DNA of 64,000 nt from Ostreococcus lucimarinus. Taxonomy: Eukaryota. The notes beneath the pieces were generated by a model, which had not been told where the DNA came from, did not search any database, and saw nothing but the letters and a program-made list of their open reading frames with translations. The stretch is taken from the NCBI GenBank assembly GCA_000092065.1, contig CP000592.1. One strand, given 5' to 3'. Positions 1 to 64,000 of this stretch are shown here, piece after piece (within the stretch, counting starts at the first letter, position 1; every line of letters begins with the position of its first letter). The position numbers and the translations under genes were made by a program.

Positions 1-223
1 TGCGAGATTTAAAGCGAACGCATCAGTCAGTCACGAGTTCGCGCGCCGCGTCAACGCGTCGTCATCCTCATTGCGATCCTTTGAGCGCGCATCGTTCGTC
101 GTCACCGCGCGTCGCCCTCGTTCAAAGACGTCCCGCGCGCGCGCCGCGCCGCGCCTAGGGCTTGGTCCTCCGTCCCGCCGTCGCCCGCGCCTTCGTCCGA
201 GCTTCACCGTCGATCGCACGCAC

Positions 224-629
224 CTGTTCGAACAACACTTGGTTATTGGCCTTCTCCTTCATCTTCCCCTTGGACCATTTCTATCGTTCGCGAACACGAT
301 TCGTCGTCGTCGTCAGTCCTCCGTCCTCGCGTCGATCGCCCGCGCGCGCCCCGCGCCATCGTCGCGCCGCGCGCGTCGCCCTCGATCGCGCTCGATCGAG
401 CGCGACGCCGGTCCCGGACGCATTAAAATCCCACCGCCGTCCGTTCGCCCGCCGATCGCCGCGCCGGCGCGTCCGCGCCGACGCCCCGCGACGCGCGCGT
501 CCCGTTCGTCTTTAGGGTCTCCGCGGATCGCGCCTCGCCGTCGCGCGCGCGCACCTTGGCCTTCTTCTTCCCGCCGGCCATGGCCTTGGCGGCCTTGGCG
601 GCCTTCGATTCGGGGGCTTTAGGCGGCAT
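224..629 (-). CDS. RPS25: 40S ribosomal protein S25 (eS25), 5' part only. Exon 1 is 629..555 and exon 2 is 280..224. Further exons lie beyond the window start.
   Basis: A real ATG (revcomp of cat at 627-629) opens [25 protein letters not shown], followed by a GTGCGCGCG donor. The second exon encodes [19 protein letters not shown], which matches the conserved eS25 core KKWSKGK..K.NN.VLFD. A GTGCGTGCG donor at 223. The expected next motif ATYDKL is not present in 1..221, so the gene continues off-window. Confidence 0.55.
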
Positions 630-881
630 GTCTTCGCTCTACGTCCGTCGTGCGCGCGCGCGTGGGAAAGGCGGTTCGCGCGCGTCGCGCCTCGCCCGCG
701 AGGCCGGCGCGGCCGATGGTTCGTGTTTGGTCTCGCGATCCGTCGATCGCGCGCGCGACGCTCGATCGTCGCCGCGTCGATCGCGCGCGGCGCGTCGACC
801 TCGACGCGTCGATCGATCGACCGCATCGTCGATCGATCGACGACCCGCGCGTCGGTCGACGCGGCGTCGGCACCGCGCGAC

Positions 882-911
<30 letters not shown>
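630..911. promoter_or_regulatory. Divergent (bidirectional) promoter region between RPS25 (-) and the cysteine protease (+)
   Basis: Head-to-head start codons at 629 and 912. Inferred only from gene arrangement; I did not identify a specific motif. Confidence 0.2.
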
Positions 912-912
<1 letters not shown>

Positions 913-2246
913 TGGACGACGATCGCGGACGACGCGGGCGAGGACGACGACGACGACGAGGCGGCGTGCGAGGCGGTGACGCGCTGCGCGCGCTCGGCCT
1001 CGGGCTCGGACTCGTCGCGACGGGGGCGCGCGCGGCGCGACGCGCGGGCGCGTTTGAAACGACCGAAACGACCTCGACGATGGCCGATGCGTTTTGGACG
1101 GTGGCGACGAACGCGATCGAACGCGCGTGGGCGCCGAGAACGCAGAGCGCGACGGTGACGCCGCGCGATGCGTTCGGCGCGGCACGGGCGACGGCGACGG
1201 CGCGAGAGGTCGGTGAGGCGGACGCGGCGACGCTCGCGCGTCGGTTTGAGCGCTGGTGCGTCGAACACGGAGTGGAGGAATATCTGCGAGACGGAGAGGA
1301 GTACGCGAAGCGATTGGCGATTTTCGTGGAGAACGCGGCGTTTGTGGTGGAGCACAACGCCAAGTACGTTTTGGGAGAGATTTCGCATTGGGTGGCGTTG
1401 AACGCCCTCGCGGCGACGACGCGGGAGGAGTTCAAGCGCATGCTCGGGTACAAGCCCGAGTTGCGCGACGCGACGCAAACCGTCGGAGCCACGCGCGATG
1501 CGGACGAATACAAGGCGAACTGGAAGTATGCCAGCGTCGAGCCACTGGAAAACGTCGATTGGGTCGAACGCGGCGCCGTGACGGCGCCGAAGAACCAAGG
1601 ACAGTGCGGCTCGTGCTGGGCGTTTTCGACGACGGGCGCGATCGAGGGCATCAATCAAATTCGTACTGGCAGGCTCGTGTCGCTCTCTGAACAAGAGCTC
1701 GTGTCGTGTTCGACCCAGAACATGGCGTGCAACGGTGGACTCATGGATAACGCGTTCAAATGGGTGCAAAAGAACGGCGGAATTGACTCTGAATTTCAGT
1801 ACCCTTACGCCGCGGAGAAGCTCTCGTGCAACAAATTCAAGCTTCAACTCCACGTCGCCACCATCGACGGGTTCGAGGACGTACCTCCGGGAGATGAGAA
1901 AGAGCTCGAGAAAGCTGTGTCGCAACAACCTGTTAGCATCGCCATCGAGGCCGACACAAAAGCGTTTATGCTCTACCAAGGCGGCGTTTTCGATTCCAAA
2001 GAGTGCGGTTCTCAAGTCGATCACGGCGTTCTCGTCGTCGGTTACGGCTACGACGATCATCCCAACGCAACGGAAGCGACGCACCATCACCACAAAAACC
2101 ACCACAGGCACTTCTGGAAAGTCAAGAACTCGTGGGGCAATCAGTGGGGCGAAGGTGGTTTCATTCGCATGGCTCGACGAATCAGCGCTGAAACGGGTCA
2201 GTGCGGAATCACGACGGCACCATCCTTCCCGACGAAGAGCGCGTGA
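912..2246 (+). CDS. Papain-family (C1A) cysteine protease, cathepsin L-like, with an I29 propeptide
   Basis: Active-site motif [18 protein letters not shown]. Propeptide ERFNIN-like stretch [32 protein letters not shown] and [15 protein letters not shown] with the catalytic His and Asn. Signal-like N-terminus [19 protein letters not shown] after the ATG at 912. The ORF track's start at 723 runs through GC-rich low-complexity sequence. Confidence 0.85.
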
Positions 2247-2789
2247 TTTCTACTTTACAAAGACGATACGATTTTCATACTTGTACGATACGATTCTGTA
2301 AACTAAAACGATACCATACGTCGATGTTGTGATACAATTACGCTTTGATTCTTGCAAATTTCCTTCTAGGTTGTTCTATTTCCTTAGCTCGTAACGCCTA
2401 CAGTTCGTCAAATCGTCAGTCAAGCTGGTGAGATCGGTGCGTGATTTCTCCCAGCACATTCGCGGCACACGCGCGAGGAAGCTCAGAAGGATCCATTGGT
2501 ATTTACTAGTTTCACCGAGCTTGCTCTCACCGTAGTAGTGCGAAAACGAGCGCAATCATCATCGCTTCCTCGCGTTGGATCGATCTCAACGACGACGATG
2601 ACGACGACATCAGGAAAGGCTCAGTCCTATCGATCGTTTATCATGGGTAATCAGGATTAGCATGATTATAAGTCATCATCGCCTCTGTTCCGTCTTCGTC
2701 GTCCTCGTCGTCGCCGTCGAGCGATCGTCGCGTCTTCAATCTCCACACGCACCTCTCGTCGTCCCATGCGCCCCCTTTGCGTTCGATCA

Positions 2790-3170
2790 TCACTCATCTA
2801 AAAAGTCCATTCGTTTCAAGATGTCTCCCTTCATCGCCTCCGCGGTCTGATCCGCCTCCCTCGCCCGTATGATCTCCGCGTTGTCCACCTCAATCAACCC
2901 TTCCGTGCCGTCCAAGTCCCCGTTCGCCCCGACGTCGCCCATGAGCACGACGTTCTCGCCTCGCACGATGTACAATCCGAGTGGGATATCGCTGAACATC
3001 TTTCCGACGATGATGCGCTCGACCGCGCTCTCGAGGACGATGTTTGCGAATTGGTCGAACGATCGCAGCGTGCCGATGATGTTCGAGCCGTCGCGCAGCG
3101 CGACGAGCAGGCGCTTGTCCAGGTTCTCCACCAGGCTCGCCACCGCGCTGAGATGCCACGTGTCCGTCAT
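2790..3170 (-). CDS. LSM1: Sm-like protein LSm1 (cytoplasmic Lsm1-7 ring subunit, mRNA decay)
   Basis: SLVENLDKRLLVALRDGSNIIGTLRSFDQFANIVLESAVERIIVGKMFSDIPLGLYIVRGENVVLMG is near-colinear with the human LSm1 Sm fold (LIEDIDKKHLVLLRDGRTLIGFLRSIDQFANLVLHQTVERIHVGKKYGDIPRGIFVVRGENVVLLG). Real ATG at 3168-3170. Confidence 0.85.
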   Translation of the reverse strand: MTDTWHLSAVASLVENLDKRLLVALRDGSNIIGTLRSFDQFANIVLESAVERIIVGKMFSDIPLGLYIVRGENVVLMGDVGANGDLDGTEGLIEVDNAEIIRAREADQTAEAMKGDILKRMDFLDE

Positions 3171-3266
3171 CGCGCGGCTCGTGCGCGCGGTCGCGAGGGA
3201 CGCGAGACGGAGCGCGAGATGCGTCGCGCGCGCGGGAGTGCGGCGCGACAGTGTCGCGCGCGCGTC

Positions 3267-3405
3267 ATGGACGACGCGCGACGGGGCGAGAACGAGGTCG
3301 AGGCGGGGACGAGGACGACGGTCGAGTACGATGACGCGTCGGACGGGGAGTCGTTCGGCGCGTTCGCGACGCCCGCGCGCGCGTTCGCGGATGGGACGAC
3401 GGAAA

Positions 3406-3448
<43 letters not shown>

Positions 3449-3992
3449 TTTCGGGGATTTCGCGACGCCGGCGACGACGATGAAAACGGTCACGACGCCG
3501 GTGATGCGTGACGAACCGCCGCCGACGCCGCCGCCGACGACGACGACGGGCGGTGGGGAGTTTGATTTGATTGCTTTGACGAACGAAGGCGAGTTCGCCG
3601 AGGCGGCGCGGCGGTTGTTGAAGAGAGGGAAGGCTCGATCGACGAACGACGGCGCCGAAAAGGAGTCGTTCGGCGGGTTAGGTACGGCAGCGGTCGTAGG
3701 CGATGGACGGTTCACGAAGGAGGCGTTCGATCGCTTTAGAGACAACGTCAAACGCGAGGCGAGCGCGGAGGCGTCTGCGTCCGAGGAGGACGAGGAAGAG
3801 ACGTCCGTGGATGACGCAGCACCGAGAGAAATCTTGGCAGAGTTTGATTTGATTTCTCTCGAGTCAGCACCGAAAGTCGCCGAGTCGACTCCGAGTATGG
3901 ATCCGTTCGCTGGATTTGGCGACATCGCCGTGGAGTCTCCATCGCCACCGCAAAACGCCGACAATGACGATGAATTTGGCGATTTTGTATAG
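3267..3992 (+). CDS. Acidic, intrinsically disordered protein carrying repeated short linear motifs (FGDF x2, FGAF, DPF, EFDLI[AS]L x2). Function unknown.
   Basis: An ORF from the ATG at 3267 contains poly-Asp from (GAC)n at 3408-3447, a PPPTPPPTTTT stretch, and a C-terminal DDEFGDFV. No globular domain recognised. The motifs resemble those of endocytic or adaptor-binding IDPs. Confidence 0.4.
3408..3447 (+). repeat. (GAC)n trinucleotide microsatellite in coding sequence (poly-Asp)
   Basis: gacgacgacgac... seen directly in the sequence. Confidence 0.7.
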
Positions 3993-4024
3993 ACATTAGA
4001 GCTGTTGTATGCTATAGTAGTGGA

Positions 4025-7000
4025 TTAGACTTTGACTGAGCGCAGCGCGAGAAGTTCATTGAGACACGTGGTATGCGCTTCCGTGAGATTCAACACTTCT
4101 CTTTCAACATTTGAGATGTCTTTTTTAATCTCTCGCAGCTCACGCGCATTCTCCAGCTCTTGTACCTTGAGCTTGTCGCGTAAATCTTCTGTGCCTTGAC
4201 CATTATTCACAACCTTGTCTAAATCTTCCAGAACGATGAGCTTTCCAAACTTTCGGATCTGAGTCTCAGAGTATTTGCGTTGCAGACTCTGAAATTCTTT
4301 CGCCTTAGCGGAACGTTGCGCGATGAGCGAGGAGTGCTCTCGCTTTAACTCCTGCTGCTGACGTTTCAATTTTAAGACTTCTGCATCCCACTCTACGACT
4401 TTATTCTCAAGTTCTGCTAAGCGAGTCTTGGAGAAAATAATCATGTCGTCCATGTCGCCTTGACTCGTCTCGACGCAGCTCACCGGCAACACGAATGCAG
4501 TCCTGAGCCCGTTCAAACTTTGCTGCTTTACCTTCTCAAAAGCATCCGCATCTCTCTCGAGTACCCGTACGTTTTCCTCCAAACTTCGCAACTTTTTCAG
4601 TGCGGCATCGTGAATCTTTTTCTTCCCATCCAATGCCCGTTGTATTTCAGTTATTGCGTCCATGGCTTCGATTCTTTGCAAACGAAGATCGCACACGCGC
4701 TCGTAGACAGCACTGTCGCAACCTTTTGGGCAAGTGTCGCCATTTTCTTCGTCTGACGACGAATAGTACGAATCATCGTCAAAATCAGAGTCTAAGTCGG
4801 AATCGGAGTCACCTTTGTCGCTCTTTTGTTCGGTTTTATTGACGACGCGTTTGTGGAAAACTTTGAGCAATGCCGCTCGCGGGACGCCTGGAATCATGAA
4901 TTTGTCAAATGTCGCCTCGATTTCCGCTTTTACTCCGTTCTGCCCCTCTAATTTGGTCTGTTGATCGTTTACGGCCGTCTGGGCATTTTCTACCGCCGCA
5001 CGAGCGGTTTCGACCTCTTCCTTTGCTTGCCGTTGAGCATTTTGCATTTCGGTGTTCTTCACGTCATATTCAGGCATGACGCTCAGCTCGCGATGCACTA
5101 CAATACGAAAAAGTTCAATGACTTTACTTCGCGCGATGATATCTGCTTTTAGATGGCATAGCGAGATAAGATCTTCATCGGTGACAGCGTCCTTCGCATC
5201 GATGCAATCAAACTCTCGATTGAACCGGCTCTGGTTGCCGCGTAGTTGACCATCGACATATCTCAATTCGGAAAGTTTACCCTCCGTCGTTAATTTGTCT
5301 TCAGGTGGTACACGTGAATCCGGAACGCAACGCAATGGAAACCCATCGCCAAGATTGTCGCGTTTCAACGCTTCGCTGTCGTCTGTTTGGTCTTTCAAAG
5401 GCTCTGCCTTCTCCAATTTTCTCAACTCTTCGTTCCTCCGTAATCTTTCGAAGCGCCGTCGAGCCTCTGAACTCATTTCAGAGCCTTCGATGCTCTGTCT
5501 TTCGTGCGCATTTTCACTTATGCAAGTATTTTGCACATGAACGACACGCATCTCTTGTTCGCATTCATGAACTGTCGCCTCTGCGACCGTAGTTGTCTGC
5601 CAATCACCCTCGCTTCCAGCGCGCAACGCAAAAGATGAGCACGTCAAAGCTTCGCTAGATGAATGAATCATACGAGGAAGGGCCATTATTTTGTCGTAAT
5701 AACTTTTTTGCAGTTGATTTGAGACAGATTCAGCACACATAACTGAGCTTTGAAGCTTGTCGTGAGTCGCTTTTAACCAGTGTACTGAATCCTCGCGAAT
5801 TCGGCGCATTTGTGTATCGTCTACGAGAAGTTCTGCGCCAGAGATTCGCATCTCTCGAGGAAGTTTTGCATTTTCTTCAATGATGACATTGAATTCATCT
5901 CGACAGAGCGCCACCAAGCTCGAGAGTCGTATAAGTGCTGCCGCTTCTTCCTCGCTCAATTCCTTCGCGCGTTCTCGCTGCAGTACCTCTTCGATGGACG
6001 CGCACTGTGCGGAGAGTGTGTCGATCGCTTCGACTTCTGGATAGATGCACAGCGCCTCGTCGATTGAAGAGTGTGTGTTTGATGGAGAAGCATCGCTTAA
6101 CGCGTGTACTTCAAAAGATCCCGATTTACAGATTTTAACGCAGTAAGAATTATCATACGTTATCGCGCTGAAAGATTCATCAACGGCGTTCTTGGTTTCT
6201 ACATCGGTGGTAATACGAGGAGTGACATCGATTTCGTACGAATCTTTACGAGACTCACCCAAGTCACGATGGACGGCAAAGCAGTGCATCTCGTCCTCGA
6301 TTTGAGCACCAAAAATACTTTCACCATCCCAAAATATCTTCTTCGGGCGAGCACTCAGGCGTATGAAACCAATTGGCTCAAATTGCAACGTCGATGCGAA
6401 GGAAGATGAACTGAAAATAAACACAGTATTATTAGCAGCAGCGATTGCCAAATACTCACCATCAGAACTCCATGTGAACTGCTCGACGGCATGCGCGTGT
6501 GGCTTGAGCGCGAGAGCCAAGCGCCAAGAGGACGTGTTTCTCACGAGAACGCGAACGACACCATCGGCAAATCCAACGACGATACATCTCCCATCTTCAT
6601 TGACATTCAAAGGTACGTTAGTAAGTGCCGTCGCCGAACAGCTGAACCGACTTTTGTAGAGAAACGCACGGGATAAATAATCATAGCAGTGCACTTCTCC
6701 GATATTGTCGCAAGTGATCAAGTGAGTACTGTTCAGCGAAGTCTCGCATGCAGTGATGACACCACTGTGCGCAGAAACAACAGGACGCTCCATATCATCA
6801 TCGTCCAAAGAACACACTAACCCTCGCCCGCTGTCTTGAATGAATAACTTATTTTCAAGCGCGCAAATGTGGCGGATATTGGCTCCATCGATTGAGCGCT
6901 CTGAGATGGGTTTCATACAAACCACCCCTTTGCTTTGCGACGATATGACGCGACGAATCTCGTCAATATTCCATTCTCGAACCCACCCATCATCGCCCGC

Positions 7001-7798
7001 CGTGAGAATCACTGAACCGTTGTTGATATAAATCATCGTCTCGATCGAACCGCCGTGGCAGTCTTCATCGTCGCTCGACGCGTTTGCTCGCATTATTTTG
7101 TACTGAACGCGCCCATCGACCCAGATTAGTAGAGCGCCATACTCTGTGCTCGTCAAAATCATATCATTAAAGGGTAACTCCAACACGCACGTGATATTGG
7201 ACAGAGGTTCGCCGTTGAACTTTCCAAGAGTACCTTGTAACTTCAATCCAGTAAACGTCTTGACCATCTGCCAAAACTGAATGTGACCAGCGCCGTGAGT
7301 GATCATTCGCTCCGAGTTAGCGCCTAGGAAGGATAAGTCAAACACTTCTTGTCCATACGCTTTGGCACGAAGGACTGTCTTTGCTGTCTTCCAGTCCCAC
7401 AAAGTGAGCCAATAGTCTGGGAGCCCACTCACGCTCGCGAGAAGCTGTCCGTCTGGAGAAAATTTTCCAGTCGAGTAACACGCCGCGGCGCCGCCGTGAA
7501 TCGTGTTTACGAGCTCAAGTGAAGGGTAACTATATATTGATATTCGGGGCGCCGCACCATTCTCGCCGATCGCAATGTGCGTGCCATCTCCATCCACGGC
7601 GACCAAGCCGATATTGCCCCCCTCCGCGCTCCGCAGGTACGTCTGCCTTTGTGTTTTCACGTCTCGCAAGGTCAAGAGATTTCCAACAGTGTACGCCACG
7701 ACTGAATCGCGTACTCGAGTCAAGTTGCCCCGTCGCTTGAAATCAAATCCAAAGCTGCACGCCAGGCAACCATGCTCGAGAGACTTATTTTTAGCCAT
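4025..7798 (-). CDS. N-terminal WD40 beta-propeller protein with a C-terminal coiled coil of about 600 aa. Likely an axonemal cilia/flagella-associated protein (CFAP57/WDR65-like).
   Basis: A 1257-aa uninterrupted ORF from a real ATG (7796-7798). WD-repeat signatures in the first ~650 aa. The C-terminus is heptad-rich and charged (EELRKLEKAEPLKDQ..., LKRQQQELKREHSSLIAQRSAKAKEFQSLQRK...). Size and architecture match CFAP57. Family assignment is tentative. Confidence 0.55.
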   Translation of the reverse strand: MAKNKSLEHGCLACSFGFDFKRRGNLTRVRDSVVAYTVGNLLTLRDVKTQRQTYLRSAEGGNIGLVAVDGDGTHIAIGENGAAPRISIYSYPSLELVNTIHGGAAACYSTGKFSPDGQLLASVSGLPDYWLTLWDWKTAKTVLRAKAYGQEVFDLSFLGANSERMITHGAGHIQFWQMVKTFTGLKLQGTLGKFNGEPLSNITCVLELPFNDMILTSTEYGALLIWVDGRVQYKIMRANASSDDEDCHGGSIETMIYINNGSVILTAGDDGWVREWNIDEIRRVISSQSKGVVCMKPISERSIDGANIRHICALENKLFIQDSGRGLVCSLDDDDMERPVVSAHSGVITACETSLNSTHLITCDNIGEVHCYDYLSRAFLYKSRFSCSATALTNVPLNVNEDGRCIVVGFADGVVRVLVRNTSSWRLALALKPHAHAVEQFTWSSDGEYLAIAAANNTVFIFSSSSFASTLQFEPIGFIRLSARPKKIFWDGESIFGAQIEDEMHCFAVHRDLGESRKDSYEIDVTPRITTDVETKNAVDESFSAITYDNSYCVKICKSGSFEVHALSDASPSNTHSSIDEALCIYPEVEAIDTLSAQCASIEEVLQRERAKELSEEEAAALIRLSSLVALCRDEFNVIIEENAKLPREMRISGAELLVDDTQMRRIREDSVHWLKATHDKLQSSVMCAESVSNQLQKSYYDKIMALPRMIHSSSEALTCSSFALRAGSEGDWQTTTVAEATVHECEQEMRVVHVQNTCISENAHERQSIEGSEMSSEARRRFERLRRNEELRKLEKAEPLKDQTDDSEALKRDNLGDGFPLRCVPDSRVPPEDKLTTEGKLSELRYVDGQLRGNQSRFNREFDCIDAKDAVTDEDLISLCHLKADIIARSKVIELFRIVVHRELSVMPEYDVKNTEMQNAQRQAKEEVETARAAVENAQTAVNDQQTKLEGQNGVKAEIEATFDKFMIPGVPRAALLKVFHKRVVNKTEQKSDKGDSDSDLDSDFDDDSYYSSSDEENGDTCPKGCDSAVYERVCDLRLQRIEAMDAITEIQRALDGKKKIHDAALKKLRSLEENVRVLERDADAFEKVKQQSLNGLRTAFVLPVSCVETSQGDMDDMIIFSKTRLAELENKVVEWDAEVLKLKRQQQELKREHSSLIAQRSAKAKEFQSLQRKYSETQIRKFGKLIVLEDLDKVVNNGQGTEDLRDKLKVQELENARELREIKKDISNVEREVLNLTEAHTTCLNELLALRSVKV

Positions 7799-7987
7799 AA
7801 CTTGAGAGGTGCGAGCAAACTCTGTTCAAGACTCACACGGGGCGATGCGATCCGTACGCGCGCGTGAGTGTATCGTGTGTGCGCGCGCGCGTTTGCTGTC
7901 ACTACTTCTTTTGCGCCACGTACGGCGTCGTCGAGTGCAGAATCATTTATGCTTGTATTACAAAATAACCGACGTCGGCTCGGGCGC

Positions 7988-9223
7988 TCACTTCCCCGAC
8001 ATTTCTGCGTTCAATTCAGCAAGCTTTTCTTCTTGTTCCAAAGCCTGCATGCCCCCGATCGCACCCTTGATGTCGCCGTCTAAGAAATTTTGAAGAGAGA
8101 AGTTAGCGCCGATGCGATGGTCCGACACGCGGCTATCTTTCCAGTTGTACGTTCTAATTTTTTCCGACCGAGACCCCGAGCCGACTTGCGATTTACGCTT
8201 GTCCGATACCGCTTTGCGCTGCTCTTCGAGCTGCAACTCAAATAATTTCGCGCGAAGAATTTGCATGGCACGAATGCGATTCTTCATTTGTGTACGTTCT
8301 TCCGTGCAGAACACGCGAATGCCGGTCGGCTTGTGCATCAGGTCGATAGCGGTTTCGACTTTGTTGACGTTTTGCCCACCCGCACCGCCGCTTCTGGCGG
8401 TGGAAATATCGAGGTCATTGTCGTCAATCTTCACCTCGACTTCGTCGACTTCAGGCATCACCGCGACCGTGGCCGTGGAAGTTTGAATGCGTCCTTGAGT
8501 TTCCGTCGCCGGCACGCGCTGCACGCGATGCACACCGGCTTCCCACTTGAGACTGCTGTACACGTCGTCGCCCTTTATCTCCACGACGATTTCCTTATAC
8601 CCGCCGGCGTCCGCCGGGTTGTTCGTCACGACCGACGTTTGCCATCCCTCGCGCTCGGCGAATCGCATATACATTCGATATAAATCCCCAGCCCAAATAC
8701 CAGCCTCATCCCCGCCAGTACCGGCGCGAATCTCGAGCATGATGTTCTTCTCGTCGAGCGGGTCCTTCGGCAGCAGCGCCAACGTCATGGTCTCCACCAG
8801 CGCATCACTCTCCGTCGTCAGCGCATCGATCTCTTCCTTCGCCATCGCCACCATCTCATCATCCCCAGCCGCATCCTTCGCCATCGCGCGCGCCTCGCTA
8901 ATCTCTTTCATGCACTCCTTGTACCGCGCGTACTGCTCCACCACGCTCGTCAGCTCCCCGAGCGCCTTGCTCAGCTTTTGAAACTCCTTCGGATCGCCCG
9001 TCACGCTCGGATCCGCCATGCGCTCGCTGATCTCGCCGTGCGTCCGCGTCGTCGCCTCGAGTTTTTGCACCAGAAACTCCGGAATGTCCACCGCGCGCGT
9101 TCGCACCCCTCGCCGCGTCGTCGTCGTCCCGCGCGCCGGCGCTCGTCCACCGTCCCGAGCGTTTTTCGCGCGCGCGTTCGCGCGCGACGCCGCGTTCGTC
9201 GCCGGCGACGCGCGCGCCATCAT
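7988..9223 (-). CDS. prfA: Organellar peptide chain release factor 1 (RF1/PrfA-type) with an N-terminal transit peptide
   Basis: GGQ motif [25 protein letters not shown]. The RF1-specific PxT tripeptide is present in [27 protein letters not shown]-terminus [19 protein letters not shown]. Start set at ATG 9221-9223 (MMARAS...), because the ORF track's 5' extension is low-complexity with no ATG. The 8898..10112(-) ORF in another frame is spurious. Confidence 0.8.
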
Positions 9224-9557
9224 GTCGTCCGCGCGTCGTCGCGCGTTCGATCGAGCGAGCGATCGATCGCGCGCGCGCGTCCGCGAGTGTCGCGGCGCCG
9301 TCGCCCGACGCGCCCTGAGCGCCAAAACCCCGAGCCGTCGCCGTCCCCGACGCGCGCCGTCCTCGAACCCGAGGTCGGGTTCGGGCGATTCGGACGATTC
9401 GGACGGTTGGTTTCGGGCGCGCCGGTGGTTGATGGTTGACCGCGCGCGCGACGCGCGAGAGGACCGCGCGCGGACGACGACGACGGACGCGACGACGACG
9501 CGCGACGACGACGCGAGAAACGACGACGACCGACGGTAAAAGCGCGCGATCGACGAC

Positions 9558-10658
9558 ATGACGCCCGCGGTGACGCGCGAGGACGCGCGCGAGAAAGTCC
9601 CCACGGTGTCGCTCGAACTGTACGCGAAAGATTTCGAAAAGTTTGTCCACGACCTGGGAGAGGCGTACGAGCGATACGGATTCGTCATCTTGGAAAATCA
9701 TGGGATCGATCTGGAACTCATCGAACGCGCGATGGAACGCTCGAAGGCGTTCTTTGCGTGCGATGAGGAATGTAAGAAGAAGTACACGCTGCGCGGGTTG
9801 GGCGGCGCGCGCGGGTACACGGCGTTCGGAGTGGAGACGGCGAAGGGAGCGAACGCGCCTGGTGCGTGAAGGCGATGCGAAAAGTGATACTTTTTTGTTT
9901 TGATGCGTCGCGCTATAGCGCGTGTGATGGATTCGACGACGCGATTCGTTTGACTGACGCGAAGGATAACGTCGCCTCTCGCGCGCGCAGATTTGAAAGA
10001 GTTTTGGCACCTCGGGCGAGACTTGCCGGCGGGCCATAAGTACGAGTCGACGATGCCGCCGAATGTGGATGACGTGGTGGAAGTCGAAGGGTTTAGCGAA
10101 GTGAATAAGCAAATCTTCAACGCTCTAGATGAGCTCGGGAATTGCGTGCTCGAGGCGCTGGCGGTGCATCTGGAACAACCGCGCGAGTATTTCGCAGATA
10201 AGACGAACGAAGGCAACAGTATTTTGCGTATCATTCACTATCCACCAATTCCGCCTGATGCTGCGGGGCGCGTGCGCGCTGGTGCGCACGAGGATATCAA
10301 TCTCATCACGCTCCTGCTCGGCGCCGACGAGGGTGGTTTGCAACTCTTGGGAAAGGATGGAGAGTGGCTCGAAGTCAACCCGCCTCCCGGATGCGTGACG
10401 TGCAACATCGGTGACATGCTGCAACGCCTGTCGAATCACAAGCTTCCTTCGACGACGCACCGTGTCGTGAATCCTCCCGCGGAACGGGCGCACATTCCTC
10501 GATATTCCATGCCATTCTTTTTACATCCAAATCCAGACTTCGTCATCAAAACGCTGGAGTCGTGCATTTCGGATCAGTATCCCAATCGCTATCCAGAGCC
10601 CATTAGCTCTGATGAATACTTGCAGCAACGCCTTCGAGAGATTAAACTCAAATCATGA
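9558..10658 (+). CDS. 2-oxoglutarate/Fe(II)-dependent dioxygenase (DIOX_N + 2OG-FeII_Oxy). Two exons: 9558..9861 and 9991..10658. Intron 9862..9990.
   Basis: Exon 1 is the N-terminal non-haem dioxygenase region ([37 protein letters not shown]). Exon 2 carries the HxD...H facial triad ([12 protein letters not shown] ... HRVVNP) and RIIHYPP. The intron has a G|GTGCGTG donor and a cgcgcag| acceptor. Phase 1 is maintained across the junction (...[10 protein letters not shown]). Confidence 0.75.
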
Positions 10659-10764
10659 GTCCAAACGGATACATTTAGCACGCTGAACGATGCACATAGA
10701 AATAATAGCGCTACGACAAAATTTCATTTTGTAATGATGATGGTACATTGATCACACATTATCA

Positions 10765-11424
10765 CTAGTTCACGAGGTGTGCCGCGATCGTATCGTCTTC
10801 GATGATAAGATTTTCCATTTGCGGTGTCTCGTCGGCTTCTATAGCGCGGCAGATGTGAGTTTTGATGTCAAACTCATCGAGAAATTCATGAACCGTGAAG
10901 AGAAACTTCCTAGCATTTGCGACGATGCGAGTAAGACATTTGTCCATATTCACCGTATTCGGCTCTGCGTTCTCGAGAAGCTCGTAAGTGATGCGCGCGA
11001 TCGCGTTGACGACTGCGCTTTCGTCATAATCTTTGATTTCGAGATCGCTCGCGCTCTTTCCTTCGCCGCTGCCTACGACAGTTTGCAGGTCACTGAATAC
11101 TCTTTCGACGCCCTCTTCCGAAGAACACACATACGACGTCCAACGGTGAGAACTCCTGAGTGACTTCAGCACGCAGTCAATTTTTTTCGATGTATTTTCT
11201 AGCACGAGCAACGTGGAAGACTCGTATCGAATCATCAATCCTGTGTTTCCACAAACGTCTGTGACGCGCGCCTCGAGAGACTCGGATTCCCCGGAATCGT
11301 CCTCTATCGACTGACAAAACAGGAACACTCGGCACAAATAATCTGCAGGGTCTGAGCTAGCGTTGCGCTCTAGTCTTTCTTTCGCCGCCAGAATCACCGC
11401 AGGATCGCAATCGAACGATACCAT
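10765..11424 (-). CDS. Hypothetical protein (219 aa), possibly a longin/roadblock-like fold
   Basis: Clean ORF from a real ATG (11422-11424) with moderate complexity, flanked by AT-rich UTR-like sequence. No family recognised by eye. Confidence 0.45.
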   Translation of the reverse strand: MVSFDCDPAVILAAKERLERNASSDPADYLCRVFLFCQSIEDDSGESESLEARVTDVCGNTGLMIRYESSTLLVLENTSKKIDCVLKSLRSSHRWTSYVCSSEEGVERVFSDLQTVVGSGEGKSASDLEIKDYDESAVVNAIARITYELLENAEPNTVNMDKCLTRIVANARKFLFTVHEFLDEFDIKTHICRAIEADETPQMENLIIEDDTIAAHLVN

Positions 11425-11466
11425 GATGGTTTCGCTAAAAATAAATCCAACGCCGCAGCAGCACGT

Positions 11467-12255
11467 TTAACGCGGAATGATGAAGAGTCTTTCGCTCGGT
11501 TTACGATTCTTCAGCGAGTGAAAGTAATACACGTCTCCTTGTATCGCGCCAAAATCACCTTCAAACGTCGTGTGAAGCTCTGGGACAGTAAGAAGTTCTC
11601 GCAAGGACTCGCTCGAAGTGTCCAACCAAGCCAACAACGCGCAGGAGTCCAGAGATAACCAAAGCACGTTGCGTTGGCTCATGCCTTTTTCGTCCAAACA
11701 CAATGTGGAGTCGCATTGGCATTTTCCTAGATCAATGGGGAAGTTTTCATCGTCCTTCGCCGGATACTCTTTCGCGTGAAACAAGATTCCGAGTCGAACC
11801 ACAGACGACTCGTTCGTCGCCCGCCAAGCAAACGCGTGCGCATGAAACAGATCGAACCGATTTAGCGACGTCGAGGAAGACGATGACGCTGTTTCAAATA
11901 ATTCGACCATGTAAGCGTTGCTCTTGCGATCGCGCATCCGTCGTCCGTATCGTTCTTGCGTCAACTCGCACCCTCGACTCGCCGCGTTCTCGACATTTGG
12001 CACCGCGCGGTGGCGCCAATGCAGCCCATCACCCCATACCCCGGGCGCACGTACCATCGCGCACGGCGCCGGAGGCACACGCACAATCTTTCGCACGCCC
12101 TCGATGTCGTTCGTTCCTCGCGCGAGCGCATCCAACAGCTTTTGCGCGCTCGAGCGCCGTCGCTCTTCGCTCGACCCATCGGCGCGCGCACCGCGGACGC
12201 GCACGACGCGCGCGCGCGGCTTCACCGAAATCCACGTGGATATCGTCATTTGCAT
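11467..12255 (-). CDS. Hypothetical protein (263 aa)
   Basis: The conserved-looking C-terminal half reads GILFHAKEYPAKDDENFPIDLGKCQCDSTLCLDEKGMSQRNVLWLSLDSCALLAWLD...DVYYFHSLKNRKPSERLFIIPR. Start placed at ATG 12253-12255, because the track's 5' extension (to 12597) is the antisense of the F-box gene's acidic N-terminus. Confidence 0.4.
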   Translation of the reverse strand: MQMTISTWISVKPRARVVRVRGARADGSSEERRRSSAQKLLDALARGTNDIEGVRKIVRVPPAPCAMVRAPGVWGDGLHWRHRAVPNVENAASRGCELTQERYGRRMRDRKSNAYMVELFETASSSSSTSLNRFDLFHAHAFAWRATNESSVVRLGILFHAKEYPAKDDENFPIDLGKCQCDSTLCLDEKGMSQRNVLWLSLDSCALLAWLDTSSESLRELLTVPELHTTFEGDFGAIQGDVYYFHSLKNRKPSERLFIIPR

Positions 12256-12263
12256 GGACTTTC

Positions 12264-12293
12264 GCGGCGCGGCGCGGCGCGGCGCGGCGCGGT
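12264..12293. repeat. (GGCGC)n pentanucleotide repeat
   Basis: gcggcgcggcgcggcgcggcgcggcgcgg seen directly. Confidence 0.6.
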
Positions 12294-12391
12294 TACTTCG
12301 TCGGTTCCATCGCGCGTCGGCGTGTACTGATGTAACGACCGCGCTCGCGGAGCGCCACTCGCGGTCGTGCGACGACGTGGCGTCGCGAGCG

Positions 12392-13282
12392 ATGGAGACG
12401 AGCGCGACGGACGGCGACGGCGACGATGACGACGACTTGGAGGCCGAAATCACGCGCATGATGCTAGAACGACGCGACGATGACGGCGAGAACGCGAAGA
12501 AGCGACCGAGAGTCAGTCGTGCTGCCGACGAAGGCGCGGTCGAGGAGGCAGAGGCTGGGCCTTTTTCGACGCTGCACGACGACGTCGTGTCGCTCATCCT
12601 GCGCTTCCTCGCACCGAACGAATTAACTTCCCTCGCGCAGACGTGTAAATTTTTCGCTGCGCGCTGCGATCAAGACTTCCTATGGAGGCAGTGCTACTTG
12701 GAGAGGTTCGGGAACACAAAGCAGGCGCAAGGAAACGGGATGAAGAAGCTATATCTTGCGGCGGACGCGATGGAAATCAATAGAGAACGTACAAAAGCGC
12801 CCGCAGGCTTCGAGAAAATATGCGCCGAGGCTTGCGCGGCGAAGCGTTCACGCCAAAATGCAGTCCTCGCACCTTTGTGTGAACAGCTAGCGACGGACCG
12901 CGCCGCGAGCGAATGGAAGTCACATAGACAATTTGCCACCGACGCCGACTCGCACGTGTGCAGTCGCCGCGCTGGTTGTTCATACGCCGAATTACCGAGT
13001 AATGTGTTCGTCTGTGAACGCACGGGTAAGGTGCACGTGTGCGATGACACATGTTCAGAGCGCTACTTGGATACTGAAATCGGTACCGAGATATGCGAGG
13101 TTTCTGGGCGAGTCCTGGACACCGTTGCCGCGGATGACGAAGATGAAGATCCACAAGCTGCTGCAGAGCAAGACCAGCATTACTTCGAAAAAGGTTACTT
13201 CGGTCGTGCTTTCGAAGTTGGTTACGGCTGCGACAATGAAGCAGAACTCGCGACGGCGCTCTGGGGAGGCCGACGCTATTGA
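12392..13282 (+). CDS. F-box protein with a Cys/His-rich C-terminal region
   Basis: F-box consensus LHDDVVSLILRFLAPNELTSLAQTCKFFAARCDQDFLWRQCY. Acidic N-terminus from ATG 12392. C-terminus CSRRAGCSYAEL...VCERTGKVHVCDDTCSERY. The track's start at 11918 is a non-ATG extension. Confidence 0.65.
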   Translation: METSATDGDGDDDDDLEAEITRMMLERRDDDGENAKKRPRVSRAADEGAVEEAEAGPFSTLHDDVVSLILRFLAPNELTSLAQTCKFFAARCDQDFLWRQCYLERFGNTKQAQGNGMKKLYLAADAMEINRERTKAPAGFEKICAEACAAKRSRQNAVLAPLCEQLATDRAASEWKSHRQFATDADSHVCSRRAGCSYAELPSNVFVCERTGKVHVCDDTCSERYLDTEIGTEICEVSGRVLDTVAADDEDEDPQAAAEQDQHYFEKGYFGRAFEVGYGCDNEAELATALWGGRRY

Positions 13283-13515
13283 CAAATTCCTAGTCGCATT
13301 AGGTTTAGAGTTTAGCAAAAAGAACTGCAAAAAATCATTTCTTTCGTTTAATCGCGTTTCCTCGAGATCTCTCGGCGCGTTCGGACACGAGCGCACGGTT
13401 CGCGAAACAACGACAGCCGCGCGCAAATTCAAAACTCTTCACAACCCAGCGCATGCACGCGCGGTGTTTGCGCGTGCCTTACTCGTTCATCCACCCTCGT
13501 CGCTCGTCGTCGGTC

Positions 13516-14424
13516 ATGAGTGACTTAAAGCGCAAAGAGCGTCCAATCACGAGCTTTTTCAAGCCCGTCAACGCGCGCGCGAGCGGGGCGGACGAGAACA
13601 CGTCCGATGGCGTGGCTCAAGATGTGAAAAAGTTGAAGGAAAACATGCCGGTGATCGCGGCGACGCCCACGGACGTCGTCAAGACGCCGATGACGACGAG
13701 TGGGGTGTCATCACCGTCGCAGCACGCCTACGCGAGTTTGCTCAAAGATGAACAATGGCGAAAGGTCCTCGCCCAAGAGTTCACCAAGCCGTATTGGGAT
13801 AAACTGGAAAAATTTTTAGAGAGCGAAGAAAAGGCGCGCGCCAAGATTTTCCCACCGAAGCAGCATGTGTTTCGTGCGTTCGATTCATGCGCGATGGAAG
13901 ACGTTAAGGTGGTGATCATCGGTCAAGATCCCTATCACGACGATGGACAAGCGATGGGATTGTGCTTTTCCGTGCCGAGGGGCGTCAAGGTACCGTCGAG
14001 TTTGCACAATATTTATAAGGAGTTGAAATCGGATTTGAACTGTAAGATCCCGATGCACGGAGATTTGGATAAGTGGGCGAAACAAGGGGTGTTCTTGTTA
14101 AACGTGTCTCTCACTGTTCGAGCGCATCAAGCGAACAGTCACTCCAAGAAGGGTTGGGAAAATTTCACAGACGCGGCGATTCGCGAAATTGCGAAAAATA
14201 GAAAAGGTTTGGTATTTTTACTGTGGGGAAAGAATGCGCAAGAGAAGGAAAAGTTGATCTCTAAGCAAAACAATCATTTGATTCTCAAGTGTCCGCATCC
14301 GTCTGGTTTGTCGGCGCACAGAGGTTTCTTCGGCTCAAAGCACTTTTCTCAGTGCAACAAATTTATCGAATCGAACGGCGGCGAACCAATCGATTGGCAA
14401 ATCGAGGGACCGTACAGGAATTAA
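13516..14424 (+). CDS. UNG: Uracil-DNA glycosylase (UNG family 1) with an N-terminal PCNA-interacting PIP box
   Basis: Catalytic water-activating loop VIIGQDPYH. Also GLCFSV, GVFLLNVSLTVRAHQANSH and the CPHPSGLSAHRGFFG leucine-intercalation loop. N-terminal RPITSFFKP matches the Qxx[ILM]xxFF PIP box seen in nuclear UNG2. An alternative upstream ATG at 13453 would add 21 aa. Confidence 0.85.
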   Translation: MSDLKRKERPITSFFKPVNARASGADENTSDGVAQDVKKLKENMPVIAATPTDVVKTPMTTSGVSSPSQHAYASLLKDEQWRKVLAQEFTKPYWDKLEKFLESEEKARAKIFPPKQHVFRAFDSCAMEDVKVVIIGQDPYHDDGQAMGLCFSVPRGVKVPSSLHNIYKELKSDLNCKIPMHGDLDKWAKQGVFLLNVSLTVRAHQANSHSKKGWENFTDAAIREIAKNRKGLVFLLWGKNAQEKEKLISKQNNHLILKCPHPSGLSAHRGFFGSKHFSQCNKFIESNGGEPIDWQIEGPYRN

Positions 14425-14460
14425 GGCTTGTTTGTAATGTTGTTTTAATTCACATATTCG

Positions 14461-15820
14461 CTATCGTTCGACTAATTTTGTTATCGTCTCAACTACTTCG
14501 TTGAGTGTGTGCGACACGCTTATTACGTTTGCATTCCAGACAGAGACGGGATCGTCGTGAGACGGCGACACGTTGTCAAAGTACACAAAACGATCAACTT
14601 GGTCTATGTATCCTTGCACACGCTGATCGTAGATCAACTTCGCCGCCAACTTCTCTGCCTCAGCATCACTCACACCCAAAATTTCCCCAAGATGATCGAA
14701 ACTTATGTTCTCGTATGCATACTTCATGCTCTCTAAATTGTGTTCCATAATAGCCTGCTCAAACGCAGACACGCCGTCGGCGCGAACTTCGACATGATGC
14801 GGACTTAGGAAGGTCTGGAATTCTTTCGCTTCATCTGCTCTGATGATGCGTCTGAATTCAATCTTCTCAAGAAACGGGTAAACGGGTAATTCTCTCACGT
14901 TCGTATCTAGCCGAAACGAACGAAGCAAACGATCTCTCTGAACAGAGGAGGAAAGAATCGCACACACAACTGCGCGCGTCATCGTTCCTGCGTCGCTTTG
15001 ATTTTCTAGTCGAGACATTTCGGTATAGCGCAACGCAGCATCCATAAACTTGCCCACTCTATCAGAAACTTTTGCCCAGCACGCATGGTATTCATGCAGC
15101 AGCTCGGGCTTTTTTTGAAGCTCAGCCGGCAGCTGCGAGAGCAACGCGTGCGTCTTGTTTACGTGCTTCTCTGCCTTGTCCAATTCATTCGCTTCCAAGT
15201 ACATGTTCGCGGTTTCAAGCGTTATCTTGAGCTTGTACTCACCCGAACCCGCACTTGAGGGTTGCACTTCGATTCCCGCCAGCACGTCAGCGGCCTCGGA
15301 CCAATTCTTTGCCTCAGCTAACCGTCTCGCCAACGCCTCACGCACCGGCCACACACTCTCCTCAAACGATACCAGTCGCGGTTGCGTCTTCGCCAACACC
15401 GCCGCCGCCAATCTCTTATGCGTCGTCGCATCTAAATTTATGAAAGTTTTCGACACTTGTGCTATGATCTCTCGCGATATCGCCAGCGGTACGCTATCCG
15501 AAACGACTACTCGTCGAAGAATCAATCGATTGGTTACGCGCCGTCGTCAGTCTCCGGTCTCCGTTCGCGTCCCGTCCCGTCGCGTCCCGTCGCGTCGCAT
15601 CGCGTCGCGTCGCGTCGCGTCATCGCGTCGTCGCGTCGTTATCGCACGCACTGTGATCCATGAACGCCTCGAATCCGTCCTCGACGTCCATCGAGGTCGA
15701 CGTCGTCTCGACCGATGCCATCACCTCTCGCGCCAACGCTTCGTACGCCCTTTGACGCGCCGCGGAATCGTGTTCGAGCGTGATGGCGCGCAGGCGATCA
15801 TCGAGCGACATCGACGTCAT
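14461..15820 (-). CDS. CSN4: COP9 signalosome subunit 4 (PCI domain). Two exons: 15820..15652 and 15509..14461. Intron 15651..15510.
   Basis: Exon 2 aligns along its length with human COPS4 (QPRLVSFEESVWPVREALA / QPRVISFEEQVASIRQHLA; KLKITLETANMYLE; the PCI region). Exon 1 (MTSMSLDDRLRAITLEHD...EAFMDH) supplies the missing N-terminus. Its A|GTGCGTG donor joins to a gacgag| acceptor, keeping frame (...FMDH-I-VVSDSVPLAISREII). The result is 405 aa, against human 406. Confidence 0.8.
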
Positions 15821-15868
15821 CCACCTCGCGCGTCCTCGCGCGCGTCGCGCGCGCGTGTGTCGGGACGC

Positions 15869-15921
15869 GTTCGATTCGATTCGATTCGATTCCGGTTCGG
15901 TTCGGTTCGGTTCGGTTCGGT
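15869..15921. repeat. Compound microsatellite (TCGAT)4-(GGTTC)5
   Basis: ttcgattcgattcgattcgattccggttcggttcggttcggttcggttcgg lies in the region between CSN4 exon 1 and the Kelch/EGF gene start. Other CGCGTCG/GTCCC repeats lie inside the CSN4 intron (15540-15640). Confidence 0.7.
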
Positions 15922-16214
15922 CTGTCGGTCCGACGCCGCGGCGTTCCCAGAGCGCGACGGGCGACGGGCGACGGGCGAGCGCGCGAGCGAGGCGCGCGAG
16001 CGAGTCAAACGCGCGTCTCGCGCGTCGCGCCCGTCGCGCGTCGAACGCGATGCCGCGCGCGCGGTCGTCGCGCGTCGAACGCGCGACGCGGTCGTTTAAA
16101 GATGACGAGCCGCGGGGACGTCGAGAGGGATCGGAGGCGAACGAGCGCGGCGACGAGACGCGCGAGGGCGAGAAACGACGATGGAGTCGAAGATTTCAAA
16201 GCGCGTCGCGCGCG

Positions 16215-18578
16215 ATGGTGATGGTAATCGCCCTGACGTGCGCGCTCGAGACGCCGAGAGGAGCGCGCGCGGGGAACGCGTTCGCCAGGCAAACGCCGGT
16301 CGGGGACTTGGGATTCCTCGGCGTGCCGGGACCGCCGGGAAGAAGCGGACACAAGGCGGTGGTGACGGATGATTCGCAAATGTTCATCTTCGGCGGACGC
16401 GCGAAGTCGACGAACGGGGATTTTTTGAACGACTTTTGGATGTACGACTGGGAGACGGGCTCGTGGGTGGCGTACACGCCAAACGAATTGTTGTGCGATC
16501 AGTGTTCAACGTGTCAGGACACGGGAGCAACGTGTTACGATTGGACGGGATTGCGACCTTATAGCGAGCCGACGCTGAAGGAAGGGAAAAATAGGAAGGA
16601 GCGTTCGATACCGAGCGGGCGAATCCATCACGGGATGGCGCTCACGCTCAACCGCGAGACTGGGATTCGGGATACCATCATCATGTATGGAGGCGAGAGC
16701 ATCGATTGCACTGATTACTGCGACGATGTTTGGCACTACAATATTCCGAACAATCTATGGAGCAAAAGATCCTTCACCGGACAGGAACAGCGACCCGTGA
16801 GACGATGGAAGCACGCCATGACGGATTACTACGACGCTGTCTTCTTATTTGGAGGACACTCGCAAAGATTACTCTCGACGACTGCGAATGCGGCGAACCA
16901 GACCAACGATACATCGTTTTATTACGACACTGATGTCGTTTATGACGGCACTAGGCCGTTATTCATGGAAGATCTTTGGGTTTACAACGCTACGAATCGC
17001 CAGTGGGAGTACCTCGAGCCTTCATGCACGACGTGTTCTAGTACCACGACAGAGAGTGACGGTACGGCGGACCGAGATTTATACGGCCCTCGTGGCCGAA
17101 CTGGTGCAAGCCTGGTGAGCTATGAAGACTCTTTGTACCTTTTTGGCGGCTACTCCTATGGAGGTGAATCAAACTTCAAAGAGCTGTATCCCGTACCCAA
17201 GAATGAAACGATCCGTCAGTTGCTGTACCCATCGCTGGAGAGTAAGTATTTTCTTAACGACCTTTGGCGGTACGACATTTTGACAAACTCTTGGACTGAG
17301 TTAATGCCGAGAACAAATTACACTGCGAAACCTGAGCGGAGGCACGGACATTCTGCCACAGTTGTGTTGAAAGATTCTGTCGCGGTGATGCTCATTCAGG
17401 GAGGTCGCACGTGGGAAGACGAAATCGGAGATATGTGGCAGTATAACATTTCATCCAACGTGTGGACTGAGATCGTTCCAGAAGGTGATTATCCCTCACG
17501 ACGAGAAGGATCGACAATGGTCTCTGTTGGTCAGACTTCGACATTTAGATCTGGTTCATCACGTCAGGCTGGTCGCGCGTTGATATTCGGAGGTCATGGT
17601 TGTCTGAAAGGCAAGACATATGCTGAAGCTGTGGCCGCTGCAGCCGCTGCAAGTACGGGTACGGTCGGTAGAACATATGTGGACGATCTTTCTGGGGTGA
17701 CTGTGGACTGGCAAAGCAAGTATAGTGTAACTACGACGGGTAAGCTTGTGATAAACGGCGTGACGATGGAAGACGCCAGCGATCCTACATTTTTGGCTGT
17801 TGAAGATGGAACAACACAAGTGCAAACAGTCACGAGCTATGGTGAGACGGTTTGTACTGAAGAACTCAGTGATCTTTGGCAGTATCTTCCAGATGAATGC
17901 CCGAACGATTGCAGTCGATCTGGTACGTGTAGCTTCAACACGTGCATGTGCTCAAAAGGGTATTACGGCAACGATTGCTCGTTGCCAGAGTGTCCTCAGT
18001 CAAATTGCACATTTGATAGCGTTGGACGTAAAATGGTGTGTAATCACTGCAGTGGCCGAGGTGAGTGTAGTAACGGTGTGTGCGTGAACTGCGCTTACCC
18101 GTCGAGTGGCACCTATTGCGAAATTAAAGTTGGTTTGTGTACGACATGCGAGTGTTACGAAGACAACGGTGAAGAACCCCCGGAGGGCTTGGACTGTGGT
18201 TTGGTGTTGGTTTGCCCGAAGAATCCTTCTGTTCCAAGTTCTGCAGAGTGCTCGGGCAACGGTATTTGTGTAGAAGGCGTGTGTAACTGCTATCCTGGGT
18301 TCACTGAAAGCATGGTGGTTACTCGAGTCGGCGACGCTCGATTTCCTGCCAATCTCGACGTGAATGGCACAGTTGTTCCCGCCCCAGAATGCGGTTATGA
18401 TGAGACGGCGCCCAACAAGTACAACAAAGCTCTAGTGACAGATGCGTGTATACCGACGTACATCAAAGATTGTGGTGACTTTCTGTACGAGATGGCGGGT
18501 TCAAGAAGGACTGCTGGACTCGGCGTCGCCGCACTCATAGCGATACTGACGTTTCAAGCATTGGTCGACCTCGGGTAA
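16215..18578 (+). CDS. Type-I membrane protein with an N-terminal signal peptide, Kelch/galactose-oxidase-type beta-propeller repeats, Cys-rich EGF/tenascin-like modules and a C-terminal TM anchor (attractin/MEGF8-like architecture)
   Basis: Signal MVMVIALTCALETPRGARA from ATG 16215. Repeated Kelch signatures (MFIFGG..., IIMYGGES..., VFLFGGHS..., LYLFGGYS..., ALIFGGHG...). EGF-like stretches CSRSGTCSFNTCMCSKGYYGNDCSLPEC and CSGRGECSNGVCVNCAY...CE. C-terminal TM TAGLGVAALIAILTF. The 5' part of the track ORF (15780-16214) overlaps CSN4 exon 1 and was rejected. Confidence 0.65.
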   Translation: MVMVIALTCALETPRGARAGNAFARQTPVGDLGFLGVPGPPGRSGHKAVVTDDSQMFIFGGRAKSTNGDFLNDFWMYDWETGSWVAYTPNELLCDQCSTCQDTGATCYDWTGLRPYSEPTLKEGKNRKERSIPSGRIHHGMALTLNRETGIRDTIIMYGGESIDCTDYCDDVWHYNIPNNLWSKRSFTGQEQRPVRRWKHAMTDYYDAVFLFGGHSQRLLSTTANAANQTNDTSFYYDTDVVYDGTRPLFMEDLWVYNATNRQWEYLEPSCTTCSSTTTESDGTADRDLYGPRGRTGASLVSYEDSLYLFGGYSYGGESNFKELYPVPKNETIRQLLYPSLESKYFLNDLWRYDILTNSWTELMPRTNYTAKPERRHGHSATVVLKDSVAVMLIQGGRTWEDEIGDMWQYNISSNVWTEIVPEGDYPSRREGSTMVSVGQTSTFRSGSSRQAGRALIFGGHGCLKGKTYAEAVAAAAAASTGTVGRTYVDDLSGVTVDWQSKYSVTTTGKLVINGVTMEDASDPTFLAVEDGTTQVQTVTSYGETVCTEELSDLWQYLPDECPNDCSRSGTCSFNTCMCSKGYYGNDCSLPECPQSNCTFDSVGRKMVCNHCSGRGECSNGVCVNCAYPSSGTYCEIKVGLCTTCECYEDNGEEPPEGLDCGLVLVCPKNPSVPSSAECSGNGICVEGVCNCYPGFTESMVVTRVGDARFPANLDVNGTVVPAPECGYDETAPNKYNKALVTDACIPTYIKDCGDFLYEMAGSRRTAGLGVAALIAILTFQALVDLG

Positions 18579-18818
18579 ATCATTACTACTAGAAGCTAGC
18601 AAACCATAATGTGATGAATTCTCGAAACTTAGAAGATTTTGACCCCTGCACGAGGGAGATTCGTCGTGCACGTCGCAGCGACCCGCTCGAGACAAAGATT
18701 GCCTAGCACCAAAGCAACAGACGTCACAGTGTGAGGGGCGGCGAAGCGCTAGCGCCGCGTGTGTGACTCGATAAAGACGAAAGAGTCGGTCTCGCACAGT
18801 CCTTAGCCTCACGCTGCG

Positions 18819-19742
18819 ATGACGACGCTGGAGGCGAGCTCTAACGAACGCCGCGCCGGCGCCGCTGAAACGATTTCTGAACAGCTCCTCGTTGAGGAAC
18901 TGGTGTCGTCGGAGTCCGAGGGCGACAACGTTCGCTCGGTTGACATACAAGCCATTGCGCGTCGAGTGCAGCGAGCGAATAGGACTCTGTCCGCTGAAAC
19001 CGCGGCCACGATCAGTGGAGAGCAGGAAGAGAAACTTGCCCTCGCTGCAGTGCATCTTTGGCGGGCAAAGATGCACGTGCGGCTTTCAAATCTTTACTCG
19101 GAGAAGGCCTGGGATAGCAAAAAGTTTCCACGTAAATTTTATTTGAAGTACAGGGGCTTCGGACCGACACATCAGCGTAGCGACTTGGTTGAATTTAGAA
19201 AGCTCTACTTGCGGTGTGCGTTATCCAGCTCCGAGCGTGCCGTTGAATTGGCACCGTTCTCCTACGAATGCGTGATGTTGAAGGCATGCATATTGTGTCT
19301 ACTCATTAGTTTCGGAGGATATATGCGCGACATTTACTGCGAGAAAGCGTTGACGAGTTGCCGGCGAGCAATGTCGCTGCACCGCATGCCGCAAATTGCC
19401 GACAACAGAGAAAGAGCCATCCTGTACAACTCTACGCAAGATAGAACGAGCGCGCAGGCGACGGAATCAAGCCGATCGGATGCACGTATGGCGTCCTTGT
19501 GGAATATGGCCATTTTCGCCGCTCACACAGTCGCGACGAAACGAGGGTCTTGGGATGCGGATACGTTGTGGGCTGACAGACAAAATTCACTCGGTTCAGG
19601 CACATCGTGTGAGCTGCCATCAGGCGATTTACCGACGAGCTCGCTCGAAGAACTCGTTTCATGGAACATGTGGGGTAATAATTGGACTGGTTTGGGAGAG
19701 AATAGCACGCTGCAGGATGTACTCGCTGACTGCAAGGAATAG
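18819..19742 (+). CDS. Hypothetical protein (307 aa) in a locally AT-richer segment
   Basis: Real ATG at 18819 and an uninterrupted 924-nt ORF. Base composition is visibly lower in GC than the rest of the window. No family recognised. Confidence 0.4.
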   Translation: MTTLEASSNERRAGAAETISEQLLVEELVSSESEGDNVRSVDIQAIARRVQRANRTLSAETAATISGEQEEKLALAAVHLWRAKMHVRLSNLYSEKAWDSKKFPRKFYLKYRGFGPTHQRSDLVEFRKLYLRCALSSSERAVELAPFSYECVMLKACILCLLISFGGYMRDIYCEKALTSCRRAMSLHRMPQIADNRERAILYNSTQDRTSAQATESSRSDARMASLWNMAIFAAHTVATKRGSWDADTLWADRQNSLGSGTSCELPSGDLPTSSLEELVSWNMWGNNWTGLGENSTLQDVLADCKE

Positions 19743-20285
19743 ATAGATATCTGATTTAATTTAGATGTATTATTAGTAGCACTCATTTTCGATCGATACG
19801 CGCATCATCGCGGAAGTTCGACAGGATCGCAACAATAAACTCTTGTATACATTTTATCCCGTATTTTCGATCGAAATCAAGAGCAAAACGCATCGTGCCA
19901 AGGTACAAATACAAATTAAAGTTTGGGCGATGGTCAAAATAAATAATTTAATTCAACAGCTATCGGCGAATAAGTCGCCGAAAGAGATCTCAATGAAGCC
20001 ACGGAGGCGAACTTCTCCTCGTATTGTCAGACTGACGCTTGTAACGCTGATTCTCCGCGTCGTCGTGCATTGAGGCGTCGATATGAGCGATCGAGTTGTT
20101 AATTATTCTCACCTGACGAACATTAATTAAAAAAGTAATTCCGATCTTCGTGTTATCGAGAATCGCACGTCAAATCTCGATGCAGACGCCCACGAACGCA
20201 CGTCAGCGACGATAGCGCAAAAAACTTAACGGAAATGACGGAAACGGGCGAAGGAGTAAAGCAATTACTTTCGATATTTATTTAA

Positions 20286-21702
<1,417 letters not shown>

Positions 21703-21865
21703 CGCCACCGATCTCGACGCGCGCGCGCGAGTCCGGTGACGCGCCCCGATGTTCGCATCCAGCCGCCCGGGTCGCCGGCGCGTTTGGCGCGCGACTGATT
21801 GCGATTCGGCGTCACCGCGCGCGTCCGCGCCGCAGTGCGCGGCGCGAGACGCGCGGTCGGGAACG

Positions 21866-22936
21866 ATGGGCGACGAAGGCGACGCAATCGTCCCGACCGA
21901 CGCCGCGGCGACGAAGAAGGCGTCGTTCGGCGGCGGTGGGTTCAAGAAACGCGGCGCGAACGCGCGCGCGAACGCGCGAAAGCGCGCGGCGGCGTCGAGT
22001 TCGGACGACGACGACGGCGGTGGTGGTGGGTTCGATGACGGCGAAGACGAACAGAACGTCGGGCGTAAGAAGCGGAGTCAAGGCATCGTGGCATCCTCGC
22101 GCGATGGTAAAGGCAAGTACGAGAGGTTCGCATTTGAAGGTTCGAAGACGGTGCGGGCGCGCGGAGACATGGGGGCGACGGCGGAACTAGAGATCGATAC
22201 GAGCAAGGAGATGGATGGACGAGCGATGCGAGAACAGGTGCTGAAACAAGCCATCGACCGCGCCGATGGATTCGAGGACGACAAGAAGTATCGCGGGACG
22301 AATGCGTACGTGGACTATCGAGCCGGGTTCCGTCGCGAGCAGACGATTTCGAGCGAGAAGGGCCGAGGGGCGCACGGTCCGATGCGAGCGGCGACGAATA
22401 TTCGGTCGACTTTCGTCATGGACTACAAACCAGACATTTGCAAAGACTACAAGCAAACCGGTTTCTGTGGATGGGGCGACGCGTGCAAGTTTTTACACGA
22501 TAGAGGAGATTACAAACAAGGCTGGCAGCTCGACAAGGATTGGGAGCAAAAAGAACAGGCGCGCAAAGCGGCCGAAGCTCGCATGGCCAAGCTCGGCGAA
22601 GATGGCGTCGCGGAAGAGTCCGATGAAGAGTATGTCAACGACATCCCCGAATCTTGCGCGATTTGCGACACCTCCTGGCTCGAAGCGAAGTTTCCAGTCG
22701 CGACGGCGTGCGGACACTTTTTTTGCGAGCGCTGCGCGTTGCAACACAACGCCAAGCAAACGACGTGTTTCACGTGCGACAAAGAGACTGGAGGCACGTT
22801 TAACGCCGCTAAAGAAATCATCAAGCGCGTGAAAGAGTGCAAGGCCACCGGACGCGCGTGGGGGATGCGACAAAAGAAGGAAAAGCGCGCCGACGACAAG
22901 GCGCAATCCAATCAAGCGGGTTGGGTGCTCGGTTAA
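21866..22936 (+). CDS. RNF113A: CCCH zinc finger + RING finger splicing factor (RNF113A/Cwc24 homolog)
   Basis: The C3H1 finger [34 protein letters not shown] is near-identical to human RNF113A ([34 protein letters not shown]). RING [31 protein letters not shown]...[18 protein letters not shown] matches FKCFICRQSF...[37 protein letters not shown]. Start is ATG 21866 (MGDEGDA...). An upstream in-frame ATG at 21749 is possible. Confidence 0.8.
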   Translation: [356 protein letters not shown]

Positions 22937-23015
22937 TAGTCACTAGTTAGAGTACGTTGATAAAAACAAGCAGCTAAGGCGGCGCAAATAACACAATCTT
23001 CGACGCGCTCGAACG

Positions 23016-23405
23016 TCACTTCGACGCTTCCTCCGGCGTCAGCGTCACCATTTCGTTCACCGCGTGCACTTGGTCTTGCAGTTCCATCCAAATGCACTTG
23101 TACACCATGCGTTGTCTATTCACCGAACTCTTCCCCTCGAACGCCTTGGACACGACTTTGATCGACACGTGTCGCGCGTTCCCGCTCTCGTCTCGCACGT
23201 CCACCGCGTCAGCCTCTAAGCCTTCCGCGATTTTCCCTCGCATCTGTTCCACGAGCGCGCTCGTGATGTTATTGCCCTCCCCCCCGCTCGCGAACGTTCG
23301 CGTCGCGCGCGCGGTCGCTCGCGCGGTCCGCGCGCACGCACCGCGCGCGCGCGCCGCGTGATTCACCCCCGCCGTCACCGCCGGTCGCACCAGCGCTCGC
23401 CACAT
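23016..23405 (-). CDS. BolA-family protein with an N-terminal organellar presequence
   Basis: BolA fold signature ITSALVEQMRGKIAEGLEADAVDVRDESGNARHVSIKVVSKAFEGKSSVNRQRMVYKCIWMELQDQVHAVNEMVTLTPEE. ATG at 23403-23405 (MWRALVRPAV...). The track's 5' extension to 24041 runs through the tandem repeat and was rejected. Confidence 0.6.
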   Translation of the reverse strand: MWRALVRPAVTAGVNHAARARGACARTARATARATRTFASGGEGNNITSALVEQMRGKIAEGLEADAVDVRDESGNARHVSIKVVSKAFEGKSSVNRQRMVYKCIWMELQDQVHAVNEMVTLTPEEASK

Positions 23406-23504
23406 CGTCGTCGTCGTCGTCGTCGCGGGTGTGACGTCGAAGTTCGTAAACCCCCGTCCGGGCGCCCCGAATCGAACGTCCCGGCGCGATTGCCGAAATC
23501 GGGA

Positions 23505-23650
23505 AAAATCGAACAATCGAACAGTCGAAAAGTCGAACAATCGAACAGTCGAAACATCGAAAAGTCGAACAATCGAAAAGTCGAAACATCGAACAGTCGA
23601 AAAGTCGAACAATCGAAAAGTCGAAACATCGAACAGTCGAAAAGTCGAAC
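23505..23650. repeat. Tandem minisatellite of degenerate ~9-12-nt units (TCGAAC[AC]A[AG]TCGAAAAG...) lying between divergent genes
   Basis: atcgaacagtcgaaaagtcgaacaatcgaacagtcgaaacatcgaaaagtcgaacaatcgaaaagtcgaaacatcgaacagtcgaaaagtcgaac. It is translated as (S/T)(F/V)RLFD repeats in the spurious ORF frames on both strands. Confidence 0.75.
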
Positions 23651-23756
23651 CGGCGTGCCCGGGCCCGGGTGCGGGTGCGGCCGTCGCGGACGACGACGAC
23701 CCACTTTGCGACGACGGTCGCGGTGCAGACGGCGTCGCGGCGTCGGGAACCCGACG

Positions 23757-24803
23757 ATGATGCTTCGTCGCGCGGCGACGACGTCGCGCGGCGCGGCGCG
23801 GCGCGAGCGCGCGTCCGCGGGACGACGACGTCGCGCGCGCGCGATGCCGACGCGGAGGCGAACGCGCGCGACCGCGGAGGCGTCGACGAGCGATGAGGAG
23901 GTGAAATATCACACGTGGCGAGGCCATCGCGTGGGGTATCGCGCGAGCGGCGATGAAGGGCGGGCGATCGTCCTCATTCACGGGTTCGGGGTGTCGAGCT
24001 TTCAGTTTAGAGATAACGTGCGCGCGCTCGGCGAACGCCATCGAGTGTACGCGTTGGATTTAGTGGGATTCGGAACGAGTGATCAACCAGACGTACCGTA
24101 CGCGATGGAATTTTGGAGAGATCAAGTGATCGACTTCGTGGAAAACGTCGTGGGCGAGCCGGCGGTGCTGGTGGGGAACAGCATCGGCTCGCTCGCGGCG
24201 GTGCACGTGGCGGCCGAGTCGCCGAAGACGACGGCGGGCATCGCCCTCATCAACTGCGCGGGGGGGATGAATAACAAAGTCAAACGCTTAGATGGAGATT
24301 TTGATGGATATGGGTGGCAATACAAGGCCGTGGTACCCATTTTCAGCGTCGTGTTGGCCATCATAGACGCGGTGTTGAAGGTGGAGCCGATCGCGAAACC
24401 GCTCTTTGAAAGCGTGAGAGGCGAAGAAAATGTGCGCGGCGCGCTCGCAAATGTGTACATGAATCCCAGTCGCGTCGATGACGGGTTGGTGAACTCTATT
24501 TGCGGCGCGGCGAACAGAGAAGGCGCGTTCAAGGCGTTCGTGAACATCTTAACGGGTCCCGCCGGGCCGCGTCCCGAGGAACTCATGCCTCGCGTCGCGT
24601 GTCCGATGCTCATCTTGTGGGGAAGCAAAGACACCATCACCCCGCTCGATTTCCCGCTCGGTCAATACTTTCTCAACCTTCCGAAAACACGACAGACGTC
24701 GCGAACGGACTTCATACAGTTTGAAGGCGAAGGACACTGCGTGCAAGACGACAATCCAAAACTCGTCAACGACGCGTTGACCGATTGGGTCGCCGCGCTT
24801 TAG
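23757..24803 (+). CDS. Alpha/beta-hydrolase fold serine hydrolase with a predicted plastid transit peptide
   Basis: RAIVLIHGFGVSSFQFRDNV, nucleophile elbow LVGNSIGSLAAV (GxSxG), C-terminal ...FEGEGHCVQDDNPKLVNDALTDWV with the catalytic His. The N-terminus from ATG 23757 (MMLRRAATTSRGAARR...) is Arg/Ser/Thr-rich. Confidence 0.6.
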   Translation: MMLRRAATTSRGAARRERASAGRRRRARAMPTRRRTRATAEASTSDEEVKYHTWRGHRVGYRASGDEGRAIVLIHGFGVSSFQFRDNVRALGERHRVYALDLVGFGTSDQPDVPYAMEFWRDQVIDFVENVVGEPAVLVGNSIGSLAAVHVAAESPKTTAGIALINCAGGMNNKVKRLDGDFDGYGWQYKAVVPIFSVVLAIIDAVLKVEPIAKPLFESVRGEENVRGALANVYMNPSRVDDGLVNSICGAANREGAFKAFVNILTGPAGPRPEELMPRVACPMLILWGSKDTITPLDFPLGQYFLNLPKTRQTSRTDFIQFEGEGHCVQDDNPKLVNDALTDWVAAL

Positions 24804-24876
24804 GACGCGACACTAGACGCTGTATGTATATGATGAAGCTCGCTGTATCGTACACAATCGACTAAATTCCAAACCA

Positions 24877-24898
24877 CGCGCGCGCGCGCGCGCGCGCG
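24877..24898. repeat. (CG)n dinucleotide repeat
   Basis: cgcgcgcgcgcgcgcgcgcgcg seen directly. Confidence 0.6.
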
Positions 24899-24903
24899 GC
24901 GCC

Positions 24904-25104
24904 TCAGGTCGCGCCCGCGCTCTCGACGACGACGACGTCGACGTCGTCGTGCGCCCCCTGCAACAACAGCTCCCCCGCGAACGTCAACTTTCCTCGCTTC
25001 TTCGCCGCTCGCAGCGTCCCGTTCAGCGCCTCGAACGTGTTCGCCACCTCATCGTCGCGCACGAGCGCGCCGAACTTCACCTGCGTCGCGCGATCGCGCG
25101 ACAT
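24904..25104 (-). CDS. Possible small ORF (66 aa) of unknown function, with weak resemblance to the L7Ae/L30e fold
   Basis: ATG at 25102-25104 gives MSRDRATQVKFGALVRDDEVANTFEALNGTLRAAKKRGKLTFAGELLLQGAHDDVDVVVVESAGAT. It sits alone in the ~670-bp gap between two plus-strand genes. It may be a terminal exon of an unresolved gene or may be spurious. Confidence 0.2.
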   Translation of the reverse strand: MSRDRATQVKFGALVRDDEVANTFEALNGTLRAAKKRGKLTFAGELLLQGAHDDVDVVVVESAGAT

Positions 25105-25473
25105 CGCGCCGTCAGTCGCGCGCGACGCAAAGAGTCGTTTCGCGCGCGCGCGTCGCGCCGTTCGTCGTCGCGCGCGCCTTGCACGTCCCGCCCGCGTCGA
25201 CGTCGCCGAGTCGTCGCACGGCGTCGACGAGGGCGTCGACTTCACCGTCCACGTCCATGACGGCCGCACCGCGCGCGACGCCGTGCCGACGCGACGGCCG
25301 CGCGCGCGTCGCGCGCGTCGCATCCCGTCGCGCGCGTCGCATCCGTCGGTCCGTCGTCCGCCGTCTCGCCCGTCGGCACCGCCCCGCGAGGGACTCGCCC
25401 GAGGGTCGCGAACCGCGAAATTTTAGCCGAACGTGACGTGGCGGGCGAGGATGAAGGACGTGAATGAGAATGA

Positions 25474-27729
25474 ATGAAACGCGTGGGTCCGATGATGACG
25501 CGCGCCCGACCGACAGTCCGAGGCGCGCGCGCGGCGACGGTGCGTCGTGGGAGCGACATGACGGCGCGCGACGCCGCGCGCGACGCGGAGGCGGCGGAAT
25601 CGCGCGAAAGCGACGCGCGGGGGGGGGATTCCGAACGCCCGGGGACGCCCGGACGGGACGACGACGACGACGCGCGCGATGGGATTTGGAACACGGCTGA
25701 GTTGCATCAGAGACTGATGCACTTGAACGTACACTCGAGCACGTCGAGCACGAGCTCGAGAAAGTCGGGCGATCCGAGCGCGAGCGGAGACGGGCTGCAG
25801 ACGACGACGAGCGGGTCCGCGAGCGGCGCGGGGGCGTCGAGCGGGACGCCGACGGGGGTGCTGCCGACGAAGTTGACGTCGAAAATGACGACAAAGGAGG
25901 TGAAATTCGGTGCTCAGAGTTTTGATTCGCTGAATCAGTACATATTGATCAAGGATCTCGGACGAGGATCGCATTCAAAGGTGAAGTTGGCGATGAATCA
26001 ACAGGATAATCAGCTCTACGCGGTGAAGTGGACGGACTCTCGAGTGAACTCCTGGAAAGCCGTTCGCAAGGAGATTGCCGTGCTGAAGAAGTTGCATCAT
26101 CCAAACATTCGTACTTTACACGAGGTCATCGATGACGAGTTCAAAAAGGAACTCATCTTAGTCTTGGAGTATTGCCAAACGGGACCCATTTTCACGCGTT
26201 TCAGCACGGTGGCGGTGGACGAAAAGGTTTTACTAGGATACGCTCGCGACATCGTGCTCGGATTGGATTACTTGCATTCGCTGCACATCGCGCACATGGA
26301 TCTTAAACCAGAAAATATGCTTCTGTGCACCGATGGCGAAGTCAAGCTCGCAGACTTTGGCGTGAGTTTCATACACGACTTGGTTTCGTCCGACGGCGTT
26401 GAGAAACGACTTGTGGGTACGCCGGCGTTTTTAGCGCCCGAAGTTCTTTCGGAAGACGGTTACGACCCATTCAAGGCAGATATATGGTCCCTGGGGGTGT
26501 GTTTCTACAATATGGCTATGGGCAAACTGCCGTTCCCAGGCAAGACGGTGTACCAAATCGTCGCAAAAGCGCGCGCAAACGAATTAGTATTCGACGAAGA
26601 CGCGCCGCTCTCAGAAAATTTCAAGGATCTTTTGCGCAACATGATGTGCGTTGACCCCGCGAAACGGCTGGATATTGCTGGCGTGATGCAGCATCTTTGG
26701 ATCACGCGCGATGGGGAAGAGCCTCTCGCGCGACCTCTCACCGAGCTGCCGCACGCCATCGTGGAGCTCACCGAGGAAGAAATCGCGAGCGCCATCAGAA
26801 CCGATCCGCTTGCCGCTTTATTGCAGCCTTCCTTCAACTTGGTGGAGTTCAACGATGGCGATATTCTTATGCACAAAGGTGCTATCGGTGAAGTGATGTA
26901 TTTCATCAACAAAGGTCACTGTGAGGTGTTGATGGACGCGATCGGAGTTGATTTAGACACCATCGATCGAGAACGCGAGACGGACGTTTTGGTCGTGCGA
27001 GAGGCTGGAGAGATTGTGGGGGAAATTGCGTTCCTTAAAGCGATGCAAGGGATCCGAGAGAAGTCGCACGTGCACGGCTATCGCACAGCGACAGTCAGGG
27101 CGAAGGGGCCGGTTGAGTGCCTCGCTGTAACCGTCCAAGACATGTTGACGGCGCTCGGTAAGGACGAACTTTCTCGAGTACGCCTCGTGCGCAGTGCGAG
27201 TTTCAAACTCGACCAAAACGAGGAGGTTCGCCTGCAGCTCAACATGAGAACCTCTAGAACGAGCAATGACTCGGACAGGAGCGAAGAAGCGCATCCTTTT
27301 AATCCGACTCGGAGGATCAGTGTGCTGTACGCCGAGGATAGCATGCCGACGCAGATGATTGTCAAAGCCTTTTTGAGGAAACTTGGCGACGTCGACGTAA
27401 CGATCGCCGCCGACGGGAAAAAGGCATTGGATGCGCATAAATCTATGAACTCTAACTTTGACTTGATTCTCATGGATTGTCAAATGCCTGTGATGGATGG
27501 TTTGGAAGCGACGACGCGCATTCGCGAACTCGACTCCGCCAAATCTGTGGTACCCATCGTGGGCGTGTCTTCTGGTGTTGAAGGAATGAGTGAAAAAGAG
27601 TGCCGCGACGTCGGGATGAATGACTTCGTCCTCAAACCACTGAACGTGCGGAAGTTGACAGATGTCATTCGCAAGACGCTACCTGAGCTCTTCGTCGAAG
27701 ATCCAGTTTCAAAAGACGAGAGAATCTGA
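25474..27729 (+). CDS. Multidomain signalling protein: Ser/Thr protein kinase (CAMK-like) + cyclic-nucleotide-binding domain + CheY-like response-regulator receiver domain
   Basis: Kinase subdomains LGRGSHSKVKLA...AVK, HRD-equivalent IAHMDLKPENMLL, DFG, and APE as GTPAFLAPE. cNMP-binding domain FNDGDILMHKGAIGEVMYFINKGHCEVL...GEIVGEIAFL...RTATVRAKGPVECLAV. Receiver domain ISVLYAEDSMPTQMIVKAFLRKLG...DLILMDCQMPVMDGLEATTRIR...NDFVLKPL, with the acid pocket, the phospho-acceptor Asp (MDCQMP) and the conserved Lys (LKP). Real ATG at 25474. Single 751-aa exon. Confidence 0.8.
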   Translation: MKRVGPMMTRARPTVRGARAATVRRGSDMTARDAARDAEAAESRESDARGGDSERPGTPGRDDDDDARDGIWNTAELHQRLMHLNVHSSTSSTSSRKSGDPSASGDGLQTTTSGSASGAGASSGTPTGVLPTKLTSKMTTKEVKFGAQSFDSLNQYILIKDLGRGSHSKVKLAMNQQDNQLYAVKWTDSRVNSWKAVRKEIAVLKKLHHPNIRTLHEVIDDEFKKELILVLEYCQTGPIFTRFSTVAVDEKVLLGYARDIVLGLDYLHSLHIAHMDLKPENMLLCTDGEVKLADFGVSFIHDLVSSDGVEKRLVGTPAFLAPEVLSEDGYDPFKADIWSLGVCFYNMAMGKLPFPGKTVYQIVAKARANELVFDEDAPLSENFKDLLRNMMCVDPAKRLDIAGVMQHLWITRDGEEPLARPLTELPHAIVELTEEEIASAIRTDPLAALLQPSFNLVEFNDGDILMHKGAIGEVMYFINKGHCEVLMDAIGVDLDTIDRERETDVLVVREAGEIVGEIAFLKAMQGIREKSHVHGYRTATVRAKGPVECLAVTVQDMLTALGKDELSRVRLVRSASFKLDQNEEVRLQLNMRTSRTSNDSDRSEEAHPFNPTRRISVLYAEDSMPTQMIVKAFLRKLGDVDVTIAADGKKALDAHKSMNSNFDLILMDCQMPVMDGLEATTRIRELDSAKSVVPIVGVSSGVEGMSEKECRDVGMNDFVLKPLNVRKLTDVIRKTLPELFVEDPVSKDERI

Positions 27730-27768
27730 TTTATTAAAATGTAATGTACAATGAAAGCGCGAGCATTT

Positions 27769-28461
27769 TTATTGTTTCGTTTTCGCCATCTTCTTCGGCA
27801 TCGTCAGCGCCGCGGCACTCCACAGTGCGCTCTCGAGCTTGGCTGGTGTGAGGTCATCTGCGCCGAGATCGTCGCATTTACGGTGCAGAGCTTTCATAAA
27901 CTCGTGATACCGCGCTGCGGAGTATCTATCATTTCCCCCGTTTCCGACGACGACGGCAAGCGCCTCGTCGCTAAAGAATGGAAACCGCTCGTCGCCGACC
28001 GCCATGAGAATCGACGCCGTGGCTGGTCCGCATCCTTTCAGCGCGATGAATGGTGCCATAGCATCGACGATTTTACCCTTACTATTTCTTTTGCCCCCTT
28101 CGCTCGCGTGTGCGAGTCGATACGCCTCTCGACTCGCGCTCTCCACGTCGCGTTCCGACAACGCTTGCGCGTACTTCATCAACCCAGGTCTCGTTTTCCC
28201 TCGCGCCAGCTTCCACTCCACCACGCGCACGTACTCATCCTTTTTTATGTATCCCCAATCATCGCTCGTCGCGCTCGTCGCGCGTCTTTGCGCGATGGTT
28301 TTCGGAAGTTCTTTGCGCACGAACGCATCCAACTTGGATAACCGCTCGCCTAGATTCAACGCTCGCAAGCGCTCGTCGTACGCCGCCGCGTGCGCTCGCC
28401 ACTGTTCTCGATCCCCGCCGTTCCAAAGCTTTATCGCGCCCTCGTGCGCGATCGGTGGCAT
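27769..28461 (-). CDS. Hypothetical conserved protein (231 aa) with a helix-hairpin-helix-like motif
   Basis: ORF from ATG 28459-28461 (MPPIAHEG...). IALKGCGPATASILMAVGDERFPFFSDEALAVV resembles an HhH DNA-binding/glycosylase-type hairpin. An alternative ATG at 28525-28527 shares a CCATGG palindrome with the plus-strand start codon of the next gene. Confidence 0.4.
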   Translation of the reverse strand: MPPIAHEGAIKLWNGGDREQWRAHAAAYDERLRALNLGERLSKLDAFVRKELPKTIAQRRATSATSDDWGYIKKDEYVRVVEWKLARGKTRPGLMKYAQALSERDVESASREAYRLAHASEGGKRNSKGKIVDAMAPFIALKGCGPATASILMAVGDERFPFFSDEALAVVVGNGGNDRYSAARYHEFMKALHRKCDDLGADDLTPAKLESALWSAAALTMPKKMAKTKQ

Positions 28462-28525
28462 CGTCGCGCGATCGGGACGACGACGCGGCGCCACACTCTG
28501 ACGCGTCGTCGTCCCGTCTCGTCCC

Positions 28526-29500
28526 ATGGGGCGCGACGCCCGAGGTCAAGCCGCGAAGACGGCGCCCGGGGAGCCGCGATCGGCGCGCGCGAGCGCGGAG
28601 AAGAAGAAGAACCCCGCGGCGAGCTTCATCGGCGGCGCGAGCGCTGGTTTAGTGTCCAGCGCGCTGTTGCAGCCGTTCGAGGTGGTGAAGACGAAGATGC
28701 AAGCCGAAAAGCTGCGAGGCGCGCGCGGGATGGTGAACGTCGCCGCGGACGTGGTCAAAACGAACGGGATGAAAGGGCTCTGGAGCGGCGTCAGCGCGTC
28801 GTGCGTGCGAACCACCGCGGGGGCTGGGTTGTACTTCTTCTTGCTCGAGCGCGTGACGAGGGAGCTCGCGGCGAGTTTTAACAAGGAGAAAGCGACGCCG
28901 TTCGAACGCTCTGCGATGACGTTCGGCGCTGGGTGCTCGGCGAGAATGGTCGCGGCGGTGCTGCTGAACCCTATAACCGTGGTGAAGACGCGGATGGAAT
29001 ACGCAGGGGCGAACGCGGGGGTGCGGCAAGGCATGGTGGCTACGTTTGCGAGCGTGGCGCGGAAAGAGGGCGCCGGGGGGTTGTTTTCGGGGCTCGGAAG
29101 CACGGTCGCTCGAGATGCGCCTTTCTCAGGGCTCAATTTGTTGCTCTTCACCCAGACTCGGCATTTGATGCACGAAGTCGCGCGCATGCAGAACCGCGAA
29201 GCCGGAGCGGCGGACACGTTCATCGCCGGCGCGCTCGCGGGGGCGGGGGCTACGTTTCTCACGCACCCTCCCGATGTCATTCGTACCCGAGTTCAGCTCG
29301 GGCGAATAATGACGCAACAAAGCGGTAGCAAAATGCCAGCCGTATCACTGGCGAAAATTCTCAGGGAAGAGGGTGTTCGCGCGCTGTGGGTCGGTTCGCT
29401 CCCTCGCGTAACGCGCAGAACGTTTCAGCAAGCCATCACGTGGAGCATGTTTGATTTCGTCTCTCGCGCTTTGGGGGGGACGGACATCTTTCAGCGTTAA
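28526..29500 (+). CDS. SLC25A38: Mitochondrial carrier family protein, SLC25A38/Hem25-like (glycine carrier for haem synthesis)
   Basis: Three Mito_carr repeats. The following matches to human SLC25A38 are strong: NPITVVKTRMEYAG (SPITVIKTRYESG), GGLFSGLGSTVARDAPFSGLNLLLFTQTRHL ([31 protein letters not shown]), HPPDVIRTRVQLG (QPADVIKTHMQL), PRVTRRTFQQAITWSMFD (PRALRRTLMAAMAWTVYE). Confidence 0.75.
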   Translation: MGRDARGQAAKTAPGEPRSARASAEKKKNPAASFIGGASAGLVSSALLQPFEVVKTKMQAEKLRGARGMVNVAADVVKTNGMKGLWSGVSASCVRTTAGAGLYFFLLERVTRELAASFNKEKATPFERSAMTFGAGCSARMVAAVLLNPITVVKTRMEYAGANAGVRQGMVATFASVARKEGAGGLFSGLGSTVARDAPFSGLNLLLFTQTRHLMHEVARMQNREAGAADTFIAGALAGAGATFLTHPPDVIRTRVQLGRIMTQQSGSKMPAVSLAKILREEGVRALWVGSLPRVTRRTFQQAITWSMFDFVSRALGGTDIFQR

Positions 29501-29547
29501 TTTCTAGGAAAATCGGTATTATAATGTTAGTGGTAGACGATAGATAC

Positions 29548-30341
29548 TCAAATGTCGATGAACAAATTAGCCCTGACGACGGCGTCGAGCGGCATGCGCA
29601 GACGCCACTCGCGCGATTTTTTGTTCATCCCTTGTCCTTTCTTCGCTGGACGATTCGCCGGCACATCTGCGAGCTTCCATTCGACCTCCGTGTCCGATAT
29701 ATCGGTGACTTCCATCGTCTTCGTCACGTTTGAGGTCGACTCGGGGTTCTCGATCGCTTCCTTGTACGTCACGTCCATGACGAGGTCGCGAAATCGTTCC
29801 AGTTCCCGCGGCACGCGCAAACTCCTCATCGCCCCCGGACTCGCCAACTCCACGGCGACGTCTTCCGGAAATCCACGTTCATCTAGTATCGCGTTATGCG
29901 CGCGGACGATCGTCGTCAATTCATCCAACGTCGGTGATCCGTACTTGTCGTTCAACTTGTCCACGCTCGCCAACACGCGTCGCCGCGACGCGTTCACTTT
30001 AAATGAAAAAATATCATACTCTCCCGCGAACGCATCGCTCGCCAGCGCGTCCCTGAGCGCCTCGAGCGCCATCTCTCCGTAATCCGTCCCCCCCGCATCG
30101 ATCGCTTCGCCTCCCACCTCCAATTCCTCATCCGCCGCCACCTCCTCCTCGACGTCGAAGTCTTCGTCCAGCGCCTCCTCGTCGTCCTCGTCCTCGTCCT
30201 CGTCCGCCGCCGTCCTCCCTCGATTGTTCGACTTCGCCGCGAGCGTCCGCGCGCCCCACCCTCGCCTCGCGCCCTCGATCGCGCCCTCGATCCCGATCCC
30301 GCGCCCGCGCGCGCGCGCGCGCGTCGTCGCCGGCCGCCACA

Positions 30342-30372
<31 letters not shown>

Positions 30373-30462
30373 GCGCGCGCGCGTCGCGAGCCGTCGTCGC
30401 GCGACGACGTCGCCGCATCGCGCGCGCGTCATCACCGCGCGCGCCGTCGCCATCGCTCGCAT
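29548..30462 (-). CDS. RimP/DUF150-like ribosome-maturation factor homolog with a long organellar N-terminal extension. Tentative.
   Basis: The C-terminal half (YGSPTLDELTTIVRAHNAILDERGFPEDVAVELASPGAMRSLRVPRELERFRDLVMDVTYKEA...) resembles the bacterial RimP core (...LEVSSPG.DRPL....F.RF.G..V.V). The N-terminus is Arg/Thr-rich with an acidic linker. Start is ATG 30460-30462; the track start at 30606 is a GTG codon. Confidence 0.45.
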
Positions 30463-30590
30463 CGTCGCGCGTCGCGACGTCGCGTCGTCGCGATGTCGCG
30501 ACCGAACGCGCCGAACGCGCGACGACGCGACGACGCCGCCGATCGCGACATCGCGACGCCGACGACGCCGACGACCCGAGCGCGACGGCG

Positions 30591-31277
30591 ATGAGCGACG
30601 CGCCACCGACGAGCGACGCCGGTGCGGGACGCGCGCGACGCGTCGGCCTCCTCGAGGCGCTCGCGGGGACGCTCGCGCGATGCGAGGAGCGATTGAACGA
30701 GGTGAACGATAAGTACACGTTCGAGCTGTGCCCGGAGTACAGGCTGAAGATGGGAAAGACGATCGGACGAGCGACGAGGGTGGGGATGACGTACGACGCC
30801 CACGCGCGAAGGTACAGGGTGGCGGTGAAACACGCGGTGAGGGGAGGTAAAGACGAAGACGAAGACGAAGACGAGGACGAGGACGAGGCGACGGCGCGAG
30901 CGAGGCCGATGTTTTGGAAGGCGATGAAGAAGATCGTGTTCGATCCGGAGGAGAAAAGAGTGGAAGTGTTCACGCAGCGATTGTCGTGCGGGCCGCTGTC
31001 GCTTCGAGGGGTCGGAGAGTACGACGTCGAACGAAGCGAGTGGGGACTGCGGTGGCAGCTGCAGACGTTTCACAAGGAAAAGAAACGATTGCGTTCGGCG
31101 GAAGTGAAGCTCACGGAGCGCGTGCGAGGGTGCATGCGTTGGGATGTGTCGAGCGCGGCGCCGGAAGTTGAGGGAAAGGTTGGATCGGGGGAGAAGTTCA
31201 CGTTTGACGTCGACGTGGGATCGTACCACGTCAGCGTTCCGCGTTTAGAGTTGAAGATTGATCTCGACCATATGTGA
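30591..31277 (+). CDS. Hypothetical protein (228 aa)
   Basis: Real ATG at 30591, a clean ORF, and an internal poly-(ED) tract (KDEDEDEDEDEDEA). No family recognised. Confidence 0.45.
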   Translation: MSDAPPTSDAGAGRARRVGLLEALAGTLARCEERLNEVNDKYTFELCPEYRLKMGKTIGRATRVGMTYDAHARRYRVAVKHAVRGGKDEDEDEDEDEDEATARARPMFWKAMKKIVFDPEEKRVEVFTQRLSCGPLSLRGVGEYDVERSEWGLRWQLQTFHKEKKRLRSAEVKLTERVRGCMRWDVSSAAPEVEGKVGSGEKFTFDVDVGSYHVSVPRLELKIDLDHM

Positions 31278-31345
31278 TGCGTAAGCATAGGTTACAATTT
31301 TTCGCGGTTCGCGTGCGCGACTAAGGCTACGAGTTGCTTCAGAAC

Positions 31346-33103
31346 TCACCCGAAGAGAGTTTTGAAGGCGATGTTCGAACTCATGTCGTCGTACTTGTAC
31401 CCGCAGCCGTCTAAGCACTCCTCAAACACCTCGCGTTCTTCTTCAGCGACTTGCACGCCGAAAAGAACCTGACCGACGCGACCACCGTCGTTGCGGTAAT
31501 GCGTCATTGAGATCGACCACTTAGGACTGATGAACTCGAGGAAGTTTCCGAGCGCGCCCGCGCGTTCGGGAATTTCAACCTTGTACAACCTTTCGTTTTC
31601 AACTCTGCCTTGCCCACCAGTCATGTGGCGAAGGTGAAATTGCGTCGTCGCATCGTTAGACAAGTCGACCGTCTTGAAACCTAACGCTTCCATCCGCTGC
31701 ATCGTGTTCTGAACGTCCTTTAAATCGGAAACCTCGATCGAGTACAGCACGCGCGCGTCCGCCCCTTGCACGCGATATTTAAATTCTGAAATATTGATAT
31801 CCCCGACGGTCTCCACAAATCGCTTGAATTCGCCATTCTTCTCGGGAATGATACTCAAAAGTGTGGCTTCTTCCTTACCCCCTTGATCTGCGATCTCAGA
31901 AATCACGCGAAGACGATCAAAGTTCATGTTCGCCCCCGATGTCACGGCGATGACTTTACCGGTGACGCCGTGCGCTTGGCAATACGCCTTGGCGCCAGCC
32001 ACTGCGACTGCACCCGCTGGTTCGAGGATCGAACGAGTGTCACCGAATACGTCTTTGATCGCGGAAGCGATTTGATCCGTTTTCACGGTGATGATACCGT
32101 CAATCATGGTTTGAATAATCTCAAAGCAATCGCGCCCTGGCTCACGAACTGCGACGCCGTCGGCAAAGCCGTCCACTTTCGACAACTTCACAATCTCACC
32201 GCGAGCCAAAGATAAAGTCATCGCGTTTGCGCCCGCTGGTTCAACACCAATCACGCGAATTTCGGGTCGAATAGCCTTGATGTACGCCACCATGCCCGCC
32301 GCGAGCCCGCCGCCGCCGATGGGCACAAAGATGATTTCCGCCGAGGGCAACTGACGCATAACCTCTACGCCCACGGTGCCCTGACCCGCTATGACGTAAG
32401 GATCATCAAACGGGGGAATATATGTCAGGCCTTCCGCCGCGGCGCGCTCTTTCGCGTACGCCTGGGTGGCGTCGTAGTTTTCCCCGACCAATTCCACCGT
32501 CCCACCGAGTCGACGAACCGCCTCCACTTTGATGGCGGGCGTCGTCACCGGCATGGCGATGATCGCCTTACAGTTCAGCTTTTGCCCTGAAAGCGCCACC
32601 CCCTGCGCGTGGTTCCCCGCACTGGACGTAATGACCCCTCTCGCTCGCTCTTCTTCCGTCAATTGCTTCATCTTATTGTACGCCCCTCGAATCTTAAACG
32701 AAAACACCGGCTGCAAGTCTTCTCGTTTGAGATAAATTTGCGCCCCGACCCGATCGCTCAATCGCGGGGCGAGCTCAAGCGGGGACTCGATCGCGACATC
32801 GTACACATCAGCGGTCAAAATCGCTCGCACGTACCACGCCTCTCGCGCCACGTCCGAATCTTTTGCCTCTGGCCGCATCACCGGCCCGATTTCCCCGTCG
32901 AGCAAAATCAAATCCTCTGGATCGACGAGCGGTAACTCCCCCACGAACGGGGCGGGGCGCACCAGCGGCGCGAACACATTCGTGCGCGTGCGTCTGGCGC
33001 GTTCATTTGTCGTCGTTCGACTCGACGTCGACGGGCGACGCGAACATCTTCGAGCCGTGAGCCCTGGCGCTGGGACGGCGGCGGCGAAGCCTCGCGCGAG
33101 CAT
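31346..33103 (-). CDS. ilvA: Threonine dehydratase (threonine ammonia-lyase, biosynthetic, PLP-dependent) with a C-terminal tandem regulatory ACT-like domain and a plastid transit peptide
   Basis: PLP-lysine motif FSFKIRGAYNKM. GVITSSAGNHAQGVALSGQKL. Glycine-rich PLP phosphate loop PIGGGGLAAGM. C-terminal regulatory repeats (...ISEFKYRV..., ...FISPKWSISMTHYRNDGG...). 585 aa from ATG 33101-33103. Confidence 0.85.
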   Translation of the reverse strand: MLARGFAAAVPAPGLTARRCSRRPSTSSRTTTNERARRTRTNVFAPLVRPAPFVGELPLVDPEDLILLDGEIGPVMRPEAKDSDVAREAWYVRAILTADVYDVAIESPLELAPRLSDRVGAQIYLKREDLQPVFSFKIRGAYNKMKQLTEEERARGVITSSAGNHAQGVALSGQKLNCKAIIAMPVTTPAIKVEAVRRLGGTVELVGENYDATQAYAKERAAAEGLTYIPPFDDPYVIAGQGTVGVEVMRQLPSAEIIFVPIGGGGLAAGMVAYIKAIRPEIRVIGVEPAGANAMTLSLARGEIVKLSKVDGFADGVAVREPGRDCFEIIQTMIDGIITVKTDQIASAIKDVFGDTRSILEPAGAVAVAGAKAYCQAHGVTGKVIAVTSGANMNFDRLRVISEIADQGGKEEATLLSIIPEKNGEFKRFVETVGDINISEFKYRVQGADARVLYSIEVSDLKDVQNTMQRMEALGFKTVDLSNDATTQFHLRHMTGGQGRVENERLYKVEIPERAGALGNFLEFISPKWSISMTHYRNDGGRVGQVLFGVQVAEEEREVFEECLDGCGYKYDDMSSNIAFKTLFG

Positions 33104-33394
33104 CGTCGTGCGCGAAGCGACGCGTGCGGTGGAACGAGATCGTTCGCGTTAGATGCGTGCGACCTCGTCGAGCGGTCACGCGCGGTTTGACGCGCGCGCG
33201 TATGTGACGAAAGACTGATTTTCCACGAGGAGGATTCGAGGAGGATTCGTCGTTTGGAGCGCGTCGGCGCGAACGCGTTTGAGGTTCTAATTTCGACTAA
33301 CATCGCTCTATCGTTTTCATCGTTCGCGTGCGCTAATTCTATTTTTACGTTTTTGACGTTTCGTTCGTCGGTGGGCGTTGGTCGCGCGTCGGAA

Positions 33395-34414
33395 TCACTG
33401 CGTCGGGGCGCCGTGGATGTTGTTTGATCCTATGCGATATTTGACGGGCTTGGCGGAGACGCCGTACACGATGGAGGCGCTGTGCCAACCAGTGCCTGGA
33501 ATCTTGGATAACCGTATCCGACGGTGCGGCACGGCCGTCCAACGCGTCCCGAGAGCGGGCTTCAAGTTACTCCCGTGATCGTCCGCGAGTGAATCTTGAC
33601 CGGCGCTCACCGTGTGGTTGGTGTAGAGCGCCGCCGTCTTTCGCGTCGTCGCCAGGCCGCGAAGCATGGCGGCCACCGTGGCCATGATGGTGTACCCTTG
33701 ATGATGCGCCTTCGTCAGCAAGGGTGACAGCAACGCGGAAAGCGAATCTATCACGAGTAATCCCATGGTGGCGCGCTCCGGATTGTTATCGTCCTCGCTC
33801 GCCTCTTCGCCGAGTTGCGACAGTAAAGTTAACAACGAAAACACGTCGTGACACTTGTGAACGGCGATCAAATTCAGCGTCTTGTCCAAGTGCTCCTCCA
33901 CCACCGCCTTTTCCGCGTCCTCGGCGAAGAACCCACGATGTAACTGCTTGATTCGGGTCGCCGAAAACCCGCCGGTGGTGTCCACGTACACGACTCGATT
34001 ATCGAGCGCCGCGAAACTCGCCGCCGCGCTCAGACACAACTGCGTCTTCCCGCTCGCGCTCGGCCCCGTGATCTCGATCAACTGCCCTTGTCGTAATCCC
34101 CCCCCCAACAGCTCATCGATCGCGTCGCATCCCGTGGGTAAGATCTCCAACAAGCTCAACTGTCGCTCGACGTCCGAGCCGTTCACCGCGTTCGCGCACG
34201 TCTCGTTATAAATCTCCTCCACGATCGCCCGTCGTCGCGCCTCCGCCCCGCCGCGCCCCATCGACCGTCGTCGCGCTCCCCCACCGCCCGTCCCGTCCCC
34301 GTCGCGCCCGTTTCCGTCGTCGTCGCCGCACAGCGCGTCCGCGAGCGCGCGATTTTTCGCCAGCGCCCGTCGCGCGCGCGCCGTCTCGCGCGCCCTCGCG
34401 TCGTCCGCCTCCAT
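33395..34414 (-). CDS. RAD51 paralog (RAD51D-like) recombination/repair ATPase
   Basis: Walker A GPSASGKTQLCLSAAAS. VVYVDTTGGFSATRIKQL (human RAD51D VLYVDSNGGLTASRLLQL). LVIDSLSALLSPLL (VVVDSVTAVVSPLL). TNHTVS...LKPALGTRWTAVPHRRIRL (TNHITRD...[20 protein letters not shown]). Confidence 0.7.
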   Translation of the reverse strand: MEADDARARETARARRALAKNRALADALCGDDDGNGRDGDGTGGGGARRRSMGRGGAEARRRAIVEEIYNETCANAVNGSDVERQLSLLEILPTGCDAIDELLGGGLRQGQLIEITGPSASGKTQLCLSAAASFAALDNRVVYVDTTGGFSATRIKQLHRGFFAEDAEKAVVEEHLDKTLNLIAVHKCHDVFSLLTLLSQLGEEASEDDNNPERATMGLLVIDSLSALLSPLLTKAHHQGYTIMATVAAMLRGLATTRKTAALYTNHTVSAGQDSLADDHGSNLKPALGTRWTAVPHRRIRLSKIPGTGWHSASIVYGVSAKPVKYRIGSNNIHGAPTQ

Positions 34415-34727
34415 CCGTCGAGGCGCGCGCGCGCGTCACCGATCGTCGCCGATCGCGCGACCGCCGGCGCGGCGCGCGCGCGTCGCGCGGTGCCGCGGTC
34501 GCGCGGTCGACGCGACGTCGCGTCGACGCGCCTCGGACGTTCGCACTGTTTACCCATACACAAACCAGTACTCTTGAGTCATGAACCGTCAATAAAAGGG
34601 ACTCCCGGCGGCGCCGATCGATCGACCGCCGACGACGACGCGACGCGACCGACGGCGACACATCGCGACGCGCGCTCGAACGCGCGAACCGCTCGAACGC
34701 CGCGACCGACGGCCCGCGAACGCGCCG

Positions 34728-35948
34728 ATGCCGCTCGTCGAGCGCGCGAGCGACGGCGGCGCGTCGCCGGCGCTCGTCGCGGCGTGCGAGACGCTCGGGG
34801 TTTTGATCCACGGCGAGACGGAGCGACGCGCGACGGAGCGCGCGGACGAGGACGACGCGAGCGAGGCGCGGGAGACGGCGAAGGAGGGCGCGAGCGACGT
34901 CGAGGATGGAGAGGCGGAGAAGTTCGCGAGGGCGCTGAGCGCGAAACCGCGAGGGGAGGTTTTGGAGGCGCTGACGGGACACGCGGAGACGCTGTTCGGC
35001 GACGGGGGGGATAAGGAGGTGAGCGGCGTCGTGGCGGTGATGGCGAATCTGGCGGGAGACGATGGGGGGGCGATGAAACGCGTGATGGAGTGCGTGACGG
35101 CGAGCGTGAGCGAACGAGTGAGTCTGCGGGTGCGGTGCGCGATTGCGTTGTACAACGACGCCGACGCGAAGGATGGGGAGACAAAGCTTGAATTGTTTGA
35201 AAAGATTGCGGCGTATTGCGTCGCGGCGAAACAAAAGCAAGTGTTACCCATGCTCGTCGCGCACGCGAGCGAGGCCAAGGCGTGGGGCGGCGAGGTCAAG
35301 ACGCAGCGCAGAGTGTTGAAGTTGTGCGTCGATTTGCTCCGAGAGTTGGAGGGTCGCGAGGAGGAGTTGTTCTCGTGCATGATCAAGTATTTAGCGACGT
35401 TTGAAAACGACAGTGGAGCCGTCGCGGAGGCGGCGGATATCGCCAAGGAAACCGCGCGCATATTCATCAGCTCGCCGACGATGTTCCACGGGGATTTCTT
35501 AGCGCTCAAGGGGATGCAACATTTGCAATCCGCCGACGCCAACGCGCTCAAGCTCTTGTCCACCATGCTCACGGGCTCCGTGGCCGACTACAACGCCTTG
35601 GTCAAGGCGAACGGGTCGATCGTCTCCGGTCTCGGCTTAGACGCCGATGACTGCGTGGCAAAGATGCGCATGATGGCGCTGGCGGCGCTCGGTAAGAAGG
35701 GCGACGCGTCGTACTCTGAAATCAAGGAGGCGATGCAGTGCGACGACGGTGAGGTTGAGGAATGGGTCGTGCGCGCAGTTGGCGCGGGTGTGGTCGACGC
35801 GAAGATGGATCAAATGAAGCAACGCGTTGTTTTCACTAGATGCACCGACCGCGTATTCACTGGTGCCGAGTGGCAAGAGTTGAGCTCGCGCATAACGCAG
35901 TGGCGAGGCAAGATCGCCGCGCTTCAAAAGACGTTGTCGGCAAACTAA
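34728..35948 (+). CDS. EIF3M: Eukaryotic translation initiation factor 3 subunit M (PCI domain)
   Basis: C-terminus AKMRMMALAALGKKGDASYSEIKEAMQCDDGEVEEWVVRAVGAGVVDAKMDQMKQRVVFTRCTDRVFTGAEWQELSSRITQWRGKI aligns with human eIF3m AKMRLLTFMGMAVENKEISFDTMQQELQIGADDVEAFVIDAVRTKMVYCKIDQTQRKVVVSHSTHRTFGKQQWQQLYDTLNAWKQNL. ATG at 34728. Confidence 0.75.
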   Translation: MPLVERASDGGASPALVAACETLGVLIHGETERRATERADEDDASEARETAKEGASDVEDGEAEKFARALSAKPRGEVLEALTGHAETLFGDGGDKEVSGVVAVMANLAGDDGGAMKRVMECVTASVSERVSLRVRCAIALYNDADAKDGETKLELFEKIAAYCVAAKQKQVLPMLVAHASEAKAWGGEVKTQRRVLKLCVDLLRELEGREEELFSCMIKYLATFENDSGAVAEAADIAKETARIFISSPTMFHGDFLALKGMQHLQSADANALKLLSTMLTGSVADYNALVKANGSIVSGLGLDADDCVAKMRMMALAALGKKGDASYSEIKEAMQCDDGEVEEWVVRAVGAGVVDAKMDQMKQRVVFTRCTDRVFTGAEWQELSSRITQWRGKIAALQKTLSAN

Positions 35949-36013
35949 CTCTCTAGTCGATTGAATGTTCATCAATACAACGAACCTATCTATAAACTAC
36001 AACTTTGAATGCA

Positions 36014-37696
36014 CTATTCCCACAGCAGACACACGCCATTTTTGCACGCCGACGCGAGCACGCCCGCCGCGTTCCACGCGCACGTCGCGACGACGGCGTC
36101 GTGACCGTGCAACGTCGTCATCAAGCGTCCGCCCTGTACACGCCAGATGAATAACGCCCCGTCTGCCCCGCCAGATGCGATATGTTGTCCATCCGGTGAC
36201 ACGCAAGGATTACTCCAATCAGTGCCGACGCGATATTTTGGCGCGGAGAACGTTTGCACGACGTCCATTGTTCGAATATCGACGAGTTTCAACGTGTTGT
36301 CGCGACTGTTTGTCAGAATTTCGTTTTGATTTGGCGTATCGAAGACGGCGGTGATTAAACCATTATGCACCTTCGTTTCGCGCGCTACGTTCCCCGCGCG
36401 AAGATCCCACGCGCGAATCGCGCCATCAAAGTGACCGGAATACGCTTGCTGTTCGTTTGCGTCGAAGACGACCGAGTACACGCCGCTTGAAGTCAACATG
36501 GATGACGTTACGTGTCCACGATTGAGATCCCAAAGCTTCACGTTCCGGTCCTGAGAGCACGAAATCGCGCGCTTAGCATCAATCTGGCTGATTCGCGCCG
36601 ACGTCACCTTTTGCGCGTGCCCAGTGAGTCGGTGCCGTACGCGACCGGTGAGCGCGTCCCAAAGCTGGAGCGAGCAATCGGTCGAGGTCCCGAGGACGAG
36701 CGAGTCGTCGGCGCTAAATGTAACATCTAATGCTGCACCGAGCAAACCAGTCAATTCGCTGGTTCGTGCGCCCGTATTCGTGTCGAACATAGCGATTACC
36801 TTGTCCTCTCCGGCGCTTGCTACGGTGAAACCATCGTGCGAGAGGGCGACACGGTGCGTCCCACCCTTGTTACTTTGTAAAATATGTCTCTTCTTCGAAG
36901 GCACGACGTTGCTCATGACGGTAGACATCGAAAGCGCCTTCATACTCGCCGCCGAGGCCTCAGCGAGACTCTCCGCCCTCGCATTCAATTCTACGCTCTT
37001 CTTTTGTCGCAACAAATCAGCGTACAAATCGTTAATTTCATTCATCTTCTCCGCCTCCTTCGTCTTCATCTCCATCAGTCGCTCCACAAGCTCTGCATTC
37101 TCCTTTTCTAACTTTTCTACCTTCCCCAACACCGCGTTCTTCATCGCCGATTGGGATTCTGCCTCGTCCAACGCCTGCGATTCTGCCCGCCGCGCCGCGC
37201 TCGAAGCCTCCTCCGCGTCCCTCACTCGTCGTTCCAATCGCTCTTTATCCGCCGTCAACGTCTCCACGACGCGTTCAGAGTCTAAACGCGCCATTTCCTC
37301 GCGAACCAGCGCCTCTTTCGCCTGAATCGCTTCTCGACTCGCTTCGTCGCGTCTTCCGTACGCCTCCGTCAGCTCGACGCGCGCCCGCGTCGCCGCATCG
37401 TCGCTGTCGTCGCCCTCTTCCCCCCCCCGCGCGCGCGCGAGCGCCAACTCGCGCTCGGCACGCATTGTTCGCGTCTCCGCCACCTCAAGCGCGCGCATCG
37501 CTTTACACAGCGCGTCGTCGCGGTCCATCACCGCGCTGCGCCAACGCTCCAGCTCGGCAAACAATTCATCAAACGTCGCCTCTGTCGGCGCTCTCGCGCG
37601 TCGATCGCGCTCGACGACCGCGTGACGAATGATCGTCGTCGCGTCCGCCGCCCCGCTGACGTCGAGCGCGCCGTCGGCGTCGGCGTCGTCCGCCAT
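36014..37696 (-). CDS. ATG16: Autophagy-related protein 16 (ATG16/ATG16L): N-terminal coiled coil + C-terminal 7-bladed WD40
   Basis: The WD40 half is nearly colinear with human ATG16L1 (HFDGAIRAWDLRAGNVARETKVHNGLITAVFDTPNQNEILTNSRDNTLKLVDIRTMDVVQTFSAPKYRVGTDWSNPCVSPDGQHIASGGADGALFIWRV vs [98 protein letters not shown]). Coiled coil upstream. Start is ATG 37694-37696 (MADDADADG). The track's longer N-terminus is Arg-rich low complexity. Confidence 0.8.
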   Translation of the reverse strand: MADDADADGALDVSGAADATTIIRHAVVERDRRARAPTEATFDELFAELERWRSAVMDRDDALCKAMRALEVAETRTMRAERELALARARGGEEGDDSDDAATRARVELTEAYGRRDEASREAIQAKEALVREEMARLDSERVVETLTADKERLERRVRDAEEASSAARRAESQALDEAESQSAMKNAVLGKVEKLEKENAELVERLMEMKTKEAEKMNEINDLYADLLRQKKSVELNARAESLAEASAASMKALSMSTVMSNVVPSKKRHILQSNKGGTHRVALSHDGFTVASAGEDKVIAMFDTNTGARTSELTGLLGAALDVTFSADDSLVLGTSTDCSLQLWDALTGRVRHRLTGHAQKVTSARISQIDAKRAISCSQDRNVKLWDLNRGHVTSSMLTSSGVYSVVFDANEQQAYSGHFDGAIRAWDLRAGNVARETKVHNGLITAVFDTPNQNEILTNSRDNTLKLVDIRTMDVVQTFSAPKYRVGTDWSNPCVSPDGQHIASGGADGALFIWRVQGGRLMTTLHGHDAVVATCAWNAAGVLASACKNGVCLLWE

Positions 37697-37836
37697 GACG
37701 CGTCGCGCACTGATGCCACCGGTCGCGTCACTCGTCGCCGCGTCGACTCGGACGACCTCCGACGCGCGCGCGTCGAGCGACGGGCGCGCGCGAGGCGCTC
37801 TCGGCGACGCTCGGGGCGCGCGCGCGCGTCGAGTCG

Positions 37837-38985
37837 ATGCGCGTCGTCGGCGCCGTTTCGTGTGCCCCAACGACCTCGAATCAGGACGACGACGACGACG
37901 ACGCACGCGCGGTGGCGTCGCTGCGCGCGCGCTTGCACGCCCCGCGACACGGCGAGACGTTGCGCGCGAAGTGTGTGCGTCTGCGCGACGCGGTTCGATC
38001 GCGGACGTGCTCGAGCTCGGAGATAAAGGGGAGACTCGCTCGCCGCGCCGAGACGAGCGCGCTGGCGGCGCTCGAGCGATGGGCGACGACGGCGCGAGCG
38101 ATCGAGGTTGATCTCGAACGAATCGTGCGAGGTGATGTCGATAAAAAATCGTTGAGCGCGATGGGAGAGGAAGTGACGCGAGCGTTACGAGATTTTGAGT
38201 GGTATTTGCGAGAACATGACGTGATGGAAGATTTGCCATTCGTCGTCGACGACGACTGCGAGACGCGCTCGAGCGATGAAACGACGATCGATTTGATGCG
38301 TAAGGTGCTCGAAAAAGACGTTAAAGACGATGATGCATCGATACTGGACACGATGTGCGATGAATTACGCGCGCGCGAGAGTGATTACGCGTGGCGAGGG
38401 GCGTTGTTAGGGGAGGTGGAAAACCAAGCTCGCGCGCGCGGATGGAGTTCGGAGAATTTCTCTTACGGATCGACGCCGTTCGCGTCGTGGGTCGCGGTAT
38501 TCGTGCAATGCGATGAATTGCGCGAACGCGCGAAAACGCTAGAGGAAGATGACTTAAAGTACGTCGTTTTCGGAAGCTCTGCTGGGTGGTTGGTGTTCTA
38601 TGCCGCGACGACGTTTCGCGGCGCGCGATGCGAAGGATTTGAAATTCTCGAGACTCTCCACGCAACTGCTTCGCACGTGTTGGAGGGCGCCGAAAAAAAA
38701 GCATGCAAAAAGTTCAATGTGAATTTTTGCAACGCTGACATGCTTTCGTCATCGCTGTGCGACGTCGGTATCATCGTTCTCACCTCCATGTGTTGGGACG
38801 ACGCCGTGTACGACGCCGTGCTCGAAAAACTCGCCGAAGAGCTCCGAGCGGGTGCGTTTGTGATCGATTACCGGGGAAATCTCGCGCAAAAAGACAAGTT
38901 TGCGCTCGTCTCAAAAGATTCCTTGCGCGCGCCGGTGAGTTGGAATCCAGGTCAGCGATTTTATGTCTTCAAAAAGGTGGCGTAA
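37837..38985 (+). CDS. Hypothetical protein, possibly a Rossmann-fold (class I SAM-methyltransferase-like) enzyme
   Basis: ATG 37837. C-terminal half reads YVVFGSSAGWLVFYAATTFRGARCEGFEIL...FCNADMLSSSLCDVGIIVLTSMCWDD...AGAFVIDYRG, laid out like methyltransferase motifs I, post-I and II. Assignment is weak. Confidence 0.4.
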   Translation: MRVVGAVSCAPTTSNQDDDDDDARAVASLRARLHAPRHGETLRAKCVRLRDAVRSRTCSSSEIKGRLARRAETSALAALERWATTARAIEVDLERIVRGDVDKKSLSAMGEEVTRALRDFEWYLREHDVMEDLPFVVDDDCETRSSDETTIDLMRKVLEKDVKDDDASILDTMCDELRARESDYAWRGALLGEVENQARARGWSSENFSYGSTPFASWVAVFVQCDELRERAKTLEEDDLKYVVFGSSAGWLVFYAATTFRGARCEGFEILETLHATASHVLEGAEKKACKKFNVNFCNADMLSSSLCDVGIIVLTSMCWDDAVYDAVLEKLAEELRAGAFVIDYRGNLAQKDKFALVSKDSLRAPVSWNPGQRFYVFKKVA

Positions 38986-39077
38986 ACGCCGCCTTTCGAG
39001 GCGCGCGGACAAGCGTTAACAAACAAGCGCCATCAACCCTGGCGCGCGCGCGCGCGTAGGGTTTGAGCTTTGGGTCC

Positions 39078-40151
39078 ATGCGGCCGCAGACCGCGGCGTC
39101 CATGCGCGATGGCGACGGTGTGGTGAGCGTGCGCGATGCGAAAGAACGCGTCACGATCATCATCACCACCTCTCCGTGTCGCGCGCATCCGAGCACGTGG
39201 CTGATCGAAGAAGTCGCCGCGAGCATCGCCGGGCGAAGCGGCCTCGCGACGGCGACGGGGACGCGACTGTTGGTCGTGTGCGATGGGTACAAAGTGCGAG
39301 AATCGAATAAATTCCGCGCCGGCGCCGTCAACGAGGAAGGGTTGAAGAATTATGAGACGTATCTGTCCAGATTAGTGTGGTTGAGCGAACAGAGCGACGG
39401 CGCGCTGCGCGGCGCGGAGTTGATTCGGTTAAAACAGCGCCACGGGTTCGGTCACGCTTTGAAGCGAGCGATGATGCGCGTGACGACGGAGTACGTGCTC
39501 GTGGCCCAGCACGACCGCTTATTTACACGCGTCGTTCCCATGAGTGCGGTCCTCGACGCAATGGACGCGGACCCACAGATCAACTACGTCGGCTTCCCTA
39601 CGAAGACGACTCAAAACTACGACGTCAAGTGCGTAGGGCGAGTATTCACGAGCGAATATGGACAGCTGCGAATGTCACGAAAGCAGTTTCGCGACGTCGA
39701 ACTCGTACCTTTGGTTCAACACTACGATTCCATGCACGTCGCGCGCACATCCTTCTACCTCGGTCGCGTGTTTGGACAGCGCCGTTGGACAAATTTGCCC
39801 GTCGGGGGCTTCATCGAGGACACCGTCGGCCAACACATGCTCGCCGAGTTTCGCAAAATAGGCGCCGACGCGCACTCCATCTTCAACATGTACATCGTCG
39901 AAGACGCCATCGACGACGAACCCATGGCTGGTCACCTCGACGGCCACGATCCCGCCCACGCCCACGAAGACGCCGGCGCCGAGTTTTCCTTTGCCCGCGC
40001 GCGCTCCGCCGAGCGCGACTGGTTCGAGCGCGCGCTCCGGCCTTCCTCGACCATCGAAACCCTCCTCGGCACCGGGCATTTCAGCGAGCGTAAAGCCTAC
40101 CTCACCGCCATCGGTCGCGCGGATTTACTCCCGATCCCACCCACCGCCTAG
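39078..40151 (+). CDS. Hypothetical protein, possibly a GT-A-type glycosyltransferase-like enzyme
   Basis: ATG 39078; the track start at 39063 is TTG. RVTIIITTSPCRAHPS...LLVVCDGYKV...YVLVAQHDRLF has the look of a nucleotide-sugar transferase, but this is unverified. Confidence 0.4.
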   Translation: MRPQTAASMRDGDGVVSVRDAKERVTIIITTSPCRAHPSTWLIEEVAASIAGRSGLATATGTRLLVVCDGYKVRESNKFRAGAVNEEGLKNYETYLSRLVWLSEQSDGALRGAELIRLKQRHGFGHALKRAMMRVTTEYVLVAQHDRLFTRVVPMSAVLDAMDADPQINYVGFPTKTTQNYDVKCVGRVFTSEYGQLRMSRKQFRDVELVPLVQHYDSMHVARTSFYLGRVFGQRRWTNLPVGGFIEDTVGQHMLAEFRKIGADAHSIFNMYIVEDAIDDEPMAGHLDGHDPAHAHEDAGAEFSFARARSAERDWFERALRPSSTIETLLGTGHFSERKAYLTAIGRADLLPIPPTA

Positions 40152-40290
40152 CTTCTAGCCATAGACTTCTACTTCTAGCCTCGCGAAGACGCGCGCAACA
40201 AAAAAACTTTGAACTTCGTTCGAGCTGTCTTCGCGTCGCGAGATCGCGTCGCGCGCGGCGCCGAACCGCGCCCGCGCGGCGTCCGACGCG

Positions 40291-41598
40291 ATGCAGCGAC
40301 GCGAGCGCGCGTTGTGGTCGTTAGAACACGCGCTGTCGAGCCCCGAAATCCCGCTCGACGTCAAGGTGGAGGTGAAAAACGCGTGCGCGGCGTCGCTCGA
40401 CGACGAGACGCTGGCGTCGTGCGATTCGCTCGTCGTGCGATTGTTTGACGTTTTATCCCGCGCGCGCGATGCGTTGATCGCCGGTGAGGGCGCGATGCGA
40501 GGAAACAGCGCGCGCGCGTGCGCGGACGCGCTGCACGCGGTGACGACGCGACGCGACGCGCCGGAAACGCTGAAAAGGAGAGGGAAAGACGTCGTCGAGG
40601 CGCTGCGCGGCGAGTGGTGCTTCGCGGCGGCGAGAGAGACGCGGAACGAGGGAGGGACGAGCCCGGTGCGAGGATGGAAAGCGATGGAGAATTTTTGGAT
40701 GCGGTGGCGAACGCTGACGATCGGTGACGGAGGGCTGGGCGATGGGAGCGCGTTGGGAACGAAGGCGAAGAGGACGTACGACATGGTCGAGCGCGCGGAG
40801 AGCGATATGCGGTTGCCGAGCGACTGGGAGAGTCGCGTGCCCACGGCGGAGGATATAGCGCAAGATTTACAAACGTTGTTCACAGATCTGTGCGAAAGCG
40901 GTGAATTGATGAGTTTCTTGAGCGTCGTGAGGAACGATATCTCGAGCGGGAGGTACAAGGTGCAGGTGAGAGGAGACGGGCGCGTGGCGCGGCAATCGGG
41001 CGCGATGACGGATTCGATTGGACTCGAGCCGCACCTCGAGGGATTGGGTCGAAAGCTCAGGGCGGAGGCGACGAGACACCGACAAGAACCGCCGTTAGGT
41101 GCTCTAACCGCCGTGCCGGAAAGCTTTTCCTCGCCGCCGAAGCGCGTACACATAGCGGCTCAACGAAAAAAGAACGCGCGAACCGTGGAGTGGGATTCGC
41201 AAAACGACCAACCAGACGACAACGACAAAGAAGAAGAAGACAAAGATGAACACGAAGATATCGCGCCCACACAGCAAACCCCTCGCGCAAAGCCATCACC
41301 ATTAACCAATTTATCTTGGGAAGAGGTCGGATACCGCACGCCACGCGCGAATCTACCCGCCATTTCGCCGGCGCCCAGGGCTGCGCTGAAATCGCCGTCG
41401 ACGCGCAAGAAGCTTCACGTGAAGGTGAAGTGGACGGACGCCGAAGTCACGTGTTTGCACCTCGGCGTGCAAAAGTACGGCATTGGGAATTGGGCGAAGA
41501 TTTTGAACGATCCGACGCTCACCAACGGCTTTCACACGTCTCGCACCGGCGTGCATTTGAAGGACAAGTGGCGCACGATACAACGACAAGCGCGTTGA
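40291..41598 (+). CDS. Myb/SANT-domain protein of the telobox (TRF/TRB-like) type, with a single C-terminal Myb repeat
   Basis: C-terminus KKLHVKVKWTDAEVTCLHLGVQKYGIGNWAKILNDPTLTNGFHTSRTGVHLKDKWRTIQRQ matches the telomere-repeat-binding Myb consensus (W..EE...L..GV.K.G.G.W..I.........R..VDLKDKWR). ATG 40291. Confidence 0.6.
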   Translation: MQRRERALWSLEHALSSPEIPLDVKVEVKNACAASLDDETLASCDSLVVRLFDVLSRARDALIAGEGAMRGNSARACADALHAVTTRRDAPETLKRRGKDVVEALRGEWCFAAARETRNEGGTSPVRGWKAMENFWMRWRTLTIGDGGLGDGSALGTKAKRTYDMVERAESDMRLPSDWESRVPTAEDIAQDLQTLFTDLCESGELMSFLSVVRNDISSGRYKVQVRGDGRVARQSGAMTDSIGLEPHLEGLGRKLRAEATRHRQEPPLGALTAVPESFSSPPKRVHIAAQRKKNARTVEWDSQNDQPDDNDKEEEDKDEHEDIAPTQQTPRAKPSPLTNLSWEEVGYRTPRANLPAISPAPRAALKSPSTRKKLHVKVKWTDAEVTCLHLGVQKYGIGNWAKILNDPTLTNGFHTSRTGVHLKDKWRTIQRQAR

Positions 41599-41650
41599 CG
41601 CACAGATAGATTAGATTGTAAAACCATCGCACCACCGCAGATTTAAACGC

Positions 41651-42571
41651 ATGTCTTTTTTCACCGCCGCCGTGCGCCGCGTCGTCAATCATCGACGTCG
41701 CGCTCTCACGCGCGCGTTTTCCGATCACGCGCGCGTCCTCGCCCACGAAGTCCACGGCGCACCGTTCGGTTCAAAAGTCGATGCCGATGCGTCGTCAACC
41801 ATCTTCATCTTACACGGGCTCTTGGGCGCGGGCCGAAACTGGCGCAGTTTTGCGAAACAGTTGCGGCAGCGCCTCGGCGAACAAGATTGGCGCGTGGTTT
41901 TGGTGGATCTGCGCGGACACGGCGCGAGCGCGAGCATCGGGCAGCGGACGCCGGCGTGCGGCGTGGTGGAGGCGGCTCGGGACGTCGACGCCCTGGCGAA
42001 GATGATCGGGACGGCGCCGAGCGTGGTCGTGGGACACAGCTTGGGAGGGAAAGTCGCGCTGGAGTATTCAAAATTGGCGACAACGGCGCCAAAGCAGACG
42101 TGGTCCTTGGATTCGGTGCCGGGGAGAGTGGAGGCGGATCCCCACGGCGTCGCGGAGGTGTTGTCGGCGATTCGAGCGCTGCCGAGGCGCATACCCAGCC
42201 GCAAGTGGCTCGCGCAGGCGCTACCACAGTTCTCCACTGAGTTGGTGGATTGGATAGGGAGTAATTTGAAAAACGTGTGCGATGGTGGGAGTGAATTAGA
42301 GTTAGTTTTCAACCTCGATACCGTCATGCAGCTTTACGATTCATATCAAAAGACAGACAGTTGGCACGCCATCGAGGACGAGGCTTCTGGCATTTACGTC
42401 GTGAAGGCGGAAAATAGTACGCGCTGGAGTACGGCATGCGTCGAGAGGTTGAAAAGGTCGCCGGCGAATTTCCAAGTGCTAGCAAATGCTGGTCATTGGG
42501 TGCACACCGACAATCCAAACGGGTTGCTCGAGATTCTCACGACGTCCATTCCGAAAAGTAGACAACTATAG
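41651..42571 (+). CDS. Alpha/beta hydrolase, ABHD11-like (mitochondrial presequence)
   Basis: TIFILHGLLGAGRNWRSFAKQL...VVLVDLRGHGAS...VVGHSLGGKVALEYS (GxSxG)...ANAGHWVHTDNPNGL. The N-terminus MSFFTAAVRRVVNHRRRALTRAF is presequence-like. Confidence 0.6.
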   Translation: MSFFTAAVRRVVNHRRRALTRAFSDHARVLAHEVHGAPFGSKVDADASSTIFILHGLLGAGRNWRSFAKQLRQRLGEQDWRVVLVDLRGHGASASIGQRTPACGVVEAARDVDALAKMIGTAPSVVVGHSLGGKVALEYSKLATTAPKQTWSLDSVPGRVEADPHGVAEVLSAIRALPRRIPSRKWLAQALPQFSTELVDWIGSNLKNVCDGGSELELVFNLDTVMQLYDSYQKTDSWHAIEDEASGIYVVKAENSTRWSTACVERLKRSPANFQVLANAGHWVHTDNPNGLLEILTTSIPKSRQL

Positions 42572-42605
42572 CAAGTGCGTTGTGTATTTCTAGAAGCTAG
42601 GTATG

Positions 42606-45245
42606 CTAGGTCAACACGTCTATGGATGCTCGACACGTCGGGCATCGTAATGCATTTCGAAGAGAACAGAGTAAGCACGAGGCGTGGAATATGTGCGAGC
42701 AGTCTGTGCGAATCAATTTTTCATTCGTTCGACATTCGTTCAAGCAAATGGCGCACGTAGTACATTCCACGTCTTTGTCAGCGACGTACGCGCGCTTTGC
42801 GATCTCTCGTAACGTCGTGTCTCTGCGATCACGCTCGACGTCTTCAGCAGTAGTGTACAAAAGTCGGTCGCTCTCCCAAAGATTCGCTCCGAATTGTCGC
42901 GCGTCAGCGGCAAATAGATTCGAATCCGTCGCGGTCAAGTCGGCGCCAAAACGTGGTGTTCCGTCGCGAAAAAGCGCCGAATCGCTCGCATAGAGATGTG
43001 CATCGGGATAGAGATTCGAACGATGAGACACTCCGGCGATAATTCCCAATCTACTCGCAATATCTAGCAGAACTTCCGCATCGAGCGCAGCGTAAGTGAT
43101 CTGGGCTTGCGCGAGTGGTCTGGCATCCCAGTTGCTTCGCTGACAGCGCTTATCGAGCGCGTATCCGAGCGTTTCGGAAACGATGGAAGCCAACGAGTTC
43201 ATGACATCGCCTTGCAAGTCGATGACGTTGGCGTCCTGAAAACAGCCGGGTAGAGGGCTCGAGGACGACGACGGATATGACTTGCTCGCGACACGAAGTC
43301 GTTTCCAGTCTTGCTCTGGGGCAAACGCAATCTTTTTCATACCCGATTCACCGAACACGTCTGCGATGAATGTAGACATCCGCGTCCGTTCGATTCGTAA
43401 ACAATCGATGACGAATGTTTCGCAATTGTGCACTGGAGAAATTTGGAGCGTTGAAATCGGTCGCGGATCACGCCATTCGCAATCAAATGCGAAGGCGTCA
43501 CAATGTGGCGACGCAAGAACTTCTTTGATTCGCTCTAATCCGCACTCGTCTTCCACGACGATGATTCTCTTCTTCGGCACCAGGAGGGGAAGTTCAGAAG
43601 AAATTGTCATACTTTGAAGGTTTGCGTCGACGTCGAGAAACTCGTCCGGCGCGCGAAGATCAAATGTTTCGCGCAACGTTTCGCGCGTCAAAGCGTACGC
43701 CTTTGCCTCCAACCAGTCGCCTCGATCCATTAGATCGTCCAAAACTGATATTTCCATGCACTCCACGATCGCATTGCTGGCAATCGTCGTGATGTCGTTT
43801 TCCCACGTGTCCACCAAACGTCGCGCCACTTTTGACACGGTCTTTGAATCCAATGTGGCAATGGCTTCGTCCAATCCCGCGAAAATTGGTTGCCTCCACG
43901 ACTCGACGCGTCCTCCAAGATCAGCTAAACTTACCGCTGTATGTGCGACTGAGGTGGGATCGCTCGCATCGATGGCGCTGCACATGCGTTGCGCAAAATC
44001 CGTGACGCTCTCAAGCGCTCGAGACGTTGTCGTCATCGTCTTGGCGTCTGTTATTTCGAGAAGCGCCGCGATATCATTCAACTCACGGCAGTTGGTCTCT
44101 TCGCACGCACGCACGATGGCAGATACAATTTGATCTTCCGTAAACATCATCTCGCGATCCTTCATCGTCGTGACGAATGTTGAAACCGATCCGCAAATGT
44201 CAAACATTTGTCGCGACGTCACTGAACTCCACGCGCCGTTGTCCATCGCGCTCGCGACGGCGGAGGCTAAAATCCTACACGCAGTTCTACGCGCCTTCTC
44301 TTCGCGAACGCGCACACGATCGGATATTCCACAGTCACGGAGTCGCACACCCACCAAAGCTCGCAATATCGATAAATTGCCATCGTCGTCGGCGACGCCC
44401 GCGAGTGTCTCCGCGGCGCGCGAAGAAACATCCGGCTTCTCCCCGCTCACCGCAATGGCTGTCTCAGCACGCAATATCTTCGCCACTAACTCAACCATGG
44501 CGTCACTTTCGACGTCTTTCGACAATCTTTGGTCCCGCAACAACGTCCCAAACTCCTCCCACGCCGTCTCCGCGTCTTTTTCTCGCTTCTGCTTCGCCGC
44601 CGCTTTTCGCTCCAGCGAACGATCAATACCGTCGGGATTATCCCACGACACTCCTTTATTCAATCGACTAAAATTGCCTCGACGAGATTCCCTCGTCGAC
44701 ACCCCCCGAGCCGGTTCGTTCGCCACCTCATCCGGAAAAAATCGCTCATCCAGGTCGCCGTACTTTAAGCCGTCCGAGTGCGACGCTCGAAAATTCCACC
44801 ACGTCGTCTCTCGCCGCTCGGCTTCCTCGATCGCCTCGATCGTCGCCCTTTCGCAGTGCGACAGCGCTAACGATCGCACGCTTTGTCCCTTATTATTCAC
44901 TATTTTCACCTTTGCCCCGCGCTGCAGCAGGTACAGCACGACGTCGTCGCGACATCGCGTCGTCGCGTAAAACACCGCCGTCTTTCCGTAGTTGTGTCGC
45001 CCCGTGCTGATCTGATCGATCGCCCCTCCCCTCTCCAGCACGCACTTCACCACGTCGAGCGACCCTCGCCACGCCGCGAGGTGCAGCGGCGCCTTCCCGG
45101 ACCTCGCCGCGCGTCGCGCGAGCAATTCGTCGTCGCCCTCGGGTCGCGCGTCGAGCCACTCGCGCAGACCGTCGACGTCGTCGGCCACGAGCAGGCGCTG
45201 CGGCACGCACGCCTCGGCGCGTCGCGCGCGGGCGACGATGGGCAT
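42606..45245 (-). CDS. Multidomain protein: N-terminal ankyrin repeats + DEDDy 3'-5' exonuclease (RNase D/WRN-exo/Mut-7-like) domain + C-terminal RING-H2 finger
   Basis: ANK repeats GKAPLHLAAWRGSLDVVKCVLERGGAIDQ...GKTAVFYATTRCRDDVVLYLLQRGAKV. Exo motif I AFAFDCEW, motif II HNCETFVIDC, motif III ITYAALDAEVLLDI with the DEDDy Tyr. RING-H2 CAICLNECRTNEKLIRTDCSHIFHASCLLCSLRNALRCPTC. Start is ATG 45243-45245 (MPIVARARR...). The track's extension to 45851 overlaps the BolA2 gene on the other strand. Confidence 0.7.
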   Translation of the reverse strand: MPIVARARRAEACVPQRLLVADDVDGLREWLDARPEGDDELLARRAARSGKAPLHLAAWRGSLDVVKCVLERGGAIDQISTGRHNYGKTAVFYATTRCRDDVVLYLLQRGAKVKIVNNKGQSVRSLALSHCERATIEAIEEAERRETTWWNFRASHSDGLKYGDLDERFFPDEVANEPARGVSTRESRRGNFSRLNKGVSWDNPDGIDRSLERKAAAKQKREKDAETAWEEFGTLLRDQRLSKDVESDAMVELVAKILRAETAIAVSGEKPDVSSRAAETLAGVADDDGNLSILRALVGVRLRDCGISDRVRVREEKARRTACRILASAVASAMDNGAWSSVTSRQMFDICGSVSTFVTTMKDREMMFTEDQIVSAIVRACEETNCRELNDIAALLEITDAKTMTTTSRALESVTDFAQRMCSAIDASDPTSVAHTAVSLADLGGRVESWRQPIFAGLDEAIATLDSKTVSKVARRLVDTWENDITTIASNAIVECMEISVLDDLMDRGDWLEAKAYALTRETLRETFDLRAPDEFLDVDANLQSMTISSELPLLVPKKRIIVVEDECGLERIKEVLASPHCDAFAFDCEWRDPRPISTLQISPVHNCETFVIDCLRIERTRMSTFIADVFGESGMKKIAFAPEQDWKRLRVASKSYPSSSSSPLPGCFQDANVIDLQGDVMNSLASIVSETLGYALDKRCQRSNWDARPLAQAQITYAALDAEVLLDIASRLGIIAGVSHRSNLYPDAHLYASDSALFRDGTPRFGADLTATDSNLFAADARQFGANLWESDRLLYTTAEDVERDRRDTTLREIAKRAYVADKDVECTTCAICLNECRTNEKLIRTDCSHIFHASCLLCSLRNALRCPTCRASIDVLT

Positions 45246-45370
45246 GCGCGCGCGCGCGGTCGCGAGGCGCGACGACGACGGCGCGCGCGCGCGCATGCGT
45301 GTGACGACGTCGCGAGCACAGACGGCGAAACAATTGGATTCGCCGAGGACGCACACGTCGTCGCGCGCGC

Positions 45371-45604
45371 ATGAGCTCGACGCGCGAGGTGCGCGAGCTG
45401 CTCGAGCGCGCGTTCGCGCCGTGCGCGGAGCTGGACGTCGTGGACGTGAGCGGGGAGTGCGGGAGCGCGTTCGAAGTGCGCGTGGTGAGCGAATCGTTTC
45501 GAGACAAGAGTCGGATTGAGAGTCATCGCGCGATTCACGACGCGCTGGGGAGCGTGATGGGAAAGATACACGCGCTGAGCGTGAAAGTGGCCAAGGCGCC
45601 GTGA
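45371..45604 (+). CDS. BolA2-like small protein (77 aa)
   Basis: MSSTREVRELLERAFAPCAELDVVDVSGECGSAFEVRVVSESFRDKSRIESHRAIHDALGSVMGKIHALSVKVAKAP fits the BolA signature (...L.V.D.S..CG..F.V.VVS..F.GKS.+..HR.++..L......IHAL...T..P). Real ATG at 45371. Confidence 0.65.
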   Translation: MSSTREVRELLERAFAPCAELDVVDVSGECGSAFEVRVVSESFRDKSRIESHRAIHDALGSVMGKIHALSVKVAKAP

Positions 45605-45673
45605 ACGAGGCGCGACGTAGGGGCGCAGAGGATCGTGATGGACCGTTGTTATGGAATGAATGTTGGCTACGAA

Positions 45674-46675
45674 TCAACGCACGGCGAGAAATTTCTCGAG
45701 TTTGGCCACCATCACGGGAGGCCAACGACGTATGCGCGTGACGTAATCGATATCGCGATATTTGGCGCAACCACTCTCGCGCGAACACGCTCGTTCCCAC
45801 GCATCTTCGGCGTCTTCGAAGCGGGCCGCTGAATAATATAAAGCGGCGCACGCCGCGCGCACGTCGGCGCTGTTCGGCGCGCGGCGGACGAGAGATTCGA
45901 GCTGTTTCAGCGCTTTATCTTCGTTTCCAAGCTGAGCTTCGGCGAGGGCAAGGTTGGAGAAGGCGTAAATAGCGCCGTCCAGGCGTTGCGTCGTCGAGGC
46001 GCCGACTTTGAAGCCGCGCGCGCCTTGGAAAAGATTCGCCGCGCTTTCGTAGTCATCCTTTGCCTTGTCCCAATTTCCGAGCGAGCCGTGGACGTTACCT
46101 CTAGAGTTCAAAACGTACGGATCCGGCGCGAATCCCGAGACTTCACACAACCGCAACACCTCGTCATAGTCGCGCAGGGCGTCCCGGAAGCGGTACACTC
46201 CCTCCAGAGCTAACGCCCTTCCCGCGAGAACGCGCGCCGAAGCGCTCGCATCGCCTTCGCACATCGCCACGGCCTCATCGTACGCTTTCAACGCATCGTC
46301 AAACTGTTTCGCGTCCACGCTCACCGTGGCCTTGGCCTCGATCCACCGCAGCTCGTTCGGCTCGGCTCGGCGCAGGGCGTCCAGCGCGTCGAGAGCGCGG
46401 CTAAAGTCTTGCACGTCGTACGCCTCTACCAACGCGCGCTGTAATTCGTCGATGCTCTCAGATGCAAACGCGCGGGAGTTTGCGCGCAACGAGCAACAGA
46501 ACGCGCCGATGACGGCGCTTCGGCGCGTCGTCGTCGTCCCGGAAGTGCTCGGGACGTCATCGGTCGGTGCTTTGAACCGTCGCGTTTGGTTTTGTCCACG
46601 TTCGGGGCGCGCGTCGGCGCGAACGCAGCGCGAAGACGACGCGATGATCGGTGTCGCGCTATACGAAGCGCGCAT
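45674..46675 (-). CDS. TPR-repeat protein with an organellar-type N-terminal presequence
   Basis: At least five or six 34-residue TPR-like helical repeats (RALALEGVYRFRDALRDYDEVLRL; YVLNSRGNVHGSLGNWDKAKDDYESA; IYAFSNLALAEAQLGNEDKALKQLESLV; AACAALYYSAARFEDAEDAWERA). The N-terminus is Ser/Thr/Arg-rich. ATG 46673-46675. Confidence 0.6.
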   Translation of the reverse strand: MRASYSATPIIASSSRCVRADARPERGQNQTRRFKAPTDDVPSTSGTTTTRRSAVIGAFCCSLRANSRAFASESIDELQRALVEAYDVQDFSRALDALDALRRAEPNELRWIEAKATVSVDAKQFDDALKAYDEAVAMCEGDASASARVLAGRALALEGVYRFRDALRDYDEVLRLCEVSGFAPDPYVLNSRGNVHGSLGNWDKAKDDYESAANLFQGARGFKVGASTTQRLDGAIYAFSNLALAEAQLGNEDKALKQLESLVRRAPNSADVRAACAALYYSAARFEDAEDAWERACSRESGCAKYRDIDYVTRIRRWPPVMVAKLEKFLAVR

Positions 46676-46762
46676 GGCGCGTGGGACGTCGTGAATGCGA
46701 GTTTGATTGACTCGCCGGCGCGCAATGGCGCGACGGCAGTTCTGCTTACAACGTTTTCCGGC

Positions 46763-48259
46763 CTACAAGCGCATCTCGTGAATCTCGCAATTCTTCATGC
46801 TTCGCTCTGACTTGGAAAACTCCTTGAAGAATGTGGAGTGTCCGAAGACCACAAACGTTTCCTCCGGTCGCTTGAGGAGCCAGTCGCGGAAACGCGCGAC
46901 GCGGCGCTTGAAGTTCGTCTGCGGCTCGAGAGACTTGAACTGTTCTGACTGTGCGTCGTTGGGCCTATGTTCGCAACCCTCCCACCACCAGCGATCTTCA
47001 GGGATTCTAGATAGTGCTAATTCTAATTCCGGAAATTCCGCCTCAAGGCAGCGTCTGGGACGACCGACGTCTCCCGAGCAGCTGAGTTTCTCAGTCAATT
47101 CTTCGCGAATCATGAGTCGGCTTGTCCACTCTTCAAATTCCCGCTCGGGGTTGAAAGCCTTCTTTGACGAAGTACTCAACGGTGTATTTAAGTCGTCGAC
47201 ATTCTCGTCCGGTGAGGCATCGTCCGCGACGTTCGCTCCGCCGCGCTGAGCCTTGTTCAGTTCCGCCGCTTTCGCCTCGAGCGCCGCCTTGCGTCCGATG
47301 ATGCACGTCTCTATCGCCCTCGTCAAAGGTGACGTGATCCAAAGCGCATTTTTCGGCATCTTCGAAAGAGCCATGCCTAAAGCCTTCGCTTGCTTCCTTC
47401 CCAGCTCGGTCAGCGCGGCGTCGAACATCTTTGGCTCGTCCCAGGACCCCGGGCCCGAATTCGCGGCGTTCCACGTACTCTGGCCGTGACGAACCAAGTG
47501 CACCTTCTTCTGACCCGTGCGAAAGATTGGATATAACTTGAGCTGCCGATCCTTTTCCGCCTGAACGCGTGCTGCTGCAGCATCCCTCTTACACTCATCA
47601 TCGCGAATCTTCTCCGCCCTCGCTCTCGCCGTCCGATCTTCGTCGCTATCGCACTGCGAAAATTCGCGCGCCGGCGATATGACGTACTGCGACCCTCCGT
47701 ACTCTCCCGGCGACATCCCTCCCCACTCACTCCTCGGCGTGTCTTCCTCGAACCCCGGCGTTTCATTCCCGTCGCCATCGTCATCATCCACAGTCCCTCG
47801 CTTCCCTCCTGACGCGCGCGCCGAACTCGAATCCCGCCGCGTCCGCCGCCGGCGTTCCCTCCCAATCGACCCCCCCGCGCTCCCACCCGCGACGTCCACG
47901 CTCTTACACGCGCTCATAGACCGACGTTTCGCGATGTTGAACCCTCCCAGCCCGACATCGTCGCTCTCTACTCTCGGCGTTTGCATCGGCGTCGTCTTCA
48001 GGTCTCCCATCGTCCCCAACGGCCCGAGTTCGCTCCGTCGTCGTTTCCGTCCCGTCGTCCACGTTCTTCCGTTCGCGCTCGCCGTGCGCAGCGCACGACC
48101 GTGATGCGCCGCGCGCGCCTGCGTCACCGCGGGCGTCACGGCGTCGTCACGGAACCCATCGTCGTCGTCATCCGTTCGCACGACAGCCGAGACGTGCGCA
48201 TCATCTTTCGACGTTTCCACGCCCGCGCGAGCGTCAACGGGCGCGCGCGCGGACGACAT
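46763..48259 (-). CDS. Histidine phosphatase superfamily (phosphoglycerate-mutase-like, branch 1) protein with a long disordered N-terminal region
   Basis: The catalytic RHG motif is present in VHLVRHGQSTWN. C-terminal half is LTELGRKQAKALG...LWITSPLTRAIETC...FVVFGHSTFFKEF. Start set at ATG 48257-48259; the track's start at 48388 is a TTG codon. Confidence 0.6.
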   Translation of the reverse strand: MSSARAPVDARAGVETSKDDAHVSAVVRTDDDDDGFRDDAVTPAVTQARAAHHGRALRTASANGRTWTTGRKRRRSELGPLGTMGDLKTTPMQTPRVESDDVGLGGFNIAKRRSMSACKSVDVAGGSAGGSIGRERRRRTRRDSSSARASGGKRGTVDDDDGDGNETPGFEEDTPRSEWGGMSPGEYGGSQYVISPAREFSQCDSDEDRTARARAEKIRDDECKRDAAAARVQAEKDRQLKLYPIFRTGQKKVHLVRHGQSTWNAANSGPGSWDEPKMFDAALTELGRKQAKALGMALSKMPKNALWITSPLTRAIETCIIGRKAALEAKAAELNKAQRGGANVADDASPDENVDDLNTPLSTSSKKAFNPEREFEEWTSRLMIREELTEKLSCSGDVGRPRRCLEAEFPELELALSRIPEDRWWWEGCEHRPNDAQSEQFKSLEPQTNFKRRVARFRDWLLKRPEETFVVFGHSTFFKEFSKSERSMKNCEIHEMRL

Positions 48260-48432
48260 CGACGCGAGCGATCCCCACGCGCGCGGCGACTGCGCCCGCG
48301 CGCGTTCACGCGCTCGATGCGCGCGCGCGCGAGCTCCCGAACGTCTCGTTTTGACGTGTTTGAAATTCAAATCGCGTCGACGCGTCAATACGCGACGTCG
48401 CGATCGCGATCGCGGCGCTCTTCGCGCGCGCG

Positions 48433-49475
48433 ATGGCGACGAAGTCGTTGGTGATGACGACGCGCGATGATCGCGCGCTGACGCGGTCGACGCGCGACGC
48501 GGAGACGATCGCGACGCTGCAGCGAGAGCTCAGCTCGAGTGAAATAGAACGCGCGACGACGGCGCGCGCGATGGCGGCGCACGAAGAGCGCGCGCGAGAG
48601 CTCGAACGCGCGTTGGCGCGCGCCGAAGACGCGCTGGAGGAAGCGACGAGCGAGATGGAGACGAAGGAGCGAACGCGGAGGGACGGCGCCGAACGCCTGG
48701 CGCGACGATACGAGGCGTTGGCGCGGCGAGTGGAGGAGACCGAACGCGCGGCGAGGCGCGAGCGAGAGGAGTGCGTGATGTATAAAACGGAATGTGAGAG
48801 CCTCAGACAGGCACTGGAGGCTTCGACGCGGGAATTAGGGGCGATGCAGGTGGACGCCGCGCGCGGGAAATCGGCGGCGAGCGAGGCAAAGAATTTTAAA
48901 AGAGAGATTGACAGAGCGCGACGAGAGAAAGACGCGGCGATGAGCGCAATTAGAGCCGAGTTGGCGGATGCGCGGCGGCGGGCAACGTCGTTGGAGGCAT
49001 CGAGCACGGAGGTTAAAAGGATATTGGGCGACGCGTTGGGGGAGGAGTTGGGCGAGCGCGACGCCGCGACGGTGGCGGCGAGACGCGTGGCCGACGCGAT
49101 GCGCGACGCCAAGGCGCGATTGCAAGCGCTCGAACGCGTTCAACACGCGAATAGTGCAGATGGTGCGAGCACGCTCAGAAACTCGACTTCTTCGGCGATG
49201 GAAGACGACGTCGCACTCGTCGCCGAGACGGAGGCCGCGCTCGAAGAGGCCCTCGGCACCGCGCGACGATGGAAGTCAGCGGCCGAGAAAGAGCGCACTT
49301 CGCGAGAACGCATCGAAAATGAGCTCGACGACTGTCGCTCGTCCCTCGCGCGCGCGATCGAGGAAAGGTCTCGAGCCGAATCGTACGAGCGCGAGCTCGA
49401 AGCCGTCGTCGAGCGACTCGGCGATAGAATTCGCGCCCTGGAATCCGCGTCGCCCGCCGTGCGCCGCGACAACGT

Positions 49476-49506
<31 letters not shown>

Positions 49507-49509
49507 TAG
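48433..49509 (+). CDS. Coiled-coil protein (358 aa) ending in a (DT)n tract
   Basis: Real ATG 48433. Dominated by heptad-like charged repeats (ELERALARAEDALEEATSEMETKER...). C-terminus is DTDTDTDTDA, encoded by (GACACC)n at 49476-49503. Confidence 0.55.
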
Positions 49510-49781
49510 CCAAGCCACCCGGACCGCGCCCGCGTAGCCGCTTGCCCGCTTTCTGATTAATCTGACGACAACATGCCCGCACACTCGGGTTGAGACATAT
49601 CGGGTTTCCGTCGAAACCGTCCGGTGATCTATGAAAAACGACCTCGAATACGCAACACATCGCTGAGATTTCCCAAACCACGCGTTCACTGATTGCCAGC
49701 GCCGAGTCGTCCCCTCGACCGCGCCCTCGGGGTGCGGCGCGACATCGCGACGTCGGGCGCGTCGACGACGCCCCCGACGCG

Positions 49782-51038
49782 ATGCAGACGACCGCGATCC
49801 CGTCGCGAACCGCGGCGCGCGCGCGCGGGTGGACGAGAGCGCGAGAGGGCGCGCGCAACGCGACCATCGTGCGCGCTAACCCACCCGGAAGTGCGCGACG
49901 CGAAGGCGTCGCGCGACGCGGCGACGACGCGGCGACGACGCGCGCGATCGCGGTGGATGAAAGAAAGTCATCATCATCGACGGACGCCGTTCGCGAGTGC
50001 GCCGTGGGGGACGCGCTGCGGGTGCGATTGCCCGGGGAGACTCGAGCGAGTTATCTAGAGGTGGAGGCGACGAGCGCGAACCGCGCGCGCGGAGCGTTTC
50101 GAGGCGTCGATGCGGTGCTCGAGGTGTGCGAAGAGACGAATAGAGTGTTGTTGAGTGAAATTGTCGATGGGAACTTTGGAAAGGATGGGAAGAGGAAGTC
50201 AACGCGATTGTTGCGGGAAAGGTTTACGCGCTCGTACGACGGTTTGACGACGACGCTGGAGACGCTGCGAAGGTCGGGAGAATATCCGGCGCCTGGGTTT
50301 TCGGGCGCGATCGAGTGCGAAGAGGTGTCGAGACTTTGTAGTTTGGAAGAGTTACGCGCGCGAGTTTCGGAAGATGCGAGCTTTTGGGCCGACGGAAGTC
50401 CGAAAGATTTCCAAGGCTTGTCCGCGGACGAGCACGCAACGCTCAACGCCGGGGAGATTTTGGCGTTTCAGTGTGGATGCAGACCGATGTGCATGGTGCA
50501 GCTGTGGACTGGTTGGGAAGACGATTTGGGTCGACGACAAAGCATTGACATGCCTTTTGTCGCCCGATTGCTGAAGGAAATCACCGAAGACGATGAAATT
50601 GGTGTCATCACCGTCGCGCCTCCAGGGGCATCAGAAAAGCTCGGAATCACCGCGCTGTTGTATCCTCGAAAGTCGCCGTATAAAGAGCGCGCGAAGCTGC
50701 TCGCCTCTTTCGGCGCCCAAGCAGCCATCGTGGCGGGTTCAGCGTACTATCAAACGCTGATAGGACGGTGCCTCGGGTACAAGGAGGAGAACATCAATGC
50801 GCACGTGCAGCAATACAACAAGGGCGTCGGCGTCTCGAAGCAAATCAGCGACTTGGTCGAAGAAGAATTGGCCGGGCTTAGCGCAGTTCCCGCGTCAAAA
50901 CGGTGGAGAGATGGGTTCGCGGTCGCTACGGTGTCGAACGACAAGTCGCGAAGTCGAAGGAAAAAGAAGTCCAATCGAGCGTCCTCAAACTTGGAGGACG
51001 TGGAAATGATGTTTGGCCGACGCGGGCGCGCAAAGTAG
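49782..51038 (+). CDS. Hypothetical protein (418 aa)
   Basis: Real ATG 49782. The N-terminal 60 aa are presequence-like. The conserved-looking core is GEILAFQCGCRPMCMVQLWTGWEDD...GVITVAPPGASEKLGITALLYPRKSPYKERAKLLASFGAQAAIVAGSAYYQTLIGRCLGYKEENI. No family assigned. Confidence 0.45.
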   Translation: MQTTAIPSRTAARARGWTRAREGARNATIVRANPPGSARREGVARRGDDAATTRAIAVDERKSSSSTDAVRECAVGDALRVRLPGETRASYLEVEATSANRARGAFRGVDAVLEVCEETNRVLLSEIVDGNFGKDGKRKSTRLLRERFTRSYDGLTTTLETLRRSGEYPAPGFSGAIECEEVSRLCSLEELRARVSEDASFWADGSPKDFQGLSADEHATLNAGEILAFQCGCRPMCMVQLWTGWEDDLGRRQSIDMPFVARLLKEITEDDEIGVITVAPPGASEKLGITALLYPRKSPYKERAKLLASFGAQAAIVAGSAYYQTLIGRCLGYKEENINAHVQQYNKGVGVSKQISDLVEEELAGLSAVPASKRWRDGFAVATVSNDKSRSRRKKKSNRASSNLEDVEMMFGRRGRAK

Positions 51039-51077
51039 TATGACTGTAAAAAACAATGAAACAATTTTTTATTAATC

Positions 51078-54000
51078 CTATGAGAGCGTGCCTATTGCTT
51101 CGAAGTCATTCAGCATGTTACGCGAATGCACGGCTTCGAAGATTTTCGTACCGTCGCCTCCGCCGTATCGCAAAATTGCGTCGGCGCCGGCGGGATGGTC
51201 ATCCAAGAAATCGGTAAAGTCGTAAACACGGCCGTACAAAGCCACCCAGCAGTCATCCGCGGAGGCGTGTTTAGCGAGTTCCTCATGCGTGATAATGCGA
51301 TCTCGTTTCGGTATCTTCAGTTTCGGTACCTCCGTCGCGGCAGATGGCGCATCCGTGTTTGAGACAATGTTCACGTTCGTGCCGACGAGCCGCCCGAACA
51401 CCGCGCACTCAGTGAGCGCATTTCCACCTAGACGATTCTTGCCGTGCACACCACCGATGATTTCCCCAGCGGCAAATAATCCAGCGACGGGCGTTCCATC
51501 AGCTCGCACGACTCGTCCATAGCTATCAACCTTGACACCACCCATGGTGTAATGTACCACTGGCGTGACTCGCCCGGCGTAAAACGGCCCAGAAACTTTG
51601 AAAGGCGCGTTAGCAAAGTATGTCTTGTTGAATTCATCGAGACCCGCATTGGCTTGGTCGTTGTACTGCTCCAACGTCGCACGAAGCTGAGACTCCGTCG
51701 TGTTTCCACGGACGGACATCCACTTCGTCAAATCCGCGAGTGTGTCGAACTTGGTCATCAGGTTCTTCTTCACGTAAAGCGGCACATGCTTGTTCGCTTC
51801 GCTCGCGCCTTTTTCATCAAGCAGTAACACGAAGTCGAGCTTTTCTGCGTCTTCTTCTTGCATGCGAGCGCTGACGTAATCACGCGTGCCAAGCTCGTTG
51901 GCAAATCGTTTACCCGAACGATTCAATAGAATACCACCCGCACCTCGGAGTAATTCTGCGGCAAGCGTTTTCGTGTCGGCGCCCTCGTCTTCAGGATTGA
52001 TGAAGCCCGTGGGATGTACTTGAACGCGTTGCATGTCAACAGCACCAGCGCCTAATCCAAAAGCGAGCTTGTGTCCATCACCGGTCGTGCCTTTCGTGTT
52101 TGTCGTGGCGAACTTTGTGAGCTGAGGCGCGTACTTGCTCAGTAATGCGTCTTCTCCTTGCTTGTCATTCGAGTATCCCCCGGTGGCGAGCAGCACGTGG
52201 CGTGCTCTGACTTCGCCGCCTACATTACTACCATTCGAACCATCGGATGGCGTCCAACGCACGGCATTGATCGCGCCATCTTCAGCAGTGATTATTTCAC
52301 TCACCCTAGCCTTTTTCACCACTTTAAATCGCCCAGATTGAATGTAGTCTTCGCATTTCCCTTTGAGTGCGAAAACGAGAGACGATCCCGCCATACCTTC
52401 GTTCGGTCTGTACGTACGAGCGTAGCTGTGCCCTCCAAGCCTCGAAAGTAGGCTTAAATCGGCGCCAACGCGTCGACGAAGCCATTCAATCGTGGCACCA
52501 GCCTGGCTAGTGAGCGTCGGGATATGTTCGACGGTTTCGGGATCGAGATTTTCGCGACCGTTGCCGTTTCCGTAGGAGGATTTTTCGCAGTCGTCTGAAT
52601 ACGCTTCGACGCTGTCGGGATTATCTTCAAACGAAGTCTTGATCACTCCGTTGATCCCCGAAGACGCCCACTGAGAATTACCACCAACATATGCCTCTTT
52701 CTCTACCAACGTCACCCTACCGCCACGATCGAGCACGGTGAGTGAAGCCGTCAAGCCCGCTAAACCGCCGCCGACGACGACCAAGTCAACCGGGGGGTCA
52801 TCTTCAATGCCGCCTTTGGGTAGGGGTACGCCGAGTGCGCGAAGCGCGTGTTCGATGAATCTCCACGGCATGCTCTCAGCGTAGTACTTTGCTAAGACGA
52901 CAACTTTTGGATTATCCTCGAGCATTGCGCTCACGATGGCTGCCTCTGATTCTGGCGTCAACGCGCCAGATTTCACGTACGTCGCGGTAGCTGCAATCGC
53001 CGCCTCCAGTGGGCTCTGCTCCACCTTTTGACCGCCTTCAGTTTCGCGCAGATGTAAACCAACGCTTTCCAAATCTACTGAGCTCTTCAACGCGTCCTGC
53101 CTCGCCGCATTCATGAGTTCGGGCACTTTGCGAATGGCGTGACTAAACTTTGCAATGGTGTTCACAAGAGCCACCACCTCTTGCTTGTTCAAAGAAGACT
53201 CCAAGAGATCTTCGGGCAAGAGCAAGACTTTCAACGCCGAACCAAGACCCAAGAGTTGAAGTTTACCGTGAAGCTTGCACTTTTGACACGAAATGCAGTC
53301 CATGACTTCGCTAATGTTCAAGAAGATGTCTTTGAACTGGCTCTTCAGCGACACCGGCGCGAGAAGCTCTTCTCCCACTCCGCTGATCATTCCCGAGTTC
53401 GCACTCAACGTCGACTGCACATCGCGAAAAAGAGACTTTTCATCGAAAGCACCGAAGACATCGCGACAAGACGACAAAATGTGGCTTTCCAGCAAGCGAC
53501 TCATCAAAGCGTGCGTTCGCTCGTCCTCTTCGGCGTCTTGACCGATGCGAACGTCCATCTTCGACAGCGCCGGGGCCGCCTTACGAAGCGCTCTCAAGAG
53601 GACGACGAAAGAAAAGTGCAAGTTTTTCAGACGTTCTGGGTGCTTGGCGAATATTTCCACGAACTTTTTGGGATCGCTTCCCCACTCCGTTTCCCCGAGC
53701 GCGCGTTTCGGAGGCTTGGAGTGAAGCGCGATGTGGATGTTGATGCTCGAATGCATGCCGGACAAAAGGCGATACAGCACCCGCTCTTCGTAGCACATTT
53801 CATCCACGCTCGACGCCGACTTTAAGCAATTCTCTTCGTAAATGGCCCGCCAAACGTGCGATCCGTTGTATCCAGTCCATCGCTCTGGATTCAGCTGCAA
53901 GTTTACGTACTCTGTTTGCTCCTCGGGCGCAAACTTGTGGCACATGTCCGTCCAAAACGTCGGCAAATCCTCATCCGAGCATTCCGTTTCCGGGACGTCG

Positions 54001-54593
54001 ATGGACGTCAACGCCTCCGCCTCGGGCGTACTGATGGTTCGATCAACGCTATCCGTCACCGGGCTCCGCAGCGTCGGTTCCGAGCCATCCTTATGTTCCA
54101 AATCTAGCGAGCACATCGTCTTCGGCGGCGACGCCGACGACGACGACGCGAACGGGGCGGAAGAAAAACCACCACCGCCGTGACCACCGTCACCGAACGC
54201 CGCGGTCGCACCGGACGGCGCCTCGCACGACGGCTCCGTCTCCGTCTTCGTCTCCGCGCCTTCCGTCGCCTTCCAAAACTTACACGTCCGTTTCAAATCC
54301 ACTTGAAACAACCTAAAATACGTCGTATTCGTCAACTCACTGAGAATAGAGTGTAACTGCGCCTCGTTCGCGCCCTCGACGTCCTCCACGTCGCACGACG
54401 CGTCCCCGACCGCGCCTCGCACCGCGTCGCGCGAGCGCGTCTCGCCTTCGCCTTCCCCTTCGCCCGTCGCCACCCCCGCGCCCCGCGCGCCGACGCTCGA
54501 CGCCACCGCGACGACCGCGATCGCGCCCACGAGCACCATCCACCATCGTCCGCGTCGTTCGCGTCCGCGTCCGCGCGTCCGCGTCGTCGCCAT
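51078..54593 (-). CDS. Single-ORF fusion: signal-anchor + ERO1 (endoplasmic oxidoreductin-1) + FAD-dependent soluble fumarate reductase (flavocytochrome/OSM1-like) + C-terminal cytochrome b5 domain
   Basis: N-terminus [36 protein letters not shown] is a signal peptide or anchor. ERO1 region: [68 protein letters not shown], and the CxxCxxC active site [34 protein letters not shown] Rossmann motif [16 protein letters not shown]. Fumarate-reductase/SDH-flavoprotein-type stretches [43 protein letters not shown]. Cytochrome b5 HPAG motif in [57 protein letters not shown]. Uninterrupted 3516-nt frame from ATG 54591-54593; the track ORF extends to 54923 with no ATG. Confidence 0.75.
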
Positions 54594-54630
54594 CGTCGCG
54601 AACCAATCAATCAATCCGTCGCGCGGTCGA

Positions 54631-54700
54631 ACCGAACCGCGCCGAACCGCGCCGAACCGCGCCGAACCGCGCCGAACCGCGCCGAACCGCGCCGAACCGA
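54631..54700. repeat. Tandem 10-nt repeat (GCCGAACCGC)x6-7, immediately upstream of the ERO1-fusion gene
   Basis: accgaaccgcgccgaaccgcgccgaaccgcgccgaaccgcgccgaaccgcgccgaaccgaaccgatccgc seen directly. Its reverse complement carries GGTTCGG units, as does the 15895-15921 repeat. Confidence 0.7.
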
Positions 54701-55294
54701 ACCGATCCGCGACGCCCGCCCGCCCCCTCGCCCGCGCCCCCCCGCGCGCGCGTCGCTCGCGTCGCGCGATGCCGCCGCGATCGGTCGCCCGCGCCGTCTC
54801 CATCGCACATTCGTCGATCGCTCGTTCGCGTCGATCGACGATCGACCGATCGCCCGTTCGACGCGCGATCGGTCGAACGGCCCTCGGGGGCGAAACACAC
54901 CACCGCGGGCGGACCCGAAACACCGCGACAGCGGACCAAACGATGTTACGTATTTAACATTCACTTTACACTAGATGGTATTTTCCGCGACTCGCCGATC
55001 TCGACACGCGCCCGACGTCTTTCGGTCGCCGTTTCGCGCCGCGCGACGACGGCGGCGACGACGCCGCGCGACGGCGACGACGCCGCGCGACGCGACGCGA
55101 CGCGAAGAGTCGACGCTCGACGCTCGACGCTCGACGCGCGCGCGTCGCGACGCGTCGACGCGTTCGGCGCGCGTCGAGCGGCTCGGATCGGAGTTCGTTG
55201 GGCGCCGCCGCCGATCGACGATCGCGCGGGCGCGACGCGGATTCGAGGGCGCGCGCGACGCGCGGCGACGAGCGATCGACGACGATCGTCGACG

Positions 55295-56224
55295 ATGGGG
55301 AGGGGGACGGGGAGCGACGCGACGGCGCGGGCGGCGGAGGCGAGGACGAGGGCGCGGGACGACGACGCGAGGGCGGACGCGCGGGGCGACGCGAACGCGA
55401 ACGCGAACGCGAACGCGAACGCGAACGCGAACGCGGCGAGACCGCCGTATGCGGCGATGACGGTGTATCCGGCGGTGTACGGGGCGTACGATGCGATGCG
55501 AGCGATGTCGCCGATGACGTACGACGCGTACGCGGGCGCGGCGCGCGCGGTGGCGGTGCCGGGGGATTCGTTTTCGAGACAGATTCAGGAGCGGGCGTAC
55601 GCGAGCGCGTTTACGTTTACGCGGCAGTGGAATTATTTGCAACACGCGGCGGCGGCGCAGCACGCGGCGTTCGCGTCGGGGAGTCGTGGGGGTGGAACGA
55701 TGATGGATCTTCTCGCCGCCACCGGTTCGGCGGCGGCTGAGCGCGATATCGGCGTCGAGCGCGAGGTGGAGCTGAGCAAGCGACAGCGGTTGGTGTGGAC
55801 GCCGCAACTGCACGCGCAATTCATCGCGGCGGTGCAAAAGCTCGGGGTTAAGACGGCGGTGCCGAAGGCGATTATGAAAATAATGAATGTCAAAGGGTTG
55901 ACGCGTGAAAACGTCGCTTCGCATTTGCAGAAGTATCGTCTGACGCTCAAACGAGCGCAGGATAGCTCTGAATCGACCCGGGCGTCGGGAGACGCGACAG
56001 ACGCGAAGAGAAGCGACGTCCGCGCGGGACGTAAGAGGAAAGATCGCGAAGAAAAAGGTAAAACCAACAGTGGAAGCGGCCAGGGAAGCGGCCAGGGAAG
56101 TGACGGTGGAAGTGCCGAGCATAGCGCGAGTGAAAACCTCGAGAATCGCGCCAAGCGAATTTCTTCCAGCGAAGAAGAAGAGACGCGACAAATTACGCTC
56201 GCCGTCGACCACAACGACGAATAA
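55295..56224 (+). CDS. GARP (G2-like) Myb-type transcription factor
   Basis: The SHAQKYF-class single Myb repeat is [54 protein letters not shown], with the GARP hallmark LHxxFVxAV...SHLQKYR. N-terminal (AN)7 from (GCGAAC)7 at 55391-55432. ATG 55295. Confidence 0.7.
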
Positions 56225-56410
56225 TTAGCGCAGCACGCGCTTGTATGTAGACTACGCCGACGCTCGATGATTCACAGGGCGCGCAAGAACGCCGAAATCG
56301 TCGACATCACCCTCCAATTTTGTTGTAAACAAGAGACAAGCACAATTTCTATGCACACGATGCAATGTCTGAACTACAATTTCTAAACTCTACGCGACGG
56401 ATCGATAGAT

Positions 56411-57670
56411 TCACACTTTGTTTTGCTCCTCCTCGAGAAAGTAAATCACGGGTTTGAGCTCGAACGGAAGGGGAGAAGTATTGTCGTACGCGGGCAGATC
56501 AACTGGACGTTGCGACGGCGGTAGCGACGCGTACGCCGACGCCTTGGTTCGCTTCGTGTACTCGTCTCGCAACTCCTTGACGGTTTTCAGCGCGTAAAGC
56601 AGCATCGCGTACGCTCGAGGCGGCGACTCGGGCGAGCGAGATGAACGCTTGAGCTTGGACAAAATCACTCGAAAGCAAGCCTCCATGCGATCCCACGCCT
56701 CGGTGAGCTCGGCGATTTTTCTCGTCCAATACGTATCGTGCCACGCCGCGTGTGCTTCGCCTTGCAGGTGAAACATTCTAATCCATTGAAATTCAACCTC
56801 GCGATGGACGTCGGCTAAGAACTGTATCTGTTTCGCATCCAAAGGTTTATTCTCGCGCTCTAAGTCTGGTACAATTGCGAGCGCATCGATACACCGCCTT
56901 TTGATGTACTGGAACGTATCCTTGGCCACCACGGCGACTCGATGTGTCGAAGAATATCTCGCACTCGAGCCGGTGAGCACGGCGTGATGGTGAGTGGCGT
57001 TGAACTCACCACACATGTAATACGTCGCTTTATCCTCCAAAGGCACGCAAAGCACCTCGCACTCCGCGTTCAACGCCCTCAGCGCCACTCGCCAGTCTTT
57101 TCTCTCTGGCGCCTCGTATGTGTGATACACCGCCACGGTGGAGTTTTCTCGCAACGACGAATCGCTGTGCCAACTCACCGACGTCGTCCCGAGATCGAAC
57201 TTCTCCTCATTCCGTAGCTCTATTTCGCTCTCACCCTCTGTTTCCATGTAATTAATCAGCGTCACGTTGTATTCGCACTCACTCTCCGCGAACGCTCCGC
57301 CGAGCTTTTCGCATCGCTCTCGCGCGCTCCTCGTCAGCGTCTCGTTCAACCGTCTCACCACTTCGTACGCCTCCCGTCCGCGCCACGGTTGCGCAAACAG
57401 GCGTAACTTCTGATAATGATACGTCATTCCGTCCTCACCGAGCAGGCAGCGCCGCACGTACGTCGTGGACACTTTATTTCCGGCGGAAACGACGTCGTGC
57501 GTGAATTCGCCTCGGCTGCGCATGTCGTCGAACGCGCGTTCGACGTCGTCGTGAAGCGACGCGGGAAGCACCGAGGGCGCGTCCACGACGAAACCGCGGT
57601 AGTGCGCTCGATGGACGCGCGCGAACGGTTCGCCGTCCTCGGGTTCGAGCACGGAGGATGACGGCGACAT
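56411..57670 (-). CDS. FTO: FTO-family Fe(II)/2-oxoglutarate-dependent nucleic-acid demethylase homolog
   Basis: Extensive colinearity with human FTO: GMTYHYQKLRLFAQPW (GCTYKYLNTRLFTVPW), EYNVTLINYME (AYNVTLLNFMD), SVSWHSDSSLRENSTVAVYHTYE ([24 protein letters not shown]), YYMCGEFNATHHHAVLTGSSARYSSTHRVA ([30 protein letters not shown]), EVEFQWIRMFHLQGE (EVEFEWLRQFWFQGN), SPLPFEL (MPLPFDL). Iron ligands HxD...H and the C-terminal helical domain are retained. ATG 57668-57670. Confidence 0.85.
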   Translation of the reverse strand: MSPSSSVLEPEDGEPFARVHRAHYRGFVVDAPSVLPASLHDDVERAFDDMRSRGEFTHDVVSAGNKVSTTYVRRCLLGEDGMTYHYQKLRLFAQPWRGREAYEVVRRLNETLTRSARERCEKLGGAFAESECEYNVTLINYMETEGESEIELRNEEKFDLGTTSVSWHSDSSLRENSTVAVYHTYEAPERKDWRVALRALNAECEVLCVPLEDKATYYMCGEFNATHHHAVLTGSSARYSSTHRVAVVAKDTFQYIKRRCIDALAIVPDLERENKPLDAKQIQFLADVHREVEFQWIRMFHLQGEAHAAWHDTYWTRKIAELTEAWDRMEACFRVILSKLKRSSRSPESPPRAYAMLLYALKTVKELRDEYTKRTKASAYASLPPSQRPVDLPAYDNTSPLPFELKPVIYFLEEEQNKV

Positions 57671-57876
57671 GACGCGAGGGACAGTGACGGCGGCGGTTGT
57701 GTCGCGCTTTTCGCTCTGAGCAGTCGTTCGCGAACGCGCGCGAGCGGCGAAGTCATGAAGCGCGTGAAAGTGCGTGAAAGAGTTTAAATTACACGATTCT
57801 AAATGCGGTTAAGTTGCTTATTCATTTCTCGTCCAAGATCGACGGGCGATTGAGAGACTTCGGTTTCGCGGTTTGC

Positions 57877-58578
57877 TCACATGGCGGCGAAGAGCGTGGC
57901 GCCGAGTCGGGCGACGCCCATGGTGAAGTGCTTCGTGAACTCGGCAGCCTTGAAGGCGGCGGCGTGCTTACGCATCATGTAAAGGTTCATCAAGTTGTCC
58001 ACGGCGTGGAACTTGGCCACGGTGCCGAGAGATTCCTCGGGAAGGATGGTGAACATCTTCATTGTGCCCATCCAGCGAAGAAAGCCGATGGTGGCGGTCC
58101 AGTGGATTGCGATATAATCGGTGGCTTTGATCTTGGACGAGAACCAGCCCGCGACGGTGGCGTCGCCGAAGTGAAGCATGAGCATGTAGTACAACTCCAT
58201 AAGCAAAGAGGCGGCGATGATCTTTTGCTTGACAGTCTTGGAATCCGTGATAAAGTTGCGCATCGGAGTAAGACGCGTCGTACCGCGTTGCGACTCGGCG
58301 AGCAAGATAAACGTGAGCAAGCCCACCTTGGATCCCATCGCGAGCTCCTTGGTCACTTGAAGACCACCGATGCGCGACTTGGCGCCGTGGCACGACATAA
58401 CGGTGATGCGAGAGAAGCATCCGATCATCTGCGCGAATGTGAATCGGTGCAGCGTCGGCTCGGATTGCGTCCTCGCGACGTACACGAGGGCGACCATGGA
58501 CGTTAAGAGCATGATTCCGGTCGCGTGCATCATAAAGTCAGAGATAACGGTGCTCTTAAGACCGTAGTACTTCATCAT
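57877..58578 (-). CDS. Hypothetical multi-pass membrane protein (233 aa, about 6 predicted TM helices)
   Basis: Real tandem ATGs at 58573-58578. Hydrophobic segments (GIMLLTSMVALVYVA; KVGLLTFILLA; IIAASLLMELYYMLMLHF; IAIHWTATIGFLRWM; ...) alternate with short loops. No family recognised. Confidence 0.45.
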   Translation of the reverse strand: MMKYYGLKSTVISDFMMHATGIMLLTSMVALVYVARTQSEPTLHRFTFAQMIGCFSRITVMSCHGAKSRIGGLQVTKELAMGSKVGLLTFILLAESQRGTTRLTPMRNFITDSKTVKQKIIAASLLMELYYMLMLHFGDATVAGWFSSKIKATDYIAIHWTATIGFLRWMGTMKMFTILPEESLGTVAKFHAVDNLMNLYMMRKHAAAFKAAEFTKHFTMGVARLGATLFAAM

Positions 58579-59024
58579 CGGCTGCGCGAACGCTGTGGCA
58601 TTTAAAATCGCGTATACTCCGTCAGTTCACACCGCGCAACGGTAATTCAGTCAATTCTCCGAACGCATTCGCGCGGTCCGTCGACGCACTCGGAAGTTCG
58701 GGCATGAACTGCAGCCCGTAGCCGAAGCCCGTGGCGGCGGTGAATAACAGGGCGTTTTTTTGTGAAATCATAGTGGCCATCGCGCGAGTTCGTGAGCGTT
58801 TGACGCGCAAAGTTGTGAAGAGTTCGTAATTCGTTTCTCCCGCCAAAAACGTCGCTTCGATCGAATCTGAGCGCGGGGTGGGATGGATCTGCGCGAACCC
58901 AGAGGGCGAGCGAAGAGGGAGAAGAGAGAGGTTGCCTTGGCGCTGGCGCTGGTGGTAAATGAAATAGTTTACAATGTTGTGGTGATGGGTGGTGTGTGAA
59001 ACGGTAAGAGCCGGTCGAGCGCGT

Positions 59025-60248
59025 TTACTCGATGGCGCAACCGTCGGCGTCTTTCCCGTCGATAACGTTGCGCCACCGGCGATAATGTAAACCGAGCTTA
59101 TCATAAGCTACGGGATGGGCCCAAACTCGGGCACCACGCTGCATGCGGTCTTGTTGACCCGTGACTAGACGTAAATCCTCGCCGAGAACTTGGTTCGCCA
59201 TCTCGGTCCAGATGTATTCGATGCCCGGGACGTATTGGGCCCACGAGGCAAAATCGAGGGACATACGGTAGAGCAAACGCGTGTGACCTGGAGTGCTAGG
59301 CAAGCACACGTGGAGCTGATGCAAGTGCTTCTCGCACTCCAACGCGCTGACACCTTCCTTAAACTGCGCACCCTTACCCACTGCGCCCGCTTGCGCCAAG
59401 CCAATGTGGCTGTCAACCATGCACGGCGCCAAAAACTTCATGTCGATGGGGTACGGTTTCCAGCTCCCTTCGCTGCGACCGTTGGCGAGAAAGTTACCCA
59501 TATCGTGCCACCCGTCGCCGTCTTTTCTTAATTTGCGAGACGCAAACTTGACCATGTTTGGCACGCCCCAACCCTTGGCAAAGGTGCCGGTGTGCGTAAA
59601 CGGCGCGTGCGCCAAATCGAGCAAGTTCTCCATCAACAACCCGTGTTCGACGGGAACGTCCTCGATGATGAGTTCTGCGTGAATGGTGTACCCTTCTGGC
59701 GCCGCAAAGTGCGACGGAAGCTCCTCCGTGGGTCCACAATTCATCGAAGGCCACACCATGACGAGCCCGTCCCTCGTCCCCGTCGCCAGCATCGTACGCG
59801 GACTCTTCTTACTCTCGCATTCGTACTGCCCTTCCGCAACCTTGCGCACCACCCACGTCTCATCTAGCAAAACAACCTCGACTTCTTCGTCGATTTCCTT
59901 AAACTTGCTCTCAAACATCACCGGATACCAAAACTCCCGAATCTTACTCTCCTCCCGCGGCGTCTCCAACGAGCTCTCGTCGCAAAACACCCGACGCATC
60001 CCCGGTCGCACCTTTCGACTCACCGCCGCCGCGCTCGTCGCGACGCTCTCCACTTCCGTCTTCACCACGAATCTCTCATCCGCGACGACGCGCGTATCGT
60101 TCGAATCCGTCACCGCTCGCGTCCGCGTCGTCCTCGCCGTCGATCGCGTCCGTACCTTCCCGTCGTCTCTCCCTCGCCCGACCCTCTCTCTTCGCGCCCT
60201 TTCTCCCGCGCGCGCGCCCGTCGACGTCGGCGCTCGCATCGCGCGCAT
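59025..60248 (-). CDS. CAO: Chlorophyllide a oxygenase catalytic (mononuclear-iron) subunit lacking the Rieske [2Fe-2S] domain (split CAO, 'CAO2'-type), with a plastid transit peptide
   Basis: Strong colinearity with the C-terminal half of plant CAO: [44 protein letters not shown] ([43 protein letters not shown]), [77 protein letters not shown]. The Rieske CxH...CxxH ligands are absent, so the Rieske half is not in this gene. Start is ATG 60246-60248; the track start at 60293 is GTG. Confidence 0.8.
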   Translation of the reverse strand: [407 protein letters not shown]

Positions 60249-60586
60249 CTTCACCGTCCCTCGTCCCCGTTCGCTCGTCCGCGCGCGTCGCACGACGCGA
60301 ATGCGTTCGCTCGATTCGTTTGGATACGCTATCCACGATCGCGACGCGCGCGACGCGAAACGCGCGCGCGCGTCGCGTCGTCGCGCGTCGCGCGTCGGCT
60401 ATCCCGAGCGGAGGCGTCTTCGGGCGACCGCGCGTCGACCGGGCGCGCGCGCGGGCGTGCGCGACGGCGTGTGACGCGGCGCGCGCGCGCGTATCCCGGT
60501 ATCCCGGTTGGCGCGCTGCGCTGGCGCCGCGCGAGGTGTGATTTCGTGCATTTTTGGATTTTTGATTTCGCATCCGTCCGTCTGCG

Positions 60587-61591
60587 CTACGCCGCGGTCG
60601 ACGACGAGGAATAATTAATCGCGCTGTCGCCGACGGCGTAATCGCCGCGAAGATCAGTCGGGGCGATCGAACCGTCGCGAGGGGGCACGGTCAGGTCGAC
60701 GCATCGAACCTGCCCGAGCTCGAACGGGTAGTCGAGGTGGTGGCGGGAGAGGTCGGTGCCGTTCAACGCGGCGGCGAAGACGCTGAGGGTGTCCTGATGG
60801 GAGACGATGATGATGTCTTCGCCGTAATACGTGGCTTCGAGACGCGTGAACGCCTCGAGGGCGCGTCGATAAATGTCTAAGCACGACTCCACGCTCGCCG
60901 ACGGTTGCAACGAACTCGGCACCGGAGGCGGCGTCGAGGAGGGGTCGTCGAAATCGTTCTTCCAAACGTCAACCCACGCCTCTTGCGAGCCGAAATCCAA
61001 CGCACCCATCTTTCTCGGATCTAATAACCCGCTAAACTCGGTGCGCATCTGCGAAAACAACAGCCCGATCTCTTCCCTGAGCACCAACGCGCTTTGAAAC
61101 GACCGCTGAAAATTCGACGTGTACAACCACGCCGGCGCGCCGTCGAAATCCCTTAAAATAGTCTTCGCCGCCTCTTGCATCTGCGCTCGGCCTCTCGCCG
61201 TCAGCCCGAACGTGGTGTCGTACTTGAAGCTCGGGTTACTCAAAATCATCCCCCCGTTCCGCACGTCCAGCACCGATTCTCCGTGCCTCACGAAGAAGTA
61301 TCTGTTGTGGAGCCGACTCGGTAAATCTATGAACGCCCGCGCCGGCGCCGCGCCGATCTCGCCCGCCCCGACCGCGCCCACGAGCGCGATCCCTCTCCCC
61401 AGCGCTCCTCGCCTGCTCACGCCGTCCTCGCGCGTCGTCGCGCCGCTTCGCGCCCCCTCGCCGTCTCGCGATGTCCCGCGCGCGCGCGCGCGTCGACGTC
61501 CATCCGCGCGTCCTCGCGACGTCTTTCGCGCGCGTCGCGGCGTCGACGGACGCGCGATCGTCGGAGACGAGTTCGCACGCGCGCACGGCAT
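60587..61591 (-). CDS. Histidine phosphatase superfamily (PGAM-like) protein with a presequence followed by a twin-arginine (Tat) motif. Predicted thylakoid-lumen targeting.
   Basis: RHG catalytic motif in YFFVRHGESVLD. ...LYTSNFQRSFQSALVL...IIIVSHQDTLSVFAAAL with a His in SHQ. The N-terminus from ATG 61589-61591 is Ser/Thr/Arg-rich and is followed by SRRGALGRGIALVGAVGAGEIGAAPARA (RR + hydrophobic + AxA). The track start at 61765 is GTG. Confidence 0.6.
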   Translation of the reverse strand: MPCARANSSPTIARPSTPRRARKTSRGRADGRRRARARGTSRDGEGARSGATTREDGVSRRGALGRGIALVGAVGAGEIGAAPARAFIDLPSRLHNRYFFVRHGESVLDVRNGGMILSNPSFKYDTTFGLTARGRAQMQEAAKTILRDFDGAPAWLYTSNFQRSFQSALVLREEIGLLFSQMRTEFSGLLDPRKMGALDFGSQEAWVDVWKNDFDDPSSTPPPVPSSLQPSASVESCLDIYRRALEAFTRLEATYYGEDIIIVSHQDTLSVFAAALNGTDLSRHHLDYPFELGQVRCVDLTVPPRDGSIAPTDLRGDYAVGDSAINYSSSSTAA

Positions 61592-61772
61592 CGCGCGCGT
61601 CGACGCGTGACGCCCGTCGTCGCCGTTCGCGCGCGCATCGTGCGCCGACACGCGCCAGCCATCGCAACCGTCACGAGGTCCGAGTTTAGCGCTACATGCC
61701 GAGTCTCGCACCGTCGTATGGGTAAACAGTCGGAACCGTCGGACGGCGGCGCGTCGACGGCACACGGCGACG

Positions 61773-62731
61773 ATGCGCGCGCGACGACGACGCGACGGCG
61801 ACGACGGCGACGACGAGGACGCGCGCGATGATGACGTCGATCGCGACGACGACGACGACGCGTCGACCGACGACGACGACGACGGCGAACGCGGGATGGA
61901 TTCGGACGACGAACTCGAGCGCGAGATGGCGGCGCTGGAATCGGTGAAACGCGAGCGCGCGGGCGCGCGGGACGGCGCGACGGCGAGGAAGAGTTACGCG
62001 AACAATGAAAAGGGGTTGGAGGCGAGCCTGGAAGGTGCGACGCGACGCGACGCGCGGCGGATGAGGGAAGGATGGGATGGGACGGGAACGGGACGGAGGC
62101 GCGCGCGGGGTTGTCGAGACCGAACGCGAAGACTGACGACGACGGTGATGGAACCGCGCGGTGCGGCGTAGATTTTAAATGGACGCATAAGGCGAAATGG
62201 ATCGATCACATGACGATCACGGGGACGAATGCGGAGCGCGTGGTGGATGTGAACGACGACTTGACGAGGGAAACGTTTTTTTACGAGCGAGCGTTGGAGA
62301 GCGCGAACGAGTGCGTGCGACGGTTGAAAGATCTCGGAGTTCCCGTGCGAAGACCGGATGATTACTACGCTGAAATGGTGAAGAGCGATGAGCACATGAA
62401 GCGCGTGCGAAGTGAGTTATTGTTCGAGCAACAACAGTTGGAGATTCGCGAGGAGCGCAGGAAAGCGCGCGAATCGAAAAAGTACGGTAAACAAGTGCAA
62501 GCCGAGAAGATCAAGCAACGAACGCTCGACAAGAAATCGCAAATTAAAAGTTTGGATAAGTGGAGGAAGCAGCGCCAGAAGAGTGGGTTCGCGGACGACG
62601 GCAAGGCGCCGTTCGAGGGCGCGGGTGGCGACGCCAAGCGCAAGCGCGAGGATCGGGATTCCAAATACGGCTTCGGTGGACGTAAAAAGGTACGTGCGAT
62701 GCTCTCGTCGAAACGCGCGCGAAGATGTTAG
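61773..62731 (+). CDS. EBP2: rRNA-processing protein EBP2 (EBNA1BP2 homolog). Two exons: 61773..62034 and 62172..62731. Intron 62035..62171.
   Basis: Exon 2: RPDDYYAEMVKSDEHMKRVRSELLFEQQQLEIREERRKARESKKYGKQVQAEKIKQR...KYGFGGRKK matches the human EBP2 core (RPTDYFAEMAKSD..., KKYGKKVQ..., QKFGFGGKKK). Exon 1 is the acidic N-terminus from ATG 61773. The junction is G|GTGCGA ... gcgtag|, phase 1, and resolves the frame shift between track ORFs 61773..62171 and 62072..62731. Confidence 0.75.
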
Positions 62732-63117
62732 TATTTCCGTCAATTTTTCGTTTTTTTCTCATTTCGGTGGACCCTGGGGTGCTGCCCGCATCCCAGGATG
62801 TCAACGCGACGAGGCGTCGAAACTCCACGACGTATATCTCTACGTAAACACCGTATATAGACTCTTCGGTCGTAGGCTCTTCTCACGAAGACGCCTCCCG
62901 AAAGAGCAGGACCATATTCCATTGCCTAGGCGGGCGCGACGTCGTCGCAATTACGTCACGGGACAGACCATGGGCCTGTTATCACAGAGCCTCGCTCGCT
63001 CGCGTTCGCGTCCTCGGCGGAGAACTTTCTTCGCTCAAACATTCGACTGACGGCCGCGCTCATCATTTTTCATCATCGTAGACGGCGAAACGAAACGATA
63101 AATTCAGCGCGAACGAC

Positions 63118-63246
63118 ATGTCCGACTACAAGCCTTCTTCGTTCGATAAGGACATCAGAAGCGGCAAGACGGGCGGTTTATACGTCAAAGGTCGCGGCGG
63201 CGGTCGCGGCGGCGGTCGCGGCGGCGGTCGCGGCGGTCGTCGATGA
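63118..63246 (+). CDS. Possible small ORF encoding a 42-aa RGG-box peptide
   Basis: ATG 63118 gives MSDYKPSSFDKDIRSGKTGGLYVKGRGGGRGGGRGGGRGGRR and a TGA stop. The C-terminus is encoded by a (GGCGGCGGTCGC)n repeat at 63191-63239. Below the ORF-track size cutoff. May be spurious. Confidence 0.2.
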   Translation: MSDYKPSSFDKDIRSGKTGGLYVKGRGGGRGGGRGGGRGGRR

Positions 63247-63295
63247 CGAATCGTCCGTGTTAATATCCAAAACTAGACTAGAGAACCTACCACCC

Positions 63296-63813
63296 CTACG
63301 CGAGAAATCGATCGTCGTCTTCGTCGTCGCCGAATCGACACTCGTCCCTGCGTCCCAAGATCGAGTACCGATTATCCGCCACGCGATCGTACACCCAATC
63401 CCCCACCACCCGAGGCACCGCCCACATCGCCACTCGCGCCGCCCCCCCGAACGGCGCCCCCAACAAATCTCTCCCTATGCGCAGTATCGCCTCCGACTTC
63501 GCGTACGCCGTCCCGCTCGCCTCCACGTACACGATGCTGCTGATGTCGTCCGCGTCCCGTCCCGCCTCCACCAACAGCGCGCGCCCGACGGACGATTGCA
63601 GCGCGGCGAACCGCACCGACCCCCTCGCGCGGTCTCGATCGTGCCGCAGCGCGAAGTTCACCGCCCCGTTGCACAGATTGCACACGCCGTCGTACAGCAC
63701 GATTCCGCGGTCGTCGCTCGCGAACAGCGCGCGCGACCGCGGTTCGCTCGCGGCTCGCGTCGCGCACGCGCGTCGTCGCGCGCGCGTCGTCGCGGGCGCT
63801 CGACGCGTCGCCG

Positions 63814-63846
<33 letters not shown>

Positions 63847-63850
63847 GCAT
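63296..63850 (-). CDS. DCC-family thiol-disulfide oxidoreductase (DUF393/YuxK-like)
   Basis: Family-defining motif with two Cys in IVLYDGVCNLCNGAVNFALRHD. ATG 63848-63850 ([12 protein letters not shown]...). The track start at 63862 is GTG. Confidence 0.55.
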
Positions 63851-64000
63851 CGCGTCACACACTGGCGCGCCGCATGCGCGCCGCGCGGGTCGGGACGCGC
63901 GACGCGCGCGGGACGACGACGACGACGCGCGTCGGTGGCGTCGGTGGCGTCGTCGCGCGTCGCGCGCGTCGCGTCGCGGTCGCGATGCGCGCGGCGCGCG

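Follow-up and report, generated by a model that had tools for sequence, protein, structure and literature searches.

Whether one eukaryotic Ser/Thr kinase could read both a cyclic nucleotide and a His–Asp phosphorelay is the question raised by a single open reading frame (ORF) of Ostreococcus lucimarinus, in which a protein kinase domain is followed by a cyclic-nucleotide-binding (CNB) domain and a response-regulator receiver (REC) domain. The ORF lies in a 64,000-nucleotide stretch of chromosome 12 of strain CCE9901 (contig CP000592.1; hereafter referred to as the window) and corresponds to the gene Ol12g01600, named REC-CAMK. On our analysis, REC-CAMK would be a kinase-kinase gated by cyclic nucleotides (cNMPs) and by phospho-Asp from a LOV-HK/Rhod-HK–HPt relay, a reading to which we assign a probability of about 55%.

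Rigonato et al. (ISME J 2025, PMC12704426) reported REC-CAMK as a putative response regulator conserved in all Mamiellales, with the members Ol12g01600, ostta12g01580, Bathy07g03200, Mipuc09g01490 and Mipur06g01570, and the legend of their supplementary Fig. 3 names its protein-kinase and cNMP domains. Listing and legend together mean that the exact gene and its three-domain architecture were already published in 2025, in silico only. The initial annotation of this DNA had called the protein an uncommon hybrid of eukaryotic and two-component signalling logic; the unusual architecture is real, but this very gene had already been listed. In that report (PMC12704426), the effector is labelled a ‘calmodulin kinase’, the cNMP domain is absent from the main-text discussion, REC-CAMK is given without residue-level or functional analysis, and the gene models are shorter than the ORF described here. 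New in the present work are the assignment of the kinase to the CaMKK/GRIK type, its non-RD character, the intact SLN1-type receiver, the modified cNMP cassette, the gene models that are probably too short and the apparent later addition of the receiver; as gene and architecture are in the literature, the value of these results lies in a sharper hypothesis. A literature search for the O. tauri locus ostta12g01580 found no paper, and neither CaMKK, GRIK or LKB1 nor any receiver-bearing kinase is mentioned in the paper on the O. tauri kinome. The O. tauri kinome table places Ot12g01620 under ‘CK2’; this entry may or may not be the REC-CAMK gene.

Three domains in one reading frame

The ORF listing of the window contains a complete, uninterrupted frame of 751 amino acids and a stop codon (Table 1). 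A Pfam scan with curated gathering cut-offs identified Pkinase, cNMP_binding and Response_reg domains in this frame, all three above their cut-offs, confirming the single-ORF arrangement that had been read from the letters. From M82 on, the published Ol12g01600 protein matches the window translation exactly over the approximately 400 residues compared, a stretch that includes V372, which separates Ol12g01600 from other strains. Moreover, the published start at 249,717 corresponds to window position 25717 with an exact offset of 224,000.

An annotation artefact, in which read-through has fused two or three neighbouring genes into one ORF, could be suspected from the NCBI record of O. lucimarinus CCE9901, which holds only a 118-residue partial protein covering the receiver (P0355; 100% identical), and from the fragmentary state of many metagenome gene calls. 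However, the frame is continuous, the same three Pfam domains occur collinearly in more than 70 protein clusters (46–99% identity) and in ‘type:complete’ MMETSP transcripts of other genera (P0056, P0059 (Mantoniella) and P0067), and the linkers between the domains are conserved between genera. The three regions are thus not separate genes, and we give read-through almost no credence. Each domain is 50–64% identical to its counterpart in the Bathycoccus and Micromonas orthologues, whereas the N-terminus and the tail are 13–20% identical. Invariance of the catalytic, ligand-contact and receiver residues was judged on a 16-sequence orthologue alignment. The kinase-only sequences P0079–P0081 were considered as paralogues and rejected; they are truncated or frame-shifted orthologues that carry the H-M-D motif, CNB remnants and the Bathycoccus N-terminus.

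Table 1 Features of the REC-CAMK locus in the window
Feature	Residues	Window coordinates	Strand	Remarks
Complete ORF	1–751	25474..27729	+	Uninterrupted, with stop codon
Poorly conserved N-terminal region		25474..25941	+	Arg/Asp- and Ser/Thr-rich; 13–19% identity to other genera
Conserved motif W72-N-T-A-E-L-H-Q-R-L		25687..25716	+	Upstream of the annotated start M82
Protein kinase domain, CaMKK/GRIK type	157–410	25942..26703	+	Pfam Pkinase (PF00069), E=6e-61
Catalytic loop H274-M275-D276	274–276	26293..26301	+	Met in place of the HRD Arg (non-RD kinase)
cNMP_binding domain (PF00027)	457–561	26842..27156	+	Pfam E=4.9e-9; 36.5 bits (gathering cut-off 27.5)
Phosphate-binding cassette G516-E517-IAFL...R537-T538-A539-TVRA		27019..27102	+	Insertion of ~10 residues
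Long predicted helix between CNB and receiver	~565–598	27163..27273	+	DSSP helix, model positions 141–174
Response-regulator receiver (Response_reg, PF00072)	617–732	27322..27669	+	Pfam E=5.6e-20; 72 bits (cut-off 30.2)
Codon of D668, predicted phospho-acceptor Asp in L-M-D-C-Q-M-P	668	27475..27477	+	Aligns with the SLN1 acceptor (MDVQMP)

Start codon and N-terminal region

The N-terminal region offers six candidate start codons (M1, M7, M8, M29, M82 and M138), and the published models begin at M82 in O. lucimarinus and, in O. tauri, at the Met corresponding to M138 (PMC12704426). Ten residues upstream of M82, at W72, begins a motif of the form W-[NSD]-T-x-E-[LV]-H-[RQ]-[RK]-L, which is common to the Ostreococcus orthologues P0004, P0012, P0013, P0014 and P0015. 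Its retention in these orthologues suggests that translation starts upstream of M82, and both published start codons are probably too far downstream. The choice among M1, M7, M8 and M29 is uncertain, so the protein would comprise 723–751 residues. A search upstream of the ORF for a hidden 5′ mini-exon that would supply an MGxC acylation motif like that of Micromonas found none; the sequence there contains only an 8-codon upstream ORF.

A CaMKK/GRIK-type kinase with a non-RD loop

The initial annotation had described a complete CAMK-like kinase. The catalytic residues are indeed in place, but the family is CaMKK-like. Among solved structures, CaMKK2 (6cmj) is the best sequence match at 176.5 bits, compared with approximately 139 bits for BRSK2, CIPK23 and LKB1, and MARK and DAPK do not score above these. 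CaMKK2 and CaMKK1 are likewise the top fold matches in a Foldseek search with the kinase. In a search with the kinase domain alone, the named matches outside the family were mostly CaMKK1/2, plus P0101 of Physcomitrium, which belongs to a set that includes P0098, a protein named ‘GRIK1’ at NCBI. The kinase is therefore of the CaMKK/GRIK type and not a CAMK proper. The CaMKK1/2 enzymes of animals and the GRIK1/2 (SnAK) enzymes of plants are kinases upstream of AMPK/SnRK1 and CaMKI/IV. An Arg/Pro-rich insert between β3 and αC is a hallmark of CaMKKs; it is absent here, leaving 12 residues of gaps in the query when it is aligned to CaMKK2. A calmodulin-binding segment of the CaMKK type is also absent, and residue 410 is followed by the N-terminal helices and barrel of the CNB domain.

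Two catalytic elements depart from the consensus. The H-M-D loop is invariant in all receiver-bearing orthologues, and the Gly-rich loop reads GRGSHS, in which the third glycine of GxGxxG is lost, with Ser or Ala at that position in all receiver-bearing members. Activity could consequently be atypical, although both features are compatible with a working kinase. These same substitutions are what would favour a pseudokinase or scaffold that signals by binding instead of catalysis. We regard that possibility as very improbable, given that the catalytic Lys (K185), the αC Glu (E200), the catalytic Asp (D276), N281, the DFG motif (D294-F-G) and the APE motif (A321-P-E) are invariant in 16 orthologues, and that many active kinases are non-RD.

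A CNB domain with a modified cassette

The CNB domain, whose N-terminal helices begin at about residue 428, is the weakest of the three by sequence, and its sequence matches in the PDB are weak (E at least 4e-4). Its assignment nevertheless stands, on a Pfam score above cut-off and on predicted structure. An AlphaFold2 model of residues 425–600 (pLDDT 72, pTM 0.64) was matched by Foldseek to the CNB domains of CNGA3/B3, CNGA1/B1, TAX-4, PKG-I, HCN2 and CRP (E approximately 1e-10 to 1e-9, probability 1.00, TM (query) 0.53–0.61). The modelled fold, an eight-stranded β-barrel with flanking helices, is closest to the CNBDs of CNG channels. The motif GEIVGEIAFL...RTATVRA, on which the domain had originally been recognized, is present at residues 512–543, and within it G516, E517, R537 and A539 are invariant, with T, S or N at position 538. 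Fifteen residues separate Leu521 from Arg537, compared with four at the corresponding position of Nephroselmis P0086, where the cassette has the canonical short form (GEMAIFGDGMRTAS). In addition, a variable acidic loop lies between strands of the CNB barrel. With the cassette insertion of about ten residues and this loop, ligand binding is not assured.

The domain might accordingly have ceased to bind cyclic nucleotides, acting only as a spacer with a structural or autoinhibitory role or binding a different ligand, in which case the receiver would be the sole real input. Besides the insertion and the acidic loop, the divergent sequence with its modest Pfam score of 36.5 bits and low PDB similarity points in this direction, and decay is possible in this family, as the loss of the cassette in the moss protein P0098 illustrates. 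Yet the four ligand-contact positions are invariant (with only T, S or N at 538), the domain is conserved as well as the kinase domain, and the top fold matches, the CNG-channel CNBDs, bind cGMP in solved structures. We consider a degenerate CNB domain unlikely, although it is the strongest of the alternatives, and retain cNMP binding as the preferred reading.

Between the CNB domain and the receiver runs the long predicted helix, with the conserved core R-L-V-R-[ST]-A-S-x-[KR]-L-[DE]-Q-N-E-E. An R-x-x-S in this helix (RLVRSAS) was considered as a pseudosubstrate or autophosphorylation site and rejected, as the Ser is unconserved in Bathycoccus and Micromonas.

A receiver with conserved phosphorelay residues

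The receiver scores well above its Pfam cut-off, and the features from which it had been recognized (LMDCQMPVMDG, at residues 666–676, an acid pocket, an acceptor Asp and a conserved Lys) are all found. The pocket residues E621 and D622, the acceptor D668, S699, K721 and P722 align with those of the SLN1 receiver and, like S700, are invariant in the sampled orthologues of Ostreococcus, Bathycoccus, Micromonas and Mantoniella. At K-3, the aromatic switch position by a criterion taken from PMC8510515, this protein has F718, and every orthologue has Phe or Tyr. Among solved structures, the SLN1 receiver (8phx; 4e-19) matches best, followed by the receivers of AHK5, CKI1 and AHK4. By sequence, this receiver is of the SLN1/hybrid-kinase type, closest to receivers that dock HPt proteins. 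A search with the receiver alone yielded nothing but short proteins, for the most part bacterial single receivers or fragments of hybrid kinases, at 38–48% identity; the receivers of algal LOV-HK and Rhod-HK were not retrieved in it.

The receiver could instead act independently of phosphorylation, as a pseudo-receiver or a dimerization or docking module outside any His–Asp relay. The precedent is ascomycete Rim15, a Ser/Thr kinase ending in a receiver from which the acceptor Asp is often missing (PMC8510515). Pseudo-receivers, however, characteristically miss at least one of the catalytic residues (PMC8510515), whereas here all five and the aromatic switch are invariant across the sampled orthologues. 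Furthermore, the solved receivers nearest to this one belong to genuine phosphorelays, and histidine kinases and an HPt are kept in the genome (PMC12704426). A phosphorylation-independent receiver therefore seems quite improbable to us, and we favour phosphorylation at D668.

Receiver-less relatives

In Nephroselmis, Botryococcus and Riccia, there are proteins that combine the kinase and CNB domains but have no receiver; the receiver therefore appears to have been added in Mamiellophyceae to an older kinase–CNB protein. The catalytic loop of these relatives reads HRD in Nephroselmis P0086 and Riccia P0091 and HGD in Botryococcus P0107; the change to H-M-D thus coincides with the presence of the receiver. 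Across 451 aligned positions, the moss protein P0098 shares 34% identity with REC-CAMK. When the CNB–REC region (residues 425–751) was compared by HMMER with 1.84 billion representatives, the family members P0055, P0076 and P0205 were in the top 150, and the remaining entries of this top 150 each had 2–6 matched receiver stretches (mostly 3–4), with summing scores.

Comparison with known systems

CaMKK1, CaMKK2 and GRIK1/2 have the closest kinase domains by sequence and fold, at 35–40% identity. In animal CaMKKs, the kinase domain is followed by an autoinhibitory tail that binds calmodulin; REC-CAMK resembles them in having a regulatory segment directly after the kinase, but the CNB domain, the long helix and the REC domain occupy the position of that tail, the β3–αC insert is missing and HMD replaces HRD. 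PKG and PKA are similar in linking CNB domains to a Ser/Thr kinase on one polypeptide, and PKG-I is among the CNB fold matches. These enzymes have an AGC-type kinase with CNB domains N-terminal to it or on a regulatory subunit, whereas REC-CAMK has a single CNB domain C-terminal to a CaMKK-type kinase and is thus not a PKG/PKA-type enzyme. In the yeast Sln1–Ypd1–Ssk1 relay, a receiver controls the MAPKKK Ssk2, upstream of other kinases, which provides a functional analogy; the receivers are of the same sequence type, SLN1 being the best solved match, but receiver and MAPKKK are separate polypeptides in yeast, whereas the receiver is fused to a CaMKK-like kinase in REC-CAMK. Fungal Rim15, of the Greatwall family, likewise combines a Ser/Thr kinase with a C-terminal receiver and is counted as a response regulator, although the role of its receiver has not been studied (PMC8510515). 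It differs from REC-CAMK in its kinase family, in having no CNB domain and in the many receivers without the acceptor Asp, whereas the receiver residues of REC-CAMK are intact.

A model of dual-input control

In the model that we favour, REC-CAMK, with orthologues across Mamiellophyceae, would be a soluble CaMKK/GRIK-type kinase of other protein kinases, whose C-terminal CNB–helix–REC module would fix the activity of the kinase in one state. This state would shift when cAMP or cGMP binds at the Glu517/Arg537 cassette, and it would also shift when the single HPt protein phosphorylates Asp668, so that the enzyme would integrate a second messenger with a His–Asp relay. Because the catalytic loop is non-RD, activation is probably independent of activation-loop phosphorylation, and control would then fall mainly to the two C-terminal sensors. 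Judged from its family, the kinase may act by phosphorylating the activation loops of SnRK1/AMPK-type or CAMK-type kinases. We infer that ligand binds and that phosphate is transferred, and likewise which way the regulation runs and what the substrates are. The full-length AlphaFold2 model has a pTM of 0.48, with a poorly modelled N-lobe and unreliable inter-domain geometry; it was rejected as evidence for inter-domain contacts or for an autoinhibition geometry, so the autoinhibition step is proposed by analogy.

LOV-HK, Rhod-HK, one HPT and REC-CAMK occur in all Mamiellales, and the HPT of O. lucimarinus is Ol08g04140 (PMC12704426). In Ostreococcus, cAMP rises with light and acts through an unidentified downstream pathway (PMC2873908), for which REC-CAMK would be a concrete candidate. 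Ostreococcus is genetically tractable and has a minimal signalling set of two histidine kinases, one HPt and five receiver proteins, within which a kinase-kinase reading cNMP and phospho-Asp would be a compact coincidence detector that connects light quality with the clock and with control of energy or of the cell cycle.

A more far-reaching version, which we regard as a long shot, is that REC-CAMK is the sole CaMKK/GRIK kinase of Mamiellophyceae and activates SnRK1. If so, the light-driven LOV-HK/Rhod-HK–HPt relay and light-dependent cAMP would meet directly at the SnRK1 energy sensor, and the cAMP-dependent ‘metabolic checkpoint’ of Ostreococcus, through which cyclin A synthesis and S-phase commitment are gated, would have its missing effector in REC-CAMK. 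A corollary, just as speculative, would be ancestral cNMP control of CaMKK/GRIK-like kinases in the green lineage, for which the kinase–CNB proteins of Nephroselmis, Botryococcus and Riccia and the decayed CNB domain of the moss ‘GRIK1’ may be cited.

Elsewhere in the window, a scan of the neighbouring ORFs and of the eight largest ones gave housekeeping genes unconnected with REC-CAMK, and no histidine kinase, HPt or cyclase. In O. tauri, SnRK1 is Ot06g03970 and the HPt is ostta08g04240. O. tauri also encodes five AGC kinases with cNMP domains, separate PKG/PKA-like genes that represent more conventional cAMP/cGMP effectors.

One gene with three conserved domains

The locus lies on chromosome 12 of Ostreococcus lucimarinus CCE9901. 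The initial annotation described a single open reading frame (ORF) uniting a CAMK-like Ser/Thr kinase, a cyclic-nucleotide-binding (CNB) domain and a receiver, and this observation is real and was read correctly save for the assignment to CAMK rather than CaMKK. All three domains match Pfam families above their curated thresholds, and the quoted motifs were located in the protein where it had placed them. One gene, not three, is indicated by more than 70 clusters in which all three Pfam domains (precomputed) recur in collinear order (46–99% identity), among them complete MMETSP transcripts of Mantoniella and further taxa (database homologues P0056, P0059 and P0067). The NCBI CCE9901 record for the locus holds only P0355, a 118-aa 'predicted protein, partial' comprising the receiver alone (100% identical); against the collinear clusters, a gene-model artefact is scarcely credible. 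Identities to Bathycoccus and to the Micromonas group, respectively, are 64/56% for the kinase, 60/50% for the CNB, 53/53% for the receiver, 13/19% for the N terminus and 20/23% for the C-terminal tail. Judged by these identities, the three domains are under comparable constraint.

Features of the locus and its surroundings
Feature	Window (nt)	Strand	Protein (aa)	Detail
Kinase–CNB–receiver ORF	25474..27729	+		Uninterrupted; 751 codons + stop
Pkinase			157–410	Pfam E=6e-61
cNMP_binding			457–561	Pfam E=4.9e-9; 36.5 bits, curated threshold 27.5
Response_reg			617–732	Pfam E=5.6e-20
P0355 (NCBI record)	27322..27669			
Upstream ORF (uORF) MKDVNENE	25451..25477	+		Eight codons
Costars/ABRACL-family gene	24904..25258	-		Pfam Costars positions 17–75 in one frame
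24-nt repeat	23503..23650			~6 units, 86% matches
Alternating CG run	24878..24900			~22 bases
252-aa ORF	27769..28527	-		
1281-aa single ORF	51078..54923	-	189–599; 713–1170; 1212–1279	ERO1; fumarate-reductase-like FAD_binding_2; cytochrome b5

Published record and translation start

The gene family was catalogued in 2025, when a receiver-domain search of O. tauri by Rigonato et al. (ISME J 2025, PMC12704426) listed, in addition to TOC1, four putative response regulators (REC-DOF, REC-GARP, REC-WD40 and REC-CAMK). REC-CAMK was found in Bathycoccus, all examined Ostreococcus genomes and both Micromonas species, its calmodulin-kinase effector was, per the authors, unreported among plant response regulators, and the legend of supplementary Fig. 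3 names its protein-kinase and cNMP-binding domains (PMC12704426). Gene and three-domain architecture alike have thus already been published, on in silico evidence only. Our literature search found no paper mentioning the O. tauri locus ostta12g01580, and the O. tauri kinome paper is silent on it. In Table S3 of PMC12704426, the row 'O. mediterraneus REC-CAMK Ostme07g01530' starts like REC-WD40 (…HVLVVDDERICRTVTS…), unlike REC-CAMK, and is probably a mix-up.

The O. lucimarinus entry of that table, Ol12g01600, matches the window protein without a difference from Met82 onward across the ~400 residues compared, including Val372, which differs in other strains; adding exactly 224,000 to window position 25,717 gives its published start (249,717). 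In-frame Met codons occur at positions 1, 7, 8, 29, 82 and 138, and the published starts are M82 (O. lucimarinus, ORCAE model) and the equivalent of M138 (O. tauri). Directly upstream of M82, the segment W72-NTAELHQRL shows protein-level conservation in five further Ostreococcus lineages; on this comparative evidence the most likely start of translation is therefore within M1–M29, and the M82 and M138 models are probably too short. The uORF's stop codon and the long ORF's first ATG overlap (ATGA), and the relevance of the uORF depends on where transcription starts. Among orthologues outside Ostreococcus (P0056, P0081 and P0086), those of the Micromonas type begin with MGPCLS, and both Micromonas gene models have a 26-nt first exon and then an intron; the Nephroselmis orthologue begins with MGCGNS. 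These termini look like myristoylation/palmitoylation motifs, which would mean that those orthologues are anchored in membranes; no such motif is present in the Ostreococcus proteins.

Kinase domain

Among solved structures, human CaMKK2 is the best sequence match (176.5 bits), followed by BRSK2, CIPK23, LKB1, MARK and DAPK (≤139 bits), and Foldseek, queried with the full-length AlphaFold2 model, returned CaMKK2 and CaMKK1 at the top. Matches to the kinase domain alone from outside the family are mostly named CaMKK1/2, together with a Physcomitrium relative (P0101); another, P0098, is named GRIK1 by NCBI. By sequence and predicted fold, the kinase is therefore of the CaMKK/GRIK type and not of the CAMK group, so the earlier Ser/Thr kinase reading stands and its 'CAMK' label does not. 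The CaMKK-specific β3–αC insert is absent in an alignment to CaMKK2. Every receiver-bearing member has an H-M-D catalytic loop, making this a non-RD kinase, and a Gly-rich loop, GRG[SAV]H[SA], that has lost its third Gly. These departures might suggest a pseudokinase, which we consider very unlikely, as K185, E200, D276, N281, DFG and APE are all invariant.

CNB and receiver domains

Solved CNB domains are only weak sequence matches to the CNB, yet its Pfam score is still significant. A separate AlphaFold2 model of the CNB (residues 425–600; pLDDT 72, pTM 0.64) matches cyclic-nucleotide-binding domains of CNGA3/B3, CNGA1/B1, TAX-4, PKG-I, HCN2 and CRP (E~1e-10 to 1e-9). A degenerate CNB would fit the variable acidic loop inserted in the barrel and a phosphate-binding cassette ~10 residues longer than in Nephroselmis (GEMAIFGDGMRTAS); with G516-E517 and R537-(T/S/N)-A539 kept and invariant, we regard it as unlikely, if worth bearing in mind.

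In the receiver, E621-D622, D668, S699 and K721-P722 are invariant, as is the aromatic switch F/Y718. Its closest solved relatives are the HPt-docking phosphorelay receivers SLN1 (4e-19), AHK5, CKI1 and AHK4, and NCBIfam gives partial matches to receivers of the hybrid kinases TorS, ArcB and BarA. The signature L-M-D-C-Q-M-P differs from SDVHMPDMDG of REC-GARP and TDVMMPGIDG of REC-WD40 (Table S3, PMC12704426). The receiver could act independently of phosphorylation, as in ascomycete Rim15; given the invariant residues and the lack of pseudo-receiver features by the PMC8510515 criteria, this is rather improbable.

Distribution and history

Proteins that pair the kinase with a CNB but lack a receiver are present in Nephroselmis pyriformis (P0086), Botryococcus braunii (P0107) and a liverwort, Riccia (P0091). 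In P0086 and P0091 the catalytic motif is HRD and the Gly loop canonical; in P0107 the motif is HGD, and the third Gly is again retained. P0098 (Physcomitrium patens 'GRIK1 isoform X6') aligns past the kinase into the first CNB strands (FQAGEY…CEILVDA), with a decayed CNB that has lost its phosphate-binding cassette and has no Pfam cNMP match. This alignment hints that some plant proteins automatically named GRIK descend from a CNB-bearing ancestor. In the simplest history, drawn from few taxa, the kinase–CNB protein would be old in the green lineage, and the Mamiellophyceae ancestor would have gained the receiver and changed HRD to HMD at the same time.

Proposed mechanism

CaMKKs carry an autoinhibitory tail after the kinase domain. 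Here its place is occupied by the CNB, a conserved long helix (residues ~565–598) and the receiver. We infer that ligand is bound and phosphate transferred, and we likewise infer the sign of regulation and the substrates: the protein would be a kinase-kinase with two gating inputs, cAMP or cGMP at the CNB cassette and phosphorylation of Asp668, with phosphate arriving via HPt from LOV-HK and Rhod-HK, both of them light-sensing histidine kinases, and by family analogy it might act on SnRK1/AMPK- or CAMK-type kinases. Precisely these relay components are present in the alga (PMC12704426; PMC4343026). In Ostreococcus, the cAMP level after dawn increases with light intensity, and cyclin A synthesis and S-phase commitment require cAMP through a downstream pathway (PMC2873908). 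O. tauri has one SnRK1. That this protein alone activates SnRK1 in these algae and is also the missing cAMP/light effector is a long shot (roughly one in eight). The gene family itself is an attractive target in a tractable minimal alga.

Neighbouring sequence

Directly downstream, the 252-aa ORF on the opposite strand matches nothing in Pfam at E≤0.001. The Costars gene lies head-to-head with the kinase gene, its ATG 215 bp from M1. Its expected N terminus (MDVDGEVDALVDAVRRLG), starting at 25258, is in a different frame from the Pfam-matched part, implying a short intron or a frameshift. The CG run separates its stop from that of an alpha/beta-hydrolase gene (plus strand), and the 24-nt repeat, between the latter and a minus-strand BolA-like gene (Pfam BolA), reads as a repeated 8-aa unit in both of the overlapping ORFs. 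The 1281-aa ORF may be the ER thiol oxidase fused to a module that accepts electrons.

Follow-up and report, generated by a model that had tools for sequence, protein, structure and literature searches.

Introduction

Does the picoalga Ostreococcus lucimarinus CCE9901 encode ankyrin repeats, a 3'-5' exonuclease and a RING-H2 finger in a single protein and, if so, how did the gene arise and what might its product do? RING-H2 ligases and Nibbler/WRN-type DEDDy exonucleases have both long been familiar, whereas their covalent fusion together with ankyrin repeats and helices is not described in the literature searched. The combination had been proposed in an earlier note on a 64-kb stretch of DNA (hereafter the window), which did not recognize the architecture as a named family. 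This remark holds, as neither a named family nor a paper for the architecture was found, including by a full-text search of the literature.

A Single Intronless Gene

Positions 42606–45245 of the window are one real intronless gene of O. lucimarinus (Table 1). Read on the minus strand, the open reading frame (ORF) begins with the ATG at 45245, ends with the TAG at 42608–42606 and has no stop between them; the chance expectation for 879 codons free of stops is ~4e-14 at the base composition of the 64-kb window. An identical 879-aa protein (P0054) is found in public metagenome collections, and the same ORF was called at 896 aa in the Logan assembly L009, where it begins from an upstream ATG. The start at 45245, at which the sequence MP[IVR]V[AG]RA is kept across the aligned orthologues, is the preferred one, and the ATG at 45296 is a possible alternative. 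A still longer reading of the ORF, which would reach 45851 and overlaps the BolA gene, was discarded as a by-product of G+C-rich DNA, and so were the long overlapping ORFs of the opposite strand.

The order along the protein is ankyrin repeats, a signature segment, HEAT/ARM-like helices, the DEDDy exonuclease, three short motifs and the RING-H2 finger. Since Ank_2, PF01612 and zf-RING_2 all score above the curated Pfam gathering cut-offs within a single ORF, the proposal that the three domains belong to one protein is borne out, although a helical-repeat domain of ~330 residues and two conserved segments without any Pfam model had been missed. In the ankyrin domain, Ank_2 matches residues 49–115 with an E-value of 5.8e-9, above its curated cut-off, and both a profile score (PF12796/PF00023) and the stacked helix-pair fold were found. 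The signature segment that follows is invariant at the columns W149 to K197 of the orthologue alignment, and in 43 proteins, diatom relatives among them, its core shows at least 80% conservation; the pLDDT of the segment in the AF2 model is 42–50. The orthologues P0008–P0011 seemingly lack the ankyrin domain, which is an artefact of gene calling; at locus L005, the ankyrin exon sits 5' of an 83-base GT..AG intron.

Table 1. Features of the fused gene and its neighbors (positions in the window; residues in the 879-aa protein).
Feature	Position	Strand	Residues	Basis or remark
Complete coding sequence	42606..45245	-	879 codons + TAG	Continuous ORF; no intron needed
Alternative in-frame ATG	45294..45296	-		17 codons 5' of preferred start; read directly; used in L009
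Ankyrin-repeat domain	44811..45206	-	~14–145	Two repeats score in Pfam; ~four helix pairs in the model
Conserved signature segment	44631..44810	-	146–205	WxN[FY]Rx[ST]HSDGxxYGDLDxRF ... SR+xxF; outside Pfam models
All-alpha helical-repeat domain (HEAT/ARM-like)	43626..44630	-	~206–540	
DEDDy 3'-5' exonuclease	43041..43583	-	~555–735	Pfam PF01612
Catalytic codon	43484–43482	-	D588	
Catalytic codon	43478–43476	-	E590	
Catalytic codon	43310–43308	-	D646	
Catalytic codon	43094–43092	-	Y718	
Catalytic codon	43082–43080	-	D722	
Three D-x-x-L-[YW]-x-[ST]-D-x-x-L-[FY] copies, front half of RING module	42855..43004	-		Orthologues and stand-alone RING proteins
Motif copy DAHLYASDSALF			748–759	
Motif copy DLTATDSNLF			769–778	
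Motif copy NLWESDRLLY			788–797	
RING-H2 finger	42630..42755	-		Pfam zf-RING_2; ligands conserved in all RING-bearing orthologues
BolA-like gene	45371..45604	+		Divergent from fused gene; exact match XP_001420644.1
Alpha/beta-hydrolase (abhydrolase) gene	41651..42571	+		Convergent, 34 bases between both stop codons; exact match XP_001420641.1

The Exonuclease Domain and Its Probable Substrate

The profile DNA_pol_A_exo1 (PF01612) matches residues 563–733 with an E-value of 6.8e-18 and 65.5 bits against a cut-off of 23.6, covering positions 3–168 of 173, and the domain has the RNase H-like exonuclease fold. Motif I (FDCEW, with D588 and E590) and motif III (YAALDAE, with Y718 and D722) had been placed correctly by the earlier note, but its motif II, HNCETFVIDC, was misplaced. 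Alignment to Nibbler (7jw2) sets ExoII at KKIAFAPEQDW and, thus, makes D646 the catalytic residue; the aspartate of VIDC, D614, gives way to M, H or Q in part of the family, but D646 is constant throughout. Each of the five DEDDy residues is the same in all 13 orthologues compared and across the alignable members of the wider family, including RING-less relatives with only 25–30% identity in the exonuclease domain. The domain is therefore most probably no pseudo-exonuclease and, to judge from its sequence, is likely to be active. The same invariance in the fused clade and in the RING-less relatives leaves only a very slight chance that the exonuclease has lost catalysis and serves as a scaffold in what is simply a substrate-adaptor E3 ligase.

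The exonuclease is nearest to those of Nibbler/MUT-7 and WRN. Nibbler 7jw2 is the best sequence match among solved structures (E 1.2e-9, compared with 0.019–0.22 for WRN), and in fold the DNA-directed WRN exonuclease equals Nibbler in the quality of the match. The likeness to Nibbler, MUT-7 and EXD3 comprises the motifs LDKxxQxSNWxxRPL and YAALDA and the helical repeats directly N-terminal of the exonuclease (PMC11347159), although no similarity between the helical domain and the N-terminal domain of Nibbler was detectable. It would be in keeping with an orthologue of Mut-7/Nibbler whose exonuclease trims Argonaute-bound small RNAs at their 3' ends and whose RING regulates silencing; the earlier note had mentioned small RNAs as a field of action of such nucleases, and one diatom relative bears the depositor label 'Exonuclease mut-7'. 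However, this label is automatic, and the MUT7-C domain, a feature of MUT-7 and EXD3 that Nibbler lacks, gave no Pfam match at E-values up to 1. Moreover, the protein differs from Nibbler and MUT-7 in its N-terminal ankyrin repeats and C-terminal RING-H2 finger, and the Dicer and Argonaute genes are absent from both O. lucimarinus and O. tauri (PMC4014436), so that a small-RNA role is highly improbable.

Alternatively, the protein could be a DNA-directed, WRN-like repair nuclease whose RING would ubiquitinate replication or repair factors, as suggested by a Foldseek TM of 0.72 to the human WRN exonuclease and by the precedent of Slx1, in which a GIY-YIG nuclease carries a C-terminal RING (PMC1564403). 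This is unlikely, since the sequence similarity to WRN is weak beside that to Nibbler, the protein has no DNA-binding or helicase module, and a tRNA-editing domain in members of the wider family indicates RNA. The protein also lacks the RecQ helicase, HRDC and PMC2NT domains of the group formed by WRN, EXD2, RNase D and Rrp6, to which its sequence similarity is weak, and none of these proteins has ankyrin repeats or a RING. RNA rather than DNA is the more likely substrate, because the best sequence match, Nibbler, is specific for single-stranded RNA (PMC11347159) and because an aminoacyl-tRNA editing domain (PF04073) is found at the N-terminus of some proteins of the wider family.

The Motif Region and the RING-H2 Finger

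The three short motifs in the front half of the RING module are nearly invariant among orthologues and are common to small stand-alone RING proteins. Their region is modeled with a pLDDT below 40 (AF2) and, on inspection, the pattern fits no acidic dileucine, Atg8-interaction or adaptor-ear motif.

The finger itself is matched by zf-RING_2 (PF13639) at residues 830–872 (E 3.4e-9; 37.3 bits against 27.3; profile positions 2–44 of 44). It is a canonical C3H2C3 RING (C831-x2-C834-x14-C849-x-H851-x2-H854-x2-C857-x10-C868-x2-C871), and all eight zinc ligands are kept in every RING-bearing orthologue. In the structures of RNF4 with E2~ubiquitin, the E2 is contacted by a hydrophobic residue after Cys1, a proline after Cys7 and a basic linchpin after Cys8; the predicted contact residues are present here as I833, P869 and R872, the last directly after the final Cys. 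RNF4 is also the best solved relative (E 3e-17 for a tandem construct and ~2e-8 for a single RING) and shares the ...SL+NAxxCPTCR tail, with CPTCR identical in the alignment, followed by synoviolin, AMFR, Arkadia/RNF165 and RNF13. In contrast to the finger studied here, the RING of RNF4 is C3HC4, and the SUMO-interaction motifs, transmembrane segment and PA domain of the RNF4 and ATL/RNF13 types are missing from the present protein. Activity as an E3 is likely for this RING on the strength of its residues.

Other proteins combine some of these elements around unrelated nuclease folds. RNase L consists of ankyrin repeats, a kinase-like domain and an RNase. Slx1 (GIY-YIG and RING) and ANKLE1/ANKRD41 (ankyrin, LEM and GIY-YIG) likewise use a different nuclease fold (PMC1564403), and none of the three joins a RING and ankyrin repeats to a DEDDy exonuclease. 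Homologue searches turned up no fusion of a DEDDy exonuclease and a RING with ankyrin and helical domains outside one picoalgal clade; in these searches an exhaustive HMMER search replaced an exonuclease-to-RING profile search, which had given 11 hits and missed known orthologues.

Conserved Locus and Probable Origin by Fusion

The gene order HisPhos–TPR–BolA–[gene]–abhydrolase–Myb is found in 16 fused loci, where BolA adjoins the fused gene. In four other loci (L030–L033) the order is HisPhos–TPR–BolA–[165-aa RING protein]–abhydrolase, with BolA adjoining a stand-alone RING gene instead. Such a gene is present in 20 further loci, the abhydrolase being detected beside 18 of them; every fused locus, and almost every stand-alone one, has the abhydrolase directly 3' of its RING end. 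The stand-alone RING proteins of related picoalgae have 150–200 aa and a Met start. They consist of the three motifs, a helix and the RING-H2 finger and match residues 748–872 of the fused protein, where this module forms the C-terminus of a larger polypeptide. Among them, P0152, P0161, P0255 and P0326–P0335 align over the C-terminal 135 residues with 31–41% identity; unlike the fused protein, they begin at a start codon of their own and contain no nuclease, and Pfam sees the RING alone.

The remainder of the protein resembles a RING-less protist family with the same ankyrin repeats, the signature WxNxRxxHSDGxxYGDLDxRF, helices in the middle and a DEDDy exonuclease at the C-terminus, all of which are present here and aligned with 42 relatives. 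The homologue of Micromonas pusilla (XP_003058095.1) is 31% identical over 81% of the protein, while other RING-less relatives (the 'Exonuclease mut-7' of Seminavis robusta and many metagenome proteins) reach 40–66% identity over the ankyrin repeats and signature. In contrast to the fused protein, these relatives end right after the exonuclease, with neither motifs nor RING, and some have PF04073 at the N-terminus. The M. pusilla gene has a different neighborhood, and no RING exon was found within 1.7 kb 3' of it, the gene that follows there being an unrelated one.

The stand-alone RING gene in the same slot, together with the RING-less M. pusilla homologue elsewhere, leads us to infer a lineage-specific fusion in which an ankyrin–exonuclease gene was placed before a resident small RING gene; fusion rather than fission is the direction favored by parsimony. 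The region coding for the ankyrin repeats, helical domain and exonuclease may have been inserted ahead of the resident RING gene, behind the promoter on the BolA side. At least five other Ostreococcus-type lineages, counting inferred lineages for metagenome contigs, share the fused architecture.

The presence of a separate RING module in related genera could also mean that the long ORF merges two adjoining genes and that the RING is made separately in O. lucimarinus. NCBI accession numbering, in which two gene models (XP_001420642 and XP_001420643) would fit between those of the abhydrolase and BolA, hints in the same direction. However, neither a stop codon nor an in-frame ATG occurs between the end of the exonuclease (~735) and the first motif (748), the junction region is conserved, and the continuous ORF is kept in lineages with 49–60% identity, longer than a chance read-through would last. 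Two merged genes are therefore hardly credible and this reading was rejected. The possibility of a separate RING gene, which the earlier note had named as fatal to its own proposal, thus does not apply to this species, and the stand-alone gene at the same locus in related genera indicates how the fusion originated and does not refute it. The reference annotation appears to model the locus differently, so that databases may not show the complete architecture.

Proposed Function

Taken as a whole, we consider it probable, though well short of certain, that this is a fused gene with an exonuclease and a RING of active type, that it originated by fusion, and that it couples 3'-end trimming to ubiquitination. 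The ankyrin and helical repeats would bind a partner or ribonucleoprotein. Two-metal DEDDy chemistry would then trim or degrade a single-stranded 3' end, while the RING would bring E2~ubiquitin to tag a protein bound to the substrate, or the fused protein itself. Following the Rosetta-stone argument, the ancestral exonuclease and RING proteins may already have cooperated before they were joined. The full-length AF2 model contains no confident contact by which the motifs would dock onto the ankyrin or helical domain of the same protein, pLDDT being below 50 there, so that the case for an ancestral interaction is carried by the fusion itself. Moreover, RING and ankyrin domains are shuffled promiscuously among eukaryotic proteins, so that their fusion need not imply mechanistic coupling.

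A more far-reaching idea, which we regard as doubtful, is that Micromonas-type algae, and perhaps other protists, possess a two-component system in which a small three-motif RING-H2 ligase and an ankyrin–helical DEDDy exonuclease would carry out ubiquitin-coupled surveillance of 3' ends, perhaps those of tRNA. The tRNA 3' end is suggested as substrate by the YbaK-like editing domains of stramenopile relatives. If true, this would pair a nuclease with an E3 as in ribosome-associated quality control, where tRNA cleavage and ubiquitination meet, from unrelated parts.

Conclusions

The fusion is traceable at a locus whose gene order is conserved and therefore yields a testable prediction, namely that the exonuclease and RING proteins cooperate where they are separate, so that a widespread small RING protein and a widespread protist exonuclease would be functional partners. 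O. tauri is transformable, and its minimal genome lacks RNAi. Thus, the orthologue in this species would be a clean case in which to learn what a Nibbler-like exonuclease does without small RNAs.

Domain Architecture and Catalytic Residues

The interval that the earlier note had assigned to one protein, 42606–45245, is exactly the coding sequence of a stop-free ORF of 879 codons, a length whose chance is about 4e-14 given the base composition of the window. The three domains read in it at that stage are all confirmed by Pfam above the curated cut-offs, namely Ank_2 (residues 49–115, E 5.8e-9), the PF01612 3'-5' exonuclease (563–733, E 6.8e-18, 65.5 bits against a cut-off of 23.6), and zf-RING_2 (830–872, E 3.4e-9). 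An additional in-frame ATG lies 17 codons 5' of the assigned start, while the start motif MP[IVR]V[AG]RA at 45245 is kept in the alignment of orthologues. A mechanical extension of the ORF to 45851, with a GTG start, was rejected: it runs into BolA on the opposite strand and results from the G+C richness of the DNA. Numerous other long ORFs overlap on both strands of 42575–45851 (e.g., 44170–44970, +, 266 aa; 44893–45507, -, 204 aa); these were rejected as genes, since their Arg/Ala/Ser-rich composition, which the extension shares, is typical of G+C-rich DNA.

Coordinates of the fused gene, its protein segments, and related loci
Feature	Nucleotide position	Residues	Remarks
Main ORF, - strand	ATG 45245; TAG 42608–42606		
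Additional in-frame ATG	45296		
Ankyrin-type helix pairs		~14–145	two repeats score in Pfam
Signature WxN[FY]Rx[ST]HSDGxxYGDLDxRF...	44631–44810 (-)	146–205	extremely conserved; poor model
Exonuclease		~555–735	
Three motifs: DAHLYASDSALF, DLTATDSNLF, NLWESDRLLY		748–797	low model confidence
Helix		800–817	
RING-H2		831–872	ligands C831, C834, C849, H851, H854, C857, C868, C871
Gap between convergent stop codons	42572–42605		34 bases
ORF with mixed cluster labels	25474–27729 (+)		751 aa
Intron-bearing region of orthologous locus L005	7480–7900 of L005		intron of 83 bases, GT..AG
Region with the P0152 slot in metagenome locus L031	3640–5688 of L031		165-aa RING protein

The structures were predicted from alignments of little depth (8–13 sequences), with a mean pLDDT of 73 in the full-length AlphaFold2 model and a pLDDT of 87 (pTM 0.81) in a domain-only model of the middle of the protein. 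Two repeat scaffolds are present, and the full-length model has no confident contact between them and the motif region. No part of the protein is more conserved across the whole protist family than the signature segment, for which Pfam has no model and the structure prediction is of low confidence; its pattern also includes a later SR+xxF. The best alignment of the RING is with RNF4, including the CPTCR tail.

Regarding the active site, motifs I (FDCEW; D588, E590) and III (YAALDAE; Y718, D722) had been placed correctly, but the proposed motif II, HNCETFVIDC, was wrong: alignment with the Nibbler domain puts ExoII at KKIAFAPEQDW, with D646 as the catalytic residue. In the wider-family alignment, some relatives have M, H or Q in place of D614, while D646 does not vary. 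The conservation that the earlier note had proposed to check holds, as none of the five DEDDy residues varies in the orthologue alignment (n=13 sequences) or in any wider-family member with an alignable domain; by the residue criterion, therefore, the exonuclease is not a pseudo-enzyme. The DEDDy site is catalytically complete and predicted to be active, and the RING-H2, also complete and with the usual E2-contact positions, is a predicted ligase.

Orthologues and Genomic Neighborhood

The survey of orthologues likewise suggested in that note recovered eleven protein clusters of the same architecture, 49–61% identical, and the fused loci share the order HisPhos–TPR–BolA–[gene]–abhydrolase–Myb. 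The abhydrolase, BolA, and Myb neighbors match exactly O. lucimarinus CCE9901 XP_001420641.1, XP_001420644.1, and XP_001420640.1, respectively, and the identical 879-aa protein has matches only among metagenome and Logan sources. The NCBI/EukProt numbering of the flanks (XP_001420641, XP_001420644; P005284, P005287; 41651–45604) leaves two models between them, as against the single ORF seen, and therefore the fused gene may be split or shortened in the reference annotation.

The apparent lack of ankyrin repeats in some orthologues was put down to gene calls cut short; for proteins P0009–P0011, this is due to prokaryote-style calling and the intron after the first ankyrin exon in one lineage. 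Another homologue, P0002, has a 33-aa insertion within the ankyrin region that resembles an unspliced in-frame intron. The small gap between the fused and abhydrolase stop codons, together with an 11-base overlap of the two coding regions at the orthologous locus L002, shows the tight packing of these genomes. Elsewhere in the window, the cluster mates of the 751-aa ORF are labelled CaM-kinase kinase or CheY-like/CRP-like cAMP-binding protein, an unusual mix.

RING-Less Relatives and Probable Origin of the Fusion

The nearest RING-less relative, the Micromonas pusilla CCMP1545 'predicted protein' XP_003058095.1 (31% identity, 81% of query), contains the ankyrin repeats, signature, helical middle, and exonuclease, and terminates directly after the latter; its gene has a different neighborhood and no RING ORF was found 3' of it. 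Ankyrin repeats, signature, and a C-terminal DEDDy domain are common to about 30 further proteins, none with a RING. Several stramenopile-type members (P0021, P0026, P0017) bear an N-terminal PF04073 aminoacyl-tRNA editing domain (YbaK/ProX-like); the Seminavis robusta (diatom) protein auto-labelled 'Exonuclease mut-7' is among them, and these fusions hint that the family may act on tRNA 3' ends. An exonuclease-to-RING profile was run exhaustively with HMMER against 1.84 billion representative proteins; of its best 150 hits, only those in the Ostreococcus-type clade combined the exonuclease with a RING, and highly divergent examples could rank lower.

The HMMER profile search also recovered small proteins (149–198 aa, Met start) consisting of the three motifs, helix, and RING-H2, with the RING as their only Pfam match. 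They are encoded immediately upstream of the orthologue of the abhydrolase gene in the window, and Myb often comes next. A metagenome scan with the profile of the C-terminal module gave 40 loci, assigned to lineages solely by G+C content and similarity. The fused gene in its full syntenic context occupies 16. Four loci (L030–L033), from a low-G+C (0.40) picoeukaryote of polar metagenomes, read HisPhos–TPR–BolA–[165-aa RING protein]–abhydrolase, so that P0152 sits in the exact slot of the 879-aa gene, the same on both sides, and these loci are entirely free of sequence coding for ankyrin, helical, or exonuclease parts. The remaining 20 (G+C 0.56–0.71) carry a stand-alone RING gene, adjoined by a detected abhydrolase gene in 18, and match in composition the M. 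pusilla-type contig with the RING-less ankyrin-exonuclease.

The gene joins two coding regions that belong to different genes in other algae, and the simplest reading is a fusion in the Ostreococcus-type lineage. Gene fission, in several other lineages, would be a less parsimonious but conceivable alternative, the contigs being placed taxonomically by composition and similarity. In the case of fusion, the ankyrin-helical-exonuclease coding region would have been placed in frame, with the promoter on the BolA side before it and the resident RING gene behind it.

Predicted Function and Relation to Known Systems

By every testable sequence and fold criterion, the fused protein belongs to the PF01612 DEDDy superfamily, the RING-H2 ligases, and the ankyrin-repeat proteins. 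Its place in the MUT-7/Nibbler family proper is uncertain: the MUT7-C domain is absent, the helical domain shows no detectable similarity to the Nibbler NTD, and Ostreococcus lacks the small-RNA context. Dicer and Argonaute are absent from O. lucimarinus and O. tauri (PMC4014436), which makes a Mut-7/Nibbler-type small-RNA role, the lead of the earlier note, unlikely. Slx1 and ANKLE1/ANKRD41 offer precedents for joining a nuclease to a RING and to ankyrin repeats, respectively, but their nuclease folds are unrelated (PMC1564403).

As for the substrate, we lean towards RNA on two grounds: in sequence, the closest relative is Nibbler, which is specific for ssRNA (PMC11347159), and relatives carry a fused tRNA-editing domain. 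DNA is a live alternative, since the predicted structure matches the WRN exonuclease just as well. The repeats would recruit a partner or ribonucleoprotein, the exonuclease would take nucleotides off a single-stranded 3' end, and the RING would ubiquitinate a protein on the nuclease's substrate or the enzyme itself. In unfused species, the stand-alone RING protein and the ankyrin-exonuclease would interact. The genome that holds this gene was already publicly deposited; the novelty lies in recognising the architecture, in its probable origin by fusion at a locus that can be traced, and in the predicted pairing of two uncharacterised protein families.

What the first reader, a model, noticed from the sequence alone, without database searches (positions are those of the whole stretch)
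51078..54593. Fusion of ERO1 to a soluble fumarate reductase and cytochrome b5 in one 1171-aa ORF
One uninterrupted reading frame encodes the ER disulfide-generating flavoenzyme ERO1, with the regulatory and active-site cysteines including CISCQKC. Downstream in the same frame it encodes an OSM1/flavocytochrome-type FAD fumarate reductase ([26 protein letters not shown]) and a cytochrome b5 (HPAG motif). In yeast the separate soluble fumarate reductase Osm1 is established to accept electrons from Ero1, so that disulfide bonds can form when O2 is absent. I do not recall a covalent fusion of these activities as an established architecture. If real, the fusion would wire oxidative protein folding directly to fumarate (and perhaps, via b5, to another acceptor), which fits a microalga that meets hypoxia or darkness. 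ERO1 sits N-terminal, next to the signal/anchor, which is consistent with a luminal ER location.
Basis: partly seen in the sequence, partly recalled or inferred. Interest (0 to 1): 0.85.

Follow-up and report, generated by a model that had tools for sequence, protein, structure and literature searches.

The report
Natural ERO1–fumarate reductase–cytochrome b5 fusion
This green picoalga encodes one secreted-pathway protein that joins the enzyme that makes protein disulfide bonds (ERO1) to a fumarate reductase and a haem domain; the same fusion is conserved across most eukaryotic supergroups yet I found no description of it, which suggests disulfide bonds can be made by passing electrons to fumarate instead of oxygen.

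Summary
A single uninterrupted minus-strand ORF (51078-54593, 1171 aa) encodes a signal anchor, a complete ERO1 domain, a four-helix linker, an Osm1-type soluble fumarate reductase (FRD) and a C-terminal cytochrome b5. All catalytic and cofactor residues are intact.

It is not an assembly artefact. Near-identical full-length ORFs occur on independent metagenome contigs. The same three-domain architecture is found in at least 120 protein clusters, including complete transcripts. These come from green algae, cryptophytes, diatoms, labyrinthulomycetes, Rhizaria, diplonemids, Amoebozoa and a choanoflagellate.

The window matches Ostreococcus lucimarinus CCE9901, whose RefSeq model covers only the FRD+b5 part ("partial"), so the fusion is hidden there.

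In a rough tree the fusion-type ERO1 domains form one clade. That clade has lost the canonical Cx4C shuttle motif; it has two conserved cysteines on a long disordered loop instead.

Best explanation: an ER-lumenal enzyme that passes electrons from thiols through the ERO1 FAD, probably via the tethered b5 haem, to the FRD FAD and on to fumarate. This would be a covalent version of the weak yeast Ero1-Osm1 partnership.

The exhaustive term searches found no paper describing this fusion. Verdict: new variant of a known kind, of high interest. The electron path is inferred, not tested.

The parts
51078..54593 (-). Complete CDS, 1171 aa plus stop: signal anchor, ERO1, 4-helix linker, FRD, cytochrome b5
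   Evidence: aa 604-1164 are identical to RefSeq XP_001420806.1 (O. lucimarinus CCE9901, 'partial'). Full-length metagenome copies are 99.7-99.9% identical.
54486..54593 (-). N-terminus, aa 1-36: Arg-rich n-region (7 R/K before the core) and hydrophobic core aa 18-36. Signal anchor or signal peptide.
   Evidence: Kyte-Doolittle 19-residue mean of 2.16 at aa 18-36. 76 of 94 homologues that start with M have a signal-peptide-like hydrophobic core before the ERO1 domain. The AF2 model has a helix at 16-31.
53127..54359 (-). ERO1 domain (Pfam aa 79-489). FAD-binding residues R238, T240, W248, S278, H281, R321, R334; C104 corresponds to human C85.
   Evidence: alignment to human Ero1-alpha 3ahq/3ahr, E 3e-45; T240, W248, S278, H281, R334 invariant in 121/121.
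54057..54263 (-). Outer-cysteine loop, aa 111-179: low-complexity, predicted disordered. It carries C123 and C161 in place of the canonical Cx4C shuttle pair.
   Evidence: C123 is conserved in 82% and C161 in 98% of the family, with spacing from 11 to about 120 residues. pLDDT is below 50 over 111-179. 64 of 65 fusion ERO1 domains lack Cx4C, against 60 of 60 canonical ones that have it.
53277..53297 (-). Inner active-site motif C433-I-S-C436-Q-K-C439, corresponding to human C391/C394/C397
   Evidence: alignment; invariant in 121/121.
52833..53012 (-). Family-specific four-helix linker module, aa 528-587. It lies between a disordered hinge (507-524) and the FRD domain and has no Pfam match.
   Evidence: helices 528-541, 547-558, 562-572 and 576-587, pLDDT about 85-93. 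Detected by homology in 82 of 120 fusion proteins. No Pfam hit there.
51414..52787 (-). Osm1/flavocytochrome-c-type soluble fumarate reductase domain (Pfam aa 603-1060). Catalytic H860, E880, R883, R904, H1014, R1054.
   Evidence: Osm1 5glg E 8.7e-80; Fcc3 E about 1e-58; R904 aligns with the residue mutated in the Osm1 R326A entry 6ku6; all six invariant in 121/121; Foldseek: Osm1 TM 0.87, rmsd 2.7 A.
51312..51347 (-). Predicted flexible tether (aa 1083-1094) between FRD and cytochrome b5
   Evidence: pLDDT below 50; family conservation 0.11 in this bin.
51087..51290 (-). Cytochrome b5 haem domain (aa 1102-1169). Axial ligands H1133 (HPAG) and H1156.
   Evidence: best solved relatives: the flavocytochrome b2 haem domain and CYB5R4 b5; both His invariant in 121/121.
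54631..54706 (-). Tandem decamer repeat (GCGGTTCGGC, about 7 copies) in the 5' leader. It keeps the frame open upstream of the ATG and so produces the artefactually longer ORF calls.
   Evidence: The longer ORF calls P0124, P0127 and P0128 differ from the window in this stretch.

Best explanation
The gene encodes one secretory-pathway (ER-lumenal, N-terminally anchored or signal-cleaved) protein of about 128 kDa. It carries two flavin domains and one haem domain. Proposed mechanism: substrate thiols (PDI-type oxidoreductases) reduce a disulfide formed by the two conserved cysteines on the long flexible loop (C123/C161). That loop passes the electrons to the inner C436-C439 disulfide, next to the ERO1 FAD. 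The reduced ERO1 flavin is then re-oxidised intramolecularly rather than (or as well as) by O2, which would release H2O2. The electrons travel to the FAD of the Osm1-type fumarate reductase domain, most likely through the flexibly tethered cytochrome b5 haem acting as a built-in mediator. Fumarate is reduced to succinate at the H860/R904/H1014/R1054 site. The protein would thus be a covalent, obligate version of the loose yeast Ero1-Osm1 partnership, giving O2-independent and peroxide-free disulfide formation. SHOWN here: the single ORF; the three domains; intact catalytic and cofactor residues; family-wide conservation; single transcripts in other species; secretory-type N-termini; a distinct ERO1 clade without Cx4C; disordered loop and tethers. 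INFERRED: ER location, the direction and route of electron flow, the role of b5, and the identity of the thiol substrate.
For: Domains and residues. All of FRD H860/E880/R883/R904/H1014/R1054, b5 H1133/H1156 and ERO1 C433/C436/C439/T240/W248/S278/H281/R334 are invariant in 121 of 121 sequences. This implies selection on all three activities within one polypeptide. Real gene: the full-length ORF recurs at 99.7-99.9% identity on independent contigs. A 78%-identical orthologue sits on a genomic contig between other genes. Complete transcripts exist from O. mediterraneus, MMETSP and EukProt species. Wide, lineage-congruent distribution. Functional link: in yeast, Osm1 re-oxidises the Ero1 FAD with fumarate in vitro and supports anaerobic thiol oxidation, but it binds Ero1 only weakly (Kd about 150-200 uM); docking puts Ero1 where the N-terminal haem domain of Fcc3 sits (PMC6242907). 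ero1-1 and delta-osm1 are reported as synthetically lethal (PMC5638582). A fusion with ERO1 N-terminal of the FRD removes the affinity problem. Lumenal topology: there is an N-terminal hydrophobic core, and the only other hydrophobic stretch is the Rossmann GxGxxG strand-helix. Signal-peptide-like N-termini occur in 76 of 94 homologues, and two N-x-S/T sequons are invariant. Mobile b5: disordered tether at 1083-1094, and pTM of only 0.56 despite mean pLDDT 79.9. The aromatic residues of Osm1's free-flavin pocket (W295, F297, F362) are replaced throughout the family, which fits a different electron entry route. FAD is non-covalently bound in Osm1, and from established knowledge the soluble FRD class works towards fumarate reduction.
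Against: No biochemical or localisation data exist for any member. No fumarate transporter of the ER is known (stated as an open question in PMC5638582). The canonical Cx4C shuttle that contacts PDI is missing, so the thiol donor may differ. From general knowledge, a typical b5 potential (about 0 mV) lies above typical soluble-FRD FAD potentials (about -150 mV), so haem-to-FAD transfer would be uphill unless the potentials are tuned. Many carriers are aerobic phototrophs, so an 'anaerobic' rationale is not obviously required.
Confidence: 0.6

Rival explanations
1. The b5 haem is the electron EXIT rather than a relay. Electrons from the ERO1 and/or FRD flavin leave through the tethered cytochrome to an external one-electron acceptor (for example another cytochrome, ferric iron, or a monodehydroascorbate-type acceptor), as in flavocytochrome b2. 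Fumarate would be only one of two sinks, or a regulator.
For: The closest solved relatives of the b5 domain are the haem domain of flavocytochrome b2 and CYB5R4. b5 sits on a disordered tether at the extreme C-terminus, as built-in mediator cytochromes usually do (general principle reviewed in PMC6472588, listed). From general knowledge, b5 potentials are usually higher than soluble-FRD FAD potentials.
Against: All six fumarate-site residues are invariant in 121 of 121 sequences, so fumarate chemistry is under selection. No lumenal acceptor candidate is known. b5 is invariably present together with FRD in all 120 fusion proteins examined, which also fits a relay role.
Confidence: 0.2
2. The ERO1-like domain is not a PDI oxidase. 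Having lost the Cx4C shuttle, it oxidises a different thiol substrate (a low-molecular-weight thiol or a lineage-specific partner), or it mainly serves as a redox-sensing or regulatory module for a lumenal fumarate reductase.
For: Cx4C is absent in 64 of 65 fusion-type ERO1 domains but present in 60 of 60 canonical ones. The replacement cysteines are 11 to about 120 residues apart on a disordered, low-complexity loop. Additional (near-)invariant cysteines C205, C218 and C376 have no assigned role.
Against: The inner CxxCxxC, the C104-C433 pair equivalent and the FAD-binding residues are invariant. Two conserved cysteines on a flexible loop are still what a shuttle needs. Lineages that carry the fusion did not show up among the named canonical ERO1 hits, which hints that the fusion has to do the housekeeping job.
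Confidence: 0.15
3. The protein is not ER-lumenal but is targeted to another oxidising compartment, for example the mitochondrial intermembrane space (bipartite Arg-rich plus hydrophobic presequence, as for cytochrome b2) or a periplastid space in secondary algae.
For: The O. lucimarinus N-terminus is unusually Arg-rich before the hydrophobic core. Yeast Osm1 is dually targeted to the ER and the intermembrane space through alternative starts. An upstream in-frame ATG at 54803 would add a 70-aa Arg/Gly-rich extension.
Against: Most homologues have short, classical signal peptides with little n-region charge (median net +2, core starting at about residue 11). Two N-glycosylation sequons are invariant; from my recollection of the UniProt entry, one corresponds to a glycosylated site of human Ero1-alpha. 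All characterised ERO1 proteins are ER-lumenal (established knowledge). The upstream extension derives from a strain-variable tandem repeat.
Confidence: 0.08
4. Artefact: two adjacent genes (ERO1 and FRD-b5) merged by mis-assembly, a sequencing frameshift or a missed intron/stop.
For: The RefSeq annotation of O. lucimarinus contains only a 561-aa 'partial' FRD-b5 model.
Against: That model is an exact substring (aa 604-1164) cut at both ends, which is typical of homology-based truncation. The continuous ORF recurs on independent contigs and in at least 120 clusters from most supergroups, many of them complete transcripts. A conserved linker module bridges the two halves. GC3 shows no discontinuity.
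Confidence: 0.01

Closest known systems
Yeast Ero1p plus Osm1 (ER-resident soluble fumarate reductase); Kim et al. 2018, PMC6242907
   Same: The same two enzyme families in the same proposed compartment. Osm1 is the closest solved relative of the FRD domain (E 8.7e-80; TM 0.87). The proposed chemistry is the same: thiols to the Ero1 FAD, to the FRD FAD, to fumarate.
   Different: In yeast they are separate polypeptides with weak binding (Kd about 150-200 uM), a free-flavin shuttle pocket and no haem. Here they are covalently fused, with an added 4-helix linker and a cytochrome b5; the aromatic residues of the free-flavin pocket are replaced; and the ERO1 lacks the Cx4C shuttle.
Canonical ERO1 (human Ero1-alpha/beta, yeast Ero1p, plant ERO1/2)
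   Same: Full-length Pfam ERO1 match, the inner CxxCxxC, the C85-C391 equivalent pair, the C208-C241 equivalent pair (C256/C267), the FAD-binding residues and a secretory N-terminus.
   Different: A distinct clade in a rough tree. There is no Cx4C(x4C) shuttle/regulatory cluster; instead two cysteines lie on a 38-residue (11 to about 120 across the family) disordered loop. There are extra invariant cysteines, C218 and C376. About 680 further residues carry FRD and b5.
Shewanella flavocytochrome c3 (Fcc3/Ifc3)
   Same: A soluble FRD flavin domain with the identical catalytic set (His365, Glu378, Arg381, Arg402, His504, Arg545), fed by a covalently attached electron-donor domain N-terminal of the flavin domain.
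   Different: The Fcc3 donor is a tetra-haem c domain in the bacterial periplasm. Here the N-terminal donor is a thiol-oxidising flavoenzyme, and the haem is a single b5 at the C-terminus.
Flavocytochrome b2, assimilatory nitrate reductase, cellobiose dehydrogenase (enzymes with a tethered b-type cytochrome mediator)
   Same: A b5-fold haem domain on a flexible tether next to a flavin or other redox domain. The best solved match of the b5 domain is the flavocytochrome b2 haem domain.
   Different: Different catalytic partners. None of them couples to a disulfide-generating domain or to fumarate reduction.
Trypanosomatid NADH-dependent fumarate reductase (ApbE-like, FRD, cytochrome-b5-reductase-like)
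   Same: A eukaryotic multidomain soluble FRD. Several database entries for the present family are auto-named 'fumarate reductase (NADH)' after it.
   Different: No ApbE or NADH-binding b5-reductase domain is present here. The donor module is ERO1, so the 'NADH' name is very probably a mis-annotation.

Membership tests
ERO1 (PF04137, ER oxidoreductin) | Full-length match to the family profile above the curated threshold | tested here: met
   293.1 bits against a cut-off of 27; model positions 1-353 of 354
ERO1 (PF04137, ER oxidoreductin) | Inner active-site CxxCxxC next to FAD, and the long-range Cys pair equivalent to human C85-C391 | tested here: met
   C433/C436/C439 align with human C391/C394/C397 and C104 with C85; invariant or 95% conserved in the family
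ERO1 (PF04137, ER oxidoreductin) | FAD-binding residues (human R187, T189, W200, S252, H255, R287, R300; numbering from memory of the UniProt entry) | tested here: met
   R238, T240, W248, S278, H281, R321 and R334 are present in the window protein. Five are invariant in 121/121. R238 is kept in 101/121. R321 varies (R/H/Y) across the family.
ERO1 (PF04137, ER oxidoreductin) | Outer shuttle disulfide Cx4C on a flexible loop | tested here: not met
   There is no Cx4C between C104 and the NPERW motif. Instead C123 and C161 are 38 residues apart. 64 of 65 fusion-type domains lack Cx4C; 60 of 60 canonical ones have it. The loop is flexible (pLDDT below 50), so a functional analogue is plausible.
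ERO1 (PF04137, ER oxidoreductin) | ER-lumenal location and oxidation of PDI | not testable with these tools
   Indirect evidence only: signal-type N-termini and conserved sequons
Soluble fumarate reductase (Osm1 / flavocytochrome c class, PF00890) | Profile match, with a bona fide soluble FRD as the closest solved relative | tested here: met
   259.2 bits against 20.4. Osm1 E 8.7e-80, ahead of Fcc3 (about 1e-58) and urocanate reductase (8.7e-45). Foldseek: Osm1 TM 0.87.
Soluble fumarate reductase (Osm1 / flavocytochrome c class, PF00890) | Catalytic and substrate residues: Fcc3 His365, Glu378, Arg381, Arg402 (proton donor), His504, Arg545 | tested here: met
   H860, E880, R883, R904, H1014 and R1054 by alignment; invariant in 121/121. 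R904 aligns with Osm1 R326, the residue mutated in 6ku6.
Soluble fumarate reductase (Osm1 / flavocytochrome c class, PF00890) | Osm1-specific second (free) flavin pocket: K76, S78, P162, W295, F297, L298, N359, F362, Y363 | tested here: not met
   S, L and Y are kept. W295 becomes T/G/S/N/V, F297 becomes T/I/V, F362 becomes H/L, and N359 becomes an invariant His (residues mapped by hand from the HMMER alignment).
Soluble fumarate reductase (Osm1 / flavocytochrome c class, PF00890) | Fumarate-to-succinate activity | not testable with these tools
   Requires an enzyme assay
Cytochrome b5 (PF00173) | Profile match and two axial histidine ligands (HPGG-type motif plus a distal His) | tested here: met
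   70.8 bits against 23.7. H1133 (HPAG) and H1156 are invariant in 121/121.
NADH-dependent fumarate reductase (the name some databases give this family) | An NADH-binding (cytochrome b5 reductase-type) domain | tested here: not met
   No such Pfam domain in the 1171 aa

The most novel reading that the evidence does not exclude
The ERO1-FRD-b5 protein is an ancient (near-LECA) paralogue, and it is the ONLY ER disulfide generator in several of the ocean's dominant eukaryotic lineages (diatoms, Mamiellophyceae, cryptophytes, labyrinthulomycetes, diplonemids). In these organisms oxidative protein folding would be constitutively wired, through an intramolecular FAD-haem-FAD chain, to fumarate rather than O2. 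Disulfide formation would then be oxygen-independent and peroxide-free, and would require an unrecognised fumarate/succinate exchange across the ER membrane.
Probability: 0.3. Interest if true: 0.9.

Novelty: new variant of a known kind. Interest (0 to 1): 0.72.

Why it matters
How Ero1 is re-oxidised without oxygen has been an open question since anaerobic disulfide formation was noted in yeast. The only proposed answer, Osm1 and fumarate, rests on a weak in vitro interaction (Kd about 150-200 uM) in one organism.

A natural fusion of exactly these two enzymes gives independent evolutionary evidence that the Ero1-to-fumarate route is real, ancient and widespread. The evidence is that every catalytic residue is under selection and that the fusion is conserved across most eukaryotic supergroups.

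The fusion also offers a tractable single-polypeptide system for measuring the electron path. It raises the possibility of peroxide-free oxidative folding in ecologically dominant phytoplankton. It implies an undiscovered ER fumarate/succinate transport step. And it exposes systematic mis-annotation: 'fumarate reductase (NADH)', 'flavocytochrome c', and truncated models such as XP_001420806.1.

Tried and rejected
- Artefact or merged genes: rejected.
- Internal transmembrane segment separating ERO1 from FRD: the only hit (aa 602-620) is the Rossmann GxGxxG strand-helix, present in all FAD enzymes of this class. Rejected.
- C-terminal KDEL/HDEL retention signal: none in the family.
- Alternative substrate class: the FRD domain scores far better against Osm1 and Fcc3 than against urocanate reductase, 3-ketosteroid dehydrogenases or SdhA/FrdA/L-aspartate oxidase.
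- Literature: ten full-text searches. One search was badly designed and uninformative. One search returned 36 papers of which only 20 were listed and one opened, so it is not exhaustive. Targeted reading of PMC6242907, PMC9516139, PMC5638582 and PMC6836876 found no mention of a natural fusion.
- Co-occurrence of canonical ERO1 in fusion-bearing lineages: the cluster look-up of canonical hits and a search with a canonical ochrophyte ERO1 gave only a suggestive complementary pattern. I left the third homology search unused because land-plant sequences would have swamped the 120-hit list.
- Interdomain geometry: pTM is 0.56 and no coordinates were available, so cofactor distances could not be measured.
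- Gene neighbourhood: FTO homologue, Myb factor, unannotated ORF. No functional link.
Full report
**1. The observation**

The window holds one uninterrupted reading frame on the minus strand, 51078-54593, of 1171 codons plus stop. The mechanical ORF extends upstream to 54923. That extension runs through a GC-rich 5' leader containing a decamer tandem repeat (GCGGTTCGGC, about 7 copies, roughly 54631-54706) that simply lacks stop codons. The ATG at 54593 is followed by an Arg-rich stretch and a 19-residue hydrophobic core (aa 18-36).

Pfam finds three full-length domains:
- ERO1: aa 79-489, E 3.9e-87, model positions 1-353 of 354.
- FAD_binding_2: aa 603-1060, E 1.1e-76, positions 1-414 of 414.
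- Cyt-b5: aa 1102-1169, E 9.7e-20.

The other Pfam hits are generic Rossmann-type families overlapping the FRD domain.

**2. It is a real gene, hidden in the public annotation**

The 90%-identity cluster that contains this protein includes RefSeq XP_001420806.1/ABO99099.1, 'predicted protein, partial [Ostreococcus lucimarinus CCE9901]', 561 aa. That sequence is an exact substring of the window protein, aa 604-1164, which is only the FRD-b5 part and is cut at both ends. The window is therefore O. lucimarinus CCE9901, or a genome identical to it here, and the reference annotation hides the fusion.

Several lines show the full-length gene is real:
- Full-length ORFs 99.7-99.9% identical over all 1153-1171 residues occur on independent metagenome contigs, one of them seen on 13 contigs of up to 92 kb.
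- A 78%-identical orthologue lies on a 6.2-kb genomic contig between other genes.
- O. mediterraneus has a transcriptome-derived 1135-aa orthologue, UniRef A0A7S0PSI9, at 74% identity.
- There is no internal stop, and GC3 declines smoothly from 5' to 3' with no break at the domain junctions.

Mis-assembly, a frameshift and a missed intron are effectively excluded.

**3. Distribution**

A homology search returned 277 clusters at E<=1e-10. All 120 listed carry ERO1 + FAD_binding_2 + Cyt-b5.

Named members:
- Green lineage: Ostreococcus, Prasinococcus, Mesostigma.
- Cryptophyte: Guillardia.
- Diatoms: Thalassiosira, Skeletonema, Stephanodiscus, Mediolabrus, Mayamaea, Fistulifera.
- Labyrinthulomycetes: Hondaea, Mucochytrium, Aplanochytrium.
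- Other stramenopile: MAST-4.
- Rhizaria: Norrisiella, Paulinella.
- Diplonemids: Diplonema papillatum, D. ambulator, Rhynchopus, Namystynia.
- Amoebozoa: Pyxidicula, Copromyxa.
- Choanoflagellate: Savillea parva.

These names come; the taxonomy of Savillea and Pyxidicula was checked. Many entries are 'type:complete' Trinity or MMETSP transcripts, meaning single mRNAs.

Nearest neighbours mostly follow organismal groups. The two Amoebozoa are reciprocal best matches, and three of the four diplonemids, the labyrinthulomycetes and the diatoms each group together. This argues for mainly vertical descent rather than contamination. The exception is Namystynia, whose best matches are Mamiellophyceae-like sequences rather than the other diplonemids.

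Source annotations never name the architecture. They read 'flavocytochrome c', 'fumarate reductase (NADH)', 'cytochrome b5 haem-binding domain-containing protein', 'succinate dehydrogenase flavoprotein subunit' or 'hypothetical protein'.

**4. Anatomy and residue-level checks**

*FRD domain.* The best solved relative is yeast Osm1 (5glg/5zyn, E 8.7e-80). Next come the Shewanella flavocytochromes c3 (about 1e-58) and urocanate reductase (8.7e-45). Foldseek on the AF2 model agrees: Osm1 has TM 0.87 and rmsd 2.7 A. The residues aligned with Fcc3 His365, Glu378, Arg381, Arg402, His504 and Arg545 are H860, E880, R883, R904, H1014 and R1054. R904 is the position mutated in the Osm1 R326A entry 6ku6. 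All six are invariant in 121 of 121 family sequences.

*b5 domain.* Both axial histidines, H1133 in HPAG and H1156, are invariant.

*ERO1 domain.* The inner C433-x-x-C436-x-x-C439 corresponds to human C391/C394/C397, and C104 to human C85. C256/C267 correspond to human C208/C241. The FAD-contacting residues are present and mostly invariant.

*The exception: the outer shuttle.* Canonical ERO1 has Cx4C, usually Cx4Cx4C. This protein has C123 and C161, 38 residues apart, on a Gly/Ser/Ala/acidic low-complexity loop. Across the family the two cysteines are conserved (82% and 98%), but their spacing varies from 11 to about 120 residues. AF2 predicts aa 111-179 as disordered. Three further (near-)invariant cysteines, C205, C218 and C376, have no assigned role.

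*Model.* Built from a 53-sequence family alignment: mean pLDDT 79.9, pTM 0.56. It shows well-folded domains joined by disordered hinges at 507-524 and 1083-1094. It also shows a confident, family-specific four-helix module at 528-587 between ERO1 and FRD. That module has no Pfam match but is detectable in 82 of 120 members.

**5. A distinct ERO1 clade**

I searched the ERO1 half plus linker exhaustively against 1.84 billion cluster representatives. It found 2287 proteins at E<=1e-3 and 441 at E<=1e-30. The top of the list is fusion-type; canonical ERO1s of about 450-550 aa start at about E 1e-58.

I then built a midpoint-rooted NJ tree of 138 ERO1 domains:
- All 65 domains from fusion proteins fall in one clade of 78.
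- The other 13 in that clade are ERO-only-length entries, probably truncated calls, and all of them lack Cx4C.
- All 60 sequences outside the clade are ERO1-only and all contain Cx4C.

This points to a single origin of the fusion, coupled to remodelling of the shuttle loop. The tree is rough: it is distance-based, has no outgroup, and the sampling is biased towards the query.

**6. Topology**

Besides the N-terminal core, the only hydrophobic stretch is the dinucleotide-binding strand-helix of the FRD domain ([13 protein letters not shown]), not a membrane span. All three domains therefore lie on the same side of the membrane.

Across the family, 76 of 94 M-initiated sequences have a signal-peptide-like core before the ERO1 domain. 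Two N-x-S/T sequons are invariant: N243-G-S/T in 121/121 and N426-I-S/T in 120/121. From my recollection of the UniProt entry, the second corresponds to a glycosylated site of human Ero1-alpha. No KDEL-type C-terminus is present.

An ER-lumenal location is the best inference. It is not shown.

**7. Mechanism**

Kim et al. 2018 (PMC6242907) reported the following for yeast:
- Osm1 re-oxidises free flavins with fumarate through a second flavin pocket.
- Osm1 binds Ero1 only weakly (Kd about 150-200 uM).
- Docking places Ero1 where the N-terminal haem domain of Fcc3 sits.
- Ero1 + Osm1 + fumarate sustain thiol oxidation once O2 is exhausted.

Neal et al. 2017 (PMC5638582) cite a synthetic lethality of ero1-1 with delta-osm1. 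They also state that ER fumarate import is unexplained.

The fusion places ERO1 N-terminal of the FRD, the same order as the donor domain in Fcc3, and so removes the affinity problem. In the fusion family the aromatic residues of the Osm1 free-flavin pocket are replaced: W295 by T/G/S/N/V, F297 by T/I/V and F362 by H/L, while N359 becomes an invariant His. In addition, a b5 domain is always present on a flexible tether.

My best explanation (confidence about 0.6) is this path: thiols, then the C123/C161 loop, then C436/C439, then the ERO1 FAD, then the b5 haem, then the FRD FAD, then fumarate. The result would be O2-independent, H2O2-sparing disulfide formation.

Which steps are shown and which are inferred:
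- Shown: architecture, residue integrity, conservation and flexibility.
- Inferred: compartment, direction and route of electron flow, the role of b5, and the thiol donor.

Weak points:
- Typical b5 potentials are higher than soluble-FRD FAD potentials (general knowledge).
- No ER fumarate carrier is known.
- The Cx4C motif that canonical ERO1 uses to contact PDI is missing.

Rivals:
- b5 as an exit to another acceptor (0.2).
- A non-PDI thiol substrate or a regulatory role for the ERO1-like domain (0.15).
- A non-ER compartment (0.08).
- Artefact (0.01).

**8. Is it the only ERO1 in these organisms?**

A search with a canonical ochrophyte ERO1 (Chrysoparadoxa) listed named canonical ERO1s from brown algae, xanthophytes, oomycetes, pelagophytes and chrysophytes, red algae, core chlorophytes, land plants, fungi, animals and Balamuthia. 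None came from diatoms, labyrinthulomycetes, Mamiellophyceae, cryptophytes or diplonemids, even though several of those lineages have named NCBI entries in the fusion list.

This hints at a complementary distribution, in which the fusion would be the housekeeping ER oxidase in those lineages. It is weak negative evidence, because only 120 hits are listed and naming is sparse. Whole-genome searches are needed.

**9. Comparison with what is known, and novelty**

The functional pairing Ero1 + Osm1 is known in yeast. Soluble FRDs with attached haem donors (Fcc3) and enzymes with tethered b5 mediators (flavocytochrome b2, nitrate reductase) are also known.

What I did not find described:
- The covalent ERO1-FRD-b5 architecture.
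- Its near pan-eukaryotic distribution.
- The associated ERO1 clade without Cx4C.

On the literature: only ten papers in the 8-million-paper library mention both Ero1 and fumarate reductase, and none deals with a fusion. No paper combines Ero1, fumarate reductase and cytochrome b5. The other exhaustive term searches were also negative. Of the 36 papers that mention both Ero1 and 'diatom', only 20 were listed and one was opened. Subscription-only literature was not searchable, so prior mention cannot be fully excluded. The architecture is of course visible in domain databases.

I rate it 'new variant of a known kind' with interest 0.72. For specialists in oxidative protein folding it is a surprising finding that can be tested directly, and it bears on the long-standing question of the anaerobic electron acceptor of Ero1.

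Noticed in passing
window 56414-57670 (-): The neighbouring gene encodes a full-length FTO homologue (FTO_NTD E 2.7e-86, FTO_CTD E 4.8e-66). FTO outside vertebrates is, from memory, known from marine algae including Ostreococcus and diatoms. This fits the organism assignment.
   Followed up: partly
window 54631-54706: A tandem decamer repeat (GCGGTTCGGC, about 7 copies) lies in the 5' leader of the fusion gene. It keeps the frame open upstream and yields the repetitive '[10 protein letters not shown]' peptide in over-long ORF calls. Copy number and sequence differ between near-identical environmental strains.
   Followed up: partly
window 51414-52787 / RefSeq XP_001420806.1: The public O. lucimarinus protein model is a 561-aa 'partial' fragment (aa 604-1164 of the real protein). 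The ERO1 half is missing from that model, and several orthologues elsewhere are auto-named 'fumarate reductase (NADH)' although they have no NADH-binding domain.
   Followed up: yes
window 55295-56221 (+): A Myb/SHAQKYF-type DNA-binding protein (PF00249, E 1.5e-08) whose N-terminal part contains an (Ala-Asn)n run encoded by a hexanucleotide microsatellite. The opposite strand reads as (Arg-Val)n.
   Followed up: no
window 49782-51035 (+): A 418-aa ORF with no Pfam match converges on the fusion gene. Only 39 bp separate the two stop codons (51038 and 51078), which illustrates the extreme gene packing of this genome.
   Followed up: no
window 48433-49506 (+): A 358-aa Glu/Arg/Ala-rich, coiled-coil-like ORF that ends in a (Asp-Thr)n microsatellite-encoded tail. 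No Pfam match.
   Followed up: no
fusion family, query aa 936 (KHVPLY motif) and aa 205/218/376: An invariant His sits where Osm1 has N359 of the free-flavin pocket. Three (near-)invariant cysteines in the ERO1 domain have no counterpart role assigned in human Ero1-alpha. These may be a b5 docking site and regulatory disulfides.
   Followed up: partly

What the first reader, a model, noticed from the sequence alone, without database searches (positions are those of the whole stretch)
59025..60248. Chlorophyllide a oxygenase catalytic half lacking its Rieske domain (split CAO)
The ORF matches only the mononuclear non-haem-iron half of CAO. The match is very strong ([62 protein letters not shown]). 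The Rieske CxH...CxxH cluster ligands are missing, and the gene is preceded by a transit peptide instead. In Micromonas, CAO is known to be encoded as two separate polypeptides: a Rieske subunit and a mononuclear-iron subunit. This gene fits the second subunit. It supports the lineage assignment and predicts a partner Rieske gene elsewhere in the genome.
Basis: partly seen in the sequence, partly recalled or inferred. Interest (0 to 1): 0.55.

Follow-up and report, generated by a model that had tools for sequence, protein, structure and literature searches.

The report
Iron-binding subunit of two-gene chlorophyll-b synthase
This gene encodes the iron-site subunit of the chlorophyll b-making enzyme (CAO), which tiny marine green algae such as Ostreococcus and Micromonas split over two genes; this arrangement is already published, so the finding is correct but ordinary.

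Summary
Window 59025-60248 (-) is an intact, intronless 407-aa ORF. It carries the PaO and VanA_C catalytic domains and the mononuclear-iron motif E207-x3-D211-x2-H214-x4-H219, plus D358. No Rieske C-x-H...C-x-x-H ligands occur in this ORF or anywhere else in the 64 kb window.

The interpretation, the Fe-binding subunit of the two-gene "heterodimeric" CAO of Mamiellophyceae, is supported. Two corrections apply.

1. The organism is Ostreococcus (O. lucimarinus-like), not Micromonas. The protein is 79% identical to the O. tauri orthologue and 57% to the M. pusilla one.
2. The Rieske domain is gutted, not absent. A confidently folded 61-residue Rieske-fold remnant (aa 107-167) survives, against 103-108 residues in intact CAOs. 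Only the cluster-binding insert is deleted.

The predicted partner exists. A 386-aa Rieske-only CAO paralogue, 385/386 identical to O. lucimarinus XP_001418699.1, lies on a different chromosome-sized contig of an assembly that also encodes this exact protein. That partner keeps the catalytic-domain scaffold but has lost the iron ligands. The "split" is therefore a duplication followed by reciprocal loss of ligands.

The system is already published (Kunugi 2013). A 2025 preprint lists both O. lucimarinus genes. Novelty: already known. Interest: low.

The parts
59025..60248 (-). Complete CDS (407 aa plus stop) of the CAO Fe-binding subunit; single exon
   Evidence: ORF list. One contiguous tblastn HSP against six full-length CAOs. 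The protein is identical to P0127, which was called as a 407-aa gene on all four sister contigs fetched for it.
59979..60248 (-). N-terminal presequence (about aa 1-90). It is rich in R/A/T/V/S, not conserved among orthologues, and is the presumed chloroplast transit peptide plus linker
   Evidence: Composition is 21 R, 12 A, 12 T and 12 V in the first 100 aa. AF2 pLDDT is below 50 for aa 1-79. It does not align with orthologues. The only two amino-acid variants among the sister contigs (T10M, A73T) fall here. Targeting itself was not tested.
59748..59930 (-). Vestigial Rieske-fold scaffold (aa 107-167: WYPVMFES...[12 protein letters not shown]...DGLVMVWP)
   Evidence: It aligns to both flanks of the Rieske domain of full-length CAOs. 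The span is 61 aa, against 103-108 aa in intact CAOs. AF2 predicts six strands with block-mean pLDDT of 94-98.
59790..59834 (-). Deletion scar (aa 139-153, [15 protein letters not shown]). It replaces the roughly 58-residue cluster-binding insert (C-A-H-R-A-C-P-L-S-L-G...C-P-Y-H-G-W) of intact CAOs
   Evidence: Alignments A1 and A3 and the BLASTP against Chlamydomonas CAO show the gaps exactly here. The regex finds no Cys/His ligand pattern.
59592..59630 (-). Mononuclear non-haem iron motif E207-N-L-L-D211-L-A-H214-A-P-F-T-H219. H214 and H219 are the presumed Fe ligands, and D211 is the presumed bridging Asp to a neighbouring Rieske cluster
   Evidence: E207, D211, H214 and H219 are invariant in the 44-sequence alignment. 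The regex for [ED]x3Dx2Hx4H matches. Ligand roles are inferred by analogy with naphthalene dioxygenase E200/D205/H208/H213 (established knowledge).
59175..59177 (-). D358, the probable third (carboxylate) iron ligand, in the long C-terminal helix
   Evidence: E357-D358 is invariant across Fe-subunits and full-length CAOs and is replaced by E-E in the Rieske-only paralogue. It lies in helix 343-370 of the AF2 model. The ligand role is inferred.
59070..59648 (-). Catalytic domain (VanA_C PF19112, aa 201-393, containing PaO PF08417, aa 272-375)
   Evidence: hmmscan. Foldseek finds alpha3-type Rieske oxygenases NdmA, GxtA/SxtT, dicamba monooxygenase and carbazole dioxygenase at E about 1e-10.
59070..59087 (-). 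C-terminal CAO motif H388-Y-R-R-W-R393. It corresponds to R-Y-R-R/L-W-R, the Arg-rich Tyr motif discussed for CAO
   Evidence: Y389, R390 and R393 are invariant. The motif is described for Chlamydomonas and Arabidopsis CAO in PMC12963167.
60249..60586 (.). 338-bp GC-rich (CG-repeat) intergenic region between the CAO-Fe gene and the upstream His_Phos_1 gene. It contains an in-frame stop at 60399-60401
   Evidence: Sequence, translation and composition. It leaves no room for a Rieske-encoding exon.

Best explanation
The gene encodes the mononuclear-iron (catalytic) subunit of a two-gene chlorophyllide a oxygenase in an Ostreococcus lucimarinus-like prasinophyte (Mamiellophyceae).

Shown here:
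- The polypeptide keeps the full CAO catalytic domain with the 2-His-1-carboxylate iron motif.
- It has lost only the roughly 45 residues of the Rieske domain that carry the [2Fe-2S] ligands.
- A paralogue is encoded on another chromosome-sized contig. That paralogue keeps an intact Rieske centre but has lost the iron ligands and the C-terminal CAO motif.

Inferred:
- After import into the chloroplast the two paralogues assemble into a hetero-oligomer built like an ordinary alpha3-type Rieske oxygenase.
- In those enzymes electrons always pass from the Rieske cluster of one protomer to the iron site of the neighbouring protomer through a bridging Asp (here D211). A complex in which one protomer type supplies only the cluster and the other only the iron site can therefore still turn over.
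- The iron site of this subunit then oxidises the C7 methyl of chlorophyllide a to the formyl group of chlorophyllide b.
- The retained Rieske-fold remnant most likely serves as structural scaffold or interface.
- The lack of the plant-type N-terminal regulatory domain fits the high Chl b content of these algae.
For: Domains and motif.

CAO homology: 44% identity and E=1e-95 to C. reinhardtii CAO, and 41-48% identity to many full-length CAOs that carry PF00355.

Orthologues without Rieske ligands: O. tauri XP_003082289.2 at 79% identity, Bathycoccus P0184 and M. pusilla P0013. P0184 and a second Micromonas-type hit, P0017, carry MMETSP transcript labels marked complete.

No upstream Rieske exon.

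Partner gene: P0477 (386 aa, with CCHRACPLSLG...CPYH) is 385/386 identical to O. lucimarinus XP_001418699.1. It lies on contig Ga0527078_0047 (759 kb) of JGI assembly 3300050343. Contig Ga0527078_0085 (540 kb) of the same assembly encodes the exact window protein and is 99.5% identical to the window over 15 kb.

Reciprocal degeneration: the partner aligns end to end with the window protein (aa 94-362 vs 60-361, E=2e-20). It reads ERLLDITER where the window protein has [13 protein letters not shown], and EELEDV where it has EDLRLV. Its AF2 model still folds both domains.

Fold: alpha3 Rieske oxygenases.

Literature: both Micromonas gene products are needed for an active CAO, as cited from Kunugi 2013. 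Purified MpCAO makes chlorophyllide b with VanB and NADPH. O. lucimarinus Fe-binding and Rieske genes are listed on scaffolds 12 and 7.
Against: No activity, assembly or localisation data exist for the Ostreococcus proteins. The stoichiometry of the complex is unknown (a heterodimer was proposed, and a trimer of dimers was suggested in PMC9615114). The ligand roles of D211 and D358 rest on analogy. The partner was found in a 99.5%-identical sister assembly, not in the window's own assembly. The transit peptide is inferred from composition only.
Confidence: 0.9

Rival explanations
1. It is a decaying, non-functional CAO paralogue (a pseudogene in progress) that has lost its Rieske centre. A different, intact CAO does the work.
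For: The Rieske ligands are deleted and the Rieske fold is shortened to 61 aa. Variation among the sister contigs is too sparse (2 non-synonymous, 1 synonymous) to demonstrate purifying selection.
Against: The ORF is intact. All iron ligands and about 65 catalytic-domain residues are invariant against full-length CAOs. The same architecture is conserved in Ostreococcus, Bathycoccus and Micromonas at 55-83% identity. The only amino-acid variants lie in the presequence. No full-length CAO with both motifs appeared among the Ostreococcus-type hits, and 7 of 7 Mamiellophyceae genomes surveyed have only the two-gene form.
Confidence: 0.03
2. It is a gene-model artefact. A Rieske-encoding exon lies upstream and is spliced on, so the real protein is a normal one-polypeptide CAO.
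For: Only the general possibility of introns in prasinophyte genomes supports this. The window ends 3.75 kb upstream of the ATG.
Against: There is an in-frame stop 51 codons upstream, and the His_Phos_1 gene on the same strand ends 338 bp upstream. No C-x-H...C-x-x-H motif occurs in any frame of the window or within 10 kb upstream on four independent sister contigs. The alignment to full-length CAOs is collinear through the remnant, with the deletion inside the ORF. Complete-labelled transcriptome ORFs of Micromonas-type (P0017) and Bathycoccus (P0184) orthologues, which have the same PaO plus VanA_C domain content as the window protein, start with a presequence and carry no Rieske Pfam hit.
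Confidence: 0.02
3. It is a real enzyme but independent of the CAO-Rieske paralogue. The Fe subunit would receive electrons from another donor (ferredoxin or another Rieske protein) or catalyse a different PaO-family reaction (PAO, TIC55 or PTC52-like).
For: The Pfam hit is to the generic PaO domain shared with PAO, TIC55 and PTC52. O. tauri orthologues are annotated 'Pheophorbide a oxygenase'. No interaction data exist for Ostreococcus.
Against: The nearest full-length relatives are all CAOs at 41-48% identity, including the CAO-type C-terminal YRRWR motif. The bridging Asp211 that normally contacts a neighbouring Rieske His is retained. A co-evolving Rieske-only CAO paralogue with a preserved catalytic-domain scaffold exists in the Ostreococcus, Bathycoccus and Micromonas lineages examined. 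In Micromonas both genes were required for activity (Kunugi 2013, as cited).
Confidence: 0.05

Closest known systems
Micromonas pusilla two-gene CAO (MpCAO1/MpCAO2; Kunugi, Takabayashi & Tanaka 2013, J Biol Chem 288:19330), mononuclear-iron subunit
   Same: It has the same architecture: presequence, Rieske-fold remnant without Cys/His ligands, and a CAO catalytic domain with [13 protein letters not shown]. It lacks the N-terminal regulatory domain. It is 57% identical over 99% of the length to the M. pusilla 419-aa protein P0013. A separate Rieske-only paralogue is present.
   Different: The genus differs (Ostreococcus). The Rieske remnant is shorter (61 aa vs 84 aa in M. pusilla and 73 aa in Bathycoccus). 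No functional data exist for the Ostreococcus pair. Sources disagree on which Micromonas gene is numbered 1 or 2. The preprint says CAO1 is the Fe subunit, my recollection of the 2013 abstract is the reverse, and the paper was not available.
Ostreococcus lucimarinus CCE9901 / O. tauri 'heterodimeric CAO' gene pairs catalogued in bioRxiv 10.1101/2025.02.10.637544 (Supplementary Table S1)
   Same: This is very probably the same gene. The O. lucimarinus Fe-binding-domain gene is listed on scaffold 12 and the Rieske-domain gene on scaffold 7. The partner found here is 385/386 identical to O. lucimarinus XP_001418699.1, which sits on a 783-kb record. The O. tauri orthologue XP_003082289.2 is 79% identical.
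   Different: The window's own record name is unknown. The 540-kb sister contig is 99.5%, not 100%, identical in DNA. I could not confirm that the deposited O. lucimarinus Fe-subunit model equals this 407-aa sequence.
Single-polypeptide CAO of plants, chlorophytes and Prochlorothrix (for example C. reinhardtii CAO, Marchantia CAO, PhCAO)
   Same: The catalytic domain is homologous throughout (44-47% identity). The iron motif is identical, and the conserved [11 protein letters not shown] and YDKLGxxYRRWRN blocks are shared.
   Different: About 45 residues carrying the [2Fe-2S] ligands are deleted. There is no A/B regulatory domain or degron. Two lineage-specific insertions in the catalytic domain (about aa 237-259 and about aa 287-292) are absent from one-gene CAOs.
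alpha3-type Rieske non-haem iron oxygenases with solved structures (NdmA, GxtA/SxtT, dicamba monooxygenase DdmC, carbazole 1,9a-dioxygenase)
   Same: The overall two-domain fold is shared (Foldseek E about 1e-10, about 370 aligned columns), as is the 2-His-1-carboxylate motif. The inter-protomer Rieske-to-Fe electron path makes a two-subunit division of labour mechanistically feasible.
   Different: Sequence identity is only 11-16%. A sequence-only search of the PDB found nothing at E<=1. Those enzymes are homotrimers in which every protomer has both centres.

Membership tests
Rieske non-haem iron oxygenase, alpha subunit (canonical definition) | Rieske [2Fe-2S] ligands C-x-H-x(15-17)-C-x-x-H in the N-terminal domain | tested here: not met
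   There is no PF00355 hit and no ligand pattern in the protein or in any frame of the window. About 45 residues are deleted at the homologous position.
Rieske non-haem iron oxygenase, alpha subunit (canonical definition) | Mononuclear iron motif [ED]-x3-D-x2-H-x4-H plus a downstream Asp | tested here: met
   E207-x3-D211-x2-H214-x4-H219 is present, its four defining residues are invariant, and D358 is invariant.
Rieske non-haem iron oxygenase, alpha subunit (canonical definition) | Two-domain fold (Rieske beta-sandwich plus helix-grip catalytic domain) | tested here: met
   The AF2 model (pTM 0.70) has strands at aa 108-166 and the catalytic domain at aa 188-396. Top PDB matches are all alpha3 Rieske oxygenases over about 370 columns. 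The Rieske sandwich is truncated.
Chlorophyllide a oxygenase (CAO) | Closest full-length homologues are CAOs, not PAO, TIC55 or PTC52; CAO sequence blocks are conserved | tested here: met
   Named hits are CAOs from Chlamydomonas, Volvox, Marchantia, Nephroselmis and Palmophyllum at 41-48% identity. E=1e-95 to C. reinhardtii CAO. No explicit tree with PAO, TIC55 and PTC52 was built.
Chlorophyllide a oxygenase (CAO) | C-terminal Arg-rich Tyr motif R-Y-R-x-W-R | tested here: met
   The window has H388-Y-R-R-W-R393. The first Arg is His in Ostreococcus, while Y389, R390 and R393 are invariant. The motif is described in PMC12963167.
Chlorophyllide a oxygenase (CAO) | Converts chlorophyllide a to chlorophyllide b | not testable with these tools
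   This needs an enzyme assay or complementation.
Two-gene ('heterodimeric') CAO of Mamiellophyceae, Fe-binding subunit | Fe motif present and Rieske ligands absent in a complete polypeptide | tested here: met
   The same state holds in the O. tauri, Bathycoccus and M. pusilla orthologues.
Two-gene ('heterodimeric') CAO of Mamiellophyceae, Fe-binding subunit | A separate CAO paralogue with Rieske ligands but no Fe motif in the same genome | tested here: met
   It is not in the window. In JGI assembly 3300050343 the exact window protein is on a 540-kb contig and the Rieske-only paralogue P0477 is on a 759-kb contig. P0477 has CCHRACPLSLG...CPYH and no Fe motif. This was shown for a 99.5%-identical sister genome, not for the window's own assembly.
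Two-gene ('heterodimeric') CAO of Mamiellophyceae, Fe-binding subunit | No N-terminal regulatory (A-domain/degron) region | tested here: met
   Only about 90 non-conserved residues precede the Rieske remnant. Nothing aligns to the N-terminal 150-300 residues of plant or chlorophyte CAOs. The absence in Mamiellophyceae is stated in the preprint.
Two-gene ('heterodimeric') CAO of Mamiellophyceae, Fe-binding subunit | Both subunits required together for Chl b synthesis; physical association | not testable with these tools
   Shown for Micromonas by Kunugi 2013, as cited. No multimer prediction tool was available here.
Two-gene ('heterodimeric') CAO of Mamiellophyceae, Fe-binding subunit | Chloroplast targeting | not testable with these tools
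   The N-terminus is rich in Arg, Ala, Thr and Ser and is disordered in the model, which is compatible with a transit peptide. No predictor was run.

The most novel reading that the evidence does not exclude
The Ostreococcus Fe subunit carries the most reduced Rieske scaffold of the compared lineages (61 aa vs 73 in Bathycoccus, 84 in Micromonas and about 104 in intact CAOs). Its partner keeps a ligand-less catalytic scaffold. If these two 'dead' half-domains are the elements that hold an obligate pseudo-symmetric hetero-oligomer together, the pair would be a natural minimal example of duplication-degeneration-complementation within a single metalloenzyme. It would also give a template for engineering split Rieske oxygenases. 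The lineage-specific insertions at about aa 237-259 and 287-292 could be heteromer-specific contacts.
Probability: 0.25. Interest if true: 0.3.

Novelty: already known. Interest (0 to 1): 0.12.

Why it matters
The gene confirms that the window comes from a Mamiellophyceae picoalga, specifically an Ostreococcus lucimarinus-like one. It also shows that this abundant marine lineage makes chlorophyll b with the two-subunit form of CAO and without the plant-type regulatory domain, a feature linked in the literature to Chl b-rich antennae suited to blue-green, low light. For annotation it matters because these genes are often mislabelled 'pheophorbide a oxygenase', or called bacterial in metagenome bins (for example 'hypothetical protein [bacterium]'). 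It does not open a new question. The arrangement, its distribution and the need for both subunits are already published.

Tried and rejected
- NCBIfam scan: no family matched, as expected for a bacterial and archaeal library.
- Sequence-only PDB search: no hit at E<=1. The fold search was needed instead.
- Rfam on 55-64 kb: nothing.
- dN/dS among sister contigs: only 3 variant codons among 10 sister contigs, too few to test selection.
- Kunugi 2013 (PMC3707637) is not held, so its content is cited second-hand. The MpCAO1/2 numbering could not be resolved.
- Searching the window for the partner by regex and by tblastn with six full-length CAOs: negative.
- Exact species name of the window: no named record carries the identical protein among the cluster members read. 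Assignment to an O. lucimarinus-like strain rests on the partner gene in the sister assembly and on 79% identity to O. tauri.
- GTG-extended start at 60293: rejected in favour of ATG 60248, because this is a eukaryotic gene and the 407-aa model was called on every sister contig fetched.
- Micromonas origin: rejected, at only 57% identity.
Full report
**1. What is at the coordinates**

On the minus strand an ORF runs from ATG 60248 to a stop at 59025-59027 and encodes 407 aa. The mechanical ORF extends to a GTG at 60293.

Pfam finds the PaO domain (PF08417, aa 272-375, E=1.6e-18) and VanA_C (PF19112, aa 201-393, E=8e-14). There is no Rieske PF00355 hit.

Two are spelled slightly differently from the plant consensus: [15 protein letters not shown] and LHYRRWRN.

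tblastn of six full-length CAOs against the whole window gives one contiguous HSP each. Their window ends range from 59028-59058 up to 59942-60059, and nothing else in the window is significant. The gene is therefore intronless and is the only CAO-like sequence in the 64 kb.

**2. Is the Rieske centre really missing, and could it be on an upstream exon?**

- A six-frame regex for C-x-H-x(14-24)-C-x-x-H finds nothing in the window.
- The same scan finds nothing on ten sister contigs, four of which carry 10 kb upstream of the gene.
- The reading frame is closed by a stop 51 codons upstream of the ATG, at 60399-60401.
- The next gene upstream is a His_Phos_1 protein on the same strand at 60587-61765. 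It ends only 338 bp away, across a 72%-GC CG-repeat spacer.
- Complete-labelled transcriptome ORFs of a Micromonas-type orthologue (P0017) and a Bathycoccus orthologue (P0184) have the same PaO plus VanA_C domain content and no Rieske Pfam hit.

**3. A correction: the Rieske domain is gutted, not absent**

Alignments with full-length CAOs show that homology begins at FWYPVMFES (aa 106). It continues through [12 protein letters not shown], skips the cluster-binding insert, and resumes at DGLVMVWP.

Measured between these anchors, the Rieske-fold span is:

| Protein | Span (aa) |
|---|---|
| Window protein | 61 |
| O. tauri Fe subunit | 60 |
| Bathycoccus Fe subunit | 73 |
| M. pusilla Fe subunit | 84 |
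| CAOs and paralogues with Rieske ligands | 103-108 |

The AlphaFold2 model (44-sequence alignment, pTM 0.70) folds this remnant as six strands, with block-mean pLDDT of 94-98. In contrast, aa 1-79 are below pLDDT 50.

Foldseek against the PDB returns only alpha3-type Rieske oxygenases (NdmA, GxtA/SxtT, dicamba monooxygenase, carbazole dioxygenase). E-values are about 1e-10 over about 370 columns.

The iron motif residues E207, D211, H214 and H219 (E207-x3-D211-x2-H214-x4-H219) and D358 are invariant across 44 Fe-type and full-length CAOs.

**4. Whose gene is it?**

The protein is identical to database entry P0127. That entry occurs in 354 blocks of marine metagenome assemblies, including a 540,025-bp JGI contig. 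That contig is 99.5% identical to the window over 15 kb.

Nearest named orthologues:

- O. tauri XP_003082289.2: 79% identity.
- Bathycoccus prasinos: about 55%.
- Micromonas pusilla: 57%.

The window is therefore Ostreococcus, not Micromonas.

**5. The predicted partner**

An exhaustive representative search with a full-length prasinophyte CAO was filtered for "Rieske ligands present, Fe motif absent". This exposed a family of full-sized Rieske-only CAO paralogues.

Searching with one of them and listing cluster members named two proteins: O. lucimarinus XP_001418699.1 (386 aa, on a 783-kb record) and O. tauri XP_003080336.2 (on a 770-kb record). The O. tauri Fe-type gene sits on a different, 543-kb record.

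P0477 is 385/386 identical to the O. lucimarinus protein. It lies on a 759-kb contig of JGI assembly 3300050343, the same assembly whose 540-kb contig encodes the window protein. The partner therefore exists and is unlinked.

**6. Nature of the "split"**

The two Ostreococcus paralogues align end to end (aa 94-362 vs 60-361, 25% identity, E=2e-20). The Rieske-type paralogue differs as follows:

- It keeps CCHRACPLSLG...CPYHGW.
- It reads ERLLDITER in place of [13 protein letters not shown].
- It reads EELEDV in place of EDLRLV.
- It lacks the QQDRM...YDKLG block, and its C-terminal YRRWRN motif is degenerate (FRVFKR).

Even so, its AF2 model still folds a C-terminal sheet-and-helix domain (pTM 0.74). 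Related clusters in the same search, including the Bathycoccus-like P0305, still score for PF08417. This is the signature of gene duplication followed by reciprocal loss of ligands, not of a fission between domains.

**7. Mechanism**

- Shown: the domain content, the retained iron ligands, and the retained Asp211.
- Established knowledge: in alpha3 Rieske oxygenases electrons move from the Rieske cluster of one protomer to the iron of the adjacent protomer via a bridging Asp (NDO Asp205).
- Inference: a hetero-oligomer of Fe-type and Rieske-type protomers preserves that inter-protomer path, with catalysis (C7-methyl to formyl) at this subunit's iron site.
- Literature: both Micromonas genes are needed for an active CAO (Kunugi 2013, as cited). 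Purified MpCAO makes chlorophyllide b with VanB and NADPH and may be a trimer of dimers.

**8. Comparison with what is known, and novelty**

The two-gene CAO is published for Micromonas. A 2025 preprint extends it to all 7 Mamiellophyceae genomes surveyed. It explicitly lists O. lucimarinus genes for the "Fe-binding domain" (scaffold 12) and the "Rieske domain" (scaffold 7). It also reports the arrangement in Chloropicon, Caulerpa and Bigelowiella.

The finding is therefore a correct re-identification of a catalogued gene. The vestigial scaffold lengths and the reciprocal degeneration are modest descriptive additions. I could not check whether the 2013 paper already describes them.

**9. Rivals**

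- Pseudogene: contradicted by invariant catalytic residues and by conservation across genera.
- Hidden upstream exon: contradicted by section 2.
- A different PaO-family enzyme, or independence from the Rieske paralogue: contradicted by CAO-specific similarity and by the co-occurring partner. It is not formally excluded without biochemistry.

**10. Verdict**

Novelty is "already known" and interest is low (0.12).

Noticed in passing
window 51078-54923 (-): A 1281-aa ORF (1153-1240 aa in gene calls on sister contigs) fuses three redox modules: ERO1 (PF04137, aa 189-599, E=4.8e-87), a fumarate-reductase/succinate-dehydrogenase-type FAD_binding_2 domain (PF00890, aa 713-1170, E=1.1e-76) and cytochrome b5 (PF00173, aa 1212-1279, E=1.1e-19). 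This is a Rosetta-stone-like fusion, which hints that ER disulfide oxidation could be coupled to a flavoprotein/b5 electron sink in this alga.
   Followed up: partly
window 56411-57670 (-): A 419-aa protein has FTO catalytic and C-terminal domains (PF12933 E=2.7e-86, PF12934 E=4.8e-66). It lies two genes downstream of CAO-Fe and is conserved in position on all sister contigs. From my own knowledge, FTO homologues outside vertebrates are known mainly from marine algae.
   Followed up: partly
window 57877-58578 (-), overlapping 57814-58506 (+): A 233-aa ORF lies between FTO and CAO-Fe. It has no Pfam hit and an unusually Met/Lys/Phe/Ile-rich composition for this GC-rich genome. A 230-aa ORF on the opposite strand almost fully overlaps it. 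It is called as a gene on every sister contig, but which strand or frame is real is unclear.
   Followed up: no
window 55000-55500, 60000-60500, 61250-62000, 63500-64000: Sharp GC spikes (0.70-0.76, against about 0.55 in gene bodies) appear at these positions. Where the genes were examined (60000-60500 and 61250-62000) they coincide with 5' ends, Arg/Ala-rich N-terminal presequences and CG-repeat intergenic spacers.
   Followed up: no
window protein aa ~237-259 and ~287-292 (window ~59472-59540 and ~59373-59390): Two insertions in the catalytic domain ([23 protein letters not shown] and GAVGKG) are shared by the four Mamiellophyceae-type Fe subunits aligned (window, O. tauri, M. pusilla, Bathycoccus) and are absent from one-gene CAOs. 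Confidence is low in the AF2 model (pLDDT below 50 for the first insertion and for aa 287-290 of the second). They may be heteromer-specific surfaces.
   Followed up: partly
loci L011-L018, 6001-7161 (+) (partner gene on sister contigs): The Ostreococcus Rieske-type CAO paralogue has C-C-H-R-A-C instead of the usual C-A-H-R-A-C at the first ligand pair. It is flanked by Med14 and LON-substrate-binding-domain genes. Related proteins in metagenome bins are labelled 'hypothetical protein [bacterium]', which indicates eukaryotic contigs mis-binned as bacterial.
   Followed up: partly
window 60587-61765 (-), 62072-62731 (+), 55295-56224 (+): The neighbouring genes are a His_Phos_1 (phosphoglycerate-mutase-like) protein with a long Arg-rich presequence directly upstream of CAO-Fe on the same strand, the rRNA-processing protein EBP2, and a Myb-domain protein. 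Nothing suggests a functional link to CAO.
   Followed up: no
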